Assembly: GCA_011524975.1 (NCBI GenBank)
Contig: WTJD01000029.1
Span: 1-59,092, forward strand
DNA from: Lysobacterales bacterium
GTDB taxonomy: Bacteria; Pseudomonadota; Gammaproteobacteria; Xanthomonadales; SZUA-36
Direction: 5' to 3'
DNA length: 59,092 nucleotides
In this document: piece by piece, positions 1 to 59,092 of the stretch
Layout of the letters: each line of letters begins with the position of its first letter
How positions within the stretch are numbered: position 1 is the first letter of the stretch
Position numbers and translations under genes: made by a program
Notes under the pieces: model-generated
What the model was told of the DNA's origin: nothing
Database searches by the model: none
Seen by the model: only the letters and a program-made list of their open reading frames with translations

Positions 1-438
1 CACGATCGGTCCCGTCCACTGCCCCAGGCGCTTGAGCGTGAGCGCTTCAAACAACTCCTCATAGGTGCCGCAGCCACCCGGCAGCGTCACCAAGGCATCG
101 GCCCGGGACAGCATCCGGTGCTTTCGCTCGCGCATATCATCGACAATATCCATACGCGTCAAGCCCTGGTGCGCGCATTCCAGCTGCAGAAGGAATTCCG
201 GAACGACACCATGGACCTGGGCCCCATGCTCCAAAGCGGCATCGGCCATGGCGCCCATCAGCCCCGTGCCGCCACCACCGTAGACGATCGACATGCCCGC
301 ATGCGCCAGAACCCTGCCCACCTGGGCGGCGGCTTCGGTATATTCTTCCGCCAGCTGTCTGCTGGAGGCTGCATAAACGGCAACGCGATGGATTTCCTCG
401 CCGTTGGCCGGGGTTGATGTGCTCGTCTCCTTGTACAT
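1..438 (-). CDS. LOG-family (TIGR00730-type) nucleotide 5'-monophosphate phosphoribohydrolase; C-terminal end cut by the window edge
   Basis: My own minus-strand translation from the ATG at 438 gives MYKETSTSTPANGEEIHRVAVYAASS...IVYGGGGTGLMGAMADAALEHG...VTLPGGCGTYEELFEALTLKRLGQWTGPIV. GGGxxGLMG and PGGxGTxEE are the LOG signature motifs. It is absent from the ORF track because it has no stop codon inside the window. Confidence 0.8.
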   Translation of the reverse strand, partial: MYKETSTSTPANGEEIHRVAVYAASSRQLAEEYTEAAAQVGRVLAHAGMSIVYGGGGTGLMGAMADAALEHGAQVHGVVPEFLLQLECAHQGLTRMDIVDDMRERKHRMLSRADALVTLPGGCGTYEELFEALTLKRLGQWTGPIV

Positions 439-526
439 GCGCGTATTGTAAGCTTGAATGATTGCCTGCGGTCCCGATATTTCAAATCATGGGTGTTATT
501 AAGCGCACATCATCCGGAGAGTCAGT

Positions 527-1132
527 TTGAACCAGCCCGCAGCATTTCGTGTTACACAGCCGCCCGTTTCAATCGCTTTGATCATTTTTTGCGCGGTCGT
601 GTTTTTCACGCAGTTCATGCCGGCCAACATGGCGCTCTGGCCCCTGCAAAGCGGGTACTTCGCACCCTGGCAACTGGTCAGCTATGGTTTTCTCCACGGC
701 GGTTTCAACCACCTGTTCTTCAACATGTTCGCCCTGTGGATGTTTGGCCTGCAACTGGAGCGGGTGTGGGGCAGCCAGCGGTTCGCGCTTTACTATTTTG
801 TCTGCATCGTGGGCGCGGCCATAACGCAGCTGATTGTCCAGCAGCTGAGCGGACAGTTCTATCCCACGATCGGGGCTTCCGGCGCCGTGTTCGGTCTCCT
901 GCTGGCCTATGGCGTGACCTGGCCGGAAAATCGCGTGCTGCTGCTGTTTTTCCCGGTGCCGATCAAGGCCAAGTGGTTCGTGCTCATCTACGGCGGCATT
1001 GAATTGATATTCGGCATCACCAACGCCATGCCCCAGATCGCGCACTTTGCCCACCTGGGGGGCTTGCTGTTTGGTGCCGGCCTGCTCTGGCGATGGGGCT
1101 GGCGCCCCGGAATGACCTGGAAGAAGCGGTAG
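527..1132 (+). CDS. Rhomboid-family intramembrane serine protease
   Basis: The 201-aa polytopic protein carries the GASGAVFGLL (GxSG catalytic Ser) and HFAHLGGLLFG (catalytic His) motifs. The TTG start is preceded by GGAGA at 516-520. Confidence 0.8.
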   Translation: MNQPAAFRVTQPPVSIALIIFCAVVFFTQFMPANMALWPLQSGYFAPWQLVSYGFLHGGFNHLFFNMFALWMFGLQLERVWGSQRFALYYFVCIVGAAITQLIVQQLSGQFYPTIGASGAVFGLLLAYGVTWPENRVLLLFFPVPIKAKWFVLIYGGIELIFGITNAMPQIAHFAHLGGLLFGAGLLWRWGWRPGMTWKKR

Positions 1133-1134
1133 AT

Positions 1135-2835
1135 TCAGAGTCCGCCGTGCTCCAGGGGGCGCTCACGGTGCATCAGGATCCACTCCGCATGCTCCTCCAG
1201 TGCCGCGGTACCCACCGCTTTAAGCACACGTCTCTGAAAGTGGATATCTGAAGCGTTCTCTAACAAGCGACCCGCATTTCCAAAGACCCTGGTCATGAAC
1301 TGGTACTGCTTGATCAGTTCACGTTCGGCACGCTTGTGGGAATAAGTGTCGCGTACACCGGCAATCAGCGGCAGCACACCGGTAAGCACCAGCATAACCT
1401 GGAAAGATTGCGGCGACAGTTGCCCGCCCGCAACCGCGAGGATGGCGGCAATCAGTATGCCTGACCACAACGAGATGGCGCCCAAACGGGTGGTGCGTTG
1501 GTAGCCCTTTGCCTTCTGCAGACTCTTTCGATGGTAATAGGCCAGCTGGCCCCCTTCTCCCGATGAACCCACCCATTTATCAATCACCCAGGGCACCCAG
1601 TCATCACCCGGGGCCTCGGTTCGATCTCGCCACAGGCTGGCGGAGCGCATGACGTGACGAATCCACCCCAGATCGACGTCCTGCTTCTGCAGGAAATTGT
1701 CATAGGCGAAAACGGCTGACTGGGTTTCGACCACGCCAGCGAGGTTCCAGAACAATTGCACCCGTAAACCCTCAGCCAGGGCGCGGTAATCCAGATACTT
1801 GCGGTGCCATTCGCGTCGCTCACCAATGGCATGAAAGATAAAGCCTGCCCCGAACAACGCGAGAAACATGTAAATCAGAAACTGTGGCCCTTCGTACTCC
1901 GCGTAGATCAGGAACACCAAGCCCATCATGACGGCCAACAGATGGACCACCATCATGCCTTGATGCACCCGCTTCTGGAAATGGATGGCCAGCCAATCGG
2001 CCTGACCAAACAAACTGTTGACCCGCCTGGCCCCGCCGGGCAAAGGAAAGTCTGAGTTAGCATCCAGCAGTGAATCGGCCTCTGCCAGGATTCGGTCTTC
2101 GTACTTGTGCACGTCTGCCTGGTACTCATGCAACCGTTGCAGAGTGATCCTGTAATCGAACGGCATTTCATCGGCCACCGTTCGCTCGAAATGCGCACTC
2201 AGCCAGTATTCCTGCAGCGGCTCGAGGCCCTCCAATGGCGCCCCGGACTCGCGCTCACGAGAAACCACGATCTGGTAGAGCAGGTCATTTTCATTGTCGG
2301 CCAGCAGATTCGGGGACTCCTCTTCCAGCTCGAATCCAGGCATGACCGCTGTGAGGTGATAGTTGACGACACCCGCCGTACCACCCACCTGCTCATCCGG
2401 CTTGCCATTCCACAAAGCCAACAGAATCTGGCAATGATTGGAGACGAACACACCGAGTTGCGCATACTGCCAGTCTCTGGCGGCACCGGGCGAATTGATG
2501 CACTCGGGCGTGCTGCCCTTGACCAACGGCAGCGGGATAACATGGCCCCGGTTTCTCAGCTTTCGGAAGTTTTCAAGGCCGGCCTGTGTGGCGAAGTCTT
2601 TCTCATATTCCGCAACCTCCATCGGCAGCGGCACGACCAGTGGAATATCGAGGTCGGTAGCCACCTCGGCCACCAACTGGTCCGCACCTTCCGCCAGTGG
2701 CGAAATCAGCTGCAGGTCGAGGCCCGGAAACTGCTCCTGCATGCGCAAGAAAAAAGCCCGAACCTGCTCCCGCAGGTCGGGCTTTTCTGATTCCAACAGG
2801 TCGCGGTGACCAGTGACACCAATGGTCAGGTTCAT
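1135..2835 (-). CDS. Membrane protein with an N-terminal YpsA/LOG-like (SLOG-type) Rossmann domain and two tandem 2-TM (SLATT-like) modules
   Basis: 566 aa. The N-terminal pattern IGVTGHRDL / SPLAEGADQLVAEVA / VVPLPM / ILLALWNGKPDEQVGGTAGVV parallels the strand-loop pattern of YpsA (DUF1273) and LOG. Four predicted TM helices fall at about aa 294-312, 318-336, 451-470 and 478-494. Each pair is followed by a basic/aromatic helix (WHRKYLDYRALAEGLR; YSHKRAERELIKQYQF). It is the last gene of the 6245->1135 cluster. Confidence 0.5.
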   Translation of the reverse strand: MNLTIGVTGHRDLLESEKPDLREQVRAFFLRMQEQFPGLDLQLISPLAEGADQLVAEVATDLDIPLVVPLPMEVAEYEKDFATQAGLENFRKLRNRGHVIPLPLVKGSTPECINSPGAARDWQYAQLGVFVSNHCQILLALWNGKPDEQVGGTAGVVNYHLTAVMPGFELEEESPNLLADNENDLLYQIVVSRERESGAPLEGLEPLQEYWLSAHFERTVADEMPFDYRITLQRLHEYQADVHKYEDRILAEADSLLDANSDFPLPGGARRVNSLFGQADWLAIHFQKRVHQGMMVVHLLAVMMGLVFLIYAEYEGPQFLIYMFLALFGAGFIFHAIGERREWHRKYLDYRALAEGLRVQLFWNLAGVVETQSAVFAYDNFLQKQDVDLGWIRHVMRSASLWRDRTEAPGDDWVPWVIDKWVGSSGEGGQLAYYHRKSLQKAKGYQRTTRLGAISLWSGILIAAILAVAGGQLSPQSFQVMLVLTGVLPLIAGVRDTYSHKRAERELIKQYQFMTRVFGNAGRLLENASDIHFQRRVLKAVGTAALEEHAEWILMHRERPLEHGGL

Positions 2836-2874
2836 CGGCAGGTCGCGGTCCCGATAACCGGCATGACGACTGGG

Positions 2875-3396
2875 TCAGCGGCCGCCGGTTCCATCGTTTT
2901 CCATGCGCGGATCGAACCAGATGGTGCGGCCGTCACATTCCGCCGAAACGCGGTACCACAGGCTGTAAGCCGCACTGTTGTCATCCCGGATAGAAATGGA
3001 GTTGCCCCGACCCGTCGGGATGTCGCCGCTGCCGGCATCGGCACCAAAATCTGCCGCCGCGGTCTGGCTCAGGTTGCCCCACGAACCCTTGCCACCCGAG
3101 TTCTCACCACCCAGCTGCACGCCGGTCAACTCCCACATCGAGCCTGACCCGCATATACGATCATTGACCAGCCGGAACGTGATATCACCCCTGCCACTCA
3201 CGCGGACGCAGCCATTCTCCGAACTGTTCACACAGCGGCCATGATTCGAACCCTGCGCGTTGTATTCCAGCGCGGTTTCGCTGTCGTTGACCCTGAGCAG
3301 CACGAGGTTCGATGGCTGCCCCTGGGCCATGGCGAGGCCGGGCAGAAATAACAGCGCCAGCAGTACGTATCGGGAACTTCCTGTTTTCTTATGCAT
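2875..3396 (-). CDS. Secreted Cys-containing protein of unknown function; paralogue of the 5625-6245 product
   Basis: I trimmed the start to MHKKTGSSRYVLLALLFLPGLAMAQG (signal peptide), which has GGAG 9 nt upstream. It shares GC[VM]R[VF], TG[VI]QL, WY[RQ]V[ST]AE.C and the C-terminal DPR.EN.GTG.R with the 5625-6245 protein. Confidence 0.6.
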   Translation of the reverse strand: MHKKTGSSRYVLLALLFLPGLAMAQGQPSNLVLLRVNDSETALEYNAQGSNHGRCVNSSENGCVRVSGRGDITFRLVNDRICGSGSMWELTGVQLGGENSGGKGSWGNLSQTAAADFGADAGSGDIPTGRGNSISIRDDNSAAYSLWYRVSAECDGRTIWFDPRMENDGTGGR

Positions 3397-3451
3397 TGTT
3401 TTTACTCCGTTGGTTAGGTGGCAAGTCGCAGGCACTGTCTACTCCTGCATT

Positions 3452-5563
3452 TCAATCACCGGTACACAATTCGTATTCCCGGCAAAAACTGATGAATTCG
3501 GGTTCGTAGTAGCCTTTCGCCAGCAGGTTCGCAGTATAGCCCTTAGCCGCTTCGCTTCGCTCCTGAAGAATCGCGTTTTGAACCGCCAGTCGCATATGGG
3601 TGCACGAAGGGCTTTCCGACTCGACAATGGGCATTTCCATTATCTCGTTCACATGGGGGGTTAAAGGTACTTGGCCGTGTCGTTGAAAATACCGAAAAGC
3701 AGCGTCGAGCAGAGAAAACTTAAGCAGTTCTATTTGCGGGGCCGCGTCAACTTGCTCACTTGAGTAAGCGAGTGCCTGGTTCAGTACCTCTTCCGCCAAT
3801 TTGGACGCTCCGGCCGATCGCGCAATCCTTTCACGCACGAGCAGGAATGAACCGTATTCTTCACTGAGGTCAACCGGGATAGATTGCCCCCCCTGCAGCG
3901 TGGCCTGCCAAGCTTCATTCAGCTGGTCTGCCTCCGACAGGGCGACAGCCGCGGGTTCTTCCAGTGAGGTCACGGCCAGCAAACGCGAACGCCGCTCCAT
4001 GAGCAGCATCTTGAGCCTGATATCGCTTGGATCAGATTCAATCAGGGTTTCGAGCAGACCAATGGACTCCCGCAAGCTGGCAGCCGCCTGTCCCACAAGG
4101 CCGACATTCAACTGGACCCGGGCCAAACCGCCAAGGCCGTAGCCGAGGAATCGCCTGGCCCGCGGATCGTCTGGGTCGGTCTCGACCTCCTTTCGCGCGA
4201 GTCGCGTGCCTTCGATTCGTGCCTGGAGTGCCCCGCCCAGATCACAGACTTGGAGGTGCGCGTCCGCCAGGAATGCGTGAGACTGTTCCAATTCGCGCTC
4301 ATAATCCGAGTTGCCTGGGTCGAGCACCAAGGCAATCTGGTTGAATTGCAGCGCCGCCTGCAGATATTGCCGAGCCCGCAACGGGTCACCCCGCCGGCTC
4401 CGCTTTTCCAGGCCACCCAGGTTCGAGAGGGCATAGGTCATTTCGAGCACCCATTCCGCATTTTCCGGCTCTGCCCGTAACAACTTTCGTGTAATCCCCG
4501 TGTAAACCAGGAAAGATCGCTCCGCTTCGTCGAAATCGCTGGCGTCCATGGCCATCTGGCCGAGCCAGTACTCGGCCTGGCCCAGTTCAAACAGCAGGGC
4601 CGTGCTTTGATTTTCCCGATAATGTTCTGCGATCAAGGCCCAGGAGCGGCTGAATGCGTCGATGGCATCATCCGCCTGGCCTTGACGCCAAAAGTCAATA
4701 CCTGCCTCGCGCAAGGCGAAAGCCGTGGTGAGTGCACTGTCCCTATCCACGCCGGATTCGCGGAGCAGCGCCTCGAGTTCAGCATCGCTCCATTCCTTGA
4801 GCCGGGCCAGTTCCTCACCGGCCTGCGGCGCCTCGATCAGGCCTGCCACTTCATTCAGCTTGAAGCCCACCAGTTGTTCGGCGGACGCGCGCCGCGCTTC
4901 GGCCGCCGCCTGGCTCTTCTGCGCCGAAATCCGGAAGGTAATCGCCAGCATGATAATCACGGCGACTGCGAGCACACCCACCGTCGTCAGTGCCCAAATG
5001 CGCTGCCGGCGCTGCAAGTCGCGGCGGCGGAGACTGTCCAGCGCAATACCGAGAATGCCGGACAGCAGCTTGAGCAGGGACAGCAGCTTGCCATCCGCCC
5101 ATTTGCGGGCGTCCGCCGCCAGCGGCTCGATTTCCGACCCATCTTCGGCCTCCAGCAGCGCCGGCGGAAAACAATTTTCCCCTTCGCGACCCGCGGGATC
5201 GCCGTCAACGATGACCGCGAAGATCCGGTCGCCGCGGCCCTGCCGGCGAAATTCACGGATCTCCTCGTTAACCCACCGGGACGCGGCCGCCGCCGGTGAG
5301 CAGATCACCACCAACGCACCCGAATCGGCCAGGACCTGCTTGACCTTTGCAGACAAATCCGATCCCGATGACAACTCTTCGCGATCCAGGAAAACCGGCT
5401 GTAAGCGCTTGGGGATGACACCGAACGACGTGTTCTGTCCGACCAGTTTGCCGGGAATGCGGTAACGCTCCAACTGACGGTGAAACCACTTGGCCCAGGC
5501 TTCGTCCGCGTGGTTATAGCTGATGAACGCCTTGTATCTGAAGGAGGACATGTTGCCCGTCAT
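3452..5563 (-). CDS. TIR-domain protein: N-terminal TIR, one TM helix, large C-terminal TPR-like helical-repeat domain
   Basis: The TIR_2-like N-terminus reads YKAFISYNHADEAWAKWFHRQL...VFLDREELSSGSDL...LVVICSPAAAASRWVNEEIREF, with an SxWxxxE-type putative catalytic Glu. The TM helix is IWALTTVGVLAVAVIIMLAITF. About 480 aa of TPR-like repeats follow. The start is ambiguous between ATG 5563 and ATG 5551; the track's 5653 start would overlap the upstream gene. Confidence 0.75.
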   Translation of the reverse strand: MTGNMSSFRYKAFISYNHADEAWAKWFHRQLERYRIPGKLVGQNTSFGVIPKRLQPVFLDREELSSGSDLSAKVKQVLADSGALVVICSPAAAASRWVNEEIREFRRQGRGDRIFAVIVDGDPAGREGENCFPPALLEAEDGSEIEPLAADARKWADGKLLSLLKLLSGILGIALDSLRRRDLQRRQRIWALTTVGVLAVAVIIMLAITFRISAQKSQAAAEARRASAEQLVGFKLNEVAGLIEAPQAGEELARLKEWSDAELEALLRESGVDRDSALTTAFALREAGIDFWRQGQADDAIDAFSRSWALIAEHYRENQSTALLFELGQAEYWLGQMAMDASDFDEAERSFLVYTGITRKLLRAEPENAEWVLEMTYALSNLGGLEKRSRRGDPLRARQYLQAALQFNQIALVLDPGNSDYERELEQSHAFLADAHLQVCDLGGALQARIEGTRLARKEVETDPDDPRARRFLGYGLGGLARVQLNVGLVGQAAASLRESIGLLETLIESDPSDIRLKMLLMERRSRLLAVTSLEEPAAVALSEADQLNEAWQATLQGGQSIPVDLSEEYGSFLLVRERIARSAGASKLAEEVLNQALAYSSEQVDAAPQIELLKFSLLDAAFRYFQRHGQVPLTPHVNEIMEMPIVESESPSCTHMRLAVQNAILQERSEAAKGYTANLLAKGYYEPEFISFCREYELCTGD

Positions 5564-5624
5564 ACCTGCCTGAAGCGCGAACGGCGGGCGCTGGCACCCG
5601 CGGTCGCCTGACGAATTGGCCGCA

Positions 5625-6245
5625 TTATCTGCCCGTGCCCCGGTTTTCGCCACGCGGGTCGGTGACCCACGGGCCGTCCTTGTTGGAACCCGGGCAGGCT
5701 TCTGCGGTCACCTGGTACCAGAAGGTTTTTACGCCATCAGCAGCATCATTGAAGTTGGCGTTGAGCAGCCAGACTTGCGTCGTACCGCTATTTACGCCGG
5801 CCTCATAGGCGTAGCCATTCGACAGGTCGAGCGCCAGGAAGGCGTCGTCCTTGAGCCATTGCTCAGGCAAAACGGTAAAATCGCCTTTATCCCCGCCACT
5901 GCTGGTCGCCAGTTCTGTCGTGGTCAGCTGTATACCTGTAATGACCTCCTTCGCCCCGGAATCGCAGGTTTTGCTGGTTTGCTTGGACCCGGGAAGGTAG
6001 AACTGGACCAGGCCAACCGTGTCTTTCGCAAAGCGCATGCAGCCGTTGTGAGGATTGTTGAGACAGCCCTTGTTGGCCGTATCGACCTTGAGCACACCGC
6101 TGTTCCCCTGGGGTACCAGTTTTATGGAAAACGCCTTGGCGGCAAGCCGGTTACCGCCACCGGTCAGCCCGATCTGAGTTGCACATCCTGTCAATACGGC
6201 TGCGGTCAGCACAGCAATCATCAATCCCTTGACTGGGTTTCTCAT
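5625..6245 (-). CDS. Lipoprotein of unknown function; paralogue of the 2875-3396 product
   Basis: MRNPVKGLMIAVLTAAVLTGC is a lipobox signal (LTG|C). A GGAGAA RBS lies 5 nt before the ATG. Four Cys positions and the C-terminal motif DPRGENRGTGR are conserved with the paralogue. Confidence 0.65.
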   Translation of the reverse strand: MRNPVKGLMIAVLTAAVLTGCATQIGLTGGGNRLAAKAFSIKLVPQGNSGVLKVDTANKGCLNNPHNGCMRFAKDTVGLVQFYLPGSKQTSKTCDSGAKEVITGIQLTTTELATSSGGDKGDFTVLPEQWLKDDAFLALDLSNGYAYEAGVNSGTTQVWLLNANFNDAADGVKTFWYQVTAEACPGSNKDGPWVTDPRGENRGTGR

Positions 6246-6475
6246 AGCCTTCTCCCCGCCGGCCTGAGCGCCGGCTATTTAATTATTGGTTTTCGTAGCA
6301 CGACGACACACTGTCGGTGTGCCGGGATTTTTCTTGTTTTTCGAATTTTCCAACACGGAATATACCCGAAACCCGCGATTTCTGCGCTCAAACGCCCCGA
6401 AAATCCTTCATACGCTTGGCCGCCGGGATGCGCCGAGGGATAATGCGCGCGATTCAGGAAAGCCGCTAACGACTC

Positions 6476-6727
6476 ATGAACTGCTCCGTATTTCGCTCGC
6501 CACGCAAAGACTATACGTACCTGTACCTGGCCGACGATTGCAGGCTGGAAGATCTTCCGGGCACCCTGCTCGACGCCTTCGGCACGCCTGAGTTCGTCAT
6601 TGGACTGGAGTTGTCACCGGAACGCCAGCTGGCCAGCGAGGATGTGGGCGAGGTCATGGCCAACCTGCGCGAGCAGGGTTACCACCTGCAGCTGCCGCCC
6701 GGCGACCAAGTGGGCGACCTGATCTGA
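6476..6727 (+). CDS. ycgL: YcgL-domain protein
   Basis: The 83-aa protein has CSVFRSPRKDYTYLYL and EQGYHLQLPP, matching E. coli YcgL (CVIYRSSKRDQTYLYV ... EQGYYLQLPP). Confidence 0.8.
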   Translation: MNCSVFRSPRKDYTYLYLADDCRLEDLPGTLLDAFGTPEFVIGLELSPERQLASEDVGEVMANLREQGYHLQLPPGDQVGDLI

Positions 6728-6736
6728 GAAAAGATT

Positions 6737-7699
6737 TCAATCCACGCGATTCATCAGCTGATCACGTTCGAAGCCATGAATCAGGCGCACGATTTGATCG
6801 ATCAACGCCTGGCGGGCTTTGCGACTGGCCCAGGCGTTGTGGGGTGTCAGGATCAGGTTGGGTATATCGTCAGCCAGCAGCGGGTGATCAGGTGGCGGTG
6901 GTTCTACGCTGAGCACATCGATCGCGGCCCCTGCGATCAGGCCATCGCGCAGGCAGTCTGCCAGATCGGTCTCCTGCACGATGCCGCCCCGTGCCGTGTT
7001 TACGAGGACAGCGGTCGATTTCATTCGAGACATGACTTCGCGGTCAAACAAGCCGTTTGTCTCCTCATTCAATGGGCAATGAATGCTGATGACATCTGAG
7101 TGTTTCACCACCTCCTCGAATGGATGACGATCTGCCCGCGGCTCGCGCCCCTTGTGTTCGGCGATCAATACATTCATACCCAGGCGCTGGGCATAGTCCG
7201 CCACGCTGCGGCCCAAAACCCCGTACCCTACAATGCCCAGGTTCAGGTCCGCGAGCTGCCTGATGGGCCGGTCAAACAGGCTGAAATGCTTGGCAGACGA
7301 CCACTCTCCTTTCCTCACACGATCCCGGTAAAAAACCTGCCCCGTGACCAGGTTGAGCATGGAAGACAACACGTGCTGGGTGACCGCTTCAGTGGCATAG
7401 TCGCGGCAATTGCAAACGACAATGCCTTGCTGACGGGCAGCCTCGAGATCGACGTTGTTGGTACCCGTTGCCGCGACGATGATCAATTTCAGACATTCCG
7501 CCTGGTGCAGGGTATCGCGATCCAGTGACACCTTATTGGAGATGACCAGCTCGGCCGGTGCAACGCGCGCAGCTACTTCCTCCGAGGAGGTCTGTTCGTA
7601 CCATACCCAGTCGTCAAGGGAAGCAGATAGCGATTCGAGTTCAAGGTCATGGTTATCGACAGACCCCAGGTCGAGGAACACGCCATGATTCAGCAGCAA
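6737..7699 (-). CDS. D-isomer-specific 2-hydroxyacid dehydrogenase (glycerate/hydroxypyruvate reductase-like)
   Basis: It has the NAD-binding motif LGIVGYGVLGRSV and the conserved segments LVNTARGGIV, AAIDVLSVEPP and TPHNAWAS. Confidence 0.8.
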   Translation of the reverse strand: MLLNHGVFLDLGSVDNHDLELESLSASLDDWVWYEQTSSEEVAARVAPAELVISNKVSLDRDTLHQAECLKLIIVAATGTNNVDLEAARQQGIVVCNCRDYATEAVTQHVLSSMLNLVTGQVFYRDRVRKGEWSSAKHFSLFDRPIRQLADLNLGIVGYGVLGRSVADYAQRLGMNVLIAEHKGREPRADRHPFEEVVKHSDVISIHCPLNEETNGLFDREVMSRMKSTAVLVNTARGGIVQETDLADCLRDGLIAGAAIDVLSVEPPPPDHPLLADDIPNLILTPHNAWASRKARQALIDQIVRLIHGFERDQLMNRVD

Positions 7700-7770
7700 C
7701 TTTGGAGCCTCCCTTCGCCATCGGGATTCATCGCCAACATCCTAACCAAACCGCCCCGACTTGTCGCCGC

Positions 7771-7802
7771 CCAAAATAAAAGGCCGCATCGCGGCGGCCT
7801 TT
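7771..7802 (-). terminator. Rho-independent terminator downstream of exbD
   Basis: The stem aaggccgc (7780-7787) pairs with gcggcctt (7794-7801) around a 6-nt loop. On the minus strand it is followed by TTTATTTT. Confidence 0.7.
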
Positions 7803-7822
7803 ACATGTAGCCTGGTTTCGCT

Positions 7823-8227
7823 CTAGCGCGACGTGGTAGCCACGCTTACGCTGGCCACACCCACCGCCTCGGCTGCGTCGAGAATGGTCACCAACGCGTC
7901 TGTTTCGGCATCGGGGTGAGCCGCCACGATGAGCGGTGATTCCGGCTTTTCAGCCTTTTCCCGTTCCAGGTTGGCCTGAACCGCCTTGCGTTCCAGCAAC
8001 CGCCCTTTCAGGGTGATATTGCCGCTGGAATCGATCTTGACCACGATCGGGCCCTTCTTCTGCTCCACCTGCTTGGGCGGCGTATTGGAGGGTCGTGAAA
8101 CCTCGAGGCCCTTCTCCTTGATAAAGGAGGTGGTCACGATAAAGAAGATCAGCATGATGAAAACGATGTCCAACATCGGCGTGATGTTGATTTCGGCTTC
8201 GTCTTCAGCTTTGTACTTTCTGCGCAT
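7823..8227 (-). CDS. exbD: ExbD/TolR-family biopolymer transport protein
   Basis: The 134-aa protein has EINITPMLDIVFIMLIFFIV, the typical ExbD N-terminal TM segment. Confidence 0.8.
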   Translation of the reverse strand: MRRKYKAEDEAEINITPMLDIVFIMLIFFIVTTSFIKEKGLEVSRPSNTPPKQVEQKKGPIVVKIDSSGNITLKGRLLERKAVQANLEREKAEKPESPLIVAAHPDAETDALVTILDAAEAVGVASVSVATTSR

Positions 8228-8431
8228 AATTCCCTATCTCTCTTTGCCGGCCACCGCGATCGGCCCGACCGGGCCGTCAGCTTACTCAAACACGGCACGA
8301 TGCGCCAGCCCCTGCATTATAGAACAGGCCATGGTCCGCGCCATGCTCACCGAACTTGAACAGGCAGGGGTTCGCCGCCATGATGGGCACCGGCCCGAAA
8401 TCGGCAGCTACCGGCAATAAGCAGCCGCCTT

Positions 8432-9151
8432 ATGCAGAAAATCATTCGCCAAAAGCTGAGCCTCGAACCAAAAAACGGTTACCTGCACTACCATGCCCGT
8501 CGTTACGCCTCCTTGCTGGCGAGCCTGGAGCAGCGCTACGAACCCGGGCAACGGGTGCTGGAGATTGGGCGCAGCCCGTTCAGCGCCATGGCGGCCGAAC
8601 ATCTGGGCGCCCATGTGGATACGCTGGGTTTCGGCGAGGAACATGAGACCCGTCACGGCAGGCACTGGTGCTTCGATCTGAACCACAGCACCCGCAAAAA
8701 GAAGTGGAGACCCGATCTGCCCGTGTACCAACACATTCTCTTCGCGGAAGTGGTGGAGCACCTGCTCGCACCACCGGCATCCGTGCTGCGATTCATACGC
8801 TCCCTAATGGATGATGCCGGCTGGCTTTACCTGCAAACCCCGAATGCGGCCGTGCTGCACAAGCGTCTGCAGTTACTCATGGGAAAGAACCCTTACCAGG
8901 AACTTCCGACCGACCATTCAAACCCCGGACATTTTCGGGAATACACGCGCTCTGAAATGCTGCGATTTGCCGCCCAGGCGGACTTCGTGGTGCGGGATTG
9001 TTCTTACGCGAACTACTTCGACTATCGTTACAGCGGTCACGTAGAGGGCCGTCCACCCCGGCCATTGTTTGGGGCCATCAACGGTTTCTACCGGCTCTGC
9101 CCAGGCGGCCTGAAACCGGGCATGATGTTCATACTGCAACCCGCGCGGTAA
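8432..9151 (+). CDS. Probable class I SAM-dependent methyltransferase
   Basis: It has the motif-I-like RVLEIGRSPFS and the later segments ILFAEVVEHL and WLYLQTPN. The glycine-rich loop is degenerate. Confidence 0.45.
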   Translation: MQKIIRQKLSLEPKNGYLHYHARRYASLLASLEQRYEPGQRVLEIGRSPFSAMAAEHLGAHVDTLGFGEEHETRHGRHWCFDLNHSTRKKKWRPDLPVYQHILFAEVVEHLLAPPASVLRFIRSLMDDAGWLYLQTPNAAVLHKRLQLLMGKNPYQELPTDHSNPGHFREYTRSEMLRFAAQADFVVRDCSYANYFDYRYSGHVEGRPPRPLFGAINGFYRLCPGGLKPGMMFILQPAR

Positions 9152-9172
9152 CGACCCGCTGCCGAGCCGGCG

Positions 9173-11005
9173 TCACTCCACTGTGACCGACTTGGCCAGG
9201 TTGCGCGGTTGGTCGACATCGGTGCCACGTTGGACGGCCGCATGGTAGGCAAGCAGCTGCAACGGCAAGGTCAGCACCACGGGCGCCAGCAACTCGCCAC
9301 CCGTATCCAACTTAACCAGCCGGCCATGCCGCGGGCCGAATCGTGACTCCGTTTCCGTATCGGCGATCACCAGCAGCTGGCCGCCCCGCGCATGAACCTC
9401 CTCGATATTGGAGATCAGCTTCTCAAGCAGCGGGTTGTTGGGCGCCACCGCAATAACCGGCATTTCGGAATCCACCAGCGCCAAAGGCCCGTGTTTGAGC
9501 TCGCCGGCAGGATAAGCCTCTGCGTGGATATAGGAAATCTCTTTCAGCTTCAGCGCGCCTTCCATGGCGATGGGGTAATGACTGCCACGGCCAAGGAACA
9601 GGGCATGGTGCTTGTCGACAAACGCCTCGGACAGCTGCTTGAACGTGGCGTCCAGGCTCAGCGCCTGGTTCAGCAGGTCAGGCAAGTGATTCAAATCAGC
9701 GACAAATCCGGCATACCGATCTGCATCCATCCCATTCAGCCGCGCCAGCTCGAGCACCAGTAGCTGAAGCGACACCAGCTGGGTGGTAAAGGCTTTGGTC
9801 GATGCAACGCCAATCTCAGGGCCCGCACGCGTCATGAGAACGAGATCCGCCTCCCTCACCACGGAACTGGCTGGCACGTTGCAGATGGCCAGTGTCGTGA
9901 GGTAGCCCGACTGCCTGGCATGTCGAAGCGCGGCCAGCGTATCTGCTGTCTCACCCGACTGGGATATGGTGACGAACAGGGTGCCTTCGGGCACCACAGG
10001 GTCGCGGTATCGGTACTCGCTGGCCACCTCCGTTGTGCAGGGTATGCCGGCCAGCTGTTCAAGCAGGTATCTCGCCACGAGGCCCGCGTGAAAACTGGTG
10101 CCACAGGCAACAATATGCACATGGCGCACTTGGGACAGAAGCTCCTCGGCGCCGACGCCGAAAATGTTCGGCAATATCCGACGGGCGCTGATGCGGCCTT
10201 CCAGGGTCTCGGCGACCGCCGTGGGCTGTTCGAAAATCTCTTTCAGCATGTAGTGCCGGAAATCACCGCGCTGCACGGCATCGGCATTGATCTCCGCCTC
10301 CACCTCCGGCCGGTCCACCCGCGACCGTGCCGCGTCATGAATGACATATCCGCTGGTATTGAGGGCGACGACATCGCCCTCTTCCAGATATATGAAACGC
10401 TGCGTGATAGGCAGTAAAGGGAAAATATCCGAAGCCAGGAAATGCTCACCCTCACCCAGGCCCAGCACCAGTGGGCTGCCCTGGCGCGCGCCGACCACCA
10501 CGCCCGGCTCGGCGGCACTGACCACTGCAATGGCGTAAGCGCCCTCCAGCCTGTCTACGGCGATCTGCACCGACTGCAGCAGGTCATGGCCCTGCTCCAT
10601 GATGCCGGCAATCAGATGCGCCATAACCTCGGTGTCGGTTTCAGAGGTGAACTCGGTGCCGGATTGCTCCAGCTCCTGGCGCAAATCCTCATGGTTTTCG
10701 ATGATGCCATTGTGCACCAGCGCCACGCGGTCGCCCGAGGCCATGGGATGCGCATTGCGCTCACTGGGAACGCCGTGCGTGGCCCAGCGCGTGTGCGCGA
10801 TGCCGCAGTGCCCGGCCACCGGCTGAGCCTCCAGCAGCTGGTCCAGCTGGGAAACTTTGCCCTCCGTCCGTCGCCGCTCCAGCCCGCCACGGGCCTGCAG
10901 CGCGATGCCCGCCGAGTCATAACCCCGATACTCCAGCGAATGCAGACCCGACATCAGGATCTCAACAATGTCTCGCTCAGCGCTGGCGGCTACGATTCCA
11001 CACAT
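9173..11005 (-). CDS. glmS: Glutamine--fructose-6-phosphate aminotransferase
   Basis: 610 aa. The MCGIVAA N-terminal nucleophile, two SIS domains and the C-terminal NLAKSVTVE are present. Confidence 0.97.
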   Translation of the reverse strand: MCGIVAASAERDIVEILMSGLHSLEYRGYDSAGIALQARGGLERRRTEGKVSQLDQLLEAQPVAGHCGIAHTRWATHGVPSERNAHPMASGDRVALVHNGIIENHEDLRQELEQSGTEFTSETDTEVMAHLIAGIMEQGHDLLQSVQIAVDRLEGAYAIAVVSAAEPGVVVGARQGSPLVLGLGEGEHFLASDIFPLLPITQRFIYLEEGDVVALNTSGYVIHDAARSRVDRPEVEAEINADAVQRGDFRHYMLKEIFEQPTAVAETLEGRISARRILPNIFGVGAEELLSQVRHVHIVACGTSFHAGLVARYLLEQLAGIPCTTEVASEYRYRDPVVPEGTLFVTISQSGETADTLAALRHARQSGYLTTLAICNVPASSVVREADLVLMTRAGPEIGVASTKAFTTQLVSLQLLVLELARLNGMDADRYAGFVADLNHLPDLLNQALSLDATFKQLSEAFVDKHHALFLGRGSHYPIAMEGALKLKEISYIHAEAYPAGELKHGPLALVDSEMPVIAVAPNNPLLEKLISNIEEVHARGGQLLVIADTETESRFGPRHGRLVKLDTGGELLAPVVLTLPLQLLAYHAAVQRGTDVDQPRNLAKSVTVE

Positions 11006-11011
11006 AACCCA

Positions 11012-12370
11012 TCAGTCCTTTTTTGTCGGCCGTTTCCATTGGGGGATCGTGACCTGCTTGCTGCGGCTCAGGGTCAGCTGACCGGCGGGAACATCCCGCG
11101 TAATGGTCGAACCGGCGCCGATATCCGCGCCCTGCCCAACGGTGACGGGCGCGACCAATTGCGTATCCGAGCCGATGAAAACATCGTCTTCGATAATCGT
11201 CTGGTGCTTATTCACACCATCGTAATTACAGGTGATCGTACCGGCCCCGATGTTCACCCCATCCCCGATGGTCGCGTCACCCAGGTAACTCAGATGACTG
11301 GCCTTGGTCCCGTCTCCCAGGCGCGCGTTCTTGGTCTCGACGAAATTGCCGACCTTGGCGCCTTCACCCAGCTGCGTACCCGGCCGCAATCGGGCGAATG
11401 GGCCAATCTGGCAAGCGCCCGTCGTTGTCACGCCTTCCAGCACGCTGTTGGCATGCACCTGCGTGCCCGGCGCGAGCTCACAGTCTGTCAGGACGCAACC
11501 GGGTCCGACAGACACACCCTCGCCCAGGCGGACGCGACCTTCCAATACGACATTGACGTCGACCCAGGCATCGCTCGCCCCATCGACATCACCTCGGATA
11601 TCCACCCGGTTCGGGTCCACGATCCGGACGCCGGCGCGCATCAACCGCTCGGCCTCCGAGACCTGGAATCTCCGCTCGAGCGCCGCCAGCTGCACCTGAT
11701 CGTTGGCCCCGGCCAGCTCCCAGGCGCGCTCGGCGGTCACGCTGCCCACGCCCACCTGGTCGGCGGCCGCCATCTCGAAAATATCGGTCAGGTAATACTC
11801 GCCCTGGCTGTTGCCCTGCTCCAGGCGCCCCAGCCAACCCACTAAAGGGCCTGCTTGGGCCACCAGTACGCCCGTGTTGACTTCCTGGGTCAACCGCTGG
11901 TCGGGCGTGGCATCACGTTCTTCGACGATGCTCTGAATGCTGCCCTCAGCTCCCCTGACGATGCGTCCATAACCGGTGGGATCCCCGAGCGTCATGGTCA
12001 GCGCGCGCAAGGGCTCATCACCCGCCAACAACGGTCTCAGGGTTGCAGCGCGAATCAACGGTATATCGCCATACAGGACCAGCACCCGGGCATCGGGCGG
12101 GATACCCGGCATCGCTTGCTGAACTGCGTGCCCGGTGCCCAGGCGTTGCTCCTGAGGCACCCACACCACATCGAAATCGGCACAGGCATCGCGCACTTCG
12201 GGCGCCGCTGGATTGAACACGACGTGCATGCCTTCCGGCCCCAGCGCGCAGGCTGTGTTCAACACACGTCGGAGCATGGGCTGCCCGCCCACGGTGTGCA
12301 ATACCTTGGGCAGGCGTGACTTCATGCGGGTTCCGTCACCGGCTGCGAGTATTATGATATGCAACGCCAT
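11012..12370 (-). CDS. glmU: Bifunctional UDP-GlcNAc pyrophosphorylase / GlcN-1-P acetyltransferase
   Basis: It has HIIILAAGDGTRMKSRLPKVLH and C-terminal hexapeptide repeats. I trimmed the start to MALHIIILAAG; the track ORF starts at 12403. Confidence 0.95.
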   Translation of the reverse strand: MALHIIILAAGDGTRMKSRLPKVLHTVGGQPMLRRVLNTACALGPEGMHVVFNPAAPEVRDACADFDVVWVPQEQRLGTGHAVQQAMPGIPPDARVLVLYGDIPLIRAATLRPLLAGDEPLRALTMTLGDPTGYGRIVRGAEGSIQSIVEERDATPDQRLTQEVNTGVLVAQAGPLVGWLGRLEQGNSQGEYYLTDIFEMAAADQVGVGSVTAERAWELAGANDQVQLAALERRFQVSEAERLMRAGVRIVDPNRVDIRGDVDGASDAWVDVNVVLEGRVRLGEGVSVGPGCVLTDCELAPGTQVHANSVLEGVTTTGACQIGPFARLRPGTQLGEGAKVGNFVETKNARLGDGTKASHLSYLGDATIGDGVNIGAGTITCNYDGVNKHQTIIEDDVFIGSDTQLVAPVTVGQGADIGAGSTITRDVPAGQLTLSRSKQVTIPQWKRPTKKD

Positions 12371-12491
12371 GAGCGAAAATGTCCTGCAAACAATTCGGTT
12401 CAACAGTATAGCGGCAAGCCCTGACCCGCTCTATCGAATACAGGCGGTCAATCATGGCTTTTCCAGGGCGTTAATCCATGGCTGAAGGGCC

Positions 12492-14528
12492 ATGAGATGC
12501 CGTTCCATCGCCCTGTTGCTCGCGGGGCTGCTCGTCATTCCGCTGCCGGACTCCACGCTCGCGGCCGACCCCACCCGGCAATTACTCAACGATGGGCAGG
12601 TTGTGCTGGAAGGAGCACCACCGATACCGCCCAGGCTGGCCGAGGAGCTGGGGCGATTCCAGGATACGCGCACCAGCCTGTTCGCGGATTTCATGGGGGC
12701 CGGAGACGACGTGCTGATCAGAACCCGGTTCGAGGGCGTCAACCAGCTCTACCGGGTGGAAGCGCCCGGCGGCGAGCGGCGCAGACTCACCACCACGCGG
12801 GAGGCCATTGGTGAAGTCGAGCGCCGGCCCGGCGCTGAACAAGTGGCTTTCACCATGAGTGATGGCGGCGATGGCTTTGACCAGATCTATCTGCTGGACC
12901 CGGCAGTCGGCGAGTCAAGACTGCTGACCGACGGCCAGTCGCTCAACAATCGCATGGTTTGGGACGCGACGGGAAAGCGCCTGGCCTGGAGGTCAACCCG
13001 CCGCAACGGGCGACACAACGACATATGGCTCATGGAGGCCAACGACCCGGGCACAGCGCGGATGGTGCTGGAGGCACCTGATGGCGCGTTGTGGAAGCCC
13101 GTCTCTTTCAGCCGAGACGGCCAACTGCTATTGATCCAGTATTACGCCGGCATTACCGACTCCAGGATTTACCTGCTCGACCTGGCCGCCGGCAGCTATC
13201 GGCTGCTGGCGGGCGGCCTCGAGGCGCCTTCGGCCAATATCGCCACCGGTTTTGACCATGAGGACACGGGGGTTCATTTCATCACCAATCGCCGCGACGG
13301 CGCCGCGGAAATAGGCTGGCTGCCGCTGGACGGCAGCGAGGAAGTGGCCTACATGCCTGAAAAGCTGATCTGGGATGTCACGGAGTTCGAGCTCAGCAGA
13401 GACGGCAAAAGAGGCGCTTTCGTGACCAACGAGGAAGGGGTCAGCCGGCTATACCTGTTCGACCCCCGCAAACAACGCTACCGGCGGGTCGAAAACACCC
13501 CCATGGGATCTATCAGCGGGCTTAAATACAGCGCGAATGGTCGCCGCCTGGGCATGACCATCTCTACCCCCAAGACGCCCAGCGACGTATTCATCCTTGA
13601 TCTTGGGCTGCGAACGCTCGGGTACCGGCGCTTGAAGCGATGGACACATGGCCAGATAGACAGCCTCGATCCAGAGCAGTTCGTGGAGCCGAAGCTGGCG
13701 CATTTTCCGGCACCGATGATTACCGCGGACAAAACGCTGATGATGCCCGTGTTCTACTATCGGCCCAAAGGGGTCAAGCCGCCTTTTCCGGTGATTATCC
13801 AGATTCACGGCGGCCCCGAGGGACAGTTTCGGCCGGTCTTCAACAGCACCCTGCAAATGTGGCTGGACCAACTGGGCGTGGCCGTCCTGGCGCCCAACGT
13901 GCGCGGCTCGATGGGCTACGGCTCGGCCTACCTGGCCATGGACGATGGACGCCTGCGGGAAAACGCGGTCCGGGACATCGGCGCCCTGTTGGACTGGATC
14001 AGCGAGCACCCTGACCTCGATGAGAATCGCGTTGCTGTCTATGGCGCCAGTTACGGCGGCTACATGGCGCTGGCCTCGGCGGTGCATTTTGGCGAACGGC
14101 TTCGGGCCGCGGTTGACCGTGCCGGCATCAGCAACTTCGTAACCTACCTTGAGAACACGCAGGGCTACCGTCGGGATTTGAGGCGCGCTGAATACGGGGA
14201 TGAACGCGACCCCGATATGCGGGCCTTTCTGCAGGGTATTTCACCCCTGAACAACGTCGAACGGATTTCGACGCCCATGTTCATCGCTCAGGGCAAAAAC
14301 GACCCCGTGGTACCGGAATCCGAATCCGAGCAAATGGTGCGCGCGCTGAGGGCGCACGGTCAGACCGTCTGGTACATGAACGCGCTGAATGAAGGGCACA
14401 ATTATCAACGCAAGGAAAATCGTGACCTGTTTGAGCAAGTCACTTTTCTCTTCCTCACCCATTACCTGCTTGAAGAGCAGCGGCAGGAACAGGCGAAGGC
14501 GCTACATCAGGCCAGTGAGCAGCAATGA
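12492..14528 (+). CDS. S9-family serine peptidase (prolyl oligopeptidase/dipeptidyl peptidase type) with an N-terminal beta-propeller
   Basis: It has a signal peptide, the GASYGGYM (GxSxGG nucleophile) motif, and the C-terminal segments GKNDPVVP and NEGH. Confidence 0.85.
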   Translation: MRCRSIALLLAGLLVIPLPDSTLAADPTRQLLNDGQVVLEGAPPIPPRLAEELGRFQDTRTSLFADFMGAGDDVLIRTRFEGVNQLYRVEAPGGERRRLTTTREAIGEVERRPGAEQVAFTMSDGGDGFDQIYLLDPAVGESRLLTDGQSLNNRMVWDATGKRLAWRSTRRNGRHNDIWLMEANDPGTARMVLEAPDGALWKPVSFSRDGQLLLIQYYAGITDSRIYLLDLAAGSYRLLAGGLEAPSANIATGFDHEDTGVHFITNRRDGAAEIGWLPLDGSEEVAYMPEKLIWDVTEFELSRDGKRGAFVTNEEGVSRLYLFDPRKQRYRRVENTPMGSISGLKYSANGRRLGMTISTPKTPSDVFILDLGLRTLGYRRLKRWTHGQIDSLDPEQFVEPKLAHFPAPMITADKTLMMPVFYYRPKGVKPPFPVIIQIHGGPEGQFRPVFNSTLQMWLDQLGVAVLAPNVRGSMGYGSAYLAMDDGRLRENAVRDIGALLDWISEHPDLDENRVAVYGASYGGYMALASAVHFGERLRAAVDRAGISNFVTYLENTQGYRRDLRRAEYGDERDPDMRAFLQGISPLNNVERISTPMFIAQGKNDPVVPESESEQMVRALRAHGQTVWYMNALNEGHNYQRKENRDLFEQVTFLFLTHYLLEEQRQEQAKALHQASEQQ

Positions 14529-15776
14529 AACCGCGGGCACGTAAGTCACGATGATCAGCACGCTCAGCAGGATCATCAGCCAAGGCAGAGCCGCGACGAT
14601 CACTTGCTCGATGCTCATTTTGGCCACGCCTGAGGTCACGAACAGGTTCAGCCCGACTGGCGGCGTGACCATGCCGATTTCCAGGTTCACCACCATAATG
14701 ATGCCGAGGTGAACGGGGTCGATGCCCATGCTCATTGCGATCGGAAAAACAATGGGCGCAAGAATCAGGATGACCGAAGATGGCTCCATGAAATTACCGG
14801 CGATCAGCAACAGGACATTGACCACCAGCAGGAAGCCCCAGGGGGGCAACCCCAGGTCGATGATCGCCCGCGAGGCCATTTGAGGCACCTGCTCGGTGGT
14901 CAGCACGAAGGCAAACAAATACGCATTGGCGATGATAAACATCAGCATCGCAGTGACCTTGGCGCTCTGAACCAACGCGCCGGGCACCTCTTTCCAGCCG
15001 ATATCGCGATGGATGTACAAAGCCACCAACAAGGCATACACCGCTGATACCGCGGCGGCCTCTGTGGGGGTGAACGCGCCCGAGTAGATACCGCCCATGA
15101 TGATGACCACCAGCGCCATGCCCCAGATGGCCCGCCGCCCGGTCGTAAAAATGCGGCCCCAGCCCCGCCATGGCTGCCGCGGGATCTTTCGCTTCCGGGC
15201 AATGAGGTAGATCGCAACGATCATCACAAAGGTCAGCAGAAGCCCGGGAAGAATCCCCGCAATGAACAACTTGCCGATCGATGTCTCGGTGGCGGCCCCG
15301 TACACCACCAGCACGATGGAGGGGGGAATCAGGATGCCGAGCGTCCCGGCATTACAAATCACGCCCGAGGCGAATTTCTTGGTGTAACCCAGGTTGATCA
15401 TGCCGGCGATGACGATGCTGCCAATGGCGACCACGGTGGCCGGAGAAGAGCCCGACACCGCGGCGAACAGCATGCAGGCCAGCACCGAGGCCATCGCCAG
15501 GCCTCCGTGCATATGCCCAACGCAGGCATCGGCGAAATCGATCATCCTGCGCGCGACACCACCGCTGGTCATCAAGGTTCCGGCCAGGATGAAAAAAGGA
15601 ATCGCCAGCAGGGGATAGACCTGCATGGTGTGGAAAAAGCGCAATGCCAGTGACAACAAGGACTGATCCGCGAAAACCATCAGGGTCACGATGCTGGCGA
15701 AGCCCAGAGAGACCGCGATCGGCACCCCGAGCAGCAGGCATACAAACAGCATCGCCAGGAGAAACAACCCGCTCAT
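14502..15776 (-). CDS. dctM: TRAP transporter large permease
   Basis: This 424-aa polytopic protein is DctM-like and overlaps dctQ by 4 nt. Confidence 0.9.
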   Translation of the reverse strand: MSGLFLLAMLFVCLLLGVPIAVSLGFASIVTLMVFADQSLLSLALRFFHTMQVYPLLAIPFFILAGTLMTSGGVARRMIDFADACVGHMHGGLAMASVLACMLFAAVSGSSPATVVAIGSIVIAGMINLGYTKKFASGVICNAGTLGILIPPSIVLVVYGAATETSIGKLFIAGILPGLLLTFVMIVAIYLIARKRKIPRQPWRGWGRIFTTGRRAIWGMALVVIIMGGIYSGAFTPTEAAAVSAVYALLVALYIHRDIGWKEVPGALVQSAKVTAMLMFIIANAYLFAFVLTTEQVPQMASRAIIDLGLPPWGFLLVVNVLLLIAGNFMEPSSVILILAPIVFPIAMSMGIDPVHLGIIMVVNLEIGMVTPPVGLNLFVTSGVAKMSIEQVIVAALPWLMILLSVLIIVTYVPAVSLLLTGLM

Positions 15777-16327
15777 GGCTCTTTTTCTCGGTTTGGAATC
15801 TCAATATCCATCGCTGCCGGCGTCTCTTGCTGGCCGAACCTCAGCCGATCGATGTCGCCCGAGATGAACATCCAGCCCAGCTGCATAAACCGGAACGCCA
15901 GCAAACCAAACCCGATGGGGATCATACTGGTCAGCACCCAGCGTTTTATGGGCAGATCCCTCGCCTCATTGCCGAGATCAATCAGTCGCCAAACCAGCAC
16001 GCTGCCCCCGTAGAGCATCAATAGCGCGTAGGCGACACAAATCACCAGGGCCGCCAGGGTGGCCACCTTCAGCGCGCGGCCCTGCAACCGGCTCATCACC
16101 AGGTCCACGGCAATATGGCTGCGCGTGCGCACGCCGTAGGCCATGCCCAGCAGGACCAGCCACGCAAAACTGTAGGTAGTGGCCTCCAGCGACCAGATCA
16201 GGCCCGTGTTGAAGCCATAGCGCAGTAAGACCTGGATCGCGGTCAGCAGGGTCATGAACGCCAGGAAGGTCGCCATCAGACCCTCTTCCAGGTGGTTCAC
16301 CCAATCGCGTTTTCGCCGCGTGTTCAT
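15773..16327 (-). CDS. dctQ: TRAP transporter small permease
   Basis: The 184-aa protein has 4 TM helices and sits between dctP and dctM. Confidence 0.85.
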   Translation of the reverse strand: MNTRRKRDWVNHLEEGLMATFLAFMTLLTAIQVLLRYGFNTGLIWSLEATTYSFAWLVLLGMAYGVRTRSHIAVDLVMSRLQGRALKVATLAALVICVAYALLMLYGGSVLVWRLIDLGNEARDLPIKRWVLTSMIPIGFGLLAFRFMQLGWMFISGDIDRLRFGQQETPAAMDIEIPNREKEP

Positions 16328-16330
16328 GCT

Positions 16331-17326
16331 TCAGTCGCTGCGCCCGGCCGGCGTCGCAGCCATGATCTCGGGGCCAATCTCCCCGGCAAACGCTTCCCAG
16401 ACCGGCCGCATGGCCGCACGCCAGGCGGCCAGGTCCTCAACCGAGGGCTGTATGATCTGCGACTTTCCCGCTGCCAGAATCCTGGCCCGGTCCTGCGCGT
16501 TGAGTGTGGTGGAATTGGCGTTTACCTCGGCGGTGACCTCGGCAATGATCGCTTCCAGCGCTTCGCGGATATCCTCGGGCAGGCGCTTCCAGTACCCCGG
16601 ATTGACCACGACCAGGTAGCCCAGGTAGCCGTGGTTGCTCTCGGTATAAAAAGGCTGAACTTCGAAAAACTTTTGTGAATAGTTATTCGACCAGGTGTTT
16701 TCCTGCGCGTCGATGGCGCCGGTCTGCAGCGCCTGGTAGACCTCGCTGAATGCCATTTTCTGGGGATTGGCGCCCATGGCCAGGATCTGCGCCTCCAGCA
16801 CATCAGACTCCATGATCCGGAATTTCATCCCCGCGGCATCCTCCGGCCGCCTCATGGGCCTCGGGCCTCCAAACTGCTTCATCCCGTTGTGCCAATAGGC
16901 CACGCCGAGAAAGCCTTTGTGCGACAGTTCACCCAACAATTCCTGCCCGACCGGGCTTTGCTGAAACGTTTCCACCTCTTCCAGGTCAGCAAACAGGAAT
17001 GGCAGGTCAAACACCTGGAACTTTCTGGTCAGGCGGTCGAACTTTGACAGTGATGGCGCGATCATCTGCACTTCACCAAAGGCCAGCATCTCGATGGCAT
17101 CATCCTCGTTCATCAGCTGACCCGACGGGTACACTTCCATCACCACGCGGTCACCCAGGCGCTCCTCGATCAATGCCCGCAGGCGTTCCGCGCCCTGTCC
17201 TTTGGGTGTGCCCGGCGCAACCACATGCGGAAATTTGAGCACGATGCGCCCGTCGCCATCGCCGCCACAGCCGGCCAACAGCCATACGAGGGTCAAAAGG
17301 GTGAGCGCATGACGGAACGAAAACAC
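16331..17326 (-). CDS. dctP: TRAP transporter substrate-binding protein (lipoprotein)
   Basis: The body is DctP-like. I trimmed the start to GTG 17326 (VFSFRHALTLLTLVWLLAGC lipobox), 8 nt after the carbonic anhydrase stop. The track start at 17413 would overlap that gene by 80 nt. Confidence 0.85.
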   Translation of the reverse strand: MFSFRHALTLLTLVWLLAGCGGDGDGRIVLKFPHVVAPGTPKGQGAERLRALIEERLGDRVVMEVYPSGQLMNEDDAIEMLAFGEVQMIAPSLSKFDRLTRKFQVFDLPFLFADLEEVETFQQSPVGQELLGELSHKGFLGVAYWHNGMKQFGGPRPMRRPEDAAGMKFRIMESDVLEAQILAMGANPQKMAFSEVYQALQTGAIDAQENTWSNNYSQKFFEVQPFYTESNHGYLGYLVVVNPGYWKRLPEDIREALEAIIAEVTAEVNANSTTLNAQDRARILAAGKSQIIQPSVEDLAAWRAAMRPVWEAFAGEIGPEIMAATPAGRSD

Positions 17327-17333
17327 GCGCGCT

Positions 17334-17972
17334 TCACTCCGGGTGCAGTGCCGGACCCGTGGAACTGCCCGGCGCGTGATCGAAGAAATGGACGACCCCC
17401 GTTTCCAGGTCATATTCGGCGCCCACGATCACCAGTCCGTCCTCATGCGTCAAGCGCGACAGGATGTCTGATCCTTTTCGCAGCCGCCTCACCGAGGCAT
17501 CGATATTGGCCCTGACTGCGCGGCCTTCCAGAACTTCTCGCTCCAGCCCCGATTCTGCCATCAAGGGCTCGACAGACGGCTTGATCCAGTTGACGATGGA
17601 TCGAAGGTTGGGGGAACGCAGACGTTCACTTTTTGCCAACTGCTCCAGTGTCGCGGCCACGGCGCCGCATCGGGTGTGGCCCAGTACGACCACCAGGCGG
17701 GTGCCAAATTGCTCCGCGGCAAACTCGACGCTACCGATCTGCGTTGGCTCAACAATGTTGCCCGCGACGCGAATAACGAATAAATCCCCGAGACCCTGGT
17801 CGAAAACCAGCTCGGCCGGCACACGTGAATCAGAGCAGCCAAGCACGATGGCAAAGGGTGATTGTGCATCCGCCAACGCCTCGGGTGACACGGACTTGCG
17901 ATCTGACCGCCCCTCCACGAAACGGCGATTACCCTGCTTGAGGCGCTCGATGGCGGTTTTTGCATCGATCAT
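17334..17972 (-). CDS. Beta-class carbonic anhydrase
   Basis: It has the zinc-ligand motifs CSDSRVP and LGHTRCGAV. Confidence 0.9.
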   Translation of the reverse strand: MIDAKTAIERLKQGNRRFVEGRSDRKSVSPEALADAQSPFAIVLGCSDSRVPAELVFDQGLGDLFVIRVAGNIVEPTQIGSVEFAAEQFGTRLVVVLGHTRCGAVAATLEQLAKSERLRSPNLRSIVNWIKPSVEPLMAESGLEREVLEGRAVRANIDASVRRLRKGSDILSRLTHEDGLVIVGAEYDLETGVVHFFDHAPGSSTGPALHPE

Positions 17973-18096
17973 GCTGTTCTCTTTCTCATATTATTTGTGT
18001 CACCGGAGCCAACTGCGCCGGCAGGTGCCAGGCGAAAGATCTTACTTCGGGCTGCTCTGCGGCCCGGCGCGGAGCCCGCTGCCCTGCGTCATTCTA

Positions 18097-18135
18097 GCCC
18101 GAAACCCTGGCCCGAAACCTTGGCCCGAAAATGAA
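18097..18135. repeat. Tandem ~13-nt direct repeat, 3 copies
   Basis: The copies gcccgaaaccctg / gcccgaaaccttg / gcccgaaaatgaa lie in the intergenic region between the methyltransferase stop (18171) and the carbonic anhydrase start (17972). Confidence 0.8.
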
Positions 18136-18170
18136 CACCCAGGCGTCCGGGGCTCAAACACCCGAGCGGT

Positions 18171-19031
18171 TTATGCGGGTGGGGCACCTGCTCCGGGCGA
18201 TCGCGGCGCGACCAGCAGGGTCAATTCCGCGTTGGCCCACGGCCCCGCCCATCGGAGCGGACTGTGCAGATGACGAATCTCCCTGAAAGACCGTCGCAAC
18301 TGTGAGCGGAATGCCCGGTAATCAAAACCCGTGTGGTGCAGGTAGTAACGCGAACCCGGCATCAGTTCAACCGTTGGCCGGTCCACGGGCGGCCTTGCCA
18401 GTGTGCTGCGGAGCACGTTTGGCCAGCTGGCGTCATATTCACCGTAGCGCCGGAGCATGCGGAACAGGCCTTTGAGCAACGCCGGCGGTCCGATCTCGAT
18501 GGGCACGCCGATAATCGCATGACCCTGTTGGCTAAGCAGCCGATCAATGCCGCGCAAGGCTTGCGCCATCTCCTCGAGCGGGAGATGCTCAAACACTTCA
18601 AGCCCAAACACGATATCCGCAACGCCGGCAGGCAATTCATCCAGGCCGGCAGCAAACTCGATGCCCGGGCAAGCGGAAAGGTTATCGCGAGCCTGCAGCA
18701 GCAGGCCAGGGTGCGGTTCGTAACAGACGATCCGGGTTGAGGGGAACTGCCCGGCGAGCCACTTGCAAAATTCCCCGTTGCCGGCGCCGAAATCCACCAT
18801 CAAACGAGGCTCATCGAGCGCGGAAGCCAGCCGCAGGGCGTCCTGCAAGCGCCTCGACTGCAGGTAACGCTTGACACGGTTGCGGTCATCAAAAGTCTTT
18901 TCCGCGTAGGTCGTTTCCACTGGGTTTTCGCTGGCAGGCATGTTCTTACCGGTTCGCTGTGCCCGGGGCTCGAACCCGGCCCTGGGCTGCCCCGCTGATG
19001 TCACCATGGATGTAGGCGTCGATATGATCAC
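18171..19031 (-). CDS. Class I SAM-dependent methyltransferase
   Basis: It has motif I LMVDFGAGNGEF and the segment DIVFGLEVFEHL. The true start may be the internal MPASENP at 18941. Confidence 0.75.
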   Translation of the reverse strand: MIISTPTSMVTSAGQPRAGFEPRAQRTGKNMPASENPVETTYAEKTFDDRNRVKRYLQSRRLQDALRLASALDEPRLMVDFGAGNGEFCKWLAGQFPSTRIVCYEPHPGLLLQARDNLSACPGIEFAAGLDELPAGVADIVFGLEVFEHLPLEEMAQALRGIDRLLSQQGHAIIGVPIEIGPPALLKGLFRMLRRYGEYDASWPNVLRSTLARPPVDRPTVELMPGSRYYLHHTGFDYRAFRSQLRRSFREIRHLHSPLRWAGPWANAELTLLVAPRSPGAGAPPA

Positions 19032-19316
19032 CGAAGCTTAACCCGTTAAAGCAGCGAAAATTTTAGAGGATTTCACCGGCTGCCGCCCAGAAATAGTGCA
19101 CAGGCATATCACCCATGCACATCACACTGGCACATCACCCAGGCAGCAAAAACGCGGGCGCGGCGCAGAGCCCCGGCTCAGATGACATACACGCAAACTG
19201 ATAAACCTGACAGTATTCAGCGTGTTTGCCGCTATTGTAGACTTCAGGCTTCATGGACTGTGAGGGGCCTCGCAATAGTCCATCTGAAAACAACATGAAC
19301 AAGATCTGGTGATCAT

Positions 19317-21272
19317 ATGAAACCTGGAAGGTCAACTTGGATACTGGCGCTGGCGCTGTGCTTCTCGACGGCAACGATGGCCGCGCCGGGCAAAGGCAAG
19401 GGCAATGGCGGAGGAAACTCCGGTGGCGGCGGCGGAGAATCAGGTGACGCCCTGGTCAGCGTCAGCGACGCGGAGTGGGACGAAACCGCGGTTCGCAAAG
19501 TGCTGGCGGCATTTGCCTATGGCGGGCTTGCCACCGACGCTCAGATTTCCGCCTGGGCGGATATGTCGCCCGGTGATGCCATCACGCAAATCCTGACGTT
19601 CAACCCGAACAATGACCTGCTCTCTCCACCCGATGGGGGTGACAACAGTTCCGCGCATTGTGACTCCGTGGAAGCCATGCAGGACTTCTGGAGCGGCAAC
19701 GATGCGGGCAACATCATGAAGTACGCCGACCGTCACCGTTACGCCACCTTGAGCGGTAGCGGATCGGTGAGCGGCTCGAACCTGCAGCGAACCTGGACCA
19801 AGATGATCAGCACCCGTGGCTGTAATCCATTCCTGCATAAAATGGCGTTTTTCCTCACCAACTATCACGCCGCCATCAGCATTCACAAGACGCGTGGAGG
19901 CCTGATCAGGTCTTACTATGACGACGTTCTTGGCGAGTTGATTCGCAGCGGAAACTTCGTGGATGTCATGACGGTCGCGGCCAGCCACGCGGCCGTCGCG
20001 AGAGGCTACGGGCATCAGAACAGCAAGTACAGAAACAACCGGGAAGCTTTTTTTGGCACCGACGATTTTGCCCGCGAATTTCACCAGCTCTTCTTCCGTA
20101 ATTACGGGGAAACGGAGGATATGGACTACCACGAGGACGTCACCATTGAGCACACAGCGTGGATGCTCAGCGGCATGAACCTCGATAAGGAACAGGGCGC
20201 ATACGGCGCCACCAACAGCAACGACTGGTGGGTCGCGCCCATCGTGTTCACGGATCACTACGACCTCAACAGTTCGCCGCGTTATGTCAAGAACGAAACT
20301 TTCCACTATCACAGCGCGGAGGGCGCGGGCAGCTGCCTTGAGATTTTGAGCAACAACATCTGCGGCGCCAATGCGGGGGATAAAATCGCCGCGCTCGCGC
20401 CCGTCGCGGCCGCCCACCCCGAAAGCCTGGCCAATGTTCCGGTGTACATGGTCGACTTTTTCGCCGACGACAACCTGGACGAGACCAAGTCTGGCCAGAT
20501 CAGGGCGAGCTGGGCAGCGGCGAACTTCGATATGCTTGGTTTCCTTCGCGCCTATGCCACGTCCACGGCATTTCACAGCAGTACGACCTACAAGTACAAA
20601 ACCGCTTTTGACAGAAACCTCTTCCTGCAGAACATGCAGATACTGACGAATGAAGAAAACTTCGCCAAGGATCACTACGACTCACCACACAACCGCATGA
20701 GAGACCAGGGCGCTGAGCCGTTCCACCCGGCGCATGATGTATTCGGCGGGCAGACCGGATTGCAGGCAGCCAACAGCCGCTACCTGTTCCGAAGCGCTAT
20801 GTGGGCGAATGTCAACAGTCCGACCTTTTTTGATGACTACAGCGATGAATACACGCTGGAAGCAGGCACGGACACCAGCCCCGCGCCGGTGTACGTCTGG
20901 CAGAAAGATTGGGCCAGCGTTATTCCCGTGAATGGGAACCTCGAACACCGGGTCGATGAAGTGGCCGTCTGGCTGTGGAACCGGTTTATAGGCGATGGAG
21001 GCAGCAACCTCGACGACATCGCCCGCGCGCAGGTTCATGCCATGCTGGCCACCGGTCACGATCTGGGCTACGCCATGGACCCCGACAACGCAAGCGTGGT
21101 CTACAGCAGCCGTGACATCACGCACAAGAAGGGCGTGGCGCGCAAGCTGGATGAGGCCCACGCGGCATACGTAATGAACGATCTATCGGATTACAACTTC
21201 AACAAACGCATTGGCATGGCCATCAATTTCATCAGCGTTCTGCCATACGCATTTGTCATGGAGGGGCAGTGA
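19317..21272 (+). CDS. Secreted DUF1800-like protein (partner of the DUF1501 protein)
   Basis: It has a signal peptide followed by a Gly-rich tract (GKGKGNGGGNSGGGGG). At 651 aa it sits immediately upstream of a DUF1501 gene, with stop and ATG 1 nt apart, which is the canonical pairing. My direct motif recognition of DUF1800 is weak. Confidence 0.5.
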   Translation: MKPGRSTWILALALCFSTATMAAPGKGKGNGGGNSGGGGGESGDALVSVSDAEWDETAVRKVLAAFAYGGLATDAQISAWADMSPGDAITQILTFNPNNDLLSPPDGGDNSSAHCDSVEAMQDFWSGNDAGNIMKYADRHRYATLSGSGSVSGSNLQRTWTKMISTRGCNPFLHKMAFFLTNYHAAISIHKTRGGLIRSYYDDVLGELIRSGNFVDVMTVAASHAAVARGYGHQNSKYRNNREAFFGTDDFAREFHQLFFRNYGETEDMDYHEDVTIEHTAWMLSGMNLDKEQGAYGATNSNDWWVAPIVFTDHYDLNSSPRYVKNETFHYHSAEGAGSCLEILSNNICGANAGDKIAALAPVAAAHPESLANVPVYMVDFFADDNLDETKSGQIRASWAAANFDMLGFLRAYATSTAFHSSTTYKYKTAFDRNLFLQNMQILTNEENFAKDHYDSPHNRMRDQGAEPFHPAHDVFGGQTGLQAANSRYLFRSAMWANVNSPTFFDDYSDEYTLEAGTDTSPAPVYVWQKDWASVIPVNGNLEHRVDEVAVWLWNRFIGDGGSNLDDIARAQVHAMLATGHDLGYAMDPDNASVVYSSRDITHKKGVARKLDEAHAAYVMNDLSDYNFNKRIGMAINFISVLPYAFVMEGQ

Positions 21273-21273
21273 C

Positions 21274-22710
21274 ATGAACCAGAATCGCAGAGACTTTCTT
21301 CGCACCACCATGCTGGCGTCGCTGGCCGGCGGCGTTGGACTTGGGCTGGGCGCACCGGGCAGGGCCCTGGCGGCCTGCACGACGGCACCCATGCCCCGGA
21401 CACTGATCAACCTCATGTTGTACGGGGGCATGGATTCCCGGTTTGTATTCATGCCCTCTCCATCCCATCCGGATACCGCGTACCTGGACAAGTTGTGGGC
21501 CGCGCGCAGGGCGCTTTACTCCAGCAGCTATACGGATTACGCGACCATGTTCGCCAATGAATACCTGCTCACCAATGATCCGGGTGGCGGTCCGTCATTT
21601 GGTATCTTCAAGCAGTGTGGATGGCTCAAGTCCCAGTTTGATCAGGGTCGCGTGGCCGTCGTTGCCAACAGCTTTTGCTCCCGCAACCGGAGGCATGATC
21701 AATCCCAGTTGAACGCCAACACCGGTGAACCCCAATATGATCGGCTGATTTACAGCCGAGACGGCTGGGGCGGCAGGCTGGCGGAACAATGCGGTGCATC
21801 CGTGAAAACCGTGGAACTCAGCCACGAAGTCTCCGTGTTCGCGCAGGGCACAGATACAGGTGACCGGCTGAAACAGGTGGTCCACGCGCAGGACACGAGA
21901 AACATTGCTCTGCCCAACGAGGACCCGACTTCGCCCAGGACCCATCGAAAGAATGTTTTGGCACGCGCGCTGAAGTCCTACTATGAGGCACGAGGCGAAG
22001 AAACTTCGGGTTCGAATTCGCCTGAACGAGTCTTTTTCCAGCACAACGCCGCATTCAGAGCCTTGGGTGATGAAGTCGAGGCCAGGCTGGATGCCTGTGG
22101 GCCGCTGCCCGCGGAGCTCTCTGGCCTGAGCCTTAACTCAGGTCACTTCGCGCAGCAGTGCCGGAATCTGTATGACGTTTGCCAGTCACCCGACCTGTTC
22201 AATGTCCGCCTGATGTCCATGCGCTATAACGGGTGGGATACGCATCACACCCAGCATAGCCGGCTGAGCAGCAATCTGGCAGATGTATTCGGCGCCAATG
22301 GCGGCCTTGCCACGGCTTTTCAACAGATCGACACGCTGCCCGGTTCGACCAATCAACCCGGTGATCAACTGACGCTGTTCGTATCCTCGGATTTTGGCCG
22401 ACAACTGATCGCCAACGGCAACGCGGGAACAGACCATGGCCGCGGGATTTACACCATCTTGCTGGGCGCGCAGGTCAATGGCGGGGTCTACGGCGAAATG
22501 TTTCCCGAGCGGGAGGCGGTTGCGGATGAAAACGGCCGGGTACCACTGGAGACTTCCGGAGCGGATATTCTTGGACAAACATCGACAGAGCGCGTCTTGT
22601 CCCAGGCCTGTGAATGGATGCAGCCGGGCAGCGCGGCGGCCGTGTTCCCGAATGCGGCAAGCTCGGATGTGGAGAGCCCGGGGCTGCTTGACAACCTGAT
22701 GTCTGTTTAG
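21274..22710 (+). CDS. DUF1501-family (sulfatase/phosphatase-fold) protein with a Tat signal
   Basis: I trimmed the start to MNQNRRDFLRTTMLASLAGGVGLGLGAPGRALA (twin-arginine signal). It carries the GWDTHHTQ, SSDFGR and GTDHGRG motifs typical of DUF1501. Confidence 0.75.
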   Translation: MNQNRRDFLRTTMLASLAGGVGLGLGAPGRALAACTTAPMPRTLINLMLYGGMDSRFVFMPSPSHPDTAYLDKLWAARRALYSSSYTDYATMFANEYLLTNDPGGGPSFGIFKQCGWLKSQFDQGRVAVVANSFCSRNRRHDQSQLNANTGEPQYDRLIYSRDGWGGRLAEQCGASVKTVELSHEVSVFAQGTDTGDRLKQVVHAQDTRNIALPNEDPTSPRTHRKNVLARALKSYYEARGEETSGSNSPERVFFQHNAAFRALGDEVEARLDACGPLPAELSGLSLNSGHFAQQCRNLYDVCQSPDLFNVRLMSMRYNGWDTHHTQHSRLSSNLADVFGANGGLATAFQQIDTLPGSTNQPGDQLTLFVSSDFGRQLIANGNAGTDHGRGIYTILLGAQVNGGVYGEMFPEREAVADENGRVPLETSGADILGQTSTERVLSQACEWMQPGSAAAVFPNAASSDVESPGLLDNLMSV

Positions 22711-22764
22711 GCCTTGTTCAACGCCGGAGCAGACCGAGTGAGTGCGTGGGTCAGCCAGCCGTTC

Positions 22765-23490
22765 TCAACGGCTGGCCACGCGATCCCCGCCGCCAAACCC
22801 GGTCATGGGGAGCTTTTCAGGCCGATAATCTAAAATTCGTCCGCCCGGCGCTGGCGCCTGCAGCCCAACCCAAACGCCCGCCGGGTCGTACCACAGCGAA
22901 ATGACGCCTTTTTCCAGCTTGAGGTCGTGCCTTTCGGCCAGAATCGTTTCGCCCATCACCTGGATTTCTTCCTGCCGGGGCGGCTGGGCCTGCACGTCAA
23001 CGAGTTGACCCGTCTGCGCATTGAGCAAGCTGGGCATATCCAGCAAGCGCTTGTCCCAATAGGCGAAACTGCGTACGCAGTCCTTGGGTATGGACGTGGT
23101 GTCGGCCTGTGTCGCCACCTGGAAACCCGTCGTCTCAGCCGTGCCCTTCACCGCGTAGCTCTTTTTGCCAGCGCGGGTCGATGAATTTAAGTCTTGCAGA
23201 CAGTCGCCGAACCACAATTCTTGCGTGGTATGCCGATAGCTGAATGCATTGAAAAACAGGATTTTGACGTCAAAGCTGGCGTCGACCCCAACCCGGCGTT
23301 CTTGCGCGTCGCCCTGGACTCGGAAGTGGTGATACCCCACCTCTTTTTCATCCAGGTAGACGCGAAACTCCCACTGTCGGTCCTCACTGGCCCGCATCGA
23401 CTCCGTGGCGGGGGCTGCCTGGGCCGCCATAATCGCGAGTATGACCGCAGACGACAACCCCGCTCTGTTACGTCGAGCCGTATCAGCCAT
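22765..23490 (-). CDS. Secreted protein of unknown function
   Basis: I trimmed the start to MADTARRNRAGLSSAVILAIMAAQAAPA (signal-like). It overlaps the upstream membrane-protein gene by 8 nt. I recognised no family. Confidence 0.5.
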   Translation of the reverse strand: MADTARRNRAGLSSAVILAIMAAQAAPATESMRASEDRQWEFRVYLDEKEVGYHHFRVQGDAQERRVGVDASFDVKILFFNAFSYRHTTQELWFGDCLQDLNSSTRAGKKSYAVKGTAETTGFQVATQADTTSIPKDCVRSFAYWDKRLLDMPSLLNAQTGQLVDVQAQPPRQEEIQVMGETILAERHDLKLEKGVISLWYDPAGVWVGLQAPAPGGRILDYRPEKLPMTGFGGGDRVASR

Positions 23491-24100
23491 GAAGCAGCGC
23501 CTGGTGGTGCGTGATGTGAACCGGTTCGAGCGCCGATCGCTTTTGCGCTGCGCGCTTGCCACGCGCATTGCCGCTGGCCTCAAACCATTCGCTGTCGGTG
23601 ATGACGTCTGAAATCAGACAGGCCAGCGGAAGCAGAATGGCCCAGCCCGCGGCCAGGACGCCCATCGCCACGAGGGTGTCCCCGAACGCCACTGCCCCCA
23701 TCTTCGAACCGGCATAGAAGGCGGCAGGCCCGCCGATCAAGCCGAAGACGACGGGATAAATCCAATGGCGCTTCAGCCAGCTCAGCCCGTAGTTAATGGT
23801 GGTCCCAAACAGGACCCACATGGACACGATCCACGCCGGCGCCAGCCAGTCCCCGCCGTCAGTGCCCACGTATTGAAGCAAGCCCGTACCCGCGAGCACG
23901 CTCTCCCACACCAAACCCAAACCCGCTGCGCAGAGCAGGAAGAGTGCTTCCTTGGCCGGCACGGCAACCCGCGCCAAATGAATGCCGGCCACCACGGCGA
24001 CGGAGAGCAGTGACAACAGCGGCATGCCGGCGGCCGCAAAAAGTATGCAAGCGATCCAGCCGACTTTGAAGAAAATCAGATTTTGGGCTGTCTTGAACAT
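23483..24100 (-). CDS. Polytopic inner-membrane protein of unknown function
   Basis: I trimmed the start to MFKTAQNLIFFKVGWIACILF. It has about 5-6 hydrophobic helices. A resemblance to DUF2878 is only a vague recollection. Confidence 0.45.
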   Translation of the reverse strand: MFKTAQNLIFFKVGWIACILFAAAGMPLLSLLSVAVVAGIHLARVAVPAKEALFLLCAAGLGLVWESVLAGTGLLQYVGTDGGDWLAPAWIVSMWVLFGTTINYGLSWLKRHWIYPVVFGLIGGPAAFYAGSKMGAVAFGDTLVAMGVLAAGWAILLPLACLISDVITDSEWFEASGNARGKRAAQKRSALEPVHITHHQALLHG

Positions 24101-24228
24101 GGTTCCTGCTCCATCAAGTGAATGTTCGAGGCTCAGTATCAAGCCGTGCTGGTGAAACGGCCGTTTCGGTCACGTGAAGAAAATGTGAAGTGCCCGTGGT
24201 ACGCTGCCGGCCCGCCGGGGGATGCCGT

Positions 24229-25509
24229 TTACCCGATTTGATGATCTGGAAACTCGACACTCACACGCGTGCCCTGGCCGGGTTCGCTCTCGATGCTGAC
24301 CGGCCACTCGAACCGATCCGTAAGGCGCTTGACGATCGTCAGGCCCACGCCGAACCCACCGCGTCTTCGCTGACCGCGAAAATACGGCTGAAATAACTGC
24401 TCGACCTCTTCCGGCGCCATGCCCGGACCGGTATCTTCGATGATGACCCGGCCAGGGCTGATATGGACGCTGACACTGCCCTCGTCGGTATAGGCCAGCG
24501 CGTTTCTCAACAGGTTTCCGATGACGCTCTCCACAACCTTGCCCGGGGCGGGCACCAGCAAAACGCATTGTTCATCGACGTTGAACATCAGCCCCTTGTC
24601 TGGATGGATCACTTTCGACCTGTCCAGTTCCGCCTGGACCAACTCGTTGACGTTGACCAGTTCCTTTTCAAGGGTGCTGTTGGATTCGCGAGCCAGCAAC
24701 AGGAATGCGGACGTCAACTGCTCCATGTCGCGGGCAGAGTTTTTGATTCTCATCAGTGATTCGCGATCAGCATCACCCAGGCCGGGCGCGCGCAACAACC
24801 TTCCTGCCGCGATGTTGATGACGGTCAGTGGAGTTCGTAATTCGTGGCTGGCATCACGGGTGAACCTCCGCTCCCGCTCAGCGAATTCAACCACACGATT
24901 GACCAGCCCCTCGAGTGCCTCGGCCAGGGTTCGCGCCTCGTCATCTTTCTGGTAGCCGGAGGACTCACCAAACAGCCTGGCATCCGGCTGTGTGGGGTCG
25001 AGTCGCTTGACCCGGCTGGCCAGGTCAATCAGAGGCGAAACTGCACGCCGCGAGACCCGGTAAGCGCTGAACAGGGACAGGTAAATGACCGTAAGTGCAA
25101 TGGCCAGGGGCACGATACCGAAGGTGGTCACCAGGTCATTGACCTGCCCTGATTCAAAGACCAGGTATAAGCGCTGCCCGTCGCGCTCGGTCACGTAGGT
25201 GAGGGTCTCTCGTGGCGTCTTGCGATGATGGTAACCGGGCTCGAGTGGCCGGAGGTCTAACGGCACACCGATGCCGAACCCTTCGCGATAGGCCGTCAGA
25301 TTCAGCGTGTCCGGCAGGACCGCGGCGGGGTTTTCATCCACGCGCTCCCAGTAGTAGTTGGCTTCACCCGTGAGCGCCTGCTCGATCAGGACGTCTTTAA
25401 GCAGAATGGCAACAACATAGATGCCCACCAGCACTGCGATACTGATGTAGACCGCCTGGAGCAACAACTCCCGGCCGAGCCTGCGCGTCAGACCATGTTC
25501 AACCGCCAT
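24229..25509 (-). CDS. Sensor histidine kinase (2 TM helices, ~110-aa periplasmic loop)
   Basis: It has the H-box FTRDASHELRTPLT, the N-box LLRNALAYT and the G-boxes EDTGPGM and GGFGVGLTIVKRL. I trimmed the start to MAVEHGL, which overlaps the response-regulator stop. Confidence 0.9.
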   Translation of the reverse strand: MAVEHGLTRRLGRELLLQAVYISIAVLVGIYVVAILLKDVLIEQALTGEANYYWERVDENPAAVLPDTLNLTAYREGFGIGVPLDLRPLEPGYHHRKTPRETLTYVTERDGQRLYLVFESGQVNDLVTTFGIVPLAIALTVIYLSLFSAYRVSRRAVSPLIDLASRVKRLDPTQPDARLFGESSGYQKDDEARTLAEALEGLVNRVVEFAERERRFTRDASHELRTPLTVINIAAGRLLRAPGLGDADRESLMRIKNSARDMEQLTSAFLLLARESNSTLEKELVNVNELVQAELDRSKVIHPDKGLMFNVDEQCVLLVPAPGKVVESVIGNLLRNALAYTDEGSVSVHISPGRVIIEDTGPGMAPEEVEQLFQPYFRGQRRRGGFGVGLTIVKRLTDRFEWPVSIESEPGQGTRVSVEFPDHQIG

Positions 25510-26191
25510 CTTTTCGGTGCAGGCGGTAACCCATCCCGGGAATGTTGTGCAGCAGCGGCTGATCAAAGGGCTGGTCGACCGCTTTTCTCAGGTTGTACAG
25601 ATGACTTCGCAAGGCATCGCTGTCTGGCACGATGTCACCCCAGACGGTTTTCTCGAGCGTGGCCTTGGAGAGCACTTTGGGGGATGCCTTCATCAAGGCG
25701 ACCAGCAACTTCAGCCCAATTGGCGTCAATTTCAACTCCTCACCCTGGCGATGAACTTCCATGGTGCCGGTATTCACTTCAAGGTCGGCCACCCGAAAAA
25801 CCTCGGCCGCCACCTCTCCACCCGCGCGACGCAGCATGGCTCTCACGCGCGCGTCCAACTCTTCGAGATCGAACGGCTTCACCAGGTAATCATCGGCACC
25901 CGCGTCGAGCCCCGCCACTTTATCTTCCAGCGTGTCGCGCGCGGTGAGCATCAGCAAGGGGGTACTCTTGCCTGCCTCGCCCCGAAGCTTTTTGCACACA
26001 TCCAGGCCATCCATACCAGGGAGCATCAGGTCAAGAATGATGACGTCGAAGTCTTGCGTGACCGCAAGGTGCAGACCTGTAACACCGTCACCGGCGTAGT
26101 CCACTTCGTAGCCTTCATGCTCCAGATGCTCGCCGACCATGGCCGCGATATCGTGGTTGTCTTCGATGAGTAGTATCAGCGACACCGGCAC
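25499..26191 (-). CDS. OmpR-family response regulator
   Basis: The receiver domain has LILLIEDN and DVIILDLMLPGMDG. A winged-helix C-terminus is present. Confidence 0.92.
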   Translation of the reverse strand: MPVSLILLIEDNHDIAAMVGEHLEHEGYEVDYAGDGVTGLHLAVTQDFDVIILDLMLPGMDGLDVCKKLRGEAGKSTPLLMLTARDTLEDKVAGLDAGADDYLVKPFDLEELDARVRAMLRRAGGEVAAEVFRVADLEVNTGTMEVHRQGEELKLTPIGLKLLVALMKASPKVLSKATLEKTVWGDIVPDSDALRSHLYNLRKAVDQPFDQPLLHNIPGMGYRLHRKDGG

Positions 26192-26210
26192 TTCCTTTTA
26201 TGTTCACATT

Positions 26211-26726
26211 TCAGTCTAGTAGCGATTGCGTGAAATTGCCGTGAAAGACTCGGCCCGGTGCGGAAGCAGCGCTTCCCCCGGACTGACCATCGCCGAGCGC
26301 ACAAACCGCCGCTGGTGATGCCTGATATTCTGCGAAAAGCAAGTCTGCTGTCGCGTTTTCCTGTGGTGTCAGCGCCTGGTATTGGCGCTCGATGCCCCAG
26401 CCGTAACCCCAGCGGTACCAGTTAATGAAATAAGGGCTACCCCCCGCACGGACACCCTGGTACATCAAAGTGGCAAGCGCCACATCACCGGTTTTGGCTT
26501 CAACGCAGCGCTTGAGTTCCTGATCGGCCGCCTCACGCTGTTTCTCGGTCCCCCCCCGCCAGTAGGCCACATCATGCTCGAAGCAGCAGGAACACCAGTC
26601 AATCTCGGAAATGAGCGAACGATCCGGGAACAGCGAACAACCGTCGCTGGTGAATGGTGACAACGAGGATGGCTTGCCACAGGAAACCAGGACGGCCCAG
26701 CTGATCAGGATGAATAATTTACGCAC
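26211..26726 (-). CDS. Lipoprotein with a phospholipase A2-like CCxxHDxxY motif
   Basis: It has the lipobox LVSCG, and SCCFEHDVAYWRGG resembles the PLA2 His-Asp catalytic motif (CCxxHDxCY). It lies 19 nt upstream of the response-regulator gene. Confidence 0.4.
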   Translation of the reverse strand: MRKLFILISWAVLVSCGKPSSLSPFTSDGCSLFPDRSLISEIDWCSCCFEHDVAYWRGGTEKQREAADQELKRCVEAKTGDVALATLMYQGVRAGGSPYFINWYRWGYGWGIERQYQALTPQENATADLLFAEYQASPAAVCALGDGQSGGSAASAPGRVFHGNFTQSLLD

Positions 26727-26835
26727 GACAAACCCGTTCGCAGCTGATTGACGTCTGACAGATGCAGCACATACTTCGCTGCCTCATTGAAGCGTTATTC
26801 GACGTGCAAGCATGAGCATGACCCTCGATCGTAGG

Positions 26836-27174
26836 TCACAAGCCATAAACCAACTGCAAGCCTTCATCGATTCGCGCCAGTATTTTTCCGGGAAGCGCTT
26901 TTGCCTTTTTTGTGAGAACCGACTTATCCACCGTAAGCACTTGCGAAACGTTGACCACGGAGGGTTTGGAGAGTCCTGAGTCTGTTTTTGACACGCGAAC
27001 ATTTCCCGGCGCGTTCGCGAGTGAAAGATTTGAAGAGATTACAGCCACCAGGACCGTGGAGATCCTGCTTTGATTGAAGGCGTTGGCCTGAATGACCAAT
27101 ACAGGCCGCCGATAACCCGGCCCTGAACCCGAAGCCGGAGGCAGCGATGCCCACCAGACTTCACCACGCTTCAT
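26836..27174 (-). CDS. MazF/PemK-family type II toxin (endoribonuclease)
   Basis: MKRGEVWWASLPP...GYRRPVLVIQANAFN...VLVAVISS...VNVSQVLTVDK matches the PemK/MazF pattern. Confidence 0.85.
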   Translation of the reverse strand: MKRGEVWWASLPPASGSGPGYRRPVLVIQANAFNQSRISTVLVAVISSNLSLANAPGNVRVSKTDSGLSKPSVVNVSQVLTVDKSVLTKKAKALPGKILARIDEGLQLVYGL

Positions 27175-27397
27175 GATCGACGGCTTCGAATTGAGCCCTG
27201 GTCAGCCCTTCATCCAGCCCTGAGGTTTCCCGGCCATAAACCTCATTGAGAAGCGCGGTCACCGATTCGGAGTTTCTGGACTCGAGATAGGCCGCCAATG
27301 CTTCGGCAAACAATTGGCTACGCGGAATATCACGTTCTTTCGCCAGTTGTTCAGCGGCTTCGAAGATGGGATCTGGGATGGATACTGCAACTTTCAT
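27161..27397 (-). CDS. Ribbon-helix-helix antitoxin
   Basis: The 78-aa protein starts MKVAVSIPDPIFEAAEQLAKERDIPRSQLFAEALAAYLE (RHH/CopG-like) and overlaps the toxin gene by 14 nt. Confidence 0.75.
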   Translation of the reverse strand: MKVAVSIPDPIFEAAEQLAKERDIPRSQLFAEALAAYLESRNSESVTALLNEVYGRETSGLDEGLTRAQFEAVDHEAW

Positions 27398-27452
27398 TCC
27401 TCTAGGGTATCACTCTGGTAATACCGCCACAAACCCGGGGCCTGACCGCAAC

Positions 27453-27686
27453 TCATTCGCCGCGGCTTTTATCATCCGCGATGCCAGCAACAGCGCGACA
27501 AATTTCAGCAAACGCCAACCCAAAAACGGGTATGGCCCAGGTGATTTCGAAAGGCTGAAGACCCTGACCCGAGAAAGCCGCATAAACCCAACCCACCAGA
27601 ATGACCGCTATGAGAAAGGCATTGAAAAGGGTCATAAAACTTCCCATGAACCGTAGCAATCGATAATTCGAGCGCTCAACTGCCAA
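27453..27686 (-). CDS. Small 2-TM membrane protein, unknown function
   Basis: The 77-aa protein has two hydrophobic helices and lies in the lower-GC tract. Confidence 0.4.
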   Translation of the reverse strand: MAVERSNYRLLRFMGSFMTLFNAFLIAVILVGWVYAAFSGQGLQPFEITWAIPVFGLAFAEICRAVAGIADDKSRGE

Positions 27687-27725
27687 TGGCGTACTACTTA
27701 CTAAAGGTTGAATGGTGACGCCCAG

Positions 27726-28172
27726 TCATACAAGCGGCTTTTTGCGCGCCTTGTGTAGGAAACGAACGACAAAAAGCGCGATGCACGATTCCCAAACGGG
27801 AGCAGCGAGCCATGTCCAAGAGTCACCCAGCAGGGCCAATCCACGTCCAGGACTCGCGCTGGAGAATGTCATGAAAGACAAAACGCCCGTTATTCCGATC
27901 AGCGCTGTCAGCGCGACACCCAGGTAGGAAACCCGGCCGACCCTGTACGCCACGAAAACGGCCAAAAGCACAGTCGCGAAATACCAGGCGACCTGAGCCC
28001 ATTGGTAGATTGAAAATCCGGAACTGAAATAGTCGATGCCGAACAGCACCTCTAGAAATGCCAACCCAATAAGTAGGCTCCAAAACACCAGCAAAAGGCT
28101 GAAATAAGCTGCCGCCTTTCGTCCGCGCTCTGATTCCGGCGGTGAAAAAGGAATACCAGATGAGAACTTCAA
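27726..28172 (-). CDS. 4-TM membrane protein, unknown function
   Basis: 148 aa. It shares a 4-nt ATGA-type overlap with the upstream ORF at 28169-28172. Confidence 0.45.
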   Translation of the reverse strand: MKFSSGIPFSPPESERGRKAAAYFSLLLVFWSLLIGLAFLEVLFGIDYFSSGFSIYQWAQVAWYFATVLLAVFVAYRVGRVSYLGVALTALIGITGVLSFMTFSSASPGRGLALLGDSWTWLAAPVWESCIALFVVRFLHKARKKPLV

Positions 28173-28633
28173 GATTCAGCCTTTTCAATTTCTGCCGGGT
28201 GAAAAAGGACATCACGCCCAGCCCGGTCTTTGCACGCCAGGGACCGGCCTTCGCCGTCATCCTTCATGCAAAGCATGGATAGCGGGTCAAGCGACCGGCC
28301 GTTTCTGCATGAACCCGGGGCCAGTCTCACGATGAACCCATTGGCCGCCTCTGTTTTTCCGCCTTCCTGAACGCAGATCGTGGGTGTGGATCCCACATTG
28401 GGAAACTCAATCAGCACGTTGACTCTGGCACCCATGAAGCACATGTGCATCCGGTTCCTGACCCCAGGAATTACATCAGTGACATGCGACCAGCACTCTT
28501 CTTCAACATCGGGCTTTGCATCTTCGCTCCAGGCAAATGGAGTCCAGACGATGACACTCCAGACGATGGCACCCCAGGCGCAAGCAATCTGCGGGAGCGC
28601 CCATTTATTCAGTAATCGTGAATTCCGTTTCAC
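28169..28633 (-). CDS. Signal-anchored Cys-rich protein, unknown function
   Basis: The 154-aa protein has an N-terminal hydrophobic segment (ACAWGAIVWSVIVW) and 6 Cys after it. Confidence 0.4.
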   Translation of the reverse strand: MKRNSRLLNKWALPQIACAWGAIVWSVIVWTPFAWSEDAKPDVEEECWSHVTDVIPGVRNRMHMCFMGARVNVLIEFPNVGSTPTICVQEGGKTEAANGFIVRLAPGSCRNGRSLDPLSMLCMKDDGEGRSLACKDRAGRDVLFHPAEIEKAES

Positions 28634-28763
28634 TTCGAAGTCATCCAGATGGCTTTTGGCGTCCGATTAATGCGCATGCTATTTGACATGTGACGTATTT
28701 GTCAATTTGTTATAGGAACCACAATCAGGGTCGAAGCACCTTTGATCGAATGGCCGCTCTTCG

Positions 28764-28798
28764 AAAAAAAACGCCGGCTTGCAGCCGGCGTTTTCTTT
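28764..28798 (-). terminator. Rho-independent terminator of the atp operon (bidirectional shape)
   Basis: The stem acgccggc (28771-28778) pairs with gccggcgt (28784-28791). It is flanked by an A8 run on the plus strand (a T-run on the minus strand) and by TTTTCTTT. Confidence 0.85.
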
Positions 28799-28815
28799 AA
28801 TCTCCTATCGCGGGT

Positions 28816-29238
28816 TTAGCGCTTGACCGTCTTGCGCAGGCGCTCCAGCGCTTGTAGCTGGGCGATGGCCTCGGCCAGCTTGGCCTGGGCTTCAGCCACC
28901 TCCAGTGCTTCGGTGCGGTCGGCCAGTTCGCGCTCGGCCTCTTCACGGGCCCGCTGTGCGGCCGTGGCATCCAGATCCTCACCACGCATGGCGGTATCGG
29001 CCAACACGGTCACGATGTGCGGCTGCACCTCCACAATGCCGCCGCCACAGAAGAAGAATTGCTCTTCTCCGGACTCATCCACAACCCGAACCGGGCCGGG
29101 CTTCAGCTGCGTGATCAGCGGCGTATGACGCGGATAGATGCCCAACTCACCGGACACGCCAGTGGCAAACACCTGGGCCGCCTGCCCTGACCAGATCTCG
29201 GCCTGGGCCGAGACGATGTCACATTGAAACGTTTTCAT
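28816..29238 (-). CDS. atpC: F1 ATP synthase subunit epsilon
   Basis: The 140-aa protein starts MKTFQCDIVSAQAEIWSG and is the last gene of the atp operon. Confidence 0.95.
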   Translation of the reverse strand: MKTFQCDIVSAQAEIWSGQAAQVFATGVSGELGIYPRHTPLITQLKPGPVRVVDESGEEQFFFCGGGIVEVQPHIVTVLADTAMRGEDLDATAAQRAREEAERELADRTEALEVAEAQAKLAEAIAQLQALERLRKTVKR

Positions 29239-29252
29239 ATCTCGCTCCGAAC

Positions 29253-29343
29253 GGGGTCAGAGTCAAGGGACAGAGTCATTAACTTCGGGCCGAGTCTATA
29301 CAGCAATGAAGCCGTGTTGACCCTGTCCCTTGACTCTGACCCC
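29253..29343. repeat. Perfect 21-bp inverted repeat with a 49-nt spacer in the atpD-atpC intergenic region
   Basis: ggggtcagagtcaagggacag (29253-29273) is the exact reverse complement of ctgtcccttgactctgacccc (29323-29343). Confidence 0.95.
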
Positions 29344-29352
29344 AGCACTTCA

Positions 29353-30910
<1,558 letters not shown>

Positions 30911-31777
30911 TCAAACCGCTGCCGCGCCACCGACGATCTCCGAGATTTCCTGGGTAATCGCGGCCTGGCGGGCCTTGTTGTAGGCCAGGGTCAGCTCATC
31001 AATCAGTTCGCTGGCATTGTCGGACGCGCTCTTCATCGCGATCATGCGCGCGGCATGCTCGGATGCCAGGTTTTCCAGCACAGCGTGATAGACCAGCGAC
31101 TCGATATAGCGCACCAGCACGCTGTCGAGCAGCGTCTCGGCGTCCGGCTCATAGATGTAGTCCCAGATATCCCGGATGTCTTCGTCATCCGTATCCGGCA
31201 ATGGCAGCAGGCGATCCACCCGCGGCTTCTGCGACATGGTATTGACGAAGTCGTTGTAGGCCAGGAACACCCGGTCGACTTCCTGTTCGCGATACTTGTC
31301 GAGAACGATCTTGATGGCGCCGATCAGGTCTTCTATCTGCGGCTTTTCGCCCAATTCCTGAGCGTGACCCGCGATCTCCACGTTGATGTTCTTGAAAAAG
31401 GCCGAAGCCTTTTTGCCCAGCGTCACCATGCTGACTGCGACGTTGTCTTTTTGCCATTGACCCATGTCGGCCAGGACGGCTTTGAACAGGTTGGTGTTCA
31501 GCCCGCCGCACAGACCGCGGTCTGTGGAAATAACGATGTAGCCGACTTTCTTGACCTCTGGGCCATGCGCCACGGTAAAGGGGTGCCGGTATTCCGGGTT
31601 GGCCTTGCCCAGGTGGCCGATGATGCGAAGCATCATCCGGGCATAGGGCCGGGTCGCGAACATCAGGTCCTGGGACTTCTTGATCTTGCTGGCGGACACC
31701 ATCTCGAGCGCAGAGGTCACCTTCTTGGTGTTCTCAACACTCTTGATCTTGGTGGTGATTTCCTTGCCGCTTGCCAT
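30911..31777 (-). CDS. atpG: F1 ATP synthase subunit gamma
   Basis: [31 protein letters not shown] matches the AtpG N-terminus. Confidence 0.95.
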
Positions 31778-31810
31778 ATAACTGCTCCGTTGAGCCTGTC
31801 GTTCAGCCTG

Positions 31811-33355
31811 TTACCAGCTGCCGGTGGCCTTGAACTCTTCGACGGCCGCTTTCAGCTTGGCCTCGAGGTCGTCGTCCCAGTCGCCATGGTTAAGGGCGTC
31901 CATCAACTCGGCCTGACCCGTGTTCATGGCATCGATGAGCGCGTTTTCAAAGGCGCCGATCTTCAGCAGGTCGACATCATCCATGAAGCCGCGATCGACC
32001 GCGAACAGTGAAACGGCCATCTCAGCCACCGACATCGGGCTGTACTGGGGCTGCTTCATCAGCTCGGTCACGCGCTGGCCACGCTCCAACTGGGCGCGGG
32101 TAGCGTCATCGAGGTCCGAGGCAAACTGAGCAAAGGCTGCCAGCTCACGATATTGCGCCAGGGCCAGTCGGACACCGCCACCCAGCTTCTTGATCACCTT
32201 GGTCTGGGCCGCGCCACCCACACGGGACACGGACAGGCCCGCGTGCACGGCCGGGCGGATACCACCGTTGAACAGGTCGGTTTCCAGGAAGATCTGACCA
32301 TCAGTGATGGAAATCACGTTGGTCGGAACGAAGGCGGAAACGTCGCCCGCCTGGGTTTCGATGATCGGCAGGGCCGTCAGGGAACCCGTCTGGCCTTTGA
32401 CCGCGCCGTCGGTGAACTTTTCAACATACTCCTCGGACACGCGCGCGGCACGCTCCAGCAGGCGCGAATGCAGGTAGAAGACGTCACCGGGATAGGCTTC
32501 GCGGCCCGGCGGACGCCGCAGCAACAGGGAAACCTGGCGGTACGCCCAGGCCTGCTTGGTCAGATCGTCATAAATGATGAGCGCATCTTCGCCTCGATCA
32601 CGGAAGTACTCCCCCATGGTGCAACCCGCGTATGGCGCGATGTACTGCATGGCGGCTGATTCGGAAGCCGAGGCATTGACCACGATGGTGTGCTCCATGG
32701 CGCCGTGCTCTTCCAGCTTGGCTACCACGTTGGCCACCGTCGACTGCTTCTGGCCCACGGCCACGTAGATGCATTTGATGCCGGACTTGGCCTGGTTGAT
32801 GATGGTGTCGACCGCAATGGCGGATTTACCGATCTGGCGATCGCCGATGATCAACTCTCGCTGACCACGACCAATCGGAACCATCGCGTCAATCGACTTC
32901 AGGCCGGTCTGGACAGGCTGGTCCACAGATTTACGCCAGATAACGCCGGGCGCCACTTTTTCGATCGGAGCGAATCCATCGTTTTCGATCGGCCCCTGAC
33001 CATCGATGGGGTTGCCCAGCGCGTCCACCACGCGTCCCAGCAGGCCACGACCATGCGGCACTTCCAGGATACGACCGGTGCACTTGACCGTGTCACCCTC
33101 GGTGATGTGTTCATAGTCACCCATGATCACGGTACCAACTGAGTCACGCTCCAGGTTGAGCGCCAGGCCAAAAGTATTTTCCGGGAACTCGATCATCTCA
33201 CCCTGCATGGCGTCTTCCAGGCCATGGATACGGGCGATACCGTCGGAAACGCTGACCACGGTGCCTTCATTACGCGCCTCGGCTGAAATATCCAGCTCTT
33301 CTACGCGCTGACGGATCAGTTCGCTGATTTCTGATGGATTCAATGTTGCTTGCAT
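31811..33355 (-). CDS. atpA: F1 ATP synthase subunit alpha
   Basis: 514 aa, with a Walker A motif GDRQIGKS and the typical N-terminus [18 protein letters not shown]. Confidence 0.97.
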
Positions 33356-33406
33356 CGTCTTTTCCTGTCAGACCGCCATGACCGGCGACCCATGTTTAAA
33401 TCGTAT

Positions 33407-33940
33407 TTAGGCCAGTGAGCTCGAAAGGTTGGCCAGGCGGCCCTTGAGGCTGCCATCGATGACCTGGTCGCCGGCGTAAATCACCGCCCCACCCAGTACG
33501 CTGGCATCCACTTCGTTTTCCAGTTCGATATCGCTGTCGAAACGCTGTTTCAGCGCCGCGCTCATGCGCTCTGCCTGGTCCTGCTCCAGCGGTACAGCCG
33601 ACACCACGCGGACCTTGAGTCGCTGCTCCGCCGCCTCGCGCAGACGTGAGAACGCCTGGGAGATCTCCGGCAGCAGGGCCAGCCGGTCGTTCGCCGCCAG
33701 GACTTCCAGGTAGCGCCTGAAAGACGGGTTGTCTTCTCCGACCACGGCATCGGCCACCAGGCCAGCCGCGCCCGAACGGTCGAGACTGGGGGATTCCAGC
33801 CAGCTTGCCATGGTGTCTTCCGACACCGCCTCGGCAGAACCCGTCAGTGCGGCATCCCAGTTCCCCAGGGCATTTTGTGCCTGGGCCAGGTCGAAAGCCG
33901 CCTTGGCATAGGGCCGGGCCAGAGTCGCCAAGCTGCTCAT
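33407..33940 (-). CDS. atpH: F1 ATP synthase subunit delta
   Basis: 177 aa, with ARPYAKAAF near the N-terminus. Its operon position is consistent. Confidence 0.9.
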   Translation of the reverse strand: MSSLATLARPYAKAAFDLAQAQNALGNWDAALTGSAEAVSEDTMASWLESPSLDRSGAAGLVADAVVGEDNPSFRRYLEVLAANDRLALLPEISQAFSRLREAAEQRLKVRVVSAVPLEQDQAERMSAALKQRFDSDIELENEVDASVLGGAVIYAGDQVIDGSLKGRLANLSSSLA

Positions 33941-34407
33941 ATCTCGGCGATCAGCTTGTCGATCAACTCACGGTGGGCATCGGCGTCGATTTCTCTCTCG
34001 AGAATCTTCGACGCGCCCAAAACCGAGAGGCTGGCGACGGCCGCTCTCAACTCTTCTCGGGCCTGGTTGGTGGCCAGGGCGATATCGGCTTCCGCAGCCG
34101 CCACCTGGCGCTGTCGTTCGCCCAAAGCATCCTCTTTGGCCTGGTCCAGGATCTGGGTGTGGCGCTGGTTTGCCTGGTCGACGATGGTGCCGGCCTTTTC
34201 ACGGGCCTCTCCAATCGCGGTCTCGGCTTCCTTTTGCGCCTCCTCCAACGCCTTTTCGGCGCGGTCTGAAGCGGCCAGGCCATCGGCGATCTTTTCGCGA
34301 CGCTCGTCGAGCGCTCGCAGGATCGGCGGCCAGACCACCTGCATACAGAACCACACGAAGATCAACATCGCGATCGACTGCAATATCAGGGTGGCATTGA
34401 TATTCAT
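33937..34407 (-). CDS. atpF: F0 ATP synthase subunit b
   Basis: The 156-aa protein has a single N-terminal TM helix and a long charged helix. Confidence 0.9.
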   Translation of the reverse strand: MNINATLILQSIAMLIFVWFCMQVVWPPILRALDERREKIADGLAASDRAEKALEEAQKEAETAIGEAREKAGTIVDQANQRHTQILDQAKEDALGERQRQVAAAEADIALATNQAREELRAAVASLSVLGASKILEREIDADAHRELIDKLIAEI

Positions 34408-34440
34408 GCCCTTACCTCGTTTATCTGGTGACTGCTTGTC

Positions 34441-35837
<1,397 letters not shown>

Positions 35838-35860
35838 TCAGTCCCACCGGGACATTGGTC

Positions 35861-36298
35861 TCAATTGCCGGAATTCAACCCCCGATAAAGCCCGGCCCAG
35901 CCTGCGATGATTACCAGGATCATGCCGGCAAAAAACCATTCCGGCGCCAGGGGGTCGACCCACCTGAATGTCACCACACAGATGACGGCGGTCAGCGCCA
36001 ATTTCAACATCTCGCCGATCACGGCTGCCTGAAGAAATTCGCCGCTGCTCGCGCCCAACTTTCTTCCTGCGAAAATCGCAAAAAAAACGGCGGGCAATAA
36101 AGCCGCCATACTGCCGAACAGCGAAGAGTAAACTGCCGTCAGGCCCAATGGGCTCAGCGCCACCGCCAAAACCAGGGCCGAGAGCCACTGGGGCTTCAGC
36201 CATTGTCCGGTCGGCAGGGCTACTGGTTCATTTCCAGCGCTTCCGAACCCGTTTGATTCCGGTTCGGGGAGTTTTTCGGGGGCTGGATCAGCCTCCAT
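35861..36298 (-). CDS. atpI: ATP synthase protein I (AtpI-like small membrane protein)
   Basis: This hydrophobic 145-aa ORF lies directly upstream of atpB. The assignment rests mainly on position. Confidence 0.6.
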   Translation of the reverse strand: MEADPAPEKLPEPESNGFGSAGNEPVALPTGQWLKPQWLSALVLAVALSPLGLTAVYSSLFGSMAALLPAVFFAIFAGRKLGASSGEFLQAAVIGEMLKLALTAVICVVTFRWVDPLAPEWFFAGMILVIIAGWAGLYRGLNSGN

Positions 36299-36514
36299 CG
36301 ATACCGCCTCTCTGGACTGCCCTGTTCACCAGGCCGGGGTGATTACACCCGTGTTCCCTTTACAGGCGGCAAAAAGATCAGCGCCGCCAAAGACCCCCTA
36401 TTTTAACATCTCATGCCAAAGGCGGGCAACGCTGAATCATGCTTTCAAGGCCCGGCCCGGCCCAGGCCACCATCGGTGGCACCGGACCCTGCCCTGAGGA
36501 CACGCGCGGCTCGA

Positions 36515-36967
36515 TCAGGCAACCTGCTCGCGGCGGACGGTTTCGATCTTCGTATCCAGCTGGATTTTCGAATTCATCGAATTGGTGATCAGGCAATTCA
36601 CTTCTGATTTTTCCAGCAACAGCCTGGCCTTCTCCTCACGGACACCCTCCGGGATGCGCAGTTTGGCGCGGATATGAAAATGGGTGAAACGGGTGAGCTT
36701 GATGTCTTTGTCCAGGCGGCCTTCGGTTTCAACGTCCAGGTCGAGCCATTCCAGCTTCGATGCCCTGGCGATGGCTCTGAAGGTCAGAATAAAGCAGTCT
36801 GCCACCGAGGCGACCAGGAGCGTCTCCGGCGACCAGGTGCCTTCCGGTCCGCCAAACTCGGGCGGCGAAGTGGTGGCAATGGCCGCCAGGCCCGGACTCA
36901 GGATGTCGACGGCTCCCTCAGGGCCGGCCACGGCCTCTGCATGGTAGATGTGGGGAAGTTTCTGCAT
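36515..36967 (-). CDS. OsmC-family (peroxiredoxin-like) protein
   Basis: The 150-aa protein has PEFGGPEGTWSPETLLVASVADCF and SEVNCLITNS, giving the two-Cys OsmC layout. Confidence 0.75.
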   Translation of the reverse strand: MQKLPHIYHAEAVAGPEGAVDILSPGLAAIATTSPPEFGGPEGTWSPETLLVASVADCFILTFRAIARASKLEWLDLDVETEGRLDKDIKLTRFTHFHIRAKLRIPEGVREEKARLLLEKSEVNCLITNSMNSKIQLDTKIETVRREQVA

Positions 36968-37142
36968 GACTCACCTTTTGTTTGTTGAAGTTGCCATTCG
37001 GAGACGAAGCCACCTTATTCAAAGCCTGCTTCAGCGGTTTTGACCAAGGTCAGCAAAAAGTGCATCGCCGGGTATTGAATGGGTTTTGTCCCTCGTGGCC
37101 CAGCCATCGTAAAATGTCCGCAGCCTCACCCAAGCGCGCCCC

Positions 37143-38219
37143 ATGCCCCAACCCATCATTGTCAAATTCATGGCTAAAAAGCTCCGCCCGGAGACCACGC
37201 CGGCGTGGCGTCGCCAATTGCCGGACGCGGCCCCGGAATGGGGTGCATGCCGCTTTGAATTCGACCCGGAACTGCGCGAATACGACTGGCTGGTGGCTTA
37301 TGACGACCTGTCCCCGGTCGGGCCCGAGAAATTTTCCTTGAGAAAAGAAACACTGGCCTGCCCCAGGGAGCGGACGATACTGGTCACGGCTGAGCCCTCT
37401 TCCATCAAGTGCTACAGCCGTGATTACTGTGCGCAATTCGATCTTGTCATCAGCCACCACGAACCCTGGGCCATCGAGCACCCCAACCTCCTCTACACAC
37501 AGACAGGCTATCCCTGGTTCTATGGCCGTGGTGATAACGGCGTGCTCAGTTATGACGAGATCAGCAAACGGGCTCCTGTGCGTAAACCCTCGCTCATTTC
37601 CACCGTCTGTTCTGCGAAGCAGGATCCGGACACCCTGCAAAGACAGCGCTTCGAGTTCACGGCCCGGCTGCAGGAAGCGCTGCCTGAGATAGACCGTTTT
37701 GGAAAAGGCGTGCGCCTGCTGGACGACAAGGCCGAGGTGCTGGATGGCTATCGTTACCACGTGACCATTGAGAACGATGTGGCGCCCCATTACTTCACTG
37801 AAAAACTGGTCGACCCCTTCCTGGGCCTCAGCCTGCCGTTCTACTTTGGCTGCCCCAACGCGGCAGACTATTTTCCGGAACAGAGCTTTATCCCGATCGA
37901 TATATTCGATTTCGAGGGCTCGCTGGCGATCGTTCGACAGGCCATCGAAGAAGACGCCTATGAGCAGCGCCTGCCGCACTTGAGGGAAGCGCGCCGTCGC
38001 GTGCTGGAAGAACACAACCTCTTCGCCCTGCTGGCCAGGGAGATCGAGTCCCGGCATGCAGGCACCGCGTCAGCGGGGGCAAAAGGCGAGCGCATTTTGA
38101 GCCGGCGCGCTTTGCGCAACAGCGGCCCGATGGTATTTCTGCGCACGGTTTGGGAAAAGGAACAACTCCGCCGCAAAGTGGCGCGGCGCAGAAAACCCGG
38201 CCTTCAGGAAGGTCACTGA
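37143..38219 (+). CDS. Glycosyltransferase family 10-like (fucosyltransferase-type) protein
   Basis: YRYHVTIENDVAPHYFTEKLVDPFLGLSLPFYFG matches the GT10 motif (KF.LAFENS...DYVTEKL). Confidence 0.55.
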   Translation: MPQPIIVKFMAKKLRPETTPAWRRQLPDAAPEWGACRFEFDPELREYDWLVAYDDLSPVGPEKFSLRKETLACPRERTILVTAEPSSIKCYSRDYCAQFDLVISHHEPWAIEHPNLLYTQTGYPWFYGRGDNGVLSYDEISKRAPVRKPSLISTVCSAKQDPDTLQRQRFEFTARLQEALPEIDRFGKGVRLLDDKAEVLDGYRYHVTIENDVAPHYFTEKLVDPFLGLSLPFYFGCPNAADYFPEQSFIPIDIFDFEGSLAIVRQAIEEDAYEQRLPHLREARRRVLEEHNLFALLAREIESRHAGTASAGAKGERILSRRALRNSGPMVFLRTVWEKEQLRRKVARRRKPGLQEGH

Positions 38220-38230
38220 GAGGAATAAGG

Positions 38231-39217
38231 ATGAAGATACTGGTAACGGGCGGCGCGGGCATGATCGGCTCCAACCTCGTCAAGCGCCTGGTCAGAATGG
38301 ACCACGAGGTCAGCGTCGTGGACAACCTCTGGCGCGGTCAGCGCGAATACCTGCTGGACGAGAAAGGGAACCCGGCGATCGACATGGACGCTCGCCTCCA
38401 TGTTCGAGACCTGTCAGAACCGGGGGTCATCGATGACCTGTTGGCGGGCGTCGACGTTGTGTATCACCTGGCTGACATCGTTGCCGGCATTGGCTACGTG
38501 TTCAACCACCAGGGTTCCATTTTCAGACAAAACTTGCTGATCAACTCCAATGTGATCGACGCGGTCCGCCGTCAGCCGGTCGGTGGGTTTATCTATGTCG
38601 GCACCGCCTGCAGCTTTCCCCAGCAGATGCAGTTTGGCGTAGAGGCGCCGCCCCTGAAGGAGGAAGACCTCTACCCGGCCCACCCCGAGTCCGCCTATGG
38701 CTGGAGCAAGCTGATGGGCGAGTACGAGACGGCATTGCTGGAAGAGGAGTCCGGTATCCCAACCGCCGTGCTCAGCCTGCATAACGTGTACGGCCCGCCC
38801 TGTGATTTCAGTGACACCAGCGGCCAGGTCATTCCGTCCCTGATCCGCAAAGCGGTCGAATATCCGGACCAACCCTTTGTCGTTTGGGGCAGCGGGGCCC
38901 AGGGCCGCGCCTTTGTGCATGTTGACGACATCGTCGATGGCCTGGTGTCGGCGATGGACAAGGGCATGGGCCAGGGCGCCATTCAGCTGGGCCCGGATGT
39001 CTGCACCACCATCCGCGAAGTTGCCGAGACCATCGTCGAGGTTTCCGGCAAAGACATCACCATCGAGTTCGACACCAGCCGCCCGGAGGGCGACCGGGGG
39101 CGCCGTGCCGACTACAGCAAGGCCCGCCGGGTGCTCGGGTGGGAGCCTCGGGTCAAGCTCAAGGACGGCATGGAGCAGACCTACCGGTGGGTGGAGCAAA
39201 GGATGAATTCACGCTGA
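38231..39217 (+). CDS. NAD-dependent nucleotide-sugar epimerase/dehydratase (extended SDR)
   Basis: I trimmed the start to MKILVTGGAGMIGSNLV, with GAGAGGAATAAGG upstream. The catalytic YGWSK (YxxxK) motif is present. Confidence 0.88.
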   Translation: MKILVTGGAGMIGSNLVKRLVRMDHEVSVVDNLWRGQREYLLDEKGNPAIDMDARLHVRDLSEPGVIDDLLAGVDVVYHLADIVAGIGYVFNHQGSIFRQNLLINSNVIDAVRRQPVGGFIYVGTACSFPQQMQFGVEAPPLKEEDLYPAHPESAYGWSKLMGEYETALLEEESGIPTAVLSLHNVYGPPCDFSDTSGQVIPSLIRKAVEYPDQPFVVWGSGAQGRAFVHVDDIVDGLVSAMDKGMGQGAIQLGPDVCTTIREVAETIVEVSGKDITIEFDTSRPEGDRGRRADYSKARRVLGWEPRVKLKDGMEQTYRWVEQRMNSR

Positions 39218-39263
39218 ACCATGGATTTTGTGACCTCGACAGTGATGCCCCGCGCCTGATGCC

Positions 39264-40433
39264 ATGAGGATCAGCCCTCCTTCAGTGGTTCAACGAGACG
39301 GCCGCCAGGTGCTGGAGGCCGCTGTTACCCTGCAAAGCGACATCGTCGACTACCCGCCCACCCTATGGTTCAGCTCTGACCGGGAAGCGCGTTGTTTTCT
39401 GCCCGAACTTTCCGATGCCTTCCTCGTCGGGCTGATCGCATCGGCGATGTACCTGCGGGAGGACATCCATGTCGAAGGGGCAGTCAGCACGCGGCTCGCG
39501 CACGGCCTGGAGACTTACCAACAGGCCCTCAGCACCTGGTGGCCCGGCATCTTCAACAGGGTCGAAATCCATTATGGCTCACTGGTGAACCGCCGGAACG
39601 ACCCCCGCCCCAGCGGTATGGGATGCACATTTTCAGGCGGTCTGGACTCGTTCCATGCGGTCCACCAGCTGCTGCCCGAACGCGTCAAATACGAAGGGTT
39701 TTCCATTACCCATGCGCTGATGATCAACGGCTTCGATCAATTCTACGATCCGAAGCGGCTGGGGTTGGCGCAAAACATGTACAACCACTATCAACCTCTG
39801 CTGAAGGCGTGGGGCGTGGACCTGCTGATGCTGGATACCAATCTGAAGGCCTTCAGAAACGTCACCTTGAAGCGACCTGAACAGGTCCACTCGTACAGCA
39901 GCTCACTGGCAGCCTGCGCCCATGCGCTGGGTGGCATATTCGGGCGCTTCGGCATTTCCGGGCACGCCACCTACGCCTATAACCAGCTGGAGCCGGACGG
40001 CTCCCATCCGGCCACGGACCCCCTCTTAAGCAGCGACCAGCTGCAGATCATCCATACCGGCACGAATCATTCGAGATCCAGGAAGACCGAGTTGCTGGCG
40101 GATGACCCCCAGGTCCGGCAAGGCCTGCGTGTGTGTTTCGGGGCCATCGAATTTGACCCGGCCTCGGGCATGCCGATGAACTGCTGCATGTGCGAAAAGT
40201 GTGTCCGGACCATCTCGGCCCTGATCATCATCGACAAACTGGACGCGTTTCCGACTTTTGGACGGCGGCGCTACCGGAAATACGCCTATCGCAATCCCGA
40301 TATTCTCCAGGTCATCGACGATCACCATTTGAAGGACATGACAGAAATGGCCCGCCGCCATGAACAGTCCGACTGGGTCCAGGCGCTGGAACAGGCGCGA
40401 GCGTTGAAACGGGCTGCCGAGGGTGGATCCTGA
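39264..40433 (+). CDS. PP-loop (SGGxDS) ATP-pyrophosphatase-superfamily protein of unknown specificity
   Basis: The 389-aa protein has CTFSGGLDSFHAV (PP-loop) after a ~115-aa N-terminal extension. A C-terminal Cys cluster NCCMCEKCVRT is present. Confidence 0.5.
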   Translation: MRISPPSVVQRDGRQVLEAAVTLQSDIVDYPPTLWFSSDREARCFLPELSDAFLVGLIASAMYLREDIHVEGAVSTRLAHGLETYQQALSTWWPGIFNRVEIHYGSLVNRRNDPRPSGMGCTFSGGLDSFHAVHQLLPERVKYEGFSITHALMINGFDQFYDPKRLGLAQNMYNHYQPLLKAWGVDLLMLDTNLKAFRNVTLKRPEQVHSYSSSLAACAHALGGIFGRFGISGHATYAYNQLEPDGSHPATDPLLSSDQLQIIHTGTNHSRSRKTELLADDPQVRQGLRVCFGAIEFDPASGMPMNCCMCEKCVRTISALIIIDKLDAFPTFGRRRYRKYAYRNPDILQVIDDHHLKDMTEMARRHEQSDWVQALEQARALKRAAEGGS

Positions 40434-40440
40434 AGAGATC

Positions 40441-40496
40441 TTTCGATTCCCTGGTTTCGATTCCCTGGTTTCGAATCCCTGGTTTCGAATCTCAGA
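40441..40496. repeat. Tandem 14-nt repeat, ~4 copies
   Basis: The copies tttcgattccctgg / tttcgattccctgg / tttcgaatccctgg / tttcgaatctcaga lie between the convergent stops of the PP-loop gene and parB. Confidence 0.95.
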
Positions 40497-40503
40497 CCTC
40501 GAG

Positions 40504-41385
40504 TTATGGCTCACCGCTCTTCAAATGCCCGATAATCCCCTCCAGCTCATCGGCCGAGTTGTAGCTGATCACCAATTTCCCCTTGCCTTTGCTCCCATGC
40601 TGGATTTTCACCGTTGCGCACAGGCGCTCTCCCAGCTGATCCTGCAATCGCTTGATATCCGGATCCATGACCTTTTTCTTCCGCCCCGGCGGATTCAGCA
40701 GGCGGCGCACCAGCGCCTCGGTGTCACGCACCGACATTCCCTTTGCCACGACTTCGCGGGCGGCGGCCAGCTGCCGCACATCATCCAGGGCCAACAGCGC
40801 TCGCGCGTGCCCCATCTCCAGTTCGCGCGAAGCCACCAGATCCCTGACACCCGCTGGCAGGTCGAGCAGCCGTAACAGGTTGGAAACCATGGAGCGGGAC
40901 CGGCCCACCGCGCTGGCCGCTTCCTGGTGGGTGAGACTGAAATCATCCACGAGCTGTTTCAGGGCGTTGGCCTCTTCCAGGGGGTTGAGGTTTTCCCGCT
41001 GAATGTTTTCGATCAGGGCAAGCGCCACCGCGGTCTCGTCATCCACCTCGCGGATAATGACGGGAATGGTTTCAAGGCCGGCCAGGTGGGCTGCTCGCCA
41101 GCGGCGTTCACCCGCAATGATCTCATAGTCATCCGCGGCCTGACGCACCACGATGGGCTGAATAACACCCTGGGCTTCGATGGAATCGGCCAGCTCTCGC
41201 AGGCTTTCCTCCTCGAATTGCGTCCGCGGCTGGCAAGCGCCGGGCTGGATGCGGTCAAGCGGCAATTCCCGGTGACCGCCGTCGGGCGCCTGACCCCTCG
41301 ACCGGTCAGCGGCCTGTTGCAGGCTGTTCTGGCTGAGCATGGAGCTGAGGTTGCGGCCCAGCACGGATTTCTTCTTGCTACTCAA
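40504..41385 (-). CDS. parB: Chromosome partitioning protein ParB
   Basis: It has LPLDRIQPGACQPR, GVIQPIVVR and YEIIAGERRWRAAHLAGL. Confidence 0.95.
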   Translation of the reverse strand: MSSKKKSVLGRNLSSMLSQNSLQQAADRSRGQAPDGGHRELPLDRIQPGACQPRTQFEEESLRELADSIEAQGVIQPIVVRQAADDYEIIAGERRWRAAHLAGLETIPVIIREVDDETAVALALIENIQRENLNPLEEANALKQLVDDFSLTHQEAASAVGRSRSMVSNLLRLLDLPAGVRDLVASRELEMGHARALLALDDVRQLAAAREVVAKGMSVRDTEALVRRLLNPPGRKKKVMDPDIKRLQDQLGERLCATVKIQHGSKGKGKLVISYNSADELEGIIGHLKSGEP

Positions 41386-42199
41386 TCGTACCTTCCTCGG
41401 CTATATCTGCTGTCAGGGCTCTGCCCGCCTCGCGATTGCGGCGCCGGCGAAGCACTTCACCGGCCAGCCCCAGGTAGGCAAGCGCCCCTCGAGACGCGGG
41501 GTCGTAGCGCAAAATCGGCAACCCGTAACTGGGCGCCTCGGCGACACGAACGTTGCGAGGCACCATTGTACGGTAGACCAGATCACCAAAATTACCCGTC
41601 AGCTCATCCGAAACGGCTGAAGAGAGATTATTTCGAATGTCGAACATGGTCCGCAACAACCCTTCCACTTCGAGCCCGGGATTGACGCTGGCCCTGACTT
41701 GCTCGATGGTCTCGAGCAGAGCCGCCAGACCCTCGAGGGCATAGTATTCACACTGGATCGGTATCAGAACACTGTTGGCGGCGGTCAACGCGTTCAAAGT
41801 GAGCATATTGAGCGAGGGCGGGCAATCGATGATGACCCATCCATAGCGGGGAGCAACCGCCTCGAGCGCTGACTTCAGGCGGAACTCACGCTCCTCCATT
41901 TCCAGCAACCGAACCTCCGCGGCCGTCAGGTCAGAGTTCGAGGGCAGCAAATCAAAGCCCAGTTCGTCCAGGCTGATCACCACATCCTGAACTTCCAGGG
42001 CGCCGGTCATGACATCGAATGCCGAGTGTTCCAGCGAGCGGCCATCCACCCCGCACCCCACCGTCGCATTGCCCTGGCTGTCCAGATCAACCAGGAGCGT
42101 GCGATAGCTCATATCGGCCAGGGCCGATGCGAGGTTGACACAGGTTGTTGTTTTGCCGACGCCGCCTTTCTGGTTGGCGACCGCGATAATTCTTGCCAT
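41378..42199 (-). CDS. parA: Chromosome partitioning ATPase ParA/Soj
   Basis: I trimmed the start to MARIIAVANQKGGVGKTTT (deviant Walker A). Confidence 0.95.
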   Translation of the reverse strand: MARIIAVANQKGGVGKTTTCVNLASALADMSYRTLLVDLDSQGNATVGCGVDGRSLEHSAFDVMTGALEVQDVVISLDELGFDLLPSNSDLTAAEVRLLEMEEREFRLKSALEAVAPRYGWVIIDCPPSLNMLTLNALTAANSVLIPIQCEYYALEGLAALLETIEQVRASVNPGLEVEGLLRTMFDIRNNLSSAVSDELTGNFGDLVYRTMVPRNVRVAEAPSYGLPILRYDPASRGALAYLGLAGEVLRRRRNREAGRALTADIAEEGTIE

Positions 42200-42216
42200 C
42201 GGTAACTGTTCTATGC

Positions 42217-42870
42217 TCAAGAGCGCTGCGAAGAGAGCGACATGATGACGACATGTCGCTCCGCGTGCAAACCCGGCACCTGGTAGGCTTCAACGGCCTC
42301 GACTTTGACCGATGGATGCAGGGCAGCCAGCTCCTCTGACGGCAGCCTGCCCTTGATGGCCAGCACCTGGGTCAGGTCTCCGGCCAGATGCCCCACGCGC
42401 GCGGCATACAGCGCCAGCGATGAAAAGGCCCGGCTCACGATGGTGTCAAACGGGGCGCTGTGCTCGAATTCCTCGACCCGAGACTGTGACACGGTGACAT
42501 TCTCCAGCCCAAGGGTTCGAACGACATGCCGTAAAAACCTGACCCGCTTGCCTGCACTGTCCAGCAGCCAAAAATGCTTTTCTGGATTGACCATGGCCAG
42601 CGGTACGCCGGGAAAACCCGCCCCACTGCCCACATCCAGCACGCGCTCATCACGCAGCCACGGGTTGACGCAAAGGGCGTCCAGCACATGTCGGTCGACC
42701 AGAGCGTCAAGATCGCCACGCGCCACCAGGTTATAGCTGCCCGACCATTTACGGATCAGGCCGATATGCTCCAGCAGCCCGCACACGACGCGCTCTTCCA
42801 CGGCCAGGCCGAGCTCACGCATGCCGTGCTCGAGACGGCGGCGCTCATGGGTTTCCTTGGGCTTATCCAT
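42217..42870 (-). CDS. rsmG: 16S rRNA (guanine527-N7)-methyltransferase
   Basis: It has LIRKWSGSYNLVA and VLDVGSGAGFPGVPLA. The start is uncertain; I trimmed it to MDKPKE, whereas the track ORF starts at 42954. Confidence 0.9.
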   Translation of the reverse strand: MDKPKETHERRRLEHGMRELGLAVEERVVCGLLEHIGLIRKWSGSYNLVARGDLDALVDRHVLDALCVNPWLRDERVLDVGSGAGFPGVPLAMVNPEKHFWLLDSAGKRVRFLRHVVRTLGLENVTVSQSRVEEFEHSAPFDTIVSRAFSSLALYAARVGHLAGDLTQVLAIKGRLPSEELAALHPSVKVEAVEAYQVPGLHAERHVVIMSLSSQRS

Positions 42871-43330
42871 CCCGCGGCATCTCATGGCATTGCGATGCCC
42901 GCGCGAAGCGGATACCCGGCGTCGGGTCGCTTTCTTCACGATGACGGCAAGCACCCGGGCCGCCCAGGTTGCGGGCGCCGGCCGGCAACAGGCCGCTGCG
43001 CAGGGTGTTCATGTGCTGGAACATCAATTTCAAACCGGGCATCCCGTCCTAATCGCCATCCGGCGGCGGCCAGACGCCGCTACTCGCCCCCGGGCAGTTC
43101 GCTGCCGCCCGGGCTCACATCCCTGACCATTGAAGCCGGCCGCCCGCGCCGATGAGCAGTGACCATCACCGGGTCTGATTCAGGCCGCCCGGCGGGGCCG
43201 TCTGTGCCGACACCCCGCTCAGAGCTGCGCCCGGCAGCGTCGGGCAGGCGGAAGTATTACCCGACACATCGGTGTATCCTAACCCGTTCAGGGGATGAAG
43301 ATTTAACATTTCATTCGAGGGCATGGGCAG

Positions 43331-44692
43331 GTGGCAGAAGAACACACCGGAACTCTGGAGAGCAAAACGCAGCTGGTCGAGTACATCGAATCGGGCTGCA
43401 AGCCGCCCGAGGACTGGCGGCTGGGCACCGAGCATGAAAAATTCGGCTTCTCCGTTGCTGATCTGAGCCCGCTTCGCTATGAGGGTGACCACGGCATTCG
43501 CGCCATCCTTGAAGGCCTGTCCGACCAGTTCGCCTGGCGCCCCGTGCTGGAAAAAGACAATGTCATCGCGCTGCTGGATGAAACCGGCGCCTCCATCACC
43601 CTGGAGCCGGGCGGGCAGCTTGAACTGTCCGGAGCCCTGCTCGACAGCATCCACCAGACCTGCACGGAAGTGAATACCCATTTGAAGCAGGTCAAGGCGG
43701 TGGCCGAACCGCTGGGCGCTGCTTTTTTGGGCATGGGCTTTCACCCCCGCGCCAGGAGAGAAGATATTCACTGGATGCCTAAAGGGCGATACCAGATCAT
43801 GCGGGACTACATGCCAAAGGTGGGGTCACTGGGGCTGGACATGATGACCCGGACCTGCACCGTCCAGGTGAACCTTGATTTTTCCAGTGAGGATGACATG
43901 GTCCGCAAGTTTCGGACCTCATTGGCCCTGCAGCCCATCGCGACCGCCCTGTTCGCCAACTCGCCGTTTGTCAACGGCCGCCCCAGCGGTTTTCTCAGTT
44001 ATCGCTCTCATGTCTGGGAGGACACCGACCCGGACAGAACGGGCATGCTTCCCTGGGTCTTCGACGACGAGATGGGCTTCGAACGATATGTCGACTATAT
44101 GCTGGACGTACCCATGTACTTCGTCTACCGCGAGGGCCGATACGTGGACGCGTCGGGCCAGTCGTTCCGGGACTTCCTGGAGGGTCGTCTGCCCGCATTG
44201 CCTGGCGAACTGCCCCGCATCAGTGACTGGGAAGACCACCTGACGACGGCATTCCCGGAGGTCAGGCTCAAGAAATTTCTCGAGATGCGCGGCGCGGATG
44301 GGGGGCCGTGGGGCGAATTGTGCGCCTTGCCGGCACTGTGGGCCGGCCTGCTCTACGATGCCACCAGCCTCGAGGCCGCCTGGGATATCACCAGGGGCTG
44401 GAGCATGGAAGAACGTTTGCAACTGCGGGCCGATTCACCCCGGTTGGCGCTGAATGCCGAAATTGGCGGACGCACCGTCCGCGACATCGCGCGCGAGGTT
44501 CTGGACATCGCGCGCGCGGGCCTGGCCAACCGTGCGCGGCTCAATGGGGCGGGGGACAATGAGACCGGCTTCCTCCTGCCGCTTCAGGAAACCGTCGAAT
44601 GCGGCAGCACGCCCGCGGATCGCAAGCTCGAACTGTTCCATAGCCGATGGGGCGAGTCAGTGGATCCTGTCTTTGGCGAGTGTGCTTACTGA
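43331..44692 (+). CDS. gshA: Glutamate--cysteine ligase, plant/alpha-proteobacterial type (GCS2)
   Basis: It has [53 protein letters not shown] and [19 protein letters not shown]. Confidence 0.92.
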
Positions 44693-44710
44693 TCTCTGGT
44701 TGGGGGTGAG

Positions 44711-44732
44711 CCACGGGCTTTGAGGCCCGTGG
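44711..44732. terminator. GC-rich hairpin between convergent gshA and the DUF3617-like gene
   Basis: The stem ccacgggc (44711-44718) pairs with gcccgtgg (44725-44732). There is no clear T-run. Confidence 0.4.
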
Positions 44733-44750
44733 ACCATTGGACCACCGGGC

Positions 44751-45170
44751 CTAGTCGCAGTCGCCCAACCGCTCGCCGGACCACGACATCGATATTTCCA
44801 TTTGCTGACCGCCCAGGTCGGAAACCATCTTGCCCTCTCCCTGCATGCTGTCTCCGTTAGAGGTAAATGACCAGGTACCGCTGGACGGCCCCATCGGACC
44901 CGAACATTCCATGGACCAGCTGATGGTGCCGCCATCCACTTCAGGGCTGCTCGTGCTGCAGCCGGAGCCCTCATCCATCTGGAAATCCTCGGGGTCGAAC
45001 GTGGTTTCCTCAACACAATCGGTGAACGTCCGCTCCTGCGGATCCGATAGCATCGGCATCGTCATCGAAAAGCGCATTTCCCAGAGCCCCGGTTCAAGAG
45101 AGACCCCGTCCGCGTGAGCAAAAGAAACACTCAACAGCCCCAGCAAAAACATCATTCGAATCCCATTCAT
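44751..45170 (-). CDS. Small secreted protein, DUF3617-like
   Basis: It has a signal peptide and then LEPGLWEMRF with several Cys. That pattern is reminiscent of DUF3617 lipoproteins. Confidence 0.45.
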   Translation of the reverse strand: MNGIRMMFLLGLLSVSFAHADGVSLEPGLWEMRFSMTMPMLSDPQERTFTDCVEETTFDPEDFQMDEGSGCSTSSPEVDGGTISWSMECSGPMGPSSGTWSFTSNGDSMQGEGKMVSDLGGQQMEISMSWSGERLGDCD

Positions 45171-45225
45171 GGTTCATTGCTTCCTTTTTCAATTCAGCCG
45201 GTCACGCAGAAACCGGCGTAACATC

Positions 45226-45256
45226 AACAAATAAAGGGCCAGCATCTGCTGGCCCC
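45226..45256 (-). terminator. Rho-independent terminator after the 45311-45712 gene
   Basis: The stem gggccagc (45236-45243) pairs with gctggccc (45248-45255). On the minus strand it is followed by TTTATTTG. Confidence 0.65.
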
Positions 45257-45310
45257 CGATGACAAAAGCGCGATGATACAACGGCCCGCGGGCCAACCGC
45301 CAGCGGCTGT

Positions 45311-45712
45311 CTAGCCCTCTTCCGGTTCCACCTTCCAGACCACCAGCCGCCAGTCATTGACGTTTCTGGAACTGTGGTCGAAACCGATGTAGTAAGTCTT
45401 GCCCGCCTCGAACTCGACTTCCAGGTCTGGCACCTCCTGGCTGACTCTCCCGTGCAGGGGGCGACAGTAGGAAGTGTCCAGAAACGCGCGGCCGTTCAGG
45501 CTGTGCCTACCCGCCTCGATGTCGAACCCGTTGCGGTGAACATAGACTCGCTCACCATCCACCCGCCAGATCTGCACCGCTGACAGGCACTGGGCCGGTT
45601 TGCTGTTCATCGTCACGATTCGGGCATTGGACGCCGGGTCCTCCGAGGCGGTCGAAGCCGCGAGGGAAAAAGCCAGAACGGAAAGCATGCTTCCAAGCAG
45701 AATCCTTTTCAT
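45311..45712 (-). CDS. Secreted protein of unknown function
   Basis: I trimmed the start to MKRILLGSMLSVLAFSLAAS (signal peptide). I recognised no family. Confidence 0.5.
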   Translation of the reverse strand: MKRILLGSMLSVLAFSLAASTASEDPASNARIVTMNSKPAQCLSAVQIWRVDGERVYVHRNGFDIEAGRHSLNGRAFLDTSYCRPLHGRVSQEVPDLEVEFEAGKTYYIGFDHSSRNVNDWRLVVWKVEPEEG

Positions 45713-45819
45713 TCGGTGTCCTCCTGTATGTATGCGCGCGAAACGCGCCACGCAGTTCTCCTGTTCTCCCAGCTTAGCCCAAACGGCTTCTTGTTGCCGG
45801 CATCAGCCGGCTGGCCTGT

Positions 45820-48333
45820 CTAAAACGGCAGCTCCAACTCCGGCTCGATCGCCAGCATCTGCATGCGAAACGCCTCCTGGATCACCTGCAAAGCCTCCTC
45901 GCTCTCGGCATCGAACCTGACCACCAGGATGGGCGTGGTATTGGAGGCCCGGCACAGACCCCAGCCGTCTTCGAAGTCGGCACGAATGCCGTCTATCGTG
46001 TTGACCCGGGCATCAGGGAAGTTGGCCTGATCCTGGAATTTCCGAATGAACGCATGGTTGGCGCCCTCGGTCATCTGCACTTTTAATTCAGGCGTACTGA
46101 CGCTGTTGGGCAGAGCGGTGAGCACCTCCTCCGGTGAACGCTCGTCCTTGGCGAGAATCTCCAGCAGCCTGGCGGCGGAATAAATGCCACAATCAAACCC
46201 GTACCAGCGATCACTGAAGAAGAAATGGCCGCTCATTTCACCCGCGAATGGCGCGCCGGCTTTGCGCATGTGGTTCTTGATCAGTGAATGACCGGTCTTG
46301 TACATCTCCGGCTCACCCCCCGCCTCACGAATCACCTGGTCGAGATGCCCGGTGCACTTCACGTCATAAATAATGGGCGCGCCCGGATGACGGCTGAGAA
46401 TCTCCGTGGCGAACAGCATCATGACCCGGTCAGAGTAGATGATCTCCCCCGAAGGCGTCACGACACCGAGCCGGTCCGCGTCACCGTCAAACGCCACACC
46501 CAGGTCGGCATTCATCAGCCTGACCGACTCGATCAGATCGCGCAGGTTCTCGGGCTCGCTGGGGTCAGGGTGGTGATTGGGGAAATCACCGTCCACTTCG
46601 TCGTAAAGGGGCAGCACCTCGGCGCCGATCGCACGAAGCACGTCGGCCGCGTTCACCCCACCAATGCCGTTTCCACAGTCGGCGACCACCTTCAAAGGCC
46701 GCTCGAGTTGAATATCGGAGGCGATTCGATCCCGGTAACGATCCAGCGCATCGGTGCGATTCACGATGCCCTCACCGGTCTTGAGATCACCGGATTCCAG
46801 GCGTTCGAACAAAGCCCTGATCTTGTCTCCGGCAAGGGTTTCGCCCCCGATCATGACTTTGAAACCATTGTAATCCGGAGGGTTGTGACTGCCGGTGACC
46901 ATGACGCCTGAACCGCTGTCACACTCGTTGGCCATGTAGTACAGGACCCCGGTGGGCACAGCACCGATGTCGACCACATCACAACCGGTGCTTGAAATAC
47001 CCTCGACCATGCCTTCCGCCAGGTCCGGGCCTGAATGGCGGCCATCCCGACCAACGACCACGGGTGCGGCATTGGCTTCCAATGCGGCGCTGCCGATGGC
47101 CTGACCAACCCTGTAGGCAATACCCCTGTCCAGGGTCTCACCCACAATGCCCCGGATGTCATAGGCCCGGAAAATATCTTTGCGCATATCAACCTCCGTT
47201 TCTGGCTGCGGACGGTGCTCTCTCCGGTGCTTGTCCGGGTCAAAACTCACATCTTCCAAATTGACCTCGGGCATGGGATCAGGCTCGGGTTCGGGTTCAG
47301 GCTCGGTCTCGGATTCCTCGAGCAGATCGGCCCCGGACTCCGGCTGCGATGACCCAAGCGCTTCTGTTGCCTCCTCTTCGCCCTGCGGGGCCATGTCCTC
47401 TGCAACTGCCTCCAGCATGGCGGGGTCTTCCTCGAGCTCACGCAGGGTTCGAGCCAACTGCACGCGCCTGATGCCCCCGAACGCCACCAGCAATCCGCCC
47501 AGGACAAACAAGGCGAGGCTCACACTCGAGGGCATCCCTGCTGCCTGCTGACCCATAGGCAAGACGACACGGAAAAGCGTGCCGGGCACGTTGAGTCTGT
47601 ACGGTGAAGCGCCCAGTAGCGACGAGTCTCCGAAAGACTTCAGCGCGGTCGCTGAAAACCGACCGTTGCGTTGCTCCAGACCGATATACCCCGCTTCCGG
47701 TATCGTCATGTTGAACCCGCCAAGAACCAGCCCGATGTCTGCCTTGATCAACAAAACGGCCTCAGGATCACCTTCGCGCGGGATCGTCACCGCACCGGCC
47801 ACCACGCGCTGACCGTTGACCTCAAAGGACTGCACGTCGGCCTGCCCCGACTCGAGGGCTTCCAGCGCCATGGCCATGATGATGAAATGATGGTCAGTCG
47901 GGCTGTCGTCGAGGGCAAGGACCTGCTCTGGATCGATGATGCTCAAGCCGACAAATTCGCTCACCCGGCCAGCAAGATATTGTTCGAGCTCCGCTGTGCG
48001 GTCCGGATTCTCCATGGCCAGGCCGGCGAGTTCGAGCACCTGCTCATCCTCGAACAGCCGCGTGAATGCTGTCACTGCTTCCCGCATTTGACCAACGGCT
48101 CTTTGCCCCTGGGCGAGCGCCTGATCAGACTGCTGTTCACCCGCCGACCCCACGAACAGCATTCCGGCCGCCACCGCGATCAAGACCGCGCCCGAGAAAA
48201 TGAGAAACAGGGGTTTCTGCAGGAATCCGGGCAGCTTCACCGGCTTCTTTGTTTTGGCAGGTTGGTCAGATTTGCGTTCTTTGGGCGATTCCTCAGCGTT
48301 GCTGTCGCCTTTACGCCTGAACAGTTGCATCAT
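45820..48333 (-). CDS. algC: Phosphomannomutase/phosphoglucomutase, long form with a ~380-aa membrane-anchored N-terminal extension
   Basis: The C-terminal ~455 aa carry [28 protein letters not shown] (active-site Ser), FDGDADR and GEMSGHFFF. The N-terminus has two TM segments and an acidic [10 protein letters not shown] linker. Its start overlaps the dut stop by 4 nt. Confidence 0.9.
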
Positions 48334-48785
48334 TCGTGTCCCGTGTGTCCGAAGCCCCCGGCCCCGCGGTCAGTGGCGTGAAAATCATCGACGCATTCCC
48401 ACTCTACCCGTTGAATCGGGAGAAAAACGAGCTGGGCGATTCTCGCGCCCACCTCGATCAGAAAGGGCTCGTCAGACCGGTTCCAGCAGGAAACAAACAC
48501 CTGTCCCTGGTAGTCGCTGTCAATCAATCCGACAAGGTTGCCCAAAACGATCCCATGCTTATGCCCCAGGCCGGAGCGCGGCAGAATAACCGCAGCCAGG
48601 CCGGGATCAGCAATATACATCGCAAACCCGCTGGGAATGAGCACCGTTTCGCCCGGTTCCACCGTCAGGTCTTCCTCCAGGCAGGCTCGAATGTCCATAC
48701 CGGCAGAGCCGTCTGTGGCGAAATCCGGAAGGTCAATCTCGCGGCCCAGTCGCTGGTCTATCAGCCTGATCTGGATAGGCTTCAC
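48330..48785 (-). CDS. dut: dUTP diphosphatase
   Basis: The 151-aa protein has [36 protein letters not shown] and [11 protein letters not shown]. Confidence 0.95.
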
Positions 48786-48919
48786 GTGGTTTGGCTCCTG
48801 CTTGATTTGGGCGTTGTTTTAATTCTCTCCACATCATATCAAGCCCAAGGTGTTTTCGCCGAATCCGGGCGCAGGCGCGCGCTCGGGAACCGGGTGACGA
48901 GACAGTTTCTGACGGCATC

Positions 48920-49573
48920 GTGCTGGGGTATCCGATTCCCCGCACCCGCCATCAGGGCCAACATGTTCTGATGGACCAACGAAGCAACAGCGACCTGCTC
49001 ATGCAGGTCATCGGCAAGGGTGACAGCTACGAGCGGACACGTCAGGAGGCCAGGTCCCTGCTGGACAAACACGGCAGCCTGCACGCGCTGTTTGGAGCAG
49101 CCCGCAACGGTAGCGGGTGCTCGAGCAGCGCCCTTGGACCGCTGGCCGCAGCCGTTGAGCTCTATCGCAGACGCTGCCTCGAGCAGCTGCTCAGGGGCGA
49201 AGCGCTCACCAGCCCGTCAAAAACCCTCGACTATTTACGCTGTCGCCTGGCTGACGCCCGGCAGGAAATCTTCGTCGGGCTTTTTATGGATACCCGTCAT
49301 CGCGTGCTCGCTGCCGAGGACCTGTTCCAGGGGTCCATCGACGGGGCTTGCGTGTATCCGAGGGTCGTCGCCGAACGGGCGCTGCAGCTGGGAGCGGCCG
49401 CCGTGATCGTGGCTCATAATCATCCCTCGGGTGTCGCCGAACCCAGCCTCTCGGACCAGGCGATCACCCGCCGGTTAAAAGACGCCCTGGCCCTGCTGGA
49501 GATACGGCTGCTTGATCATTTCATCATCGGGGACGGTGAACCCGTGTCGATGGCGGGACGCGGTATGCTGTAG
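48920..49573 (+). CDS. radC: RadC-family JAB-domain protein
   Basis: It has [16 protein letters not shown] (JAMM motif) and LLDHFIIG. The exact start is uncertain. Confidence 0.85.
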
Positions 49574-49689
49574 CCGTACCGGATCATTCGATGCAGGCGC
49601 GAACACTCCGCCCCAGAGCCCTTGCGTATCGGTCGTTATTGATGTTTAATATGCGCCCTTTTTTAGGTTCCAGACAAGCGGGAAGTCCC

Positions 49690-49926
49690 ATGTCCAGAGT
49701 ATGCCAGGTCACCGGTAAAAGGCCGGTCACCGGAAACAACGTGTCGCACTCCAACATCAAGAGCAAGCGACGTTTTTTGCCCAATCTTCACAACCATCGC
49801 TTCTGGGTGGAAAGTGAGAATCGATGGGTCAAGCTGCGGGTGTCCACCAAGGGGCTCCGTATCATCGACAAGAAAGGCATTGACGCCGTTCTTAAAGACA
49901 TGCGCGCCCGCGGCGTGCGTGTCTGA
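49690..49926 (+). CDS. rpmB: 50S ribosomal protein L28
   Basis: I trimmed the start to [33 protein letters not shown] (78 aa). Confidence 0.95.
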
Positions 49927-49940
49927 AGGAGGAAATCAAT

Positions 49941-50108
49941 ATGGCAAAGTCAGCACGTGACAAAATTCGCCTCGTGTCTTCAGCCGGCACTGGTCACTTC
50001 TACACCACCGATAAAAACAAGAAGAACACCCCCGGAAAAATGGAGATGAAGAAGTACGATCCGGTGGTCCGCAAGCACGTCATGTACAAGGAAGCCAAGA
50101 TCAAGTAA
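49941..50108 (+). CDS. rpmG: 50S ribosomal protein L33
   Basis: This is my own translation, since the ORF falls below the track length cut-off: [55 protein letters not shown] (55 aa). An AGGAGG RBS lies upstream. Confidence 0.93.
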
Positions 50109-50130
50109 GGCAAGCCGAAATCGCACGGAT

Positions 50131-50165
50131 AAAACCCGCCCGCCGTGGCGGGTTTTTATTTTTGG
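50131..50165 (+). terminator. Rho-independent terminator after rpmG (also serves the convergent hydantoinase gene)
   Basis: aaaacccgcc (50131-50140) pairs with ggcgggtttt (50148-50157), followed by TTTTTATTTTT. Confidence 0.85.
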
Positions 50166-52192
50166 CGGGCCATGATCAGGTTGCCCCAGTCATCCACTTC
50201 CAAATCCCAACCGGGCGCCACCCAGGTGGTCGCGACTTTCTCCGTTACGATGGCCGGTCCAGCCGCTTTGAAACCGGGCATAAGCTCATCGCGGGACAGG
50301 AGCGGCACCGAGGCTTTGAGGCCAGCCAGATAGATGTGGCCGGAATGGGGGTCACAGGCTCTCGCCGCCACCTTCTCTGTTTCGCGCACTAGCGCCGGGG
50401 CCCGCGCACTGACACGCAGGTTGACCAGCTCGATGGGGTGATCAAGGCGGTGACCGCAGGCGGACTCATGAGCCGCGTGGAATGCCTCCGCGAGATCGTC
50501 GGCGGCCGTGTCATCGAGCAGAAATGCGGCGCTTTGTCCCTGGTACCGCAATTCCAACAGGCGGCGGAAGCGAAGCTCCTGGATATCGATGCCCTCCCGG
50601 GCCAACTGTTCACTGGCGGCTGACTCCAACTCACCGAAAACGCGCGTCGCTTCAGCCTGATCCAGTTCGCTCAACAGACCGGGAAACGCGCGTGACAGGT
50701 CCCTTCCCGGTTCACTGGCCAGCATGCCCTCTGCCGACAACACACCCGCCCGAGCAGGCATGACCACCGTGGGGATATCCAGCAGGTCCGCCAACTCACA
50801 GGCGTGCAAGCCACCCGCGCCACCAAAACTGAACAAAGCGTAATCACGGGGGTCATGCCCACGCTCCACCGAGATGACACGGAGCGCGCGAGCCATGTGC
50901 TCGTTGGCCAGCCGAATCACGCCACGGGCCGCCTCCAGCCGGCTGCAGCCCAGCCGCTTTGCCAGCGTGTCCATGGCCTTGATGGCGGCCGGCTTGTCCA
51001 GTGGGAGATACCCGCCCAGCATCGTATCCGCCGGGATTCTGCCCAGAATGAGGTTGGCATCGGTGACGGTGGCCTCGACACCCCCCCTGCCATAGCACGC
51101 CGGCCCGGGCTCAGCCCCAGCGGACTCCGGACCGACCAGCAGCAGACCCCCTGCGTCCACCCGCGCAATGGAGCCACCACCCGCTCCAATGGTGTGGATG
51201 TCAACGGAAGCAATCATCAGCGGCCATCCGCCAACACGGCTTTGATGGGAGAGCGGTATTTCACCGTTCATCAGCGACACATCGGTCGATGTTCCTCCCA
51301 TGTCGAAGGTCAGCAGATCGGTACGCCCCGTGACTTCGCCGAACAGTCGAGCCGCCGCCAGTCCTCCGGCCGGACCTGACAACAACAGGCGCGCGGCATG
51401 TCGCGCGGCCTGACCGGCCGCAACGGTCGTTCCCGACGACTGCATGATGGATACGGCGGCGTCCGGCAGCCGCTCCTTCAGCCGCGTCAGGTAGCGGGAC
51501 ATGACCGGCCCCACCGAGGCGTTCAGCCAGGTGGCGATACCGCGCTCGTACTCGCGCAACTCGGGCAGCACCTCGCTGGACAGCGACACGAACCACTTCC
51601 CTTCCAGCGCGCGGGCAATACGCTCTTCTTCTTCCGGGTGGAGGAAAGAAAACATCAGATTGACCGCCACGGCCTCAGGACCGGCGCGTTCGATCTGCTC
51701 TCGCAACAGCGCCAGCTCTTCCCGGGTCGCTCGGGAGCGCAATGTACCGTCGGCCGCGCCGCGGGTGGTGACCTCCATGCACAGCTCCGGGGGCACCGGC
51801 GGCGGCTGCTGTGGCTGGCACAGCTGGTAAACGGCTTCACGATGTTGTCGGCCCAGGCTCAAAACGTCCGCGAACCCTTCGCTGGCCACGTAGGCCACAC
51901 GGGCGCCCTTGCCCTCCAGCACGGCATTGGTTCCTACCGTCGTGCCATGAATCACGCGGTCCACCTTGCCGGCCACACCCAGTCGGTCGAGACCCTCAAA
52001 AATCGCGCGGGAAGGGTCGTCTGGCGTGGACAGCACTTTGCAGTGCCGGGCACGGGCGCCAGCCAGCACCACGACGTCTGTGAACGTACCGCCGGTATCG
52101 ACCCCGGCCAGGATGATTTTTTTTGCCGACAAATGAAAACTCCGGGCGGTTTGCCGTATTGTATGGCCCTTCTTCAGCTGAGACACGCGCAT
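50156..52192 (-). CDS. Hydantoinase/oxoprolinase A-family protein (HyuA-like)
   Basis: It has ILAGVDTGGTFTDVV, FDMGGTSTDVSL and IGAGGGSIA. The start is either ATG 52192 or TTG 52132 (LSAKKIILAGVDTGG). The track start at 52369 would overlap mutM. Confidence 0.85.
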   Translation of the reverse strand: MRVSQLKKGHTIRQTARSFHLSAKKIILAGVDTGGTFTDVVVLAGARARHCKVLSTPDDPSRAIFEGLDRLGVAGKVDRVIHGTTVGTNAVLEGKGARVAYVASEGFADVLSLGRQHREAVYQLCQPQQPPPVPPELCMEVTTRGAADGTLRSRATREELALLREQIERAGPEAVAVNLMFSFLHPEEEERIARALEGKWFVSLSSEVLPELREYERGIATWLNASVGPVMSRYLTRLKERLPDAAVSIMQSSGTTVAAGQAARHAARLLLSGPAGGLAAARLFGEVTGRTDLLTFDMGGTSTDVSLMNGEIPLSHQSRVGGWPLMIASVDIHTIGAGGGSIARVDAGGLLLVGPESAGAEPGPACYGRGGVEATVTDANLILGRIPADTMLGGYLPLDKPAAIKAMDTLAKRLGCSRLEAARGVIRLANEHMARALRVISVERGHDPRDYALFSFGGAGGLHACELADLLDIPTVVMPARAGVLSAEGMLASEPGRDLSRAFPGLLSELDQAEATRVFGELESAASEQLAREGIDIQELRFRRLLELRYQGQSAAFLLDDTAADDLAEAFHAAHESACGHRLDHPIELVNLRVSARAPALVRETEKVAARACDPHSGHIYLAGLKASVPLLSRDELMPGFKAAGPAIVTEKVATTWVAPGWDLEVDDWGNLIMARQK

Positions 52193-53000
52193 GCCGGAAC
52201 TGCCCGAAGTCGAGACCACCCGCAGGGGCATCGAGCCCCCACTCCTGGGCCGAAGGATTGAGTCCATCGTCGTCCGGGATCCGCGTCTTCGATGGCCCGT
52301 GACAGATTCAGTGCAAGCGGCCTGCGGGCATGAGGTGACCGCTGTTCGACGCCGCGCCAAGTACATCATTATCGAGGTGGGCGATGGCGGGCTGCTGCTT
52401 CACCTGGGCATGTCGGGCTCAGTTCGCATCCTGACCGAAGACGAGCCACCCCGGAAACACGATCATTTTGACATTCTCACCCGGGAGGCGACGCTGCGCT
52501 ATTGCGACCCACGCAGGTTCGGCTCTTTCTCGTGGTGCCCGCGGCCATTCGAGGCCCACCCCCTGCTCAACGGGCTTGGCCCCGAGCCGCTTTCGGAGGC
52601 ATTCTCGGGTGATCACCTCTATCGCCGGTCCCGAGGCCGTCGCGCCGCCGTGAAGAACTTCATCATGGATGGCCGCATCGTGGTCGGAGTTGGAAACATC
52701 TATGCCTCCGAAGCGCTGTTCATGGCCGGCATTCACCCTTCAAGGGCAGCCGGCCGAGTATCGGCAGCACGGTATGCCGCGCTGGCCCGGGCCATACAGG
52801 ATGTACTCGGTCGCGCCGTCCGACAGGGCGGCACCACGTTGCGGGATTTCAGCGGCGCCGGAGGAACACCCGGTTACTTTGCGCAGGAACTGCTGGTCTA
52901 TGACCGGGAGGGTCGCCCCTGCCTGCAATGCGGAACATCGATCACCCGACGCGTCATCGGACAACGTTCCAGCTTCTACTGCACTTCCTGCCAGCGTTAA
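52191..53000 (+). CDS. mutM: Formamidopyrimidine-DNA glycosylase
   Basis: It has the MPELPEVETTRRGI N-terminus and a C-terminal zinc finger CLQCGTSI...FYCTSCQ. Confidence 0.95.
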   Translation: MPELPEVETTRRGIEPPLLGRRIESIVVRDPRLRWPVTDSVQAACGHEVTAVRRRAKYIIIEVGDGGLLLHLGMSGSVRILTEDEPPRKHDHFDILTREATLRYCDPRRFGSFSWCPRPFEAHPLLNGLGPEPLSEAFSGDHLYRRSRGRRAAVKNFIMDGRIVVGVGNIYASEALFMAGIHPSRAAGRVSAARYAALARAIQDVLGRAVRQGGTTLRDFSGAGGTPGYFAQELLVYDREGRPCLQCGTSITRRVIGQRSSFYCTSCQR

Positions 53001-53086
53001 ATCTGCCATGAACGGCCTTCTATGGATATCATGTGGTCATCGGGAACCGCCGTTTCCGAACCCCGTGTCTGAGATGGAGTAGAACC

Positions 53087-54220
53087 GTGAAAAAAGGCAC
53101 CCTGTCCGTTCATGCCGGCAGCACGCGAGAGCGTTACCTGGGCGGCGTCAATTCACCGATCGTGACATCCAGCGCGATCGAGTACCTCGACGACACCGAG
53201 GTTCGTTACCCGCGCTACTTCAACACCTTCAACCAGCAGGTCGTCGCCGCCAAGCTCTGCGCGCTGGAGGGCGCGGCGGATGGCATCGTGACCAGCTCGG
53301 GCATGGCCGCCATTTCATCCATCATGATGGGGCTGCTGCACCCGGGCGAGCACGCCGTGGTACTGGAAGGGATGTATGGCGGCACTTACAGCCTGGTCAC
53401 CACTGAATTCCGACGCCTGGGCATCGAATTCAGCATCAGCTCGGGCGAGCCCGATGACATCAAGGAAAAAATACGCCCGAACACCCGGCTGCTTTTCGTG
53501 GAATCCCCCACCAATCCACTGCTCAGCATCCTTGACCTCGCCGCCATCGCATCCATTGCGAGGGCGAAAGACATTGTCTGCGCCATCGACAACACGTTCG
53601 CCACGCCTATCCTGCAGAATCCGGTAGAGCATGGGTTCGACCTGGTCATGCACAGTGGCACCAAGTACCTGGGAGGCCATAGCGACCTTTGCTGTGGCGC
53701 CGTGGTCGGTCCGGTTCACCTGATGGAAAGAATCAGGGCGCACGCGCTGATGCATGGCGGCAGCCTCAATGCCCAGGAGTGCTACCTGCTGGAGCGCAGC
53801 CTGAAGACGCTGGAGCTCCGGGTTCTGAGGCAGTCTGAGAACGCCTTGCAGCTGGCCAGCGCGCTCGAGGGCTCCCATCGCGTCGCCCAGGTCCACTATC
53901 CCGGACTGGCCGCTCATCCGCGTCACGATGTCGCCACGCGACAAATGAAAGCATTCGGCGGCATGCTCTCATTTCGGGTAACAGACGGTATCGATCCAGA
54001 TGCATTCCTGAGGGCACTGGACTGGATTCCGTGCGCGGTCAGCCTCGGTGGAGTGGAAACCATGGTATGTCAGCCAGTGGCCACATCACATCAGCGAATG
54101 CAGCACGAGGAACGCGAGCGCCTGGGAATCACCCCGAAACTGATCCGGGTGTCCGTCGGCATAGAAAACCCGGAGGACATCATTGAGGAAGTGCTGGGCG
54201 CCCTGGACTCGGCCGCCTGA
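53087..54220 (+). CDS. Cys/Met-metabolism PLP-dependent enzyme (cystathionine beta-lyase/gamma-synthase family)
   Basis: It has [15 protein letters not shown] (PLP Lys) and [10 protein letters not shown] trimmed the start to GTG 53087 ([11 protein letters not shown]), with GGAG upstream. Confidence 0.85.
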
Positions 54221-54353
54221 TCCATCGGCCCCTGATTAACGTGTCAACAGGCTCGACAGGGGCTGGAGCACAGGGGCCAGCAACCCATGACAGCTGCGGC
54301 ATGCAGGCCGGCCTCCGCAACGTGTGGGTATCACAGATGCGCCATGCAAACGG

Positions 54354-54560
54354 TTATCCACCGTCTTCGCTGAGCTGGTCTTCAAGCTGTTTTTGCCTGG
54401 CCGCGCTGGCTTTCAGGTAATCCTCCTCCACACCCTCCGCTTTGCGCAACGGCTTGATCTGGTCGCCGATGAAGCTTTCCTCCACCGGAACAGGCTCCGG
54501 TTCGGGCATGAAGAAATAAAACGCCAGCAGAACAACGATCAGAATAACCAAAAACCGCAT
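54354..54560 (-). CDS. Small single-TM protein, unknown function
   Basis: The 68-aa protein starts MRFLVILIVVLLAFYFF and ends in an acidic tail. Confidence 0.4.
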   Translation of the reverse strand: MRFLVILIVVLLAFYFFMPEPEPVPVEESFIGDQIKPLRKAEGVEEDYLKASAARQKQLEDQLSEDGG

Positions 54561-54596
54561 ATCCTTTTTCCTCCTGCTGAATGGGTGCTGTCGAAC

Positions 54597-55250
54597 CTAG
54601 AGCAGGCCGGGGCTGTCTTCCTCGCTCGGCTCCTGATCATATATCGGAGGCTCGATAAACTGGACGCGCTTGCCGCCTGAGAAAACACTTTTGAACTCAC
54701 GCCGGCTCACGGATACGTATCGGTCGTTGCCCCCAATCTCCACCTGTGACCCCTCCTGGACGGCGTATCCCTGCTCATCCACCCTAACCACCATGGTCGC
54801 TTTCCGCCCCGTGTGACAAATGGTTTTAAGCTCCTGCAGCTCATCCGCCCATGCCAGAAGATACCGGCTGCCCTCAAACAGCTCCCCCTGGAAATCCGTT
54901 CGCAAGCCGAAGCACAGCACCGGTATGTTCAGCTCATCCACCACCTCGGACAGCTGATAAACCTGGTCCCGGCTGAGAAACTGAGCCTCATCGACCAGCA
55001 CGCAGTGAATATTGCGCGTCTCTAATTGTGCAGCGGTGATCTCCAGCAGGTCGCTGTCTGGTTCAAACACCACCGCGGGAGACTTCAGGCCAATGCGTGA
55101 TTGGATAAGCCCGACTTTGTAACGGTCATCCAGCTTGGGGGTGAAGAGCAGAGGGTTCATTCCCCGCTCCCGGTAATTATGCGCGGATTGGAGCAGGACC
55201 GTCGTCTTGCCCGCGTTCATTGCTGAGTAGTTGAAGTATAGTTTGGCCAT
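54597..55250 (-). CDS. tdk: Thymidine kinase
   Basis: I trimmed the start to [30 protein letters not shown] (compare E. coli [30 protein letters not shown]). Confidence 0.95.
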
Positions 55251-55270
55251 GTCTTTTGGGTGCTGCCCAT

Positions 55271-56197
55271 TCAGGGCGCTTCTTGCGTCGGGCGCTCTGT
55301 TTCCTGTTCGCGCTCCAGAAAAAACTGGCTCGCCACCTGCCAGATTCGCCACTGGGCTGAATCCTTATCGATGTGCTGACCGAGATAAGCGCAATAGTCC
55401 TCAATCAGCGCGGCGGTCGAGCCCGCTGGTTTTGGGTCTGTCATTTCCAGTATCTTGAGGGCCTCGCTTCCCGGCTGCAAGCTGATGGCATAGAACTGGT
55501 GCTGTCTGCCCGAATCCCGCAGGAGTTCGGGGAAGCCGGCATTGAATTGCACCGGCCAGCCCAACACGGTCCCTGCCAGGGTGGAGCGCCCCGGAGCAGG
55601 CGGGGCGTCCAGCACGACGATGGATGTACCCTTCTCGGGAAGGCGCTTTCTCAAGGCGTCGCTCGCGCCACGCACGGGCACCGCGCGATCGCCGCAGGTC
55701 TGGCGAATGTATCGGATCGCCTTTTTGAGAAACAGGTAATAAAACGGCCTCGACCTGAGCAGATCCCGCTCTACCTGCCGGTAAACCAGCAATGGTCTCA
55801 TGCCATGGTTGTGCAGTAACTTCAGAATCGAGATGGACGGGCCCCAGTGCATACCGACCAGGACGCGATCACGCGCCTGGGCAATCTGCTCCGAGCCCGA
55901 AATCTCATTCAAAACCGCTCGGCTGCGGCCCCAGGTCAACAGAAAGAGGTCGCGCGCGTCCAGCATCACCACCATGCGCCAGCGCCGCTTCCATTCCTGC
56001 GCATGCGTGATTGGGGTATATTGCGCCGCGTATGCGTGGCAGGCTTCCACTTCGCCCCGCAACACCCAGTCCCAGTCCGCGACCCGGCGGACCAAGCGAC
56101 GGGAGAGCGCGGCGGGCAAAAAAAATGCCGCCACGGGGACTAAGATATACACCAGCAGGTCGGACAACTGCAGGCCGGGAGTGATTCTTACCTTCAT
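55271..56197 (-). CDS. Possible LpxL/HtrB-family (lipid A biosynthesis-type) acyltransferase
   Basis: It has an N-terminal TM helix. [10 protein letters not shown] is H(x)nW-like, and VVLDAPP and SAQWRIW resemble the PDQ and PEQYxW regions of the Lip_A_acyltrans family. I trimmed the start to MKVRITPG. This call is tentative. Confidence 0.4.
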
Positions 56198-56280
56198 CGC
56201 GCCAGTGGTTTCCGGGGGGTCGAAATTATAGCCCAGGCGAACAGGCCTGATCTGAAGGAACCTTGACGAAAACTTGGAAT

Positions 56281-57090
56281 ATGTCAAACCGGCCTGTCAT
56301 TCTGACCTACCACTCGCAAAACATCCTTGGCGACCACGCGCCCGTCAATGACCACCAGTCGCTGGCGAGGGACCTGGAGGCCATTCATGGCTCTGGCCGG
56401 CGCTTCATTTCCCTCGCCCGGCTGATAGACCGTCTGGATGAGGGATCCGACCTCCAGGACCTGCGTGGATGCGTATGCCTGACATTGGACGATGGCTGTA
56501 ATTTCGATGTCCATGACATTGAATGGCCGGGCGCCGGCCTGCAGAGAAGCATGCTGGGCATCCTGCGGGATTTCTCCGAGCGGCACGGCGCGGAGGCGCA
56601 GCCCGGGCTGCATGCCACCAGTTTCGTCATCGCCTCACCACAAGCGCGTGAATTGATCGACCGCGGTTCTCTACTGGGTCGGGGCTGGATGGGTGATGAC
56701 TGGTGGGCCGCGGCCGAGGCCGACGACCGGATGACCATCGCCAGCCACGGGTGGGACCATCTTCATCCCGACCTGGGCGGTAGCGGTTGTTTCGGCACGG
56801 TGGATGACTGGTCGCAGTGCGAAACCCAGGTCATCCGCTCCGCCCGGTACATCGAGCGGCGGACCGGGAAGTGGCCTGACCTGTTCGCCTACCCGTTCGG
56901 AACATCGAGCAACTACATCCGCGAGGAGTTTTTTCCCCGCTTTCGGTCCGAGCACCGTTGCCGGGCCGCAGTCGGCACGGATGCAGGGACCGTCAGGCCC
57001 GACACTGATCGCTGGAACCTTCCTCGGCTGGTCTGCGGACGCGACTGGCGTTCAACACGCGAACTGCTGCAGCTCATCGAATCGCTTTAG
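56281..57090 (+). CDS. Polysaccharide deacetylase (NodB-homology/CE4) family protein
   Basis: It has ILTYHS, CLTLDDGCNFDVHD and ASHGWDHLHP. Confidence 0.7.
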   Translation: MSNRPVILTYHSQNILGDHAPVNDHQSLARDLEAIHGSGRRFISLARLIDRLDEGSDLQDLRGCVCLTLDDGCNFDVHDIEWPGAGLQRSMLGILRDFSERHGAEAQPGLHATSFVIASPQARELIDRGSLLGRGWMGDDWWAAAEADDRMTIASHGWDHLHPDLGGSGCFGTVDDWSQCETQVIRSARYIERRTGKWPDLFAYPFGTSSNYIREEFFPRFRSEHRCRAAVGTDAGTVRPDTDRWNLPRLVCGRDWRSTRELLQLIESL

Positions 57091-57119
57091 TTCGCCAGGG
57101 GAGGCGTAGACGGCCTGAT

Positions 57120-57683
57120 TCAGGGCAGCCGATAGCAGTCGAAGTGCATGCTGATTGAATTGTGCGGCCCTCGCAAATCGCGATCACACAGCTCGGGCAC
57201 CTCGCTCTGGTTGAACCGCTGGCGGCGCCCCTCGAAGCCGCACTCCTTGAGCAGGCTCAGAAACGTGTGCTCGTCGTACATGAAGGTATGGCCCGCGAAC
57301 CGCATGCCCAGGTTAAAGACTTCTCCCGGGGTGCCAAGCTTGAGCGGGACGCCGACATGCGTAGTCCATAACTCCATCAGCTGGTCGGGCTGCTCGAGAT
57401 ATAACCGGGCCAGCTGCTCCAGGTCAGGCGTCAGTGTTCGCAACACCCCGCCAGGCCGGAGAATCCGGTGGCACTCCAGCAGGAAAACGCGCGCGCGCTC
57501 CAGGTCGAGCTGGTCGATGAAGTCCTCATTGTGAATGAGATGGGCGGAGTCCGTCTGAAACGGCAAGCCGGAGCCCAGGTCCACGCAAACATCCGGCTGG
57601 CTGCCCAGATCAAGGTCCGCGTTGATCCAGCCGTCGAACTTCCAATGACCCGAACCCAGGTTGATAAGAACTTTGCTGCTCAT
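57120..57683 (-). CDS. Class I SAM-dependent methyltransferase
   Basis: I trimmed the start to MSSKVLINLGSGHWKFDGWINADL. It has RILRPGGVL and lies 8 nt downstream of prmA. Confidence 0.65.
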   Translation of the reverse strand: MSSKVLINLGSGHWKFDGWINADLDLGSQPDVCVDLGSGLPFQTDSAHLIHNEDFIDQLDLERARVFLLECHRILRPGGVLRTLTPDLEQLARLYLEQPDQLMELWTTHVGVPLKLGTPGEVFNLGMRFAGHTFMYDEHTFLSLLKECGFEGRRQRFNQSEVPELCDRDLRGPHNSISMHFDCYRLP

Positions 57684-57691
57684 TTCATCAC

Positions 57692-58582
57692 TCACACGGC
57701 GCGGGCGCTCAGGCCTGCCCACTCCTCATGCGAGATTTGATCCCAATCAGAAAAGCGACGACCAAATGCACGGATGACGGCCTCGGCCTGGTGGTTCAGC
57801 ACGCCAGCAAGAACAAGCCAGCCACCGCGCCTGACGGACTCGCCCAGCACAGGCGCCAATTCGATGAGTGTACCGGACAGAATGTTTGCCAGCATCACGT
57901 CTGCACCTTTCACCGCATATGAATCTGGGGGGAGAGGATCCACAAGGTGCCCGACCGAGTTGGCAGCCGCGTTTTCCCGCGTGGCCAAAAGCGCTTGTGG
58001 GTCGATGTCCACGCAGGTGACTTTCGCCGCGCCTTTCATGGCCGCGGCTACGGCCAGGACACCGGAGCCGCAGCCGTAGTCGACGACACTCATCCCCCGG
58101 AGGTCGTGCCGATCGATCCACTCCAGGCACAGACGTGTGCTTGGATGCGTTCCGCTGCCGAAAGCCAGACCAGGGTCGAGCCGCAGGTTCAAAGCCGCCG
58201 GCTCGGGCGGCTCACAGTGGGTGGGCACGATCCAGAGGGACTGACCGAATCGCAGGGGCTTCGCGTCTGCTTTCCAGGCATTCATCCAGTCGCGATCTTC
58301 AAACCCGGAAACGGCAACCTGGCCGGGCGACTCCACACCGGGCGCCAGGCTAAGCGCGGCCTGCAGCGCTTTTACCGGTGTTTGGCCAGGGAAGAGGCCA
58401 CTGACCATCACTTCAGGCCAAAGCGGCGTCTCGCCAATGGGCGGCTCCAGCACGGGAACATCTGCGACATCTCTGAAGGTCACAGCCAGCGCGCCCTGCG
58501 CCTGCATCAGAGATTCCAGCGCTGCAACGAAGGTCCGTGAGACGGGGATGGTGACCTCGATGAAATCCTCACGTGCTGCCAT
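57692..58582 (-). CDS. prmA: Ribosomal protein L11 methyltransferase
   Basis: It has VVDYGCGSGVLAVAAAMKGA, VDIDPQAL and ANIL. Confidence 0.92.
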   Translation of the reverse strand: MAAREDFIEVTIPVSRTFVAALESLMQAQGALAVTFRDVADVPVLEPPIGETPLWPEVMVSGLFPGQTPVKALQAALSLAPGVESPGQVAVSGFEDRDWMNAWKADAKPLRFGQSLWIVPTHCEPPEPAALNLRLDPGLAFGSGTHPSTRLCLEWIDRHDLRGMSVVDYGCGSGVLAVAAAMKGAAKVTCVDIDPQALLATRENAAANSVGHLVDPLPPDSYAVKGADVMLANILSGTLIELAPVLGESVRRGGWLVLAGVLNHQAEAVIRAFGRRFSDWDQISHEEWAGLSARAV

Positions 58583-58608
58583 GGTGCTGGCTGTCCGGGG
58601 GGGCCGGG

Positions 58609-59067
58609 TCAGGCCTCGGAGCGCTCCTCCAATCGTTTCTCGAGATAATGGATATTGAAGCCTCCCTCGAGAAAGCCCTTGTCCGTGAGCAGCCAGCGAT
58701 GCAGGGGCACATTGGTCTTGATCCCGTTGATCACCAGCTCTTCCAGCGCGACCTTCATGCGCGCGATCGCTGTTTCCCGGTCTGATCCGTGAGCGATGAT
58801 CTTGGCAATCATGGAATCGTAATTGGGCGGAACCCGGTAACCATCATAGATATGTGAGTCCACCCGAATGCCGGGTCCGCCGGGCGCGTGAAACTCCTCG
58901 ACCAGGCCCGGGCAGGGCATGAAATTATCGGGATCTTCCGCGTTGATCCGGCATTCGATGGCGTGGCCAAGGACGCTGATGTCCTCCTGTTTCATCGACA
59001 GCGGCGCACCAGCCGCCACCCGGATCTGTTCCTGGACCAGGTCAACGTTGGTGATGCGCTCGGTCAC
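58609..59067 (-). CDS. accC: Acetyl-CoA carboxylase biotin carboxylase subunit, C-terminal part (5' end missing)
   Basis: It has [33 protein letters not shown] and NIHYLEKRL. The apparent MYKRQ start in the track is translated adapter sequence. Confidence 0.93.
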
Positions 59068-59092
59068 CTGTCTCTTATACACATCTGACGCT
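59068..59092. other. Illumina Nextera/Tn5 mosaic-end adapter remnant (not biological sequence)
   Basis: ctgtctcttatacacatctgacgct equals the Nextera transposase adapter CTGTCTCTTATACACATCT followed by GACGCT. Confidence 0.95.

Follow-up and report, generated by a model that had tools for sequence, protein, structure and literature searches.

Does the cluster of four minus-strand genes lying between ycgL and a rhomboid protease gene in a Lysobacterales contig (WTJD01000029.1) encode a single signalling system and, if so, does this system belong with anti-phage defence or with the physiology of the cell envelope? In the window, i.e., the whole stretch of DNA analysed here (59,092 nucleotides), both the ORF listing and a direct reading identify four ORFs in the same direction, A (5625..6245), B (3452..5563), C (2875..3396) and D (1135..2835), all on the minus strand, with gaps A–B, B–C and C–D of 61, 55 and 39 nt, which bears out the layout given by an earlier sequence-only reading (gaps of about 40–60 nt). 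Terminator-like sites between the four genes show no excess over the shuffled-sequence expectation, and this lack of internal terminators, together with the short gaps, is consistent with a single operon. The two flanks that had been proposed are also confirmed: on one side, ycgL (6476..6727, plus strand) is divergent from A at a distance of 230 nt and forms the conserved left boundary of a syntenic slot; on the other side, the rhomboid gene (527..1132, plus strand) is convergent with D, their stop codons being 2 nt apart, and is the conserved right-hand marker of the slot, located in relatives either directly next to the cluster or 2–7 kb off. We consider the chances to be about even that this locus encodes a Thoeris-like nucleotide-signalling module, fixed in the chromosome, with its sensor facing the periplasm.

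Gene B (703 aa, start MTGNMSSFRY) is predicted to encode a bitopic inner-membrane protein composed of an N-terminal TIR domain, an amphipathic juxtamembrane helix, a single TM helix and a C-terminal TPR domain with a conserved Cys near the C terminus. The TIR domain (residues ~9–160; 5084..5539, minus strand) matches both Pfam TIR_2 (1.1e-16; 61.8 bits for a cutoff of 28) and Pfam ThsB_TIR (1e-8; 35.9 bits for a cutoff of 21.2), and the two families are detected together in 24/24 B relatives. Within the motif SRW97-VNE-E101, Glu101 (codon 5261..5263, minus strand) occupies what appears from the sequence to be the position of the TIR catalytic Glu (W-x-x-x-E), and we take it to be this catalytic glutamate on the basis of the WCxxE motif of plant and bacterial TIR domains. 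It is invariant in 58/58 aligned relatives, as well as in a second alignment (A3), while W97 is found in 56 of the 58. The sole strong TM helix (residues 192–210; 4934..4990, minus strand; Kyte-Doolittle score 2.59) is immediately preceded by an Arg cluster (RRRDLQRRQR); because of this cluster ahead of the helix and because B has no signal peptide, we infer an N-in/C-out topology, in which the fast-evolving TPR domain (residues ~235–703; 3455..4861, minus strand) would be periplasmic. If a second, weaker hydrophobic segment (residues 160–178) were membrane-spanning, the TPR domain would be cytoplasmic. The TPR profile match is weak and sub-threshold in the window copy; in the family the domain is clear, with TPR families matched in 13/24 relatives (TPR_12, best 2e-20) and the B-family profile matching consensus TPR structures over residues ~255–460 (1.9e-23). 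The TIR, TM and TPR parts first attributed to B are therefore all found.

Gene D encodes a protein of 566 aa, in which a predicted SLOG-fold, cytoplasmic N-domain is connected by a linker to two SLATT-type 2TM modules, with four hydrophobic TM helices and minimal periplasmic loops. The SLATT modules, already suspected by the sequence-only reading, are well backed by profile searches. Module 1 (residues 274–360; 1756..2016, minus strand; TM helices ~294–312 and 319–337) matches Pfam DUF4231, a family of the SLATT clan, above its gathering score (5e-6; 27.3 bits for a cutoff of 24.7) and does so in 19/19 relatives; it also matches NCBIfam SLATT_3 (2.4e-5), and SLATT_3 is detected in 6/19 relatives. 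Module 2 (residues 430–552; 1180..1548, minus strand; TM helices ~451–469 and 476–494) matches SLATT_1, both in Pfam (0.01 for the window copy; 16/19 relatives, best 6.8e-5) and in NCBIfam (4.8e-5), and the DUF4231 and SLATT_1 matches coincide with the two predicted TM hairpins. As for the N-domain (residues ~1–165; 2341..2835, minus strand), which carries invariant GxTGHR, PLAEGxD and GGT motifs, its qualification as SLOG-like holds at the level of the modelled fold, whereas sequence models fail to detect SLOG. The model (mean pLDDT of 57.8) features a beta-alpha-beta core (pLDDT 65–93), well predicted over residues 1–140 only, and at or near the top of its Foldseek matches, weak by E-value (3e-3 to 0.5), are ShosA (8zva), DprA (3uqz; prob 1.0) and the LOG-family protein TM1055 (1rcu; prob 0.85). 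Conversely, a Pfam SLOG match is obtained for a single D-family member out of 19 (YAcAr; weak, E 0.12), a sequence profile search of D against the PDB returned no match, and neither the ThsA-type SLOG (STALD) model nor the PADLOC ThsA models match D.

Genes A and C encode the two secreted proteins. A is a lipoprotein of 206 aa, with the lipobox LTG then C and Ala at +2 (MRNPVKGLMIAVLTAAVLTG-C), while C (173 aa) has a Sec signal ending in AMA before QG (MHKKTGSSRYVLLALLFLPGLAMA-QG), i.e., an AxA-type cleavage site, the two signals having been read by eye or with a regular expression; a lipobox-like motif occurs in 51 of the 174 members of the A/C family. That A and C are paralogues, as originally suggested, is borne out by BLASTP (29% identity, E 1e-6), and by the four Cys and the C-terminal DPRxENxGTG that they have in common. 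At the family level, these are small secreted beta-sandwich proteins with four conserved Cys and a near-universal C-terminal DPRxxNxG. Of the 174 full-length representatives, 173 have a D-P dipeptide 7–14 residues before the C terminus, the commonest spacing being 9 residues; in the window, this signature corresponds to Asp196-Pro197 of A (5655..5660, minus strand; 10 residues from the C terminus) and to Asp162-Pro163 of C (2908..2913, minus strand; 11 residues from the C terminus), the latter in the turn preceding the last beta-strand of the model. A belongs to no family of Pfam, NCBIfam or PADLOC, and the A/C family has no sequence-level match in Pfam or the PDB.

The AlphaFold model of C is a confident beta-sandwich (pLDDT 88.9), for which the best PDB folds are SO1698 (prob 1.0, E 2e-4, TM ~0.5) and also MakD; the top fold matches have a prob of 1.0, with a TM-score of only ~0.5 and an rmsd of 6–7 Å. 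From this model, the family would resemble the small beta-sandwiches SO1698/DUF1888 (‘DP-EP’) of Shewanella oneidensis and MakC/MakD of Vibrio cholerae (6tct, 8rqy). SO1698 is said to be 125 residues long, its cleavage site having reportedly been described by Osipiuk et al. in 2012, and the names of its mutants in the PDB (3njm and related entries) point to Asp116-Pro117. It is described as a self-cleaving endopeptidase in the title of a reference cited by PMC11655445 and in its use there. Judging from the sequences, the conserved D-P near the C terminus of A and C may be comparable to the Asp-Pro self-cleavage site of SO1698; unlike SO1698, A and C are secreted proteins, each with two Cys pairs of the disulfide type. 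In what follows, S denotes any gene of the A/C family. According to the sequence-only reading, a small envelope protein precedes each of the two membrane proteins. This pairing is not retained: S genes flank the TIR receptor on either side, and D has almost no periplasmic surface. B has an S gene next to it in 35 of 49 D-anchored loci and in 18 of 31 B-anchored ones. The small S proteins thus go with B, and not with D.

The cluster is real and widely conserved in marine gammaproteobacteria. Relatives of D are present in 429 species genomes, while the arrangement itself was found again in dozens of independent species-level genomes and metagenome contigs, a recurrence that makes it more than chance. 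In Lysobacterales-type MAGs, the cluster has been vertically kept in one chromosomal slot, from ycgL to the rhomboid gene. The four-gene form ABCD is one of about 12 variants, including BSD, SBD, SBSD, BBSD, DB and D alone, as well as S+B without D, so that the four-part composition does not stand as the defining set. When D loci of species genomes with enough flank are considered, B adjoins D in 38 out of 49 (BSD, SBD, SBSD, BBSD, BD, DB), some of these adjacencies lying outside the ycgL slot; when metagenome loci are anchored on B, D adjoins it in 14 out of 31, including BD pairs without nearby ycgL and convergent Bd pairs. At face value, four functionally unrelated neighbours might simply have been inherited in one slot by related genomes, since a single order-level clade, with a common ycgL–rhomboid context, accounts for most loci and any single component can be missing. 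We regard this as very improbable: B–D adjacency outlasts changes in order (DB), strand (Bd) and context (without ycgL), S–B adjacency recurs where the surroundings are unrelated (L001, L002, L101, L116 and others), neighbouring genes are everywhere closely spaced or overlapping, and the domain logic agrees with that of validated TIR-effector systems.

Is D then the effector of B? D lacks B in 10/49 D-anchored loci, and B lacks D in 17/31 B-anchored loci, B being alone in 9 of the 31; the coupling is thus not obligate, unless the partners are encoded elsewhere. Moreover, at least eight loci have S+B pairs without D (L001, L002, L101, L114, L116, L134, L136, L145), where the neighbouring genes code for TonB-dependent receptors and gamma-glutamyltranspeptidase; no other effector was found there. 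One may hence argue that the functional unit is S+B only, i.e., an envelope-triggered TIR NADase that would be its own effector through NAD+ depletion, with D as an optional or independent neighbour. The S+B pairs in these housekeeping contexts and the solitary B copies favour such a unit, as does the caution, expressed in the Thoeris preprint, that the TIR of non-verified configurations may itself be an NAD-depleting effector (bioRxiv 10.64898/2025.12.03.692087). Yet, B–D adjacency is seen repeatedly in several orders and contexts, and the nucleotide-binding type of the SLOG domain of D, with its invariant Gly-rich loops, calls for a ligand. Furthermore, in a distant lineage (D orthologues of 47–49% identity), D is linked to another NAD-cleaving TIR-like domain: the co-directional upstream genes encode a DUF4062-nSTAND1-TPR protein and a secreted protein. 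According to a preprint, DUF4062 is a TIR-like NADase (bioRxiv 10.64898/2026.05.01.722283), and the STAND protein has a weak match to a PADLOC candidate-defence model (PDC-S60). Together, the B–D adjacency across orders and contexts and this DUF4062 partner support the link from generator to effector put forward by the sequence-only reading, and we consider a unit restricted to S+B rather unlikely.

The closest known relatives of the proposed module are found among Thoeris systems. In type VII Thoeris, a TIR (ThsB) is combined with a SLATT effector (ThsH) and the signal is canonical cADPR, while in type I the SLOG domain is the receptor of 3'cADPR (bioRxiv 10.64898/2025.12.03.692087). As in type VII, a TIR enzyme gene here adjoins a gene for a SLATT membrane protein, and D can be likened to the type VII effector, for which oligomerisation in the membrane on binding of a TIR-made ADPR derivative has been proposed. 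However, ThsB is a soluble cytoplasmic TIR, while the TIR of B is membrane-anchored, with a predicted periplasmic TPR domain of 470 residues; D adds a predicted SLOG domain and carries two SLATT modules; one or two secreted partner genes are present; and the two-gene anti-phage operon of type VII is island-borne, as opposed to the vertical inheritance among housekeeping genes observed here. By analogy with ThsA (SIR2-SLOG) of type I and with type III (several TIRs and a SLOG effector), the SLOG of D might receive a TIR-made cyclic ADPR isomer, the output domain being SLATT in D and SIR2 in ThsA. The same preprint lists ‘TIR + SLOG and 4TM’ among the putative Thoeris configurations that await validation (bioRxiv 10.64898/2025.12.03.692087, Table S2); in this one, the effector is beside the TIR gene and has the same architecture as D, a likeness by description only. 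Its TIR proteins are short and soluble, with no secreted partners reported, and the configuration is unnamed; in a four-sequence comparison, the TIR of membrane-bound B is weakly similar to the Nitrospira one (23% identity, E 3e-4). Two such operons, from Streptomyces sp. GKU 895 and Ca. Nitrospira nitrosa COMA1, were tested in E. coli by the Sorek laboratory and gave no phage defence (bioRxiv 10.64898/2025.12.03.692087, Tables S1/S2).

Hence, the impression that no described system has this composition is only partly right: TIR+SLATT and ‘TIR + SLOG and 4TM’ are known, whereas we found no description in the literature of a membrane-tethered TIR receptor with a periplasmic TPR domain and dedicated secreted partners, so that the half of the system that faces the envelope, receptor and partner family alike, appears to be undescribed. 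The locus is not picked up by PADLOC-DB v2, which yields weak single-domain TIR matches for B (best 1.7e-6, SAVED-TIR model) and no match for A, C and D; against the NCBIfam model of Thoeris type III ThcB4, B scores 25 bits, below the cutoff of 220. In the window, B and D do associate a TIR gene with an adjacent putative effector having a predicted signal-binding domain, as in Thoeris; the mobile or defence-island location and patchy distribution of such systems are replaced by a fixed ycgL–rhomboid slot across many species. The slot neighbours across families are ycgL, 2-hydroxyacid dehydrogenase, ExbD, glmS/glmU and rhomboid genes, i.e., housekeeping genes and not a defence island; no mobile-element or defence genes were found near the locus, and no relatives in IMG/VR viral contigs. 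This location, the vertical inheritance, the lack of viral copies and of PADLOC recognition, and the inactivity of the two ‘TIR + SLOG and 4TM’ operons against phages all count against the proposed module.

The same observations lend themselves to another interpretation, in which the parts and the relay are unchanged and the role is physiological: a conserved envelope-stress or homeostasis pathway, where a TIR messenger would reversibly gate a SLOG-SLATT ion channel. By analogy, its logic would be comparable to that of RcsF-IgaA and NlpE-CpxA, in which an outer-membrane lipoprotein and a partner in the inner membrane, itself equipped with a periplasmic domain, report envelope perturbation, even if the folds are unrelated and a TIR domain here takes the place of the phosphorelay as output. 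The fixed slot among housekeeping genes, the absence of mobile, defence or viral associations and the negative E. coli tests fit this role, as do the outer-membrane type of the A lipobox (Ala at +2) and the strong purifying selection on D, conserved over its full length at 57–76% identity in the best 120 clusters, with long invariant motifs. Nevertheless, the periplasmic parts evolve fast, and copies of A, C and B are often gained, lost or duplicated, which is more typical of conflict systems; in addition, the alternative partner of D is a STAND NTPase with the weak PDC-S60 match, and every characterised bacterial TIR+SLATT/SLOG system is anti-phage. Overall, a purely physiological role seems to us improbable.

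The preferred reading remains a Thoeris-like module with a periplasmic sensor, based on the gene set, the domains, the invariance of the catalytic-type residue, the B–D and S–B linkage, the housekeeping context and the contrast in evolutionary rates: median identity is ~61% for the TIR domain of B and ~30% for its TPR domain, with 45–75% for D and 25–40% for A/C. Slow cytoplasmic and fast periplasmic parts are what one would expect if a signalling core is conserved while a sensor surface diversifies. An analogy may also be drawn with Toll-like receptors and their co-receptors (TLR4-MD-2), in which extracytoplasmic solenoid repeats are joined to a cytoplasmic TIR through one TM helix, A and C recalling MD-2 as small, secreted, disulfide-bonded beta-sandwich partners. 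Nonetheless, B has the opposite orientation (TIR N-terminal) and TPR instead of LRR, its TIR is probably enzymatic whereas that of Toll-like receptors is a scaffold, and homology is limited to the TIR domain.

Briefly, B would be a type-II bitopic inner-membrane receptor, the fast-evolving TPR ectodomain of which would watch some envelope event along with one or two disulfide-bonded beta-sandwich proteins, A as the lipid-anchored partner and C as the soluble one. A change in this periplasmic complex would pass through the TM helix and the conserved juxtamembrane helix, so that the cytoplasmic TIR domains would assemble, become active and split NAD+ via Glu101 into an ADP-ribose-derived signal. 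This TIR-made signal would be bound by the SLOG domain of D, which would then respond within the inner membrane, where its two SLATT hairpins would oligomerise or open. For the cell, the outcome would be a depolarisation or permeabilisation leading to growth arrest, abortive infection or graded ion flux.

The four-gene cluster lies where the sequence-only reading had placed it on the minus strand, as both the ORF listing and direct reading of the sequence agree. A lipoprotein gene (A, 5625–6245, 206 aa, lipobox LTG/C) is followed by the gene of a protein with a TIR domain, a transmembrane (TM) helix and TPR repeats (B, 3452–5563, 703 aa), by a secreted paralogue of A (C, 2875–3396, 173 aa, Sec signal peptide ending AMA/QG) and by the gene of a SLOG-SLATT protein (D, 1135–2835, 566 aa), with intergenic gaps of 61, 55 and 39 nt for A–B, B–C and C–D, respectively. 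On one side, ycgL is divergent from A at a spacing of 230 nt, while on the other side a rhomboid gene converges with D, only 2 nt separating the two stops. Base composition is uniform between the A–D region and its flanks, the promoter/terminator scan yielded no sites above the shuffle level and no excess of terminator-like sites between the four genes, and Rfam at its gathering threshold returned zero matches (no tRNA, rRNA or riboswitch) over the whole window (1–59,092). Comparison with two annotated related loci (L009 and L013) identifies a 2-hydroxyacid dehydrogenase (6737–7699), ExbD (7823–8227), a methyltransferase (8432–9151) and glmS/glmU-like ORFs (9173–12403), and the genes flanking the cluster look like housekeeping ones.

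B carries a genuine TIR domain (Pfam TIR_2, 1.1e-16; ThsB_TIR, 1e-8), in which the motif S-x-W97-V-x-x-E101 is near-invariant across an alignment of 58 relatives (E in 58/58, W in 56/58); we take E101, the Glu four positions past the Trp, to be the catalytic glutamate of TIR NADases. A single strong hydrophobic helix (residues 192–210) has RRRDLQRRQR and a conserved amphipathic segment on its N-terminal side, while TPR repeats make up the C-terminal 470 residues; these fall under Pfam thresholds in the window copy, match TPR families in 13 of 24 relatives (best 2e-20) and reach 1.9e-23 when the B-family profile is compared with consensus-TPR structures. The lack of a signal peptide, the single TM helix and the N-side Arg cluster together point to an N-in/C-out topology, with a cytoplasmic TIR domain and a periplasmic TPR domain. 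Just ahead of the Arg cluster and the TM helix, residues 160–178 (window 5030–5086, LLSLLKLLSGILGIALDSL) are conserved, amphipathic and moderately hydrophobic; this segment is likely a juxtamembrane helix and could couple the state of the ectodomain to TIR assembly, but would reverse the topology of B if it were membrane-spanning. Separately, a solved 824-residue “tetratricopeptide repeat protein” (PDB 9m0n_A / 9umd) aligns with the B profile over its TIR region (E 0.013; query 74–129 vs. chain 45–103) and may be a solved TIR-TPR protein.

In D, we found two SLATT-type 2TM modules, DUF4231 exceeding its gathering score and occurring in 19/19 relatives (SLATT_1 in 16/19, SLATT_3 in 6/19), and four TM helices are predicted, their connecting loops being just 3–6 residues long. 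The very name SLATT, “SMODS and SLOG-associating 2TM”, implies that the association of such modules with SLOG domains is already known. As for the N-terminal ~165 residues, no convincing sequence-family match was found in Pfam, NCBIfam or PADLOC, and the D alignment had zero matches at E ≤ 10 in a sequence-profile search of the PDB. The AlphaFold model of D is mediocre (mean pLDDT 57.8; 65–93 across residues 1–140), yet its N-domain has a beta-alpha-beta Rossmannoid core, closest in fold, among PDB entries, to ShosA (8zva), DprA (3uqz) and the LOG-like TM1055 (1rcu), with probabilities of 0.85–1.0, but E-values of only 3e-3 to 0.5. Since all three belong to the SLOG superfamily and the invariant motifs GxTGHR, PLAEGxD and GGT of D suit the nucleotide-binding loops of that superfamily, the earlier “SLOG-like” designation is supported at the fold level, sequence comparison pointing neither way. 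D itself is common and strongly conserved, with over 3,773 matching clusters, of which the best 120 are all 57–76% identical over their full length, and with many long motifs invariant across relatives. Among GTDB contigs (one genome per species), D relatives occur in 429 stretches, nearly all from Lysobacterales/Xanthomonadales-type or unclassified gammaproteobacterial MAGs; the carriers include Elongatibacter sediminis CH-27, which is cultured, Thermomonas and Thioalkalivibrio. One carrier labelled “Rhodothermales bacterium” (L016, JBLHGQ010000025.1) shows the ycgL / S-B-D / rhomboid synteny (S being any small secreted gene of the A/C family) and a D 66% identical to that of the window; the label probably reflects mis-binning of a gammaproteobacterial contig.

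At 29% identity (E 1e-6), A and C are paralogues within a small family without any Pfam, NCBIfam, PADLOC or PDB sequence match. Pfam gave only scattered chance matches for the 39 members submitted, an alignment-based sequence-profile search of the PDB gave zero matches at E ≤ 10, and when 1.84 billion cluster representatives were searched exhaustively with the profile, no more than 306 members came up at E ≤ 1e-3, nearly all of them stand-alone proteins of 170–230 aa. Of 174 members of full length, 158 carry exactly four Cys past the signal region, 51 a lipobox-like motif and 173 an Asp-Pro located 7–14 residues (mode 9) before the C terminus, within DPRxxNxG. This dipeptide is encoded at 2908–2913 in C and 5655–5660 in A, and is family-wide in the proteins P0001–P0041 and P0162–P0306 of the profile search. 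The model of C is a confident beta-sandwich (pLDDT 88.9) with the Asp-Pro in the turn preceding the last strand, and is matched best in the PDB by SO1698 from Shewanella oneidensis (probability 1.0, E 2e-4, TM ~0.5) and by MakD/MakC; a fold search of viral structures yielded only generic beta-sandwich and tail-protein matches. SO1698 is described as the DUF1888 “self-cleaving endopeptidase” and serves as a self-cleaving tag (PMC11655445). Its PDB entries include the mutants D116A and P117A. Osipiuk and colleagues are said to have placed the cleavage, in 2012, at Asp116-Pro117, nine residues from the end. With an Asp-Pro near the C terminus and a modelled beta-sandwich, the A/C family offers a suggestive parallel to SO1698, and A and C may undergo autoproteolysis; speculatively, the invariant DPRxxNxG tail is a candidate TPR-groove ligand or autocleavage site. 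A very large protein (P0169, 3924 aa) also emerged from the search, through 24 partial matches to profile positions 92–160, but was rejected as a relative: Pfam sees only OB_HELZ2-like repeats in it, and the match is probably repetitive or compositional, although it could mark a related repeat domain.

The arrangement of these genes was examined in the best 80 of the 429 D loci, whose six-frame ORFs were scanned with HMMs of all four protein families (A–D) as well as the ycgL and rhomboid proteins of the window, and in a reciprocal set of metagenome contigs anchored on B (564 relatives, 80 kept, 31 with adequate flanks). Both samples of 80 were ranked by similarity to the window proteins rather than drawn at random, and ORFs were taken stop-to-stop, so that starts and overlaps are approximate. 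Among the D loci, the layouts are BSD (19), SBD (10), SBSD (10), SD (6), DB (4), BBSD (3), BD (3), BSSD (2), and SBBSD, SSBD and BSBSD (one each), with D alone in 20. As the contigs are short, partners scored as “absent” in any of these loci may sit past the contig ends or in another part of the genome. The window layout, SBSD, is also that of E. sediminis CH-27 (L040); a small protein ahead of each membrane protein is the pattern of just one variant among relatives. B adjoins D in 38 of the 49 D loci whose flanks reach 3.5 kb or more upstream and 2.5 kb or more downstream, and S is also present in 35. From the side of B (n = 31), D is adjacent in 14 loci and S in 18, whereas 8 have S and B only and 9 B alone. 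S–B is thus the tightest unit, the small proteins following the TIR receptor and not D, which fits the near-absent periplasmic surface of D. The S+B-only loci (L001 and L002 alike) have housekeeping neighbours (TonB-dependent receptors, gamma-glutamyltranspeptidase), and a search for an alternative effector beside S+B-only and B-only loci met, as recurrent genes, only these two and small unknown ORFs; a 622-aa gene downstream of B in L001 proved unrelated to D. These loci bear on a rival explanation, according to which S and B alone would form an envelope-triggered NAD-depleting unit, with D dispensable.

In most close relatives, the cluster occupies one syntenic slot, with ycgL divergent on one side and the rhomboid gene downstream, as would be the case if the adjacency of A–D were plain synteny. 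The B–D linkage, for its part, is frequent and survives rearrangement without being obligate, the B-anchored set including BD pairs without a nearby ycgL and convergent B/D pairs. Divergence is unevenly distributed: identity to the window proteins is 45–75% for D and 48–70% (median 61%) for the TIR region, vs. 17–43% (median 30%) for the periplasmic TPR region and 25–40% for A/C where BLAST detects them, a pattern of conserved core and diverging, turning-over envelope-facing parts. B paralogues also occur in tandem, typically as S-B-B-S-D (L013:5664–9942, L023, L026, L037, L096, L097, L098), and differ markedly in their periplasmic domains (in L013, 43% vs. 23% identity to the window ectodomain); the S-B-B-S-D order of L013, L023, L096 and L097 suggests that each B has its own S. 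Directly downstream of distant B genes lacking S, a small ORF of 124–173 aa without Pfam match (L155:5558–5929, L170:3301–3747, L172:3222–3740) could encode a further divergent partner.

A different association characterizes the D orthologues of 47–49% identity in Thioalkalivibrio/Ectothiorhodospiraceae-type MAGs (L074, L075, L077, L079, L080, L082, L084, L086; for example L077:1820–5611, 5690–7930, 7875–9698). There, the co-directional gene ahead of D encodes a protein of ~1,260 aa that combines nSTAND1 (2e-97) with numerous TPRs and, at its N terminus, DUF4062, whose match stays under the threshold yet spans the entire domain in 5/5 orthologues (E 1e-4 to 3e-3); the protein also has a weak PADLOC match to the candidate system PDC-S60. 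The gene after it encodes a secreted protein of 520–750 aa of unknown family; the 747-aa c2 protein upstream of distant D, secreted and without Pfam match, was considered as a divergent B and found unrelated. According to preprints of 2026, DUF4062 is a TIR-like NADase in phage defence (10.64898/2026.05.01.722283, 10.64898/2026.06.25.731849, 10.64898/2026.09.04.749371), and the DUF4062-nSTAND1-TPR protein with its secreted companion resembles an alternative sensing module that serves the same SLOG-SLATT protein. Two unrelated sensor architectures thus place NAD+-cleaving TIR-type domains next to D, which is the strongest evidence here for D as their downstream partner.

The best-supported reading is that A–D would constitute a Thoeris-like relay with extracytoplasmic input. 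Built on the observed anatomy, conservation and linkage, it borrows every biochemical step by analogy from type I Thoeris, where 3'cADPR is bound by SLOG, and type VII Thoeris, where a SLATT effector is activated by cADPR (10.64898/2025.12.03.692087). The sensor would be the TPR ectodomain of B with its S partners, A being probably lipid-tethered to a membrane (the outer one, as Ala at +2 suggests) and C soluble. An altered ectodomain complex would switch on the cytoplasmic TIR domain, presumably via oligomerisation, as in other TIR enzymes; the latter would cleave NAD+ into an ADPR-derived nucleotide, whose binding by the SLOG domain of D would lead the SLATT hairpins to change membrane permeability. 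The full combination, i.e., a transmembrane TIR receptor with periplasmic TPR and secreted co-receptors, an NAD+-derived messenger gating a SLOG-SLATT channel, and a vertical, near-core trait of the clade instead of a mobile defence island, is one that we hold only tentatively and deem rather unlikely to be right in all its parts. Under it, the co-receptors would possibly be primed or released via self-cleavage at the invariant Asp-Pro, and the trigger would arise in the envelope, e.g., attachment or injection by a phage, damage to the outer membrane or to peptidoglycan, or the toxin of a competitor. Alternatively, the same relay could serve envelope physiology instead of immunity; no D or B relatives were found in IMG/VR viral contigs.

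With respect to known systems, PADLOC and NCBIfam recognize no system in A, B, C and D, and the literature searched, PADLOC, NCBIfam and Pfam hold no description of a membrane-tethered TIR with periplasmic TPR, of a dedicated S family with the Asp-Pro signature or of a fixed housekeeping context for such a locus. The initial impression that no system of this four-part composition had been described is only partly right, as TIR+SLATT is type VII Thoeris and “SLOG and 4TM” effectors, whose description resembles that of D, are listed beside TIR genes as an untyped class in Tables S1/S2 of the same preprint (10.64898/2025.12.03.692087). Pairing of generator with effector has thus been catalogued before, if not validated, and two “SLOG and 4TM” representatives assayed in E. 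coli gave no defence (10.64898/2025.12.03.692087). An envelope-borne or host-specific trigger may explain these failed heterologous tests of TIR + SLOG-4TM operons. To our knowledge, every bacterial TIR signalling system characterised so far (Thoeris types I–XI and related ones) relies on soluble TIR sensors in the cytoplasm, where they detect phage components. A TIR pathway of the receptor type, sensing the envelope, is credible but unproven; if true, it would be the first bacterial one with extracytoplasmic input, its proposed surface-sensing topology being that of the Toll-like receptors of animals, and the secreted proteins would make up a new family (~300 members, invariant Asp-Pro motif). 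Compact and amenable to testing, the locus combines a catalytic-type Glu with a soluble TIR domain, a SLOG domain for ligand binding and a cultured carrier, E. sediminis CH-27. Its fixed, housekeeping-type position prompts one to ask whether nucleotides made by TIR enzymes also act in non-immune bacterial envelope physiology, and its union of a TIR enzyme with a periplasmic sensor and dedicated secreted partners would extend TIR chemistry to cell-surface sensing.

Follow-up and report, generated by a model that had tools for sequence, protein, structure and literature searches.

We identified, in a 59,092-nucleotide stretch of DNA from a Lysobacterales bacterium (contig WTJD01000029.1; hereafter the window), a gene for a predicted inner-membrane protein in which a YpsA-like SLOG domain is followed by two SLATT-type membrane modules, each with two transmembrane (TM) helices. 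We lean, by a modest measure, towards the view that this protein is the receiver and effector of a Thoeris-like system, in which an NAD-derived signal from the adjoining TIR protein would cause it to open the membrane. The architecture is supported by sequence analysis and structural modelling; the mechanism is inferred. The TIR-derived nucleotide signalling known so far comes from anti-phage systems that are mobile and whose sensors are cytoplasmic. What is new here is that the effector has a fixed place in the core chromosome, where it is conserved like its housekeeping neighbours, and that it is paired with a membrane-spanning TIR protein whose sensor part is, by prediction, on the periplasmic side. 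The features of the locus are listed in Table 1.

Table 1. Features of the effector gene and its neighbours in the window
Feature	Coordinates	Strand	Evidence
Effector: 566-aa inner-membrane protein with a YpsA-like SLOG domain and two SLATT-type modules of two TM helices each	1135..2835	-	ORF, homologues, AF2 model
SLOG domain, aa 1-225	2161..2835	-	Foldseek of the N-domain, conservation, YAcAr matches in relatives
Long linker helix from SLOG to the first membrane module, aa 226-268	2032..2160	-	AF2 secondary structure
SLATT module 1, aa 269-366	1738..2031	-	DUF4231, SLATT_3, TM and K/R analysis, conservation
Cytoplasmic inter-module region with highly conserved FAYDNFLQKQDVDLGWIRHVMR motif, aa 367-429	1549..1737	-	Conservation, AF2
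SLATT module 2, aa 430-557	1165..1548	-	SLATT_1 matches, TM and K/R analysis
Small exported protein, 186-aa ORF	2875..3435	-	ORF, paralogy to the lipoprotein, found in most relatives
TIR-TM-TPR protein, 733-aa ORF	3452..5653	-	TIR_2 61.6 bits, ThsB_TIR 35.8 bits
Lipoprotein, 206 aa, lipobox LTGC	5625..6245	-	ORF, paralogy to the 186-aa exported protein

The effector belongs to a very large protein family

The effector ORF begins with an ATG codon and contains every motif quoted in the original prediction (IGVTGHRDL, SPLAEGADQLVAEVA, VVPLPM, ILLALWNGKPDEQVGGTAGVV, WHRKYLDYRALAEGLRVQLFW and YSHKRAERELIKQYQFM). AF2 modelled the whole protein with a pLDDT of 81.7 and a pTM of 0.82. A word-indexed search returned more than 3,700 homologues; among the 120 matches listed, nearly all were full length, with 57-76% identity to the effector. 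An exhaustive search (E<=1e-3) matched 6,659 clusters at 50% identity. The combination of a SLOG domain with two hairpins is common to at least 6,600 of these clusters, almost all full length, so that an architecture first thought unusual instead marks a very large family. Mean column identity among 30 close relatives was 71%. These numerous full-length homologues and the high column identity indicate a real, conserved gene, and salt-marsh metatranscriptome contigs of 95-99% identity, which span part of it, show that it is transcribed.

Curated resources recognised little of this family. Sequence searches of the PDB gave no match for the effector, whether the query was one sequence or a profile of 60, and PADLOC matched neither the effector nor the small neighbouring proteins. 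The only NCBIfam matches to the effector were SLATT_3 and SLATT_1, both below threshold. One distant relative of similar length (27% identity over aa 41-358) is annotated in RefSeq as a 'DUF4231 domain-containing protein'. Our searches of the literature on DUF4231 and on Thoeris/nSTAND/TM systems found nothing specific to this family. Three loci (L069, L165 and L169) appeared to encode 1,500-aa 'fusions', which are probably upstream extensions of the ORF in GC-rich DNA: the extension in L069 had no Pfam match, and that in L169 overlaps a TIR ORF in another frame.

The N-terminal domain has a YpsA-like SLOG fold

Foldseek with the whole-protein model gave marginal E-values (1e-2), whereas the N-terminal domain modelled alone (AF2; pLDDT 75, pTM 0.78) resolved the fold. 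Its best match was YpsA of Bacillus subtilis (2nx2; E 2.1e-6, probability 1.0, TM-score 0.62 normalised to YpsA), followed by DprA (E 1e-4) and ShosA (E 1.7e-4), and the top ten matches were all SLOG-superfamily structures with a probability of 1.0. Further fold matches included TRPM2 (6d73; E 9e-3, probability 0.93), TM1055, the MoCo carrier, TT1887, LOG-like structures and ThsA SLOG, the last both with bound 3'cADPR (7uxs; E 1.2e-2, probability 0.92) and in other structures (8wc0 and 6lhx). As modelled, the domain is a three-layer alpha/beta Rossmannoid of YpsA-like SLOG fold that can be superposed on solved SLOG proteins. The match spans essentially the whole YpsA chain, and the two proteins share the first-strand motif xTG(H/Y)(R/K). 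YpsA, however, is small and soluble and has a link to cell division, whereas the SLOG domain here is fused to membrane modules and contains extra strands as well as an insert (aa 146-183) of about 40 residues, which is conserved.

Near-invariant positions of the SLOG domain were G6, G9, H10, R11, D12, LAxGxD (47-52), W142-D143-G144 and G152-T153; apart from the LAxGxD stretch, each was invariant or at least 90% conserved in 60 relatives of 28-53% identity. H10 in the first loop is invariant, and R11 and D12 are near-invariant. The conserved loops, one after strand 1 and one after a late core strand, are predicted to contact a nucleotide. A further loop (aa 162-183, SPNLLADNENDL) is invariant, yet it was modelled poorly.

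Sequence profiles gave a fainter picture of the same domain. No curated SLOG model in Pfam or NCBIfam reached its threshold on the effector sequence, and the Pfam YpsA model was silent. The Pfam YAcAr (SLOG) model did match 20 of the 60 relatives weakly (E<=1; best E 3e-3), and tblastn linked the domain to a RefSeq 'DUF1273' protein (E 1e-6). Together with the fold matches, these weaker findings support the predicted SLOG domain, for which YpsA is specifically the best structural counterpart. On plasmids, the nearest relatives that tblastn gave for the domain are small SLOG proteins encoded within TIR-caspase-SLOG-TIR operons. The LOG catalytic motif PGGxGTxxE is missing: the corresponding loop reads VGGTAGVVNYH (QVGGTAGVVNYH), in which the catalytic position is not a Glu, and we therefore did not file the protein as a LOG enzyme.

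Two different SLATT-type modules form the membrane part

Analysis of TM segments and K/R residues, together with the AF2 model, confirmed the two 2-TM units that had been predicted, each a hairpin followed by an amphipathic helix. Module 1 comprises TM1 (294-312), TM2 (316-334) and the helix WHRKYLDYRALAEGLRVQ; module 2 comprises TM3 (451-469), TM4 (476-494) and the helices ELIKQYQFM and ALEEHAEWILMHRERP. Each hairpin has K/R residues on its outer flanks only, and the two outer loops have just 3-6 residues; from this charge distribution, all soluble parts of the effector are predicted to be cytoplasmic. Part of the FAYDNFLQKQDVDLGWIRHVMR region between the modules was modelled with low confidence.

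The assignment of these units to SLATT/DUF4231 held above threshold for one module. Module 1 matched Pfam DUF4231 over aa 288-360 with 27.3 bits (GA 24.7), as did 49 of the 60 relatives, and also matched NCBIfam SLATT_3 at aa 274-357, below the cutoff. Module 2 stayed below threshold with both Pfam SLATT_1 (aa 430-552; 16.3 bits, GA 26.3) and NCBIfam SLATT_1 (23 bits against a cutoff of 41); SLATT_1 nevertheless recurred among the relatives, matching 36 of the 60 (best E 1.6e-6). Across 60 diverse relatives, R351 and E355 in module 1 and E548 and W552 in module 2 were invariant. The modules thus resemble different SLATT subfamilies, the one DUF4231/SLATT_3-like and the other SLATT_1-like. An hhalign comparison of the two gave a probability of 12% and an E of 2.4e-3, a result so weak that we rejected a recent internal duplication; the original prediction of a tandem duplication was overstated.

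A membrane-spanning TIR protein and exported partners are encoded alongside

The TIR gene that had been noted nearby is real, and it lies in a same-strand cluster that begins with the lipoprotein gene, continues with the genes for the TIR-TM-TPR protein and the small exported protein, and ends with the effector gene. Given the small gaps and shared strand, the cluster may be an operon. The 186-aa ORF has a likely start at MHKK..., a Sec signal peptide ending AMA/QG and conserved Cys residues, and its product is a paralogue of the lipoprotein (30% identity, E 2e-8). A member of this exported-protein family is encoded immediately upstream of the effector gene in most relatives.

The TIR-TM-TPR protein consists of a TIR domain (aa 43-152, nt 5198-5527), a single TM helix (aa 222-240, nt 4934-4990) and a C-terminal TPR-like region. 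In an alignment of the window protein with 43 orthologues, S125, W127, V128 and E131, which belong to the SxW(V)xEE motif with the catalytic Glu, were at least 95% conserved. K/R residues were richer before the TM helix than after it in all 44 of these sequences, and the TPR region is accordingly predicted to be periplasmic and the TIR domain cytoplasmic. Defence profiles matched the TIR protein weakly (SAVED_TIR and ThsB; ThcB4 at 25 bits against a cutoff of 220).

Of the 82 genome loci, 54 have a TIR-TM-TPR gene next to the effector gene, and 7 others have a gene or gene fragment for a DUF4062(TIR-like)-nSTAND1-TM-TPR protein there. In three genomes, two tandem pairs of genes for an exported protein and a TIR-TPR protein precede a single effector gene, an arrangement that fits several sensors feeding one receiver. 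Among the 27 fully flanked metagenome loci (40-58% identity), 17 have an adjoining TIR-TM-TPR gene. On a Caballeronia plasmid, the gene for a distant 577-aa relative is followed by a TIR gene. More distant relatives are accompanied instead by a TIR-like nSTAND1-TM-TPR protein and a large secreted protein, and some are partnerless.

The locus is part of the core chromosome

The locus lies between ExbD/YcgL and rhomboid/Tat genes, near glmUS and the atp operon, and this arrangement is syntenic across dozens of species. It is passed on vertically as core chromosomal DNA in marine Gammaproteobacteria and is not a mobile defence island. Effector identity tracks that of the flanking housekeeping genes (r 0.5-0.9), and with a mean identity of 56% the effector is as conserved as they are. 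The TIR sensor, with 40% identity and an r of 0.05 against the flanks, diverges faster and is uncoupled from them. GC content is uniform in the window, where we found no tRNA genes or Rfam matches and where a promoter/terminator scan gave counts no higher than in shuffled controls.

The effector also occurs without its usual neighbours: it is intact, with all motifs, in four loci (L017, L019, L026 and L095) that have no nearby TIR-TPR or exported-protein gene. Members of about 30% identity are often solo or beside other enzymes such as RelA_SpoT-RyR, and one distant homologue lies within a Hachiman/RT/PLD defence island.

Comparison with known systems

The closest architectural label is 'SLOG and 4TM', a putative TIR-associated Thoeris effector type in a 2025 preprint (bioRxiv 10.64898/2025.12.03.692087), in which two such systems (from Streptomyces sp. 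GKU 895 and Ca. Nitrospira nitrosa COMA1; Tables S1/S2) gave no phage defence in E. coli. Compared by this label, those effectors resemble ours in having a SLOG domain, four TM helices and an adjoining TIR gene. Their TIRs, however, are short stand-alone proteins, whereas here the neighbour is a TIR-TM-TPR protein, and the locus, which also encodes exported partners, is inherited vertically as part of the core chromosome. Searches with the TIRs of the preprint gave no match for the one from Streptomyces; for the Nitrospira-type TIR they gave a homologue whose contig lacks the effector.

Two Thoeris types share parts of this arrangement. In type VII, a ThsB TIR is paired with the SLATT effector ThsH and the signal is canonical cADPR; as here, the TIR gene adjoins that of a SLATT membrane effector, and the proposal for type VII, ligand-induced oligomerisation that breaches the membrane, is analogous to the mechanism that we suggest below. 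ThsH is annotated as a SLATT-domain protein with ligand pockets between SLATT protomers, whereas our effector combines, on a single chain, a SLOG head of its own with two SLATT modules that differ from each other. In type I, the SLOG domain of ThsA binds 3'cADPR and serves as receptor for a TIR-made cyclic ADPR isomer, and its fold matches that of our N-terminal domain. The output domain of ThsA is an NADase (SIR2) and not a membrane module; YpsA and DprA are also better structural matches than ThsA, and the Thoeris profiles of PADLOC and NCBIfam miss our effector.

SLATT proteins are predicted to be nucleotide-responsive pore formers (Burroughs et al. 2015, as cited in PMC7159879 and PMC9503650). 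According to those citing accounts, the SLATT effectors found in CBASS and in other conflict systems that signal by nucleotides have, like ours, a 2-TM hairpin with flanking helices, and are associated with or fused to SLOG domains and nucleotide-generating enzymes. Our protein differs from them in carrying two non-identical modules in one polypeptide, with a strongly conserved cytoplasmic segment between.

A functional analogy may also be drawn with eukaryotic channels. In TRPM2-type channels, an N-terminal SLOG-like MHR1/2 domain binds ADPR and gates a cation channel. A cytoplasmic SLOG-fold domain and a membrane permeation module are thus likewise on one chain, and gating by an NAD-derived nucleotide would be a common feature; the membrane domains are unrelated, that of TRPM2 being a 6-TM tetrameric channel and ours a pair of 2-TM hairpins.

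Proposed mechanism and alternatives

We propose that an envelope or periplasmic cue would activate the TIR-TM-TPR protein, whose TPR region would sit beside the two small exported paralogues. The TIR domain would then make a small NAD+-derived nucleotide, either ADP-ribose or a cyclic-ADPR isomer, which would bind the SLOG domain of the effector. The SLATT modules might in turn rearrange or oligomerise and increase membrane permeability, with depolarisation and growth arrest as the outcome, as proposed for the SLATT effectors of CBASS and Thoeris type VII. The role could be either anti-phage (abortive infection) or a physiological envelope response. Support for reading the protein as the receiver of a TIR signal comes from the SLOG fold, the SLATT modules, the predicted N-in topology, the adjacency to TIR genes that keep the catalytic-Glu motif, the tandem sensor pairs in front of one effector, the SLOG relatives in TIR operons and the precedents described above.

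Some observations count against it: the two 'SLOG and 4TM' systems of the preprint, which may or may not be of this family, gave no defence in E. coli, PADLOC and the NCBIfam defence models do not recognise the effector, the effector is kept intact without a nearby TIR and is often solo at about 30% identity, and the locus is a syntenic core region, not a defence island. Because of the missing profile recognition and the core-chromosome location, we call the system Thoeris-like and do not file it as a Thoeris type.

The same biochemistry might serve housekeeping envelope signalling and not immunity, in which case the effector would adjust permeability or ion flux and leave the cell alive, and the TPR region and exported partners would report the state of the envelope. 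This is possible, though we think it rather doubtful. The syntenic housekeeping position across dozens of species fits it, as do the effector's flank-like conservation and coupling, the uniform GC content, the transcription in salt marshes, and the TPR region, predicted to be periplasmic in 44 of 44 sequences and encoded with exported partners. However, all TIR/SLOG/SLATT combinations of known function so far are conflict systems; the sensor evolves fast and uncoupled from the flanks, in the style of an immune sensor; and one distant homologue is found in a defence island.

It is unlikely, in our judgement, that the SLOG domain is an enzyme acting independently of TIR (for example an N-glycosidase or another nucleotide-processing enzyme in the style of the LOG clade), with the SLATT hairpins as a mere anchor. 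The absence of PGGxGTxxE, with no Glu in the corresponding loop, argues against catalysis of this kind, and the best fold matches are non-catalytic members of the YpsA, DprA and ThsA type. Conservation in the protein peaks in the membrane-proximal helices of both SLATT modules, which would be unexpected of a passive anchor, and adjacency to TIR or TIR-like genes is strong. Nonetheless, H10/R11/D12 and W142-D143-G144 resemble an active site or a tight binding site, enzymes are known among the SLOG clades (PMC9503650), and both the retention of an intact gene without a neighbouring TIR in several genomes and the solo distant members would suit an enzyme. Least probable by far is an ordinary transporter or unrelated membrane protein, neither SLOG nor SLATT, whose motifs are alike by chance. 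Such a reading could draw on the below-threshold SLOG models and the empty PDB sequence and profile searches, but it is effectively refuted by the DUF4231 score above the gathering threshold, the profile matches in relatives and the N-domain fold, whose top ten matches are all SLOG. A conventional transporter fold, named in the original prediction as an outcome that would speak against it, was not found either: ABC-type structural matches had probabilities of at most 0.4 and an rmsd of about 30 Å.

A more specific form of the TIR-signal reading can be tentatively put forward, to which we give a minority share of our confidence: an 'outside-in' TIR pathway with the logic of an animal Toll-like receptor, vertically inherited in the core chromosome. 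The periplasmic TPR region and the small exported, Cys-containing proteins would sense an envelope or extracellular cue, which would be passed across one TM helix to the cytoplasmic TIR domain; a nucleotide second messenger made there would gate a dedicated SLOG-SLATT membrane channel. Within a large clade of Gammaproteobacteria from marine and sediment habitats, the sensor would have diversified while the effector stayed frozen, and sister lineages would have swapped the TIR-TM-TPR protein for TIR-like STAND-TM-TPR sensors with a 700-aa secreted partner.

If the proposed signalling were confirmed, TIR signalling in bacteria would no longer be confined to the sensing of phage inside the cell but would include the envelope. 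SLOG-plus-4TM effectors have so far been predictions, and this locus, which points to a very large family, would then provide a tractable model for the gating of SLATT membrane modules by a SLOG domain, with Elongatibacter sediminis CH-27 (L028) as a culturable carrier. The absence of periplasmic partners might also explain why such systems fail in heterologous E. coli tests. In three genomes, two tandem pairs of genes for an exported protein and a TIR-TPR protein precede a single effector gene, an arrangement that fits several sensors feeding one receiver.

A conserved SLOG protein

The 566-aa open reading frame (ORF) with an ATG start is a real gene, and every motif quoted when it was first flagged was found in its translation. 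A word-indexed search returned more than 3,700 homologues; among the 120 listed, nearly all were 560-590 aa long and had 57-76% identity to the target. In an exhaustive search of cluster representatives, relatives fell into 6,659 clusters (50% identity, E<=1e-3), 958 of them at E<=1e-30, with residues 3-562 as the aligned span for most representatives. Mean column identity among close relatives (n=30) was 71%, and H10, W142, R351, E355, G542, E548 and W552 were invariant in 60 relatives with 28-53% identity. Salt-marsh metatranscriptome contigs covered nucleotides 1313-2401 of the window at 95-99% nucleotide identity, and the DNA runs holding the gene came from marine sources (seawater, coral and algae metagenomes).

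The original prediction of a SLOG-type, YpsA-like N-terminal domain was borne out by fold searches. Pfam, NCBIfam and PADLOC gave no SLOG-family match for the target sequence itself; weak matches to YAcAr, a Pfam SLOG family related to YpsA, occurred in 20 of 60 relatives. The full-length AF2 model (pLDDT 81.7, pTM 0.82) had ShosA and DprA as its best PDB matches (probability 1.0, at an E value of only ~1e-2). When residues 1-262 were modelled separately (pLDDT 75, pTM 0.78), the top match was Bacillus subtilis YpsA (2nx2, E 2.1e-6), with a TM-score of 0.62 across the entire YpsA chain, followed by DprA, ShosA, TRPM2, ThsA SLOG, EcThsA, TM1055, MoCo carrier protein and TT1887. All reported matches belong to the SLOG superfamily, and the ThsA SLOG domain with bound 3'cADPR (7uxs) matched at probability 0.92. 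Since the LOG catalytic motif PGGxGTxxE is missing from this domain, we infer that it is probably a binding domain and not a LOG-type enzyme. The monomer model had pLDDT <50 in aa 162-183 (SPNLLADNENDL) and aa 374-385 (carrying FAYDNFLQKQ), both among the best-conserved parts of the protein; this combination suggests an interface or a ligand lid.

Using residues 5-159 as the tblastn query, we found 34% identity (E 1e-13) to a 149-aa protein of an Agrobacterium Ti plasmid and 28% identity to a Rhizobium protein named DUF1273 by RefSeq. Among plasmid-borne relatives of the target N-domain, the small SLOG protein (149-159 aa) of these TIR-caspase-SLOG(-TIR) operons is the closest.

Two apparent SLATT-type membrane modules

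Hydropathy placed four transmembrane (TM) helices in the target as two tight hairpins (294-312/316-334 and 451-469/476-494). Because Lys and Arg are restricted to the outer flanks of the hairpins, we predict a cytoplasmic location for the SLOG domain, for the segment between the modules and for the C-terminal helices. The first hairpin unit (module 1) matched Pfam DUF4231 at 27.3 bits, over the gathering score of 24.7, and also NCBIfam SLATT_3; module 2 matched SLATT_1 under threshold. Across 60 relatives, DUF4231 was matched in 49, SLATT_1 in 36 (best E 1.6e-6) and SLATT_3 in 32. A tandem SLATT-like duplication had been proposed. The two units do appear to be SLATT-type, but from different subfamilies, and a recent duplication was ruled out by their weak profile-profile alignment, in which the hairpins were in register (probability 12%, E 2.4e-3). 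Conventional transporter folds appeared only at noise level in the fold search, and a transporter identity was dismissed. Overall, we hold this domain architecture to be very probably correct.

The gene cluster and its putative TIR-TM-TPR sensor

Four genes lie in a row on one strand, with the target in last position. A gap of 2 nt separates the target's stop codon from a rhomboid gene in convergent orientation, an arrangement also seen in L006, a locus bearing a relative.

Features of the window and of related loci
Feature	Coordinates	Strand	Remark
Lipoprotein gene	5625-6245	-	First in cluster
TIR-TM-TPR protein, 733 aa	3452-5653	-	Second in cluster
Exported protein, 186 aa	2875-3435	-	Third in cluster
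Target gene	1135-2835	-	Fourth in cluster; start 39 nt past third gene
Rhomboid gene	527-1132	+	Convergent with target
275-aa ORF	5616-6443	+	Antisense to lipoprotein gene
DUF1800/DUF1501 gene pair	19317-22710	+	Core region
Phosphoglucomutase/phosphomannomutase ORF	45820-48333	-	837 aa
nSTAND1-type locus	L065:1859-7933		TIR-TPR/small-protein pair replaced
Defence-island homologue	L084:8001-12674		~29% identity
TIR-caspase-SLOG operon	L092:3642-5483		Agrobacterium Ti plasmid
TIR-caspase-DUF1273-TIR operon	L091:3617-5986		Rhizobium plasmid

The TIR domain of the 733-aa protein matched TIR_2 (61.6 bits) and ThsB_TIR (35.8 bits). In an alignment with 43 orthologues, S125, W127, V128 and E131 were at least 95% conserved; this stretch corresponds to the SxW(C/V)xxE position of the catalytic glutamate in plant and bacterial TIR NADases. 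Lys and Arg were more numerous before than after the TM segment in all 44 sequences (6.2 vs 2.8), and 41 of 44 had a single strong hydrophobic peak, so the positive-inside rule predicts that the TPR part lies outside the cytoplasm, in the periplasm. A juxtamembrane motif, CFPPAL...EPLAADAR...DGK, is strongly conserved.

The 186-aa protein, which has a Sec signal peptide, and the lipoprotein are paralogues (30% identity, E 2e-8) that flank the TIR gene and share conserved Cys residues and a C-terminal DPRxENxGTG motif; neither matched a family in Pfam, NCBIfam or PADLOC. The ORF antisense to the lipoprotein gene is probably spurious, arising from GC-rich sequence.

Partner genes across relatives

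Among 82 genome loci, the effector stood beside both a TIR-TM-TPR and a small exported protein in 49, beside the TIR without the small protein in five, and beside the small protein without the TIR in 11, where several contigs were truncated. Seven loci had an nSTAND1-type (DUF4062 [TIR-like, sub-threshold]-nSTAND1-TM-TPR) and/or ~700-aa secreted partner in the same position (both in five, the nSTAND protein alone in one, the secreted protein plus a TPR fragment in one), and 10 had neither partner type. A TIR protein of 690-850 aa adjoined the effector in 17 of 27 metagenome loci (40-58% identity, full flanks). Three genomes (L011, L014, L025) carried two tandem small protein/TIR-TM-TPR pairs before one effector.

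In L065, and also in L066, L070, L072 and L074 (45-49% identity), the place of the TIR-TPR protein and the small protein upstream of the effector is taken by a ~1,250-aa DUF4062(weak)-nSTAND1-TM-TPR protein and the ~700-aa secreted protein, which has no known domain; gene order and strand are retained. Some TIR-less loci (L052, L058, L059, L079, L081, L109) still have a member of the small exported family directly upstream of the effector.

In four loci that lack both partners, TIR-TPR and small protein alike, the effector was kept with all checked conserved motifs, the lone exception being a single substitution in L017, within the YLDYRALAE helix motif. Unless a TIR acts in trans, the effector therefore does not depend absolutely on a TIR next to it.

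Relatives at ~30% identity had looser contexts, some solo among housekeeping genes and some after a small AF2212-like gene. A Caballeronia plasmid carries a distant relative (RefSeq 'DUF4231 domain-containing protein') followed by TIR and WD40 genes. The L084 homologue lies in a Hachiman/RT/PLD defence island (DUF4011 helicase, PLD, reverse transcriptase, HamA and helicase), with a 963-aa RelA_SpoT-RyR protein directly after it and a CHASE2-TIR gene 7 kb away.

Proposed mechanism and known systems

The analysis established the target's domain architecture, its topology and its conserved position beside a TIR that looks catalytically competent. In the mechanism that we propose, the TIR would produce an NAD-derived nucleotide, the SLOG domain would bind it and the SLATT modules would respond by altering membrane permeability; we rate this full chain slightly above an even chance. 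The predicted periplasmic TPR part and exported partners suggest that the trigger may be sensed in the envelope, the least supported step.

Thoeris offers precedents for this logic: SLOG is the 3'cADPR receptor in type I, and the SLATT protein ThsH is the effector triggered by cADPR in type VII (bioRxiv 10.64898/2025.12.03.692087). In other conflict systems, SLATT is predicted to be a nucleotide-responsive pore former (PMC7159879, PMC9503650). 'SLOG and 4TM' appears in the Thoeris preprint among putative TIR-associated effectors, and the two such systems tested there in E. coli gave no defence (bioRxiv 10.64898/2025.12.03.692087), so the target's architecture is already on record as an uncharacterised putative effector type. 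Those candidates carry the same architecture label as the target and are likewise encoded next to a TIR gene, but their TIRs are short stand-alone proteins, whereas the target's partner is TIR-TM-TPR. Apparently new are the membrane-spanning sensor with exported partners, its parallel nSTAND1 version and the fixation of the putative effector in a syntenic core locus. The PADLOC and NCBIfam defence profiles did not recognise the locus, which is not in a defence island; we thus leave it outside the Thoeris types, and any defence role is putative.

Inheritance and genomic setting

In relatives that are at least 50% identical, the block sits between ExbD/2-hydroxyacid dehydrogenase/YcgL and rhomboid/Tat genes. 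Rhomboid was found in at least 41, YcgL in at least 42 and ExbD in at least 35 of 63 loci; with many contigs being short, these are minimum counts. Effector identity (mean 56%) tracked flanking-gene identity (r 0.5-0.9), whereas TIR-TPR identity (mean 40%) was uncorrelated with it (r 0.05); thus, the effector is vertically inherited under strong constraint and the sensor diverges quickly. An acetyl-CoA synthetase gene lies between effector and rhomboid in L001 and L002, so that the syntenic block has gained or lost a gene at this spot.

Elsewhere, the window carries core chromosomal genes (glmS, glmU, TRAP transporter, F1Fo ATP synthase), and its GC content is uniform. Its phosphoglucomutase/phosphomannomutase ORF has PGM domains only from residue 386, with no Pfam match at E<=1e-5 in the N-terminal ~380 residues, and could be a fusion or over-extended ORF. 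The DUF1800 and DUF1501 genes are adjacent in this core region.
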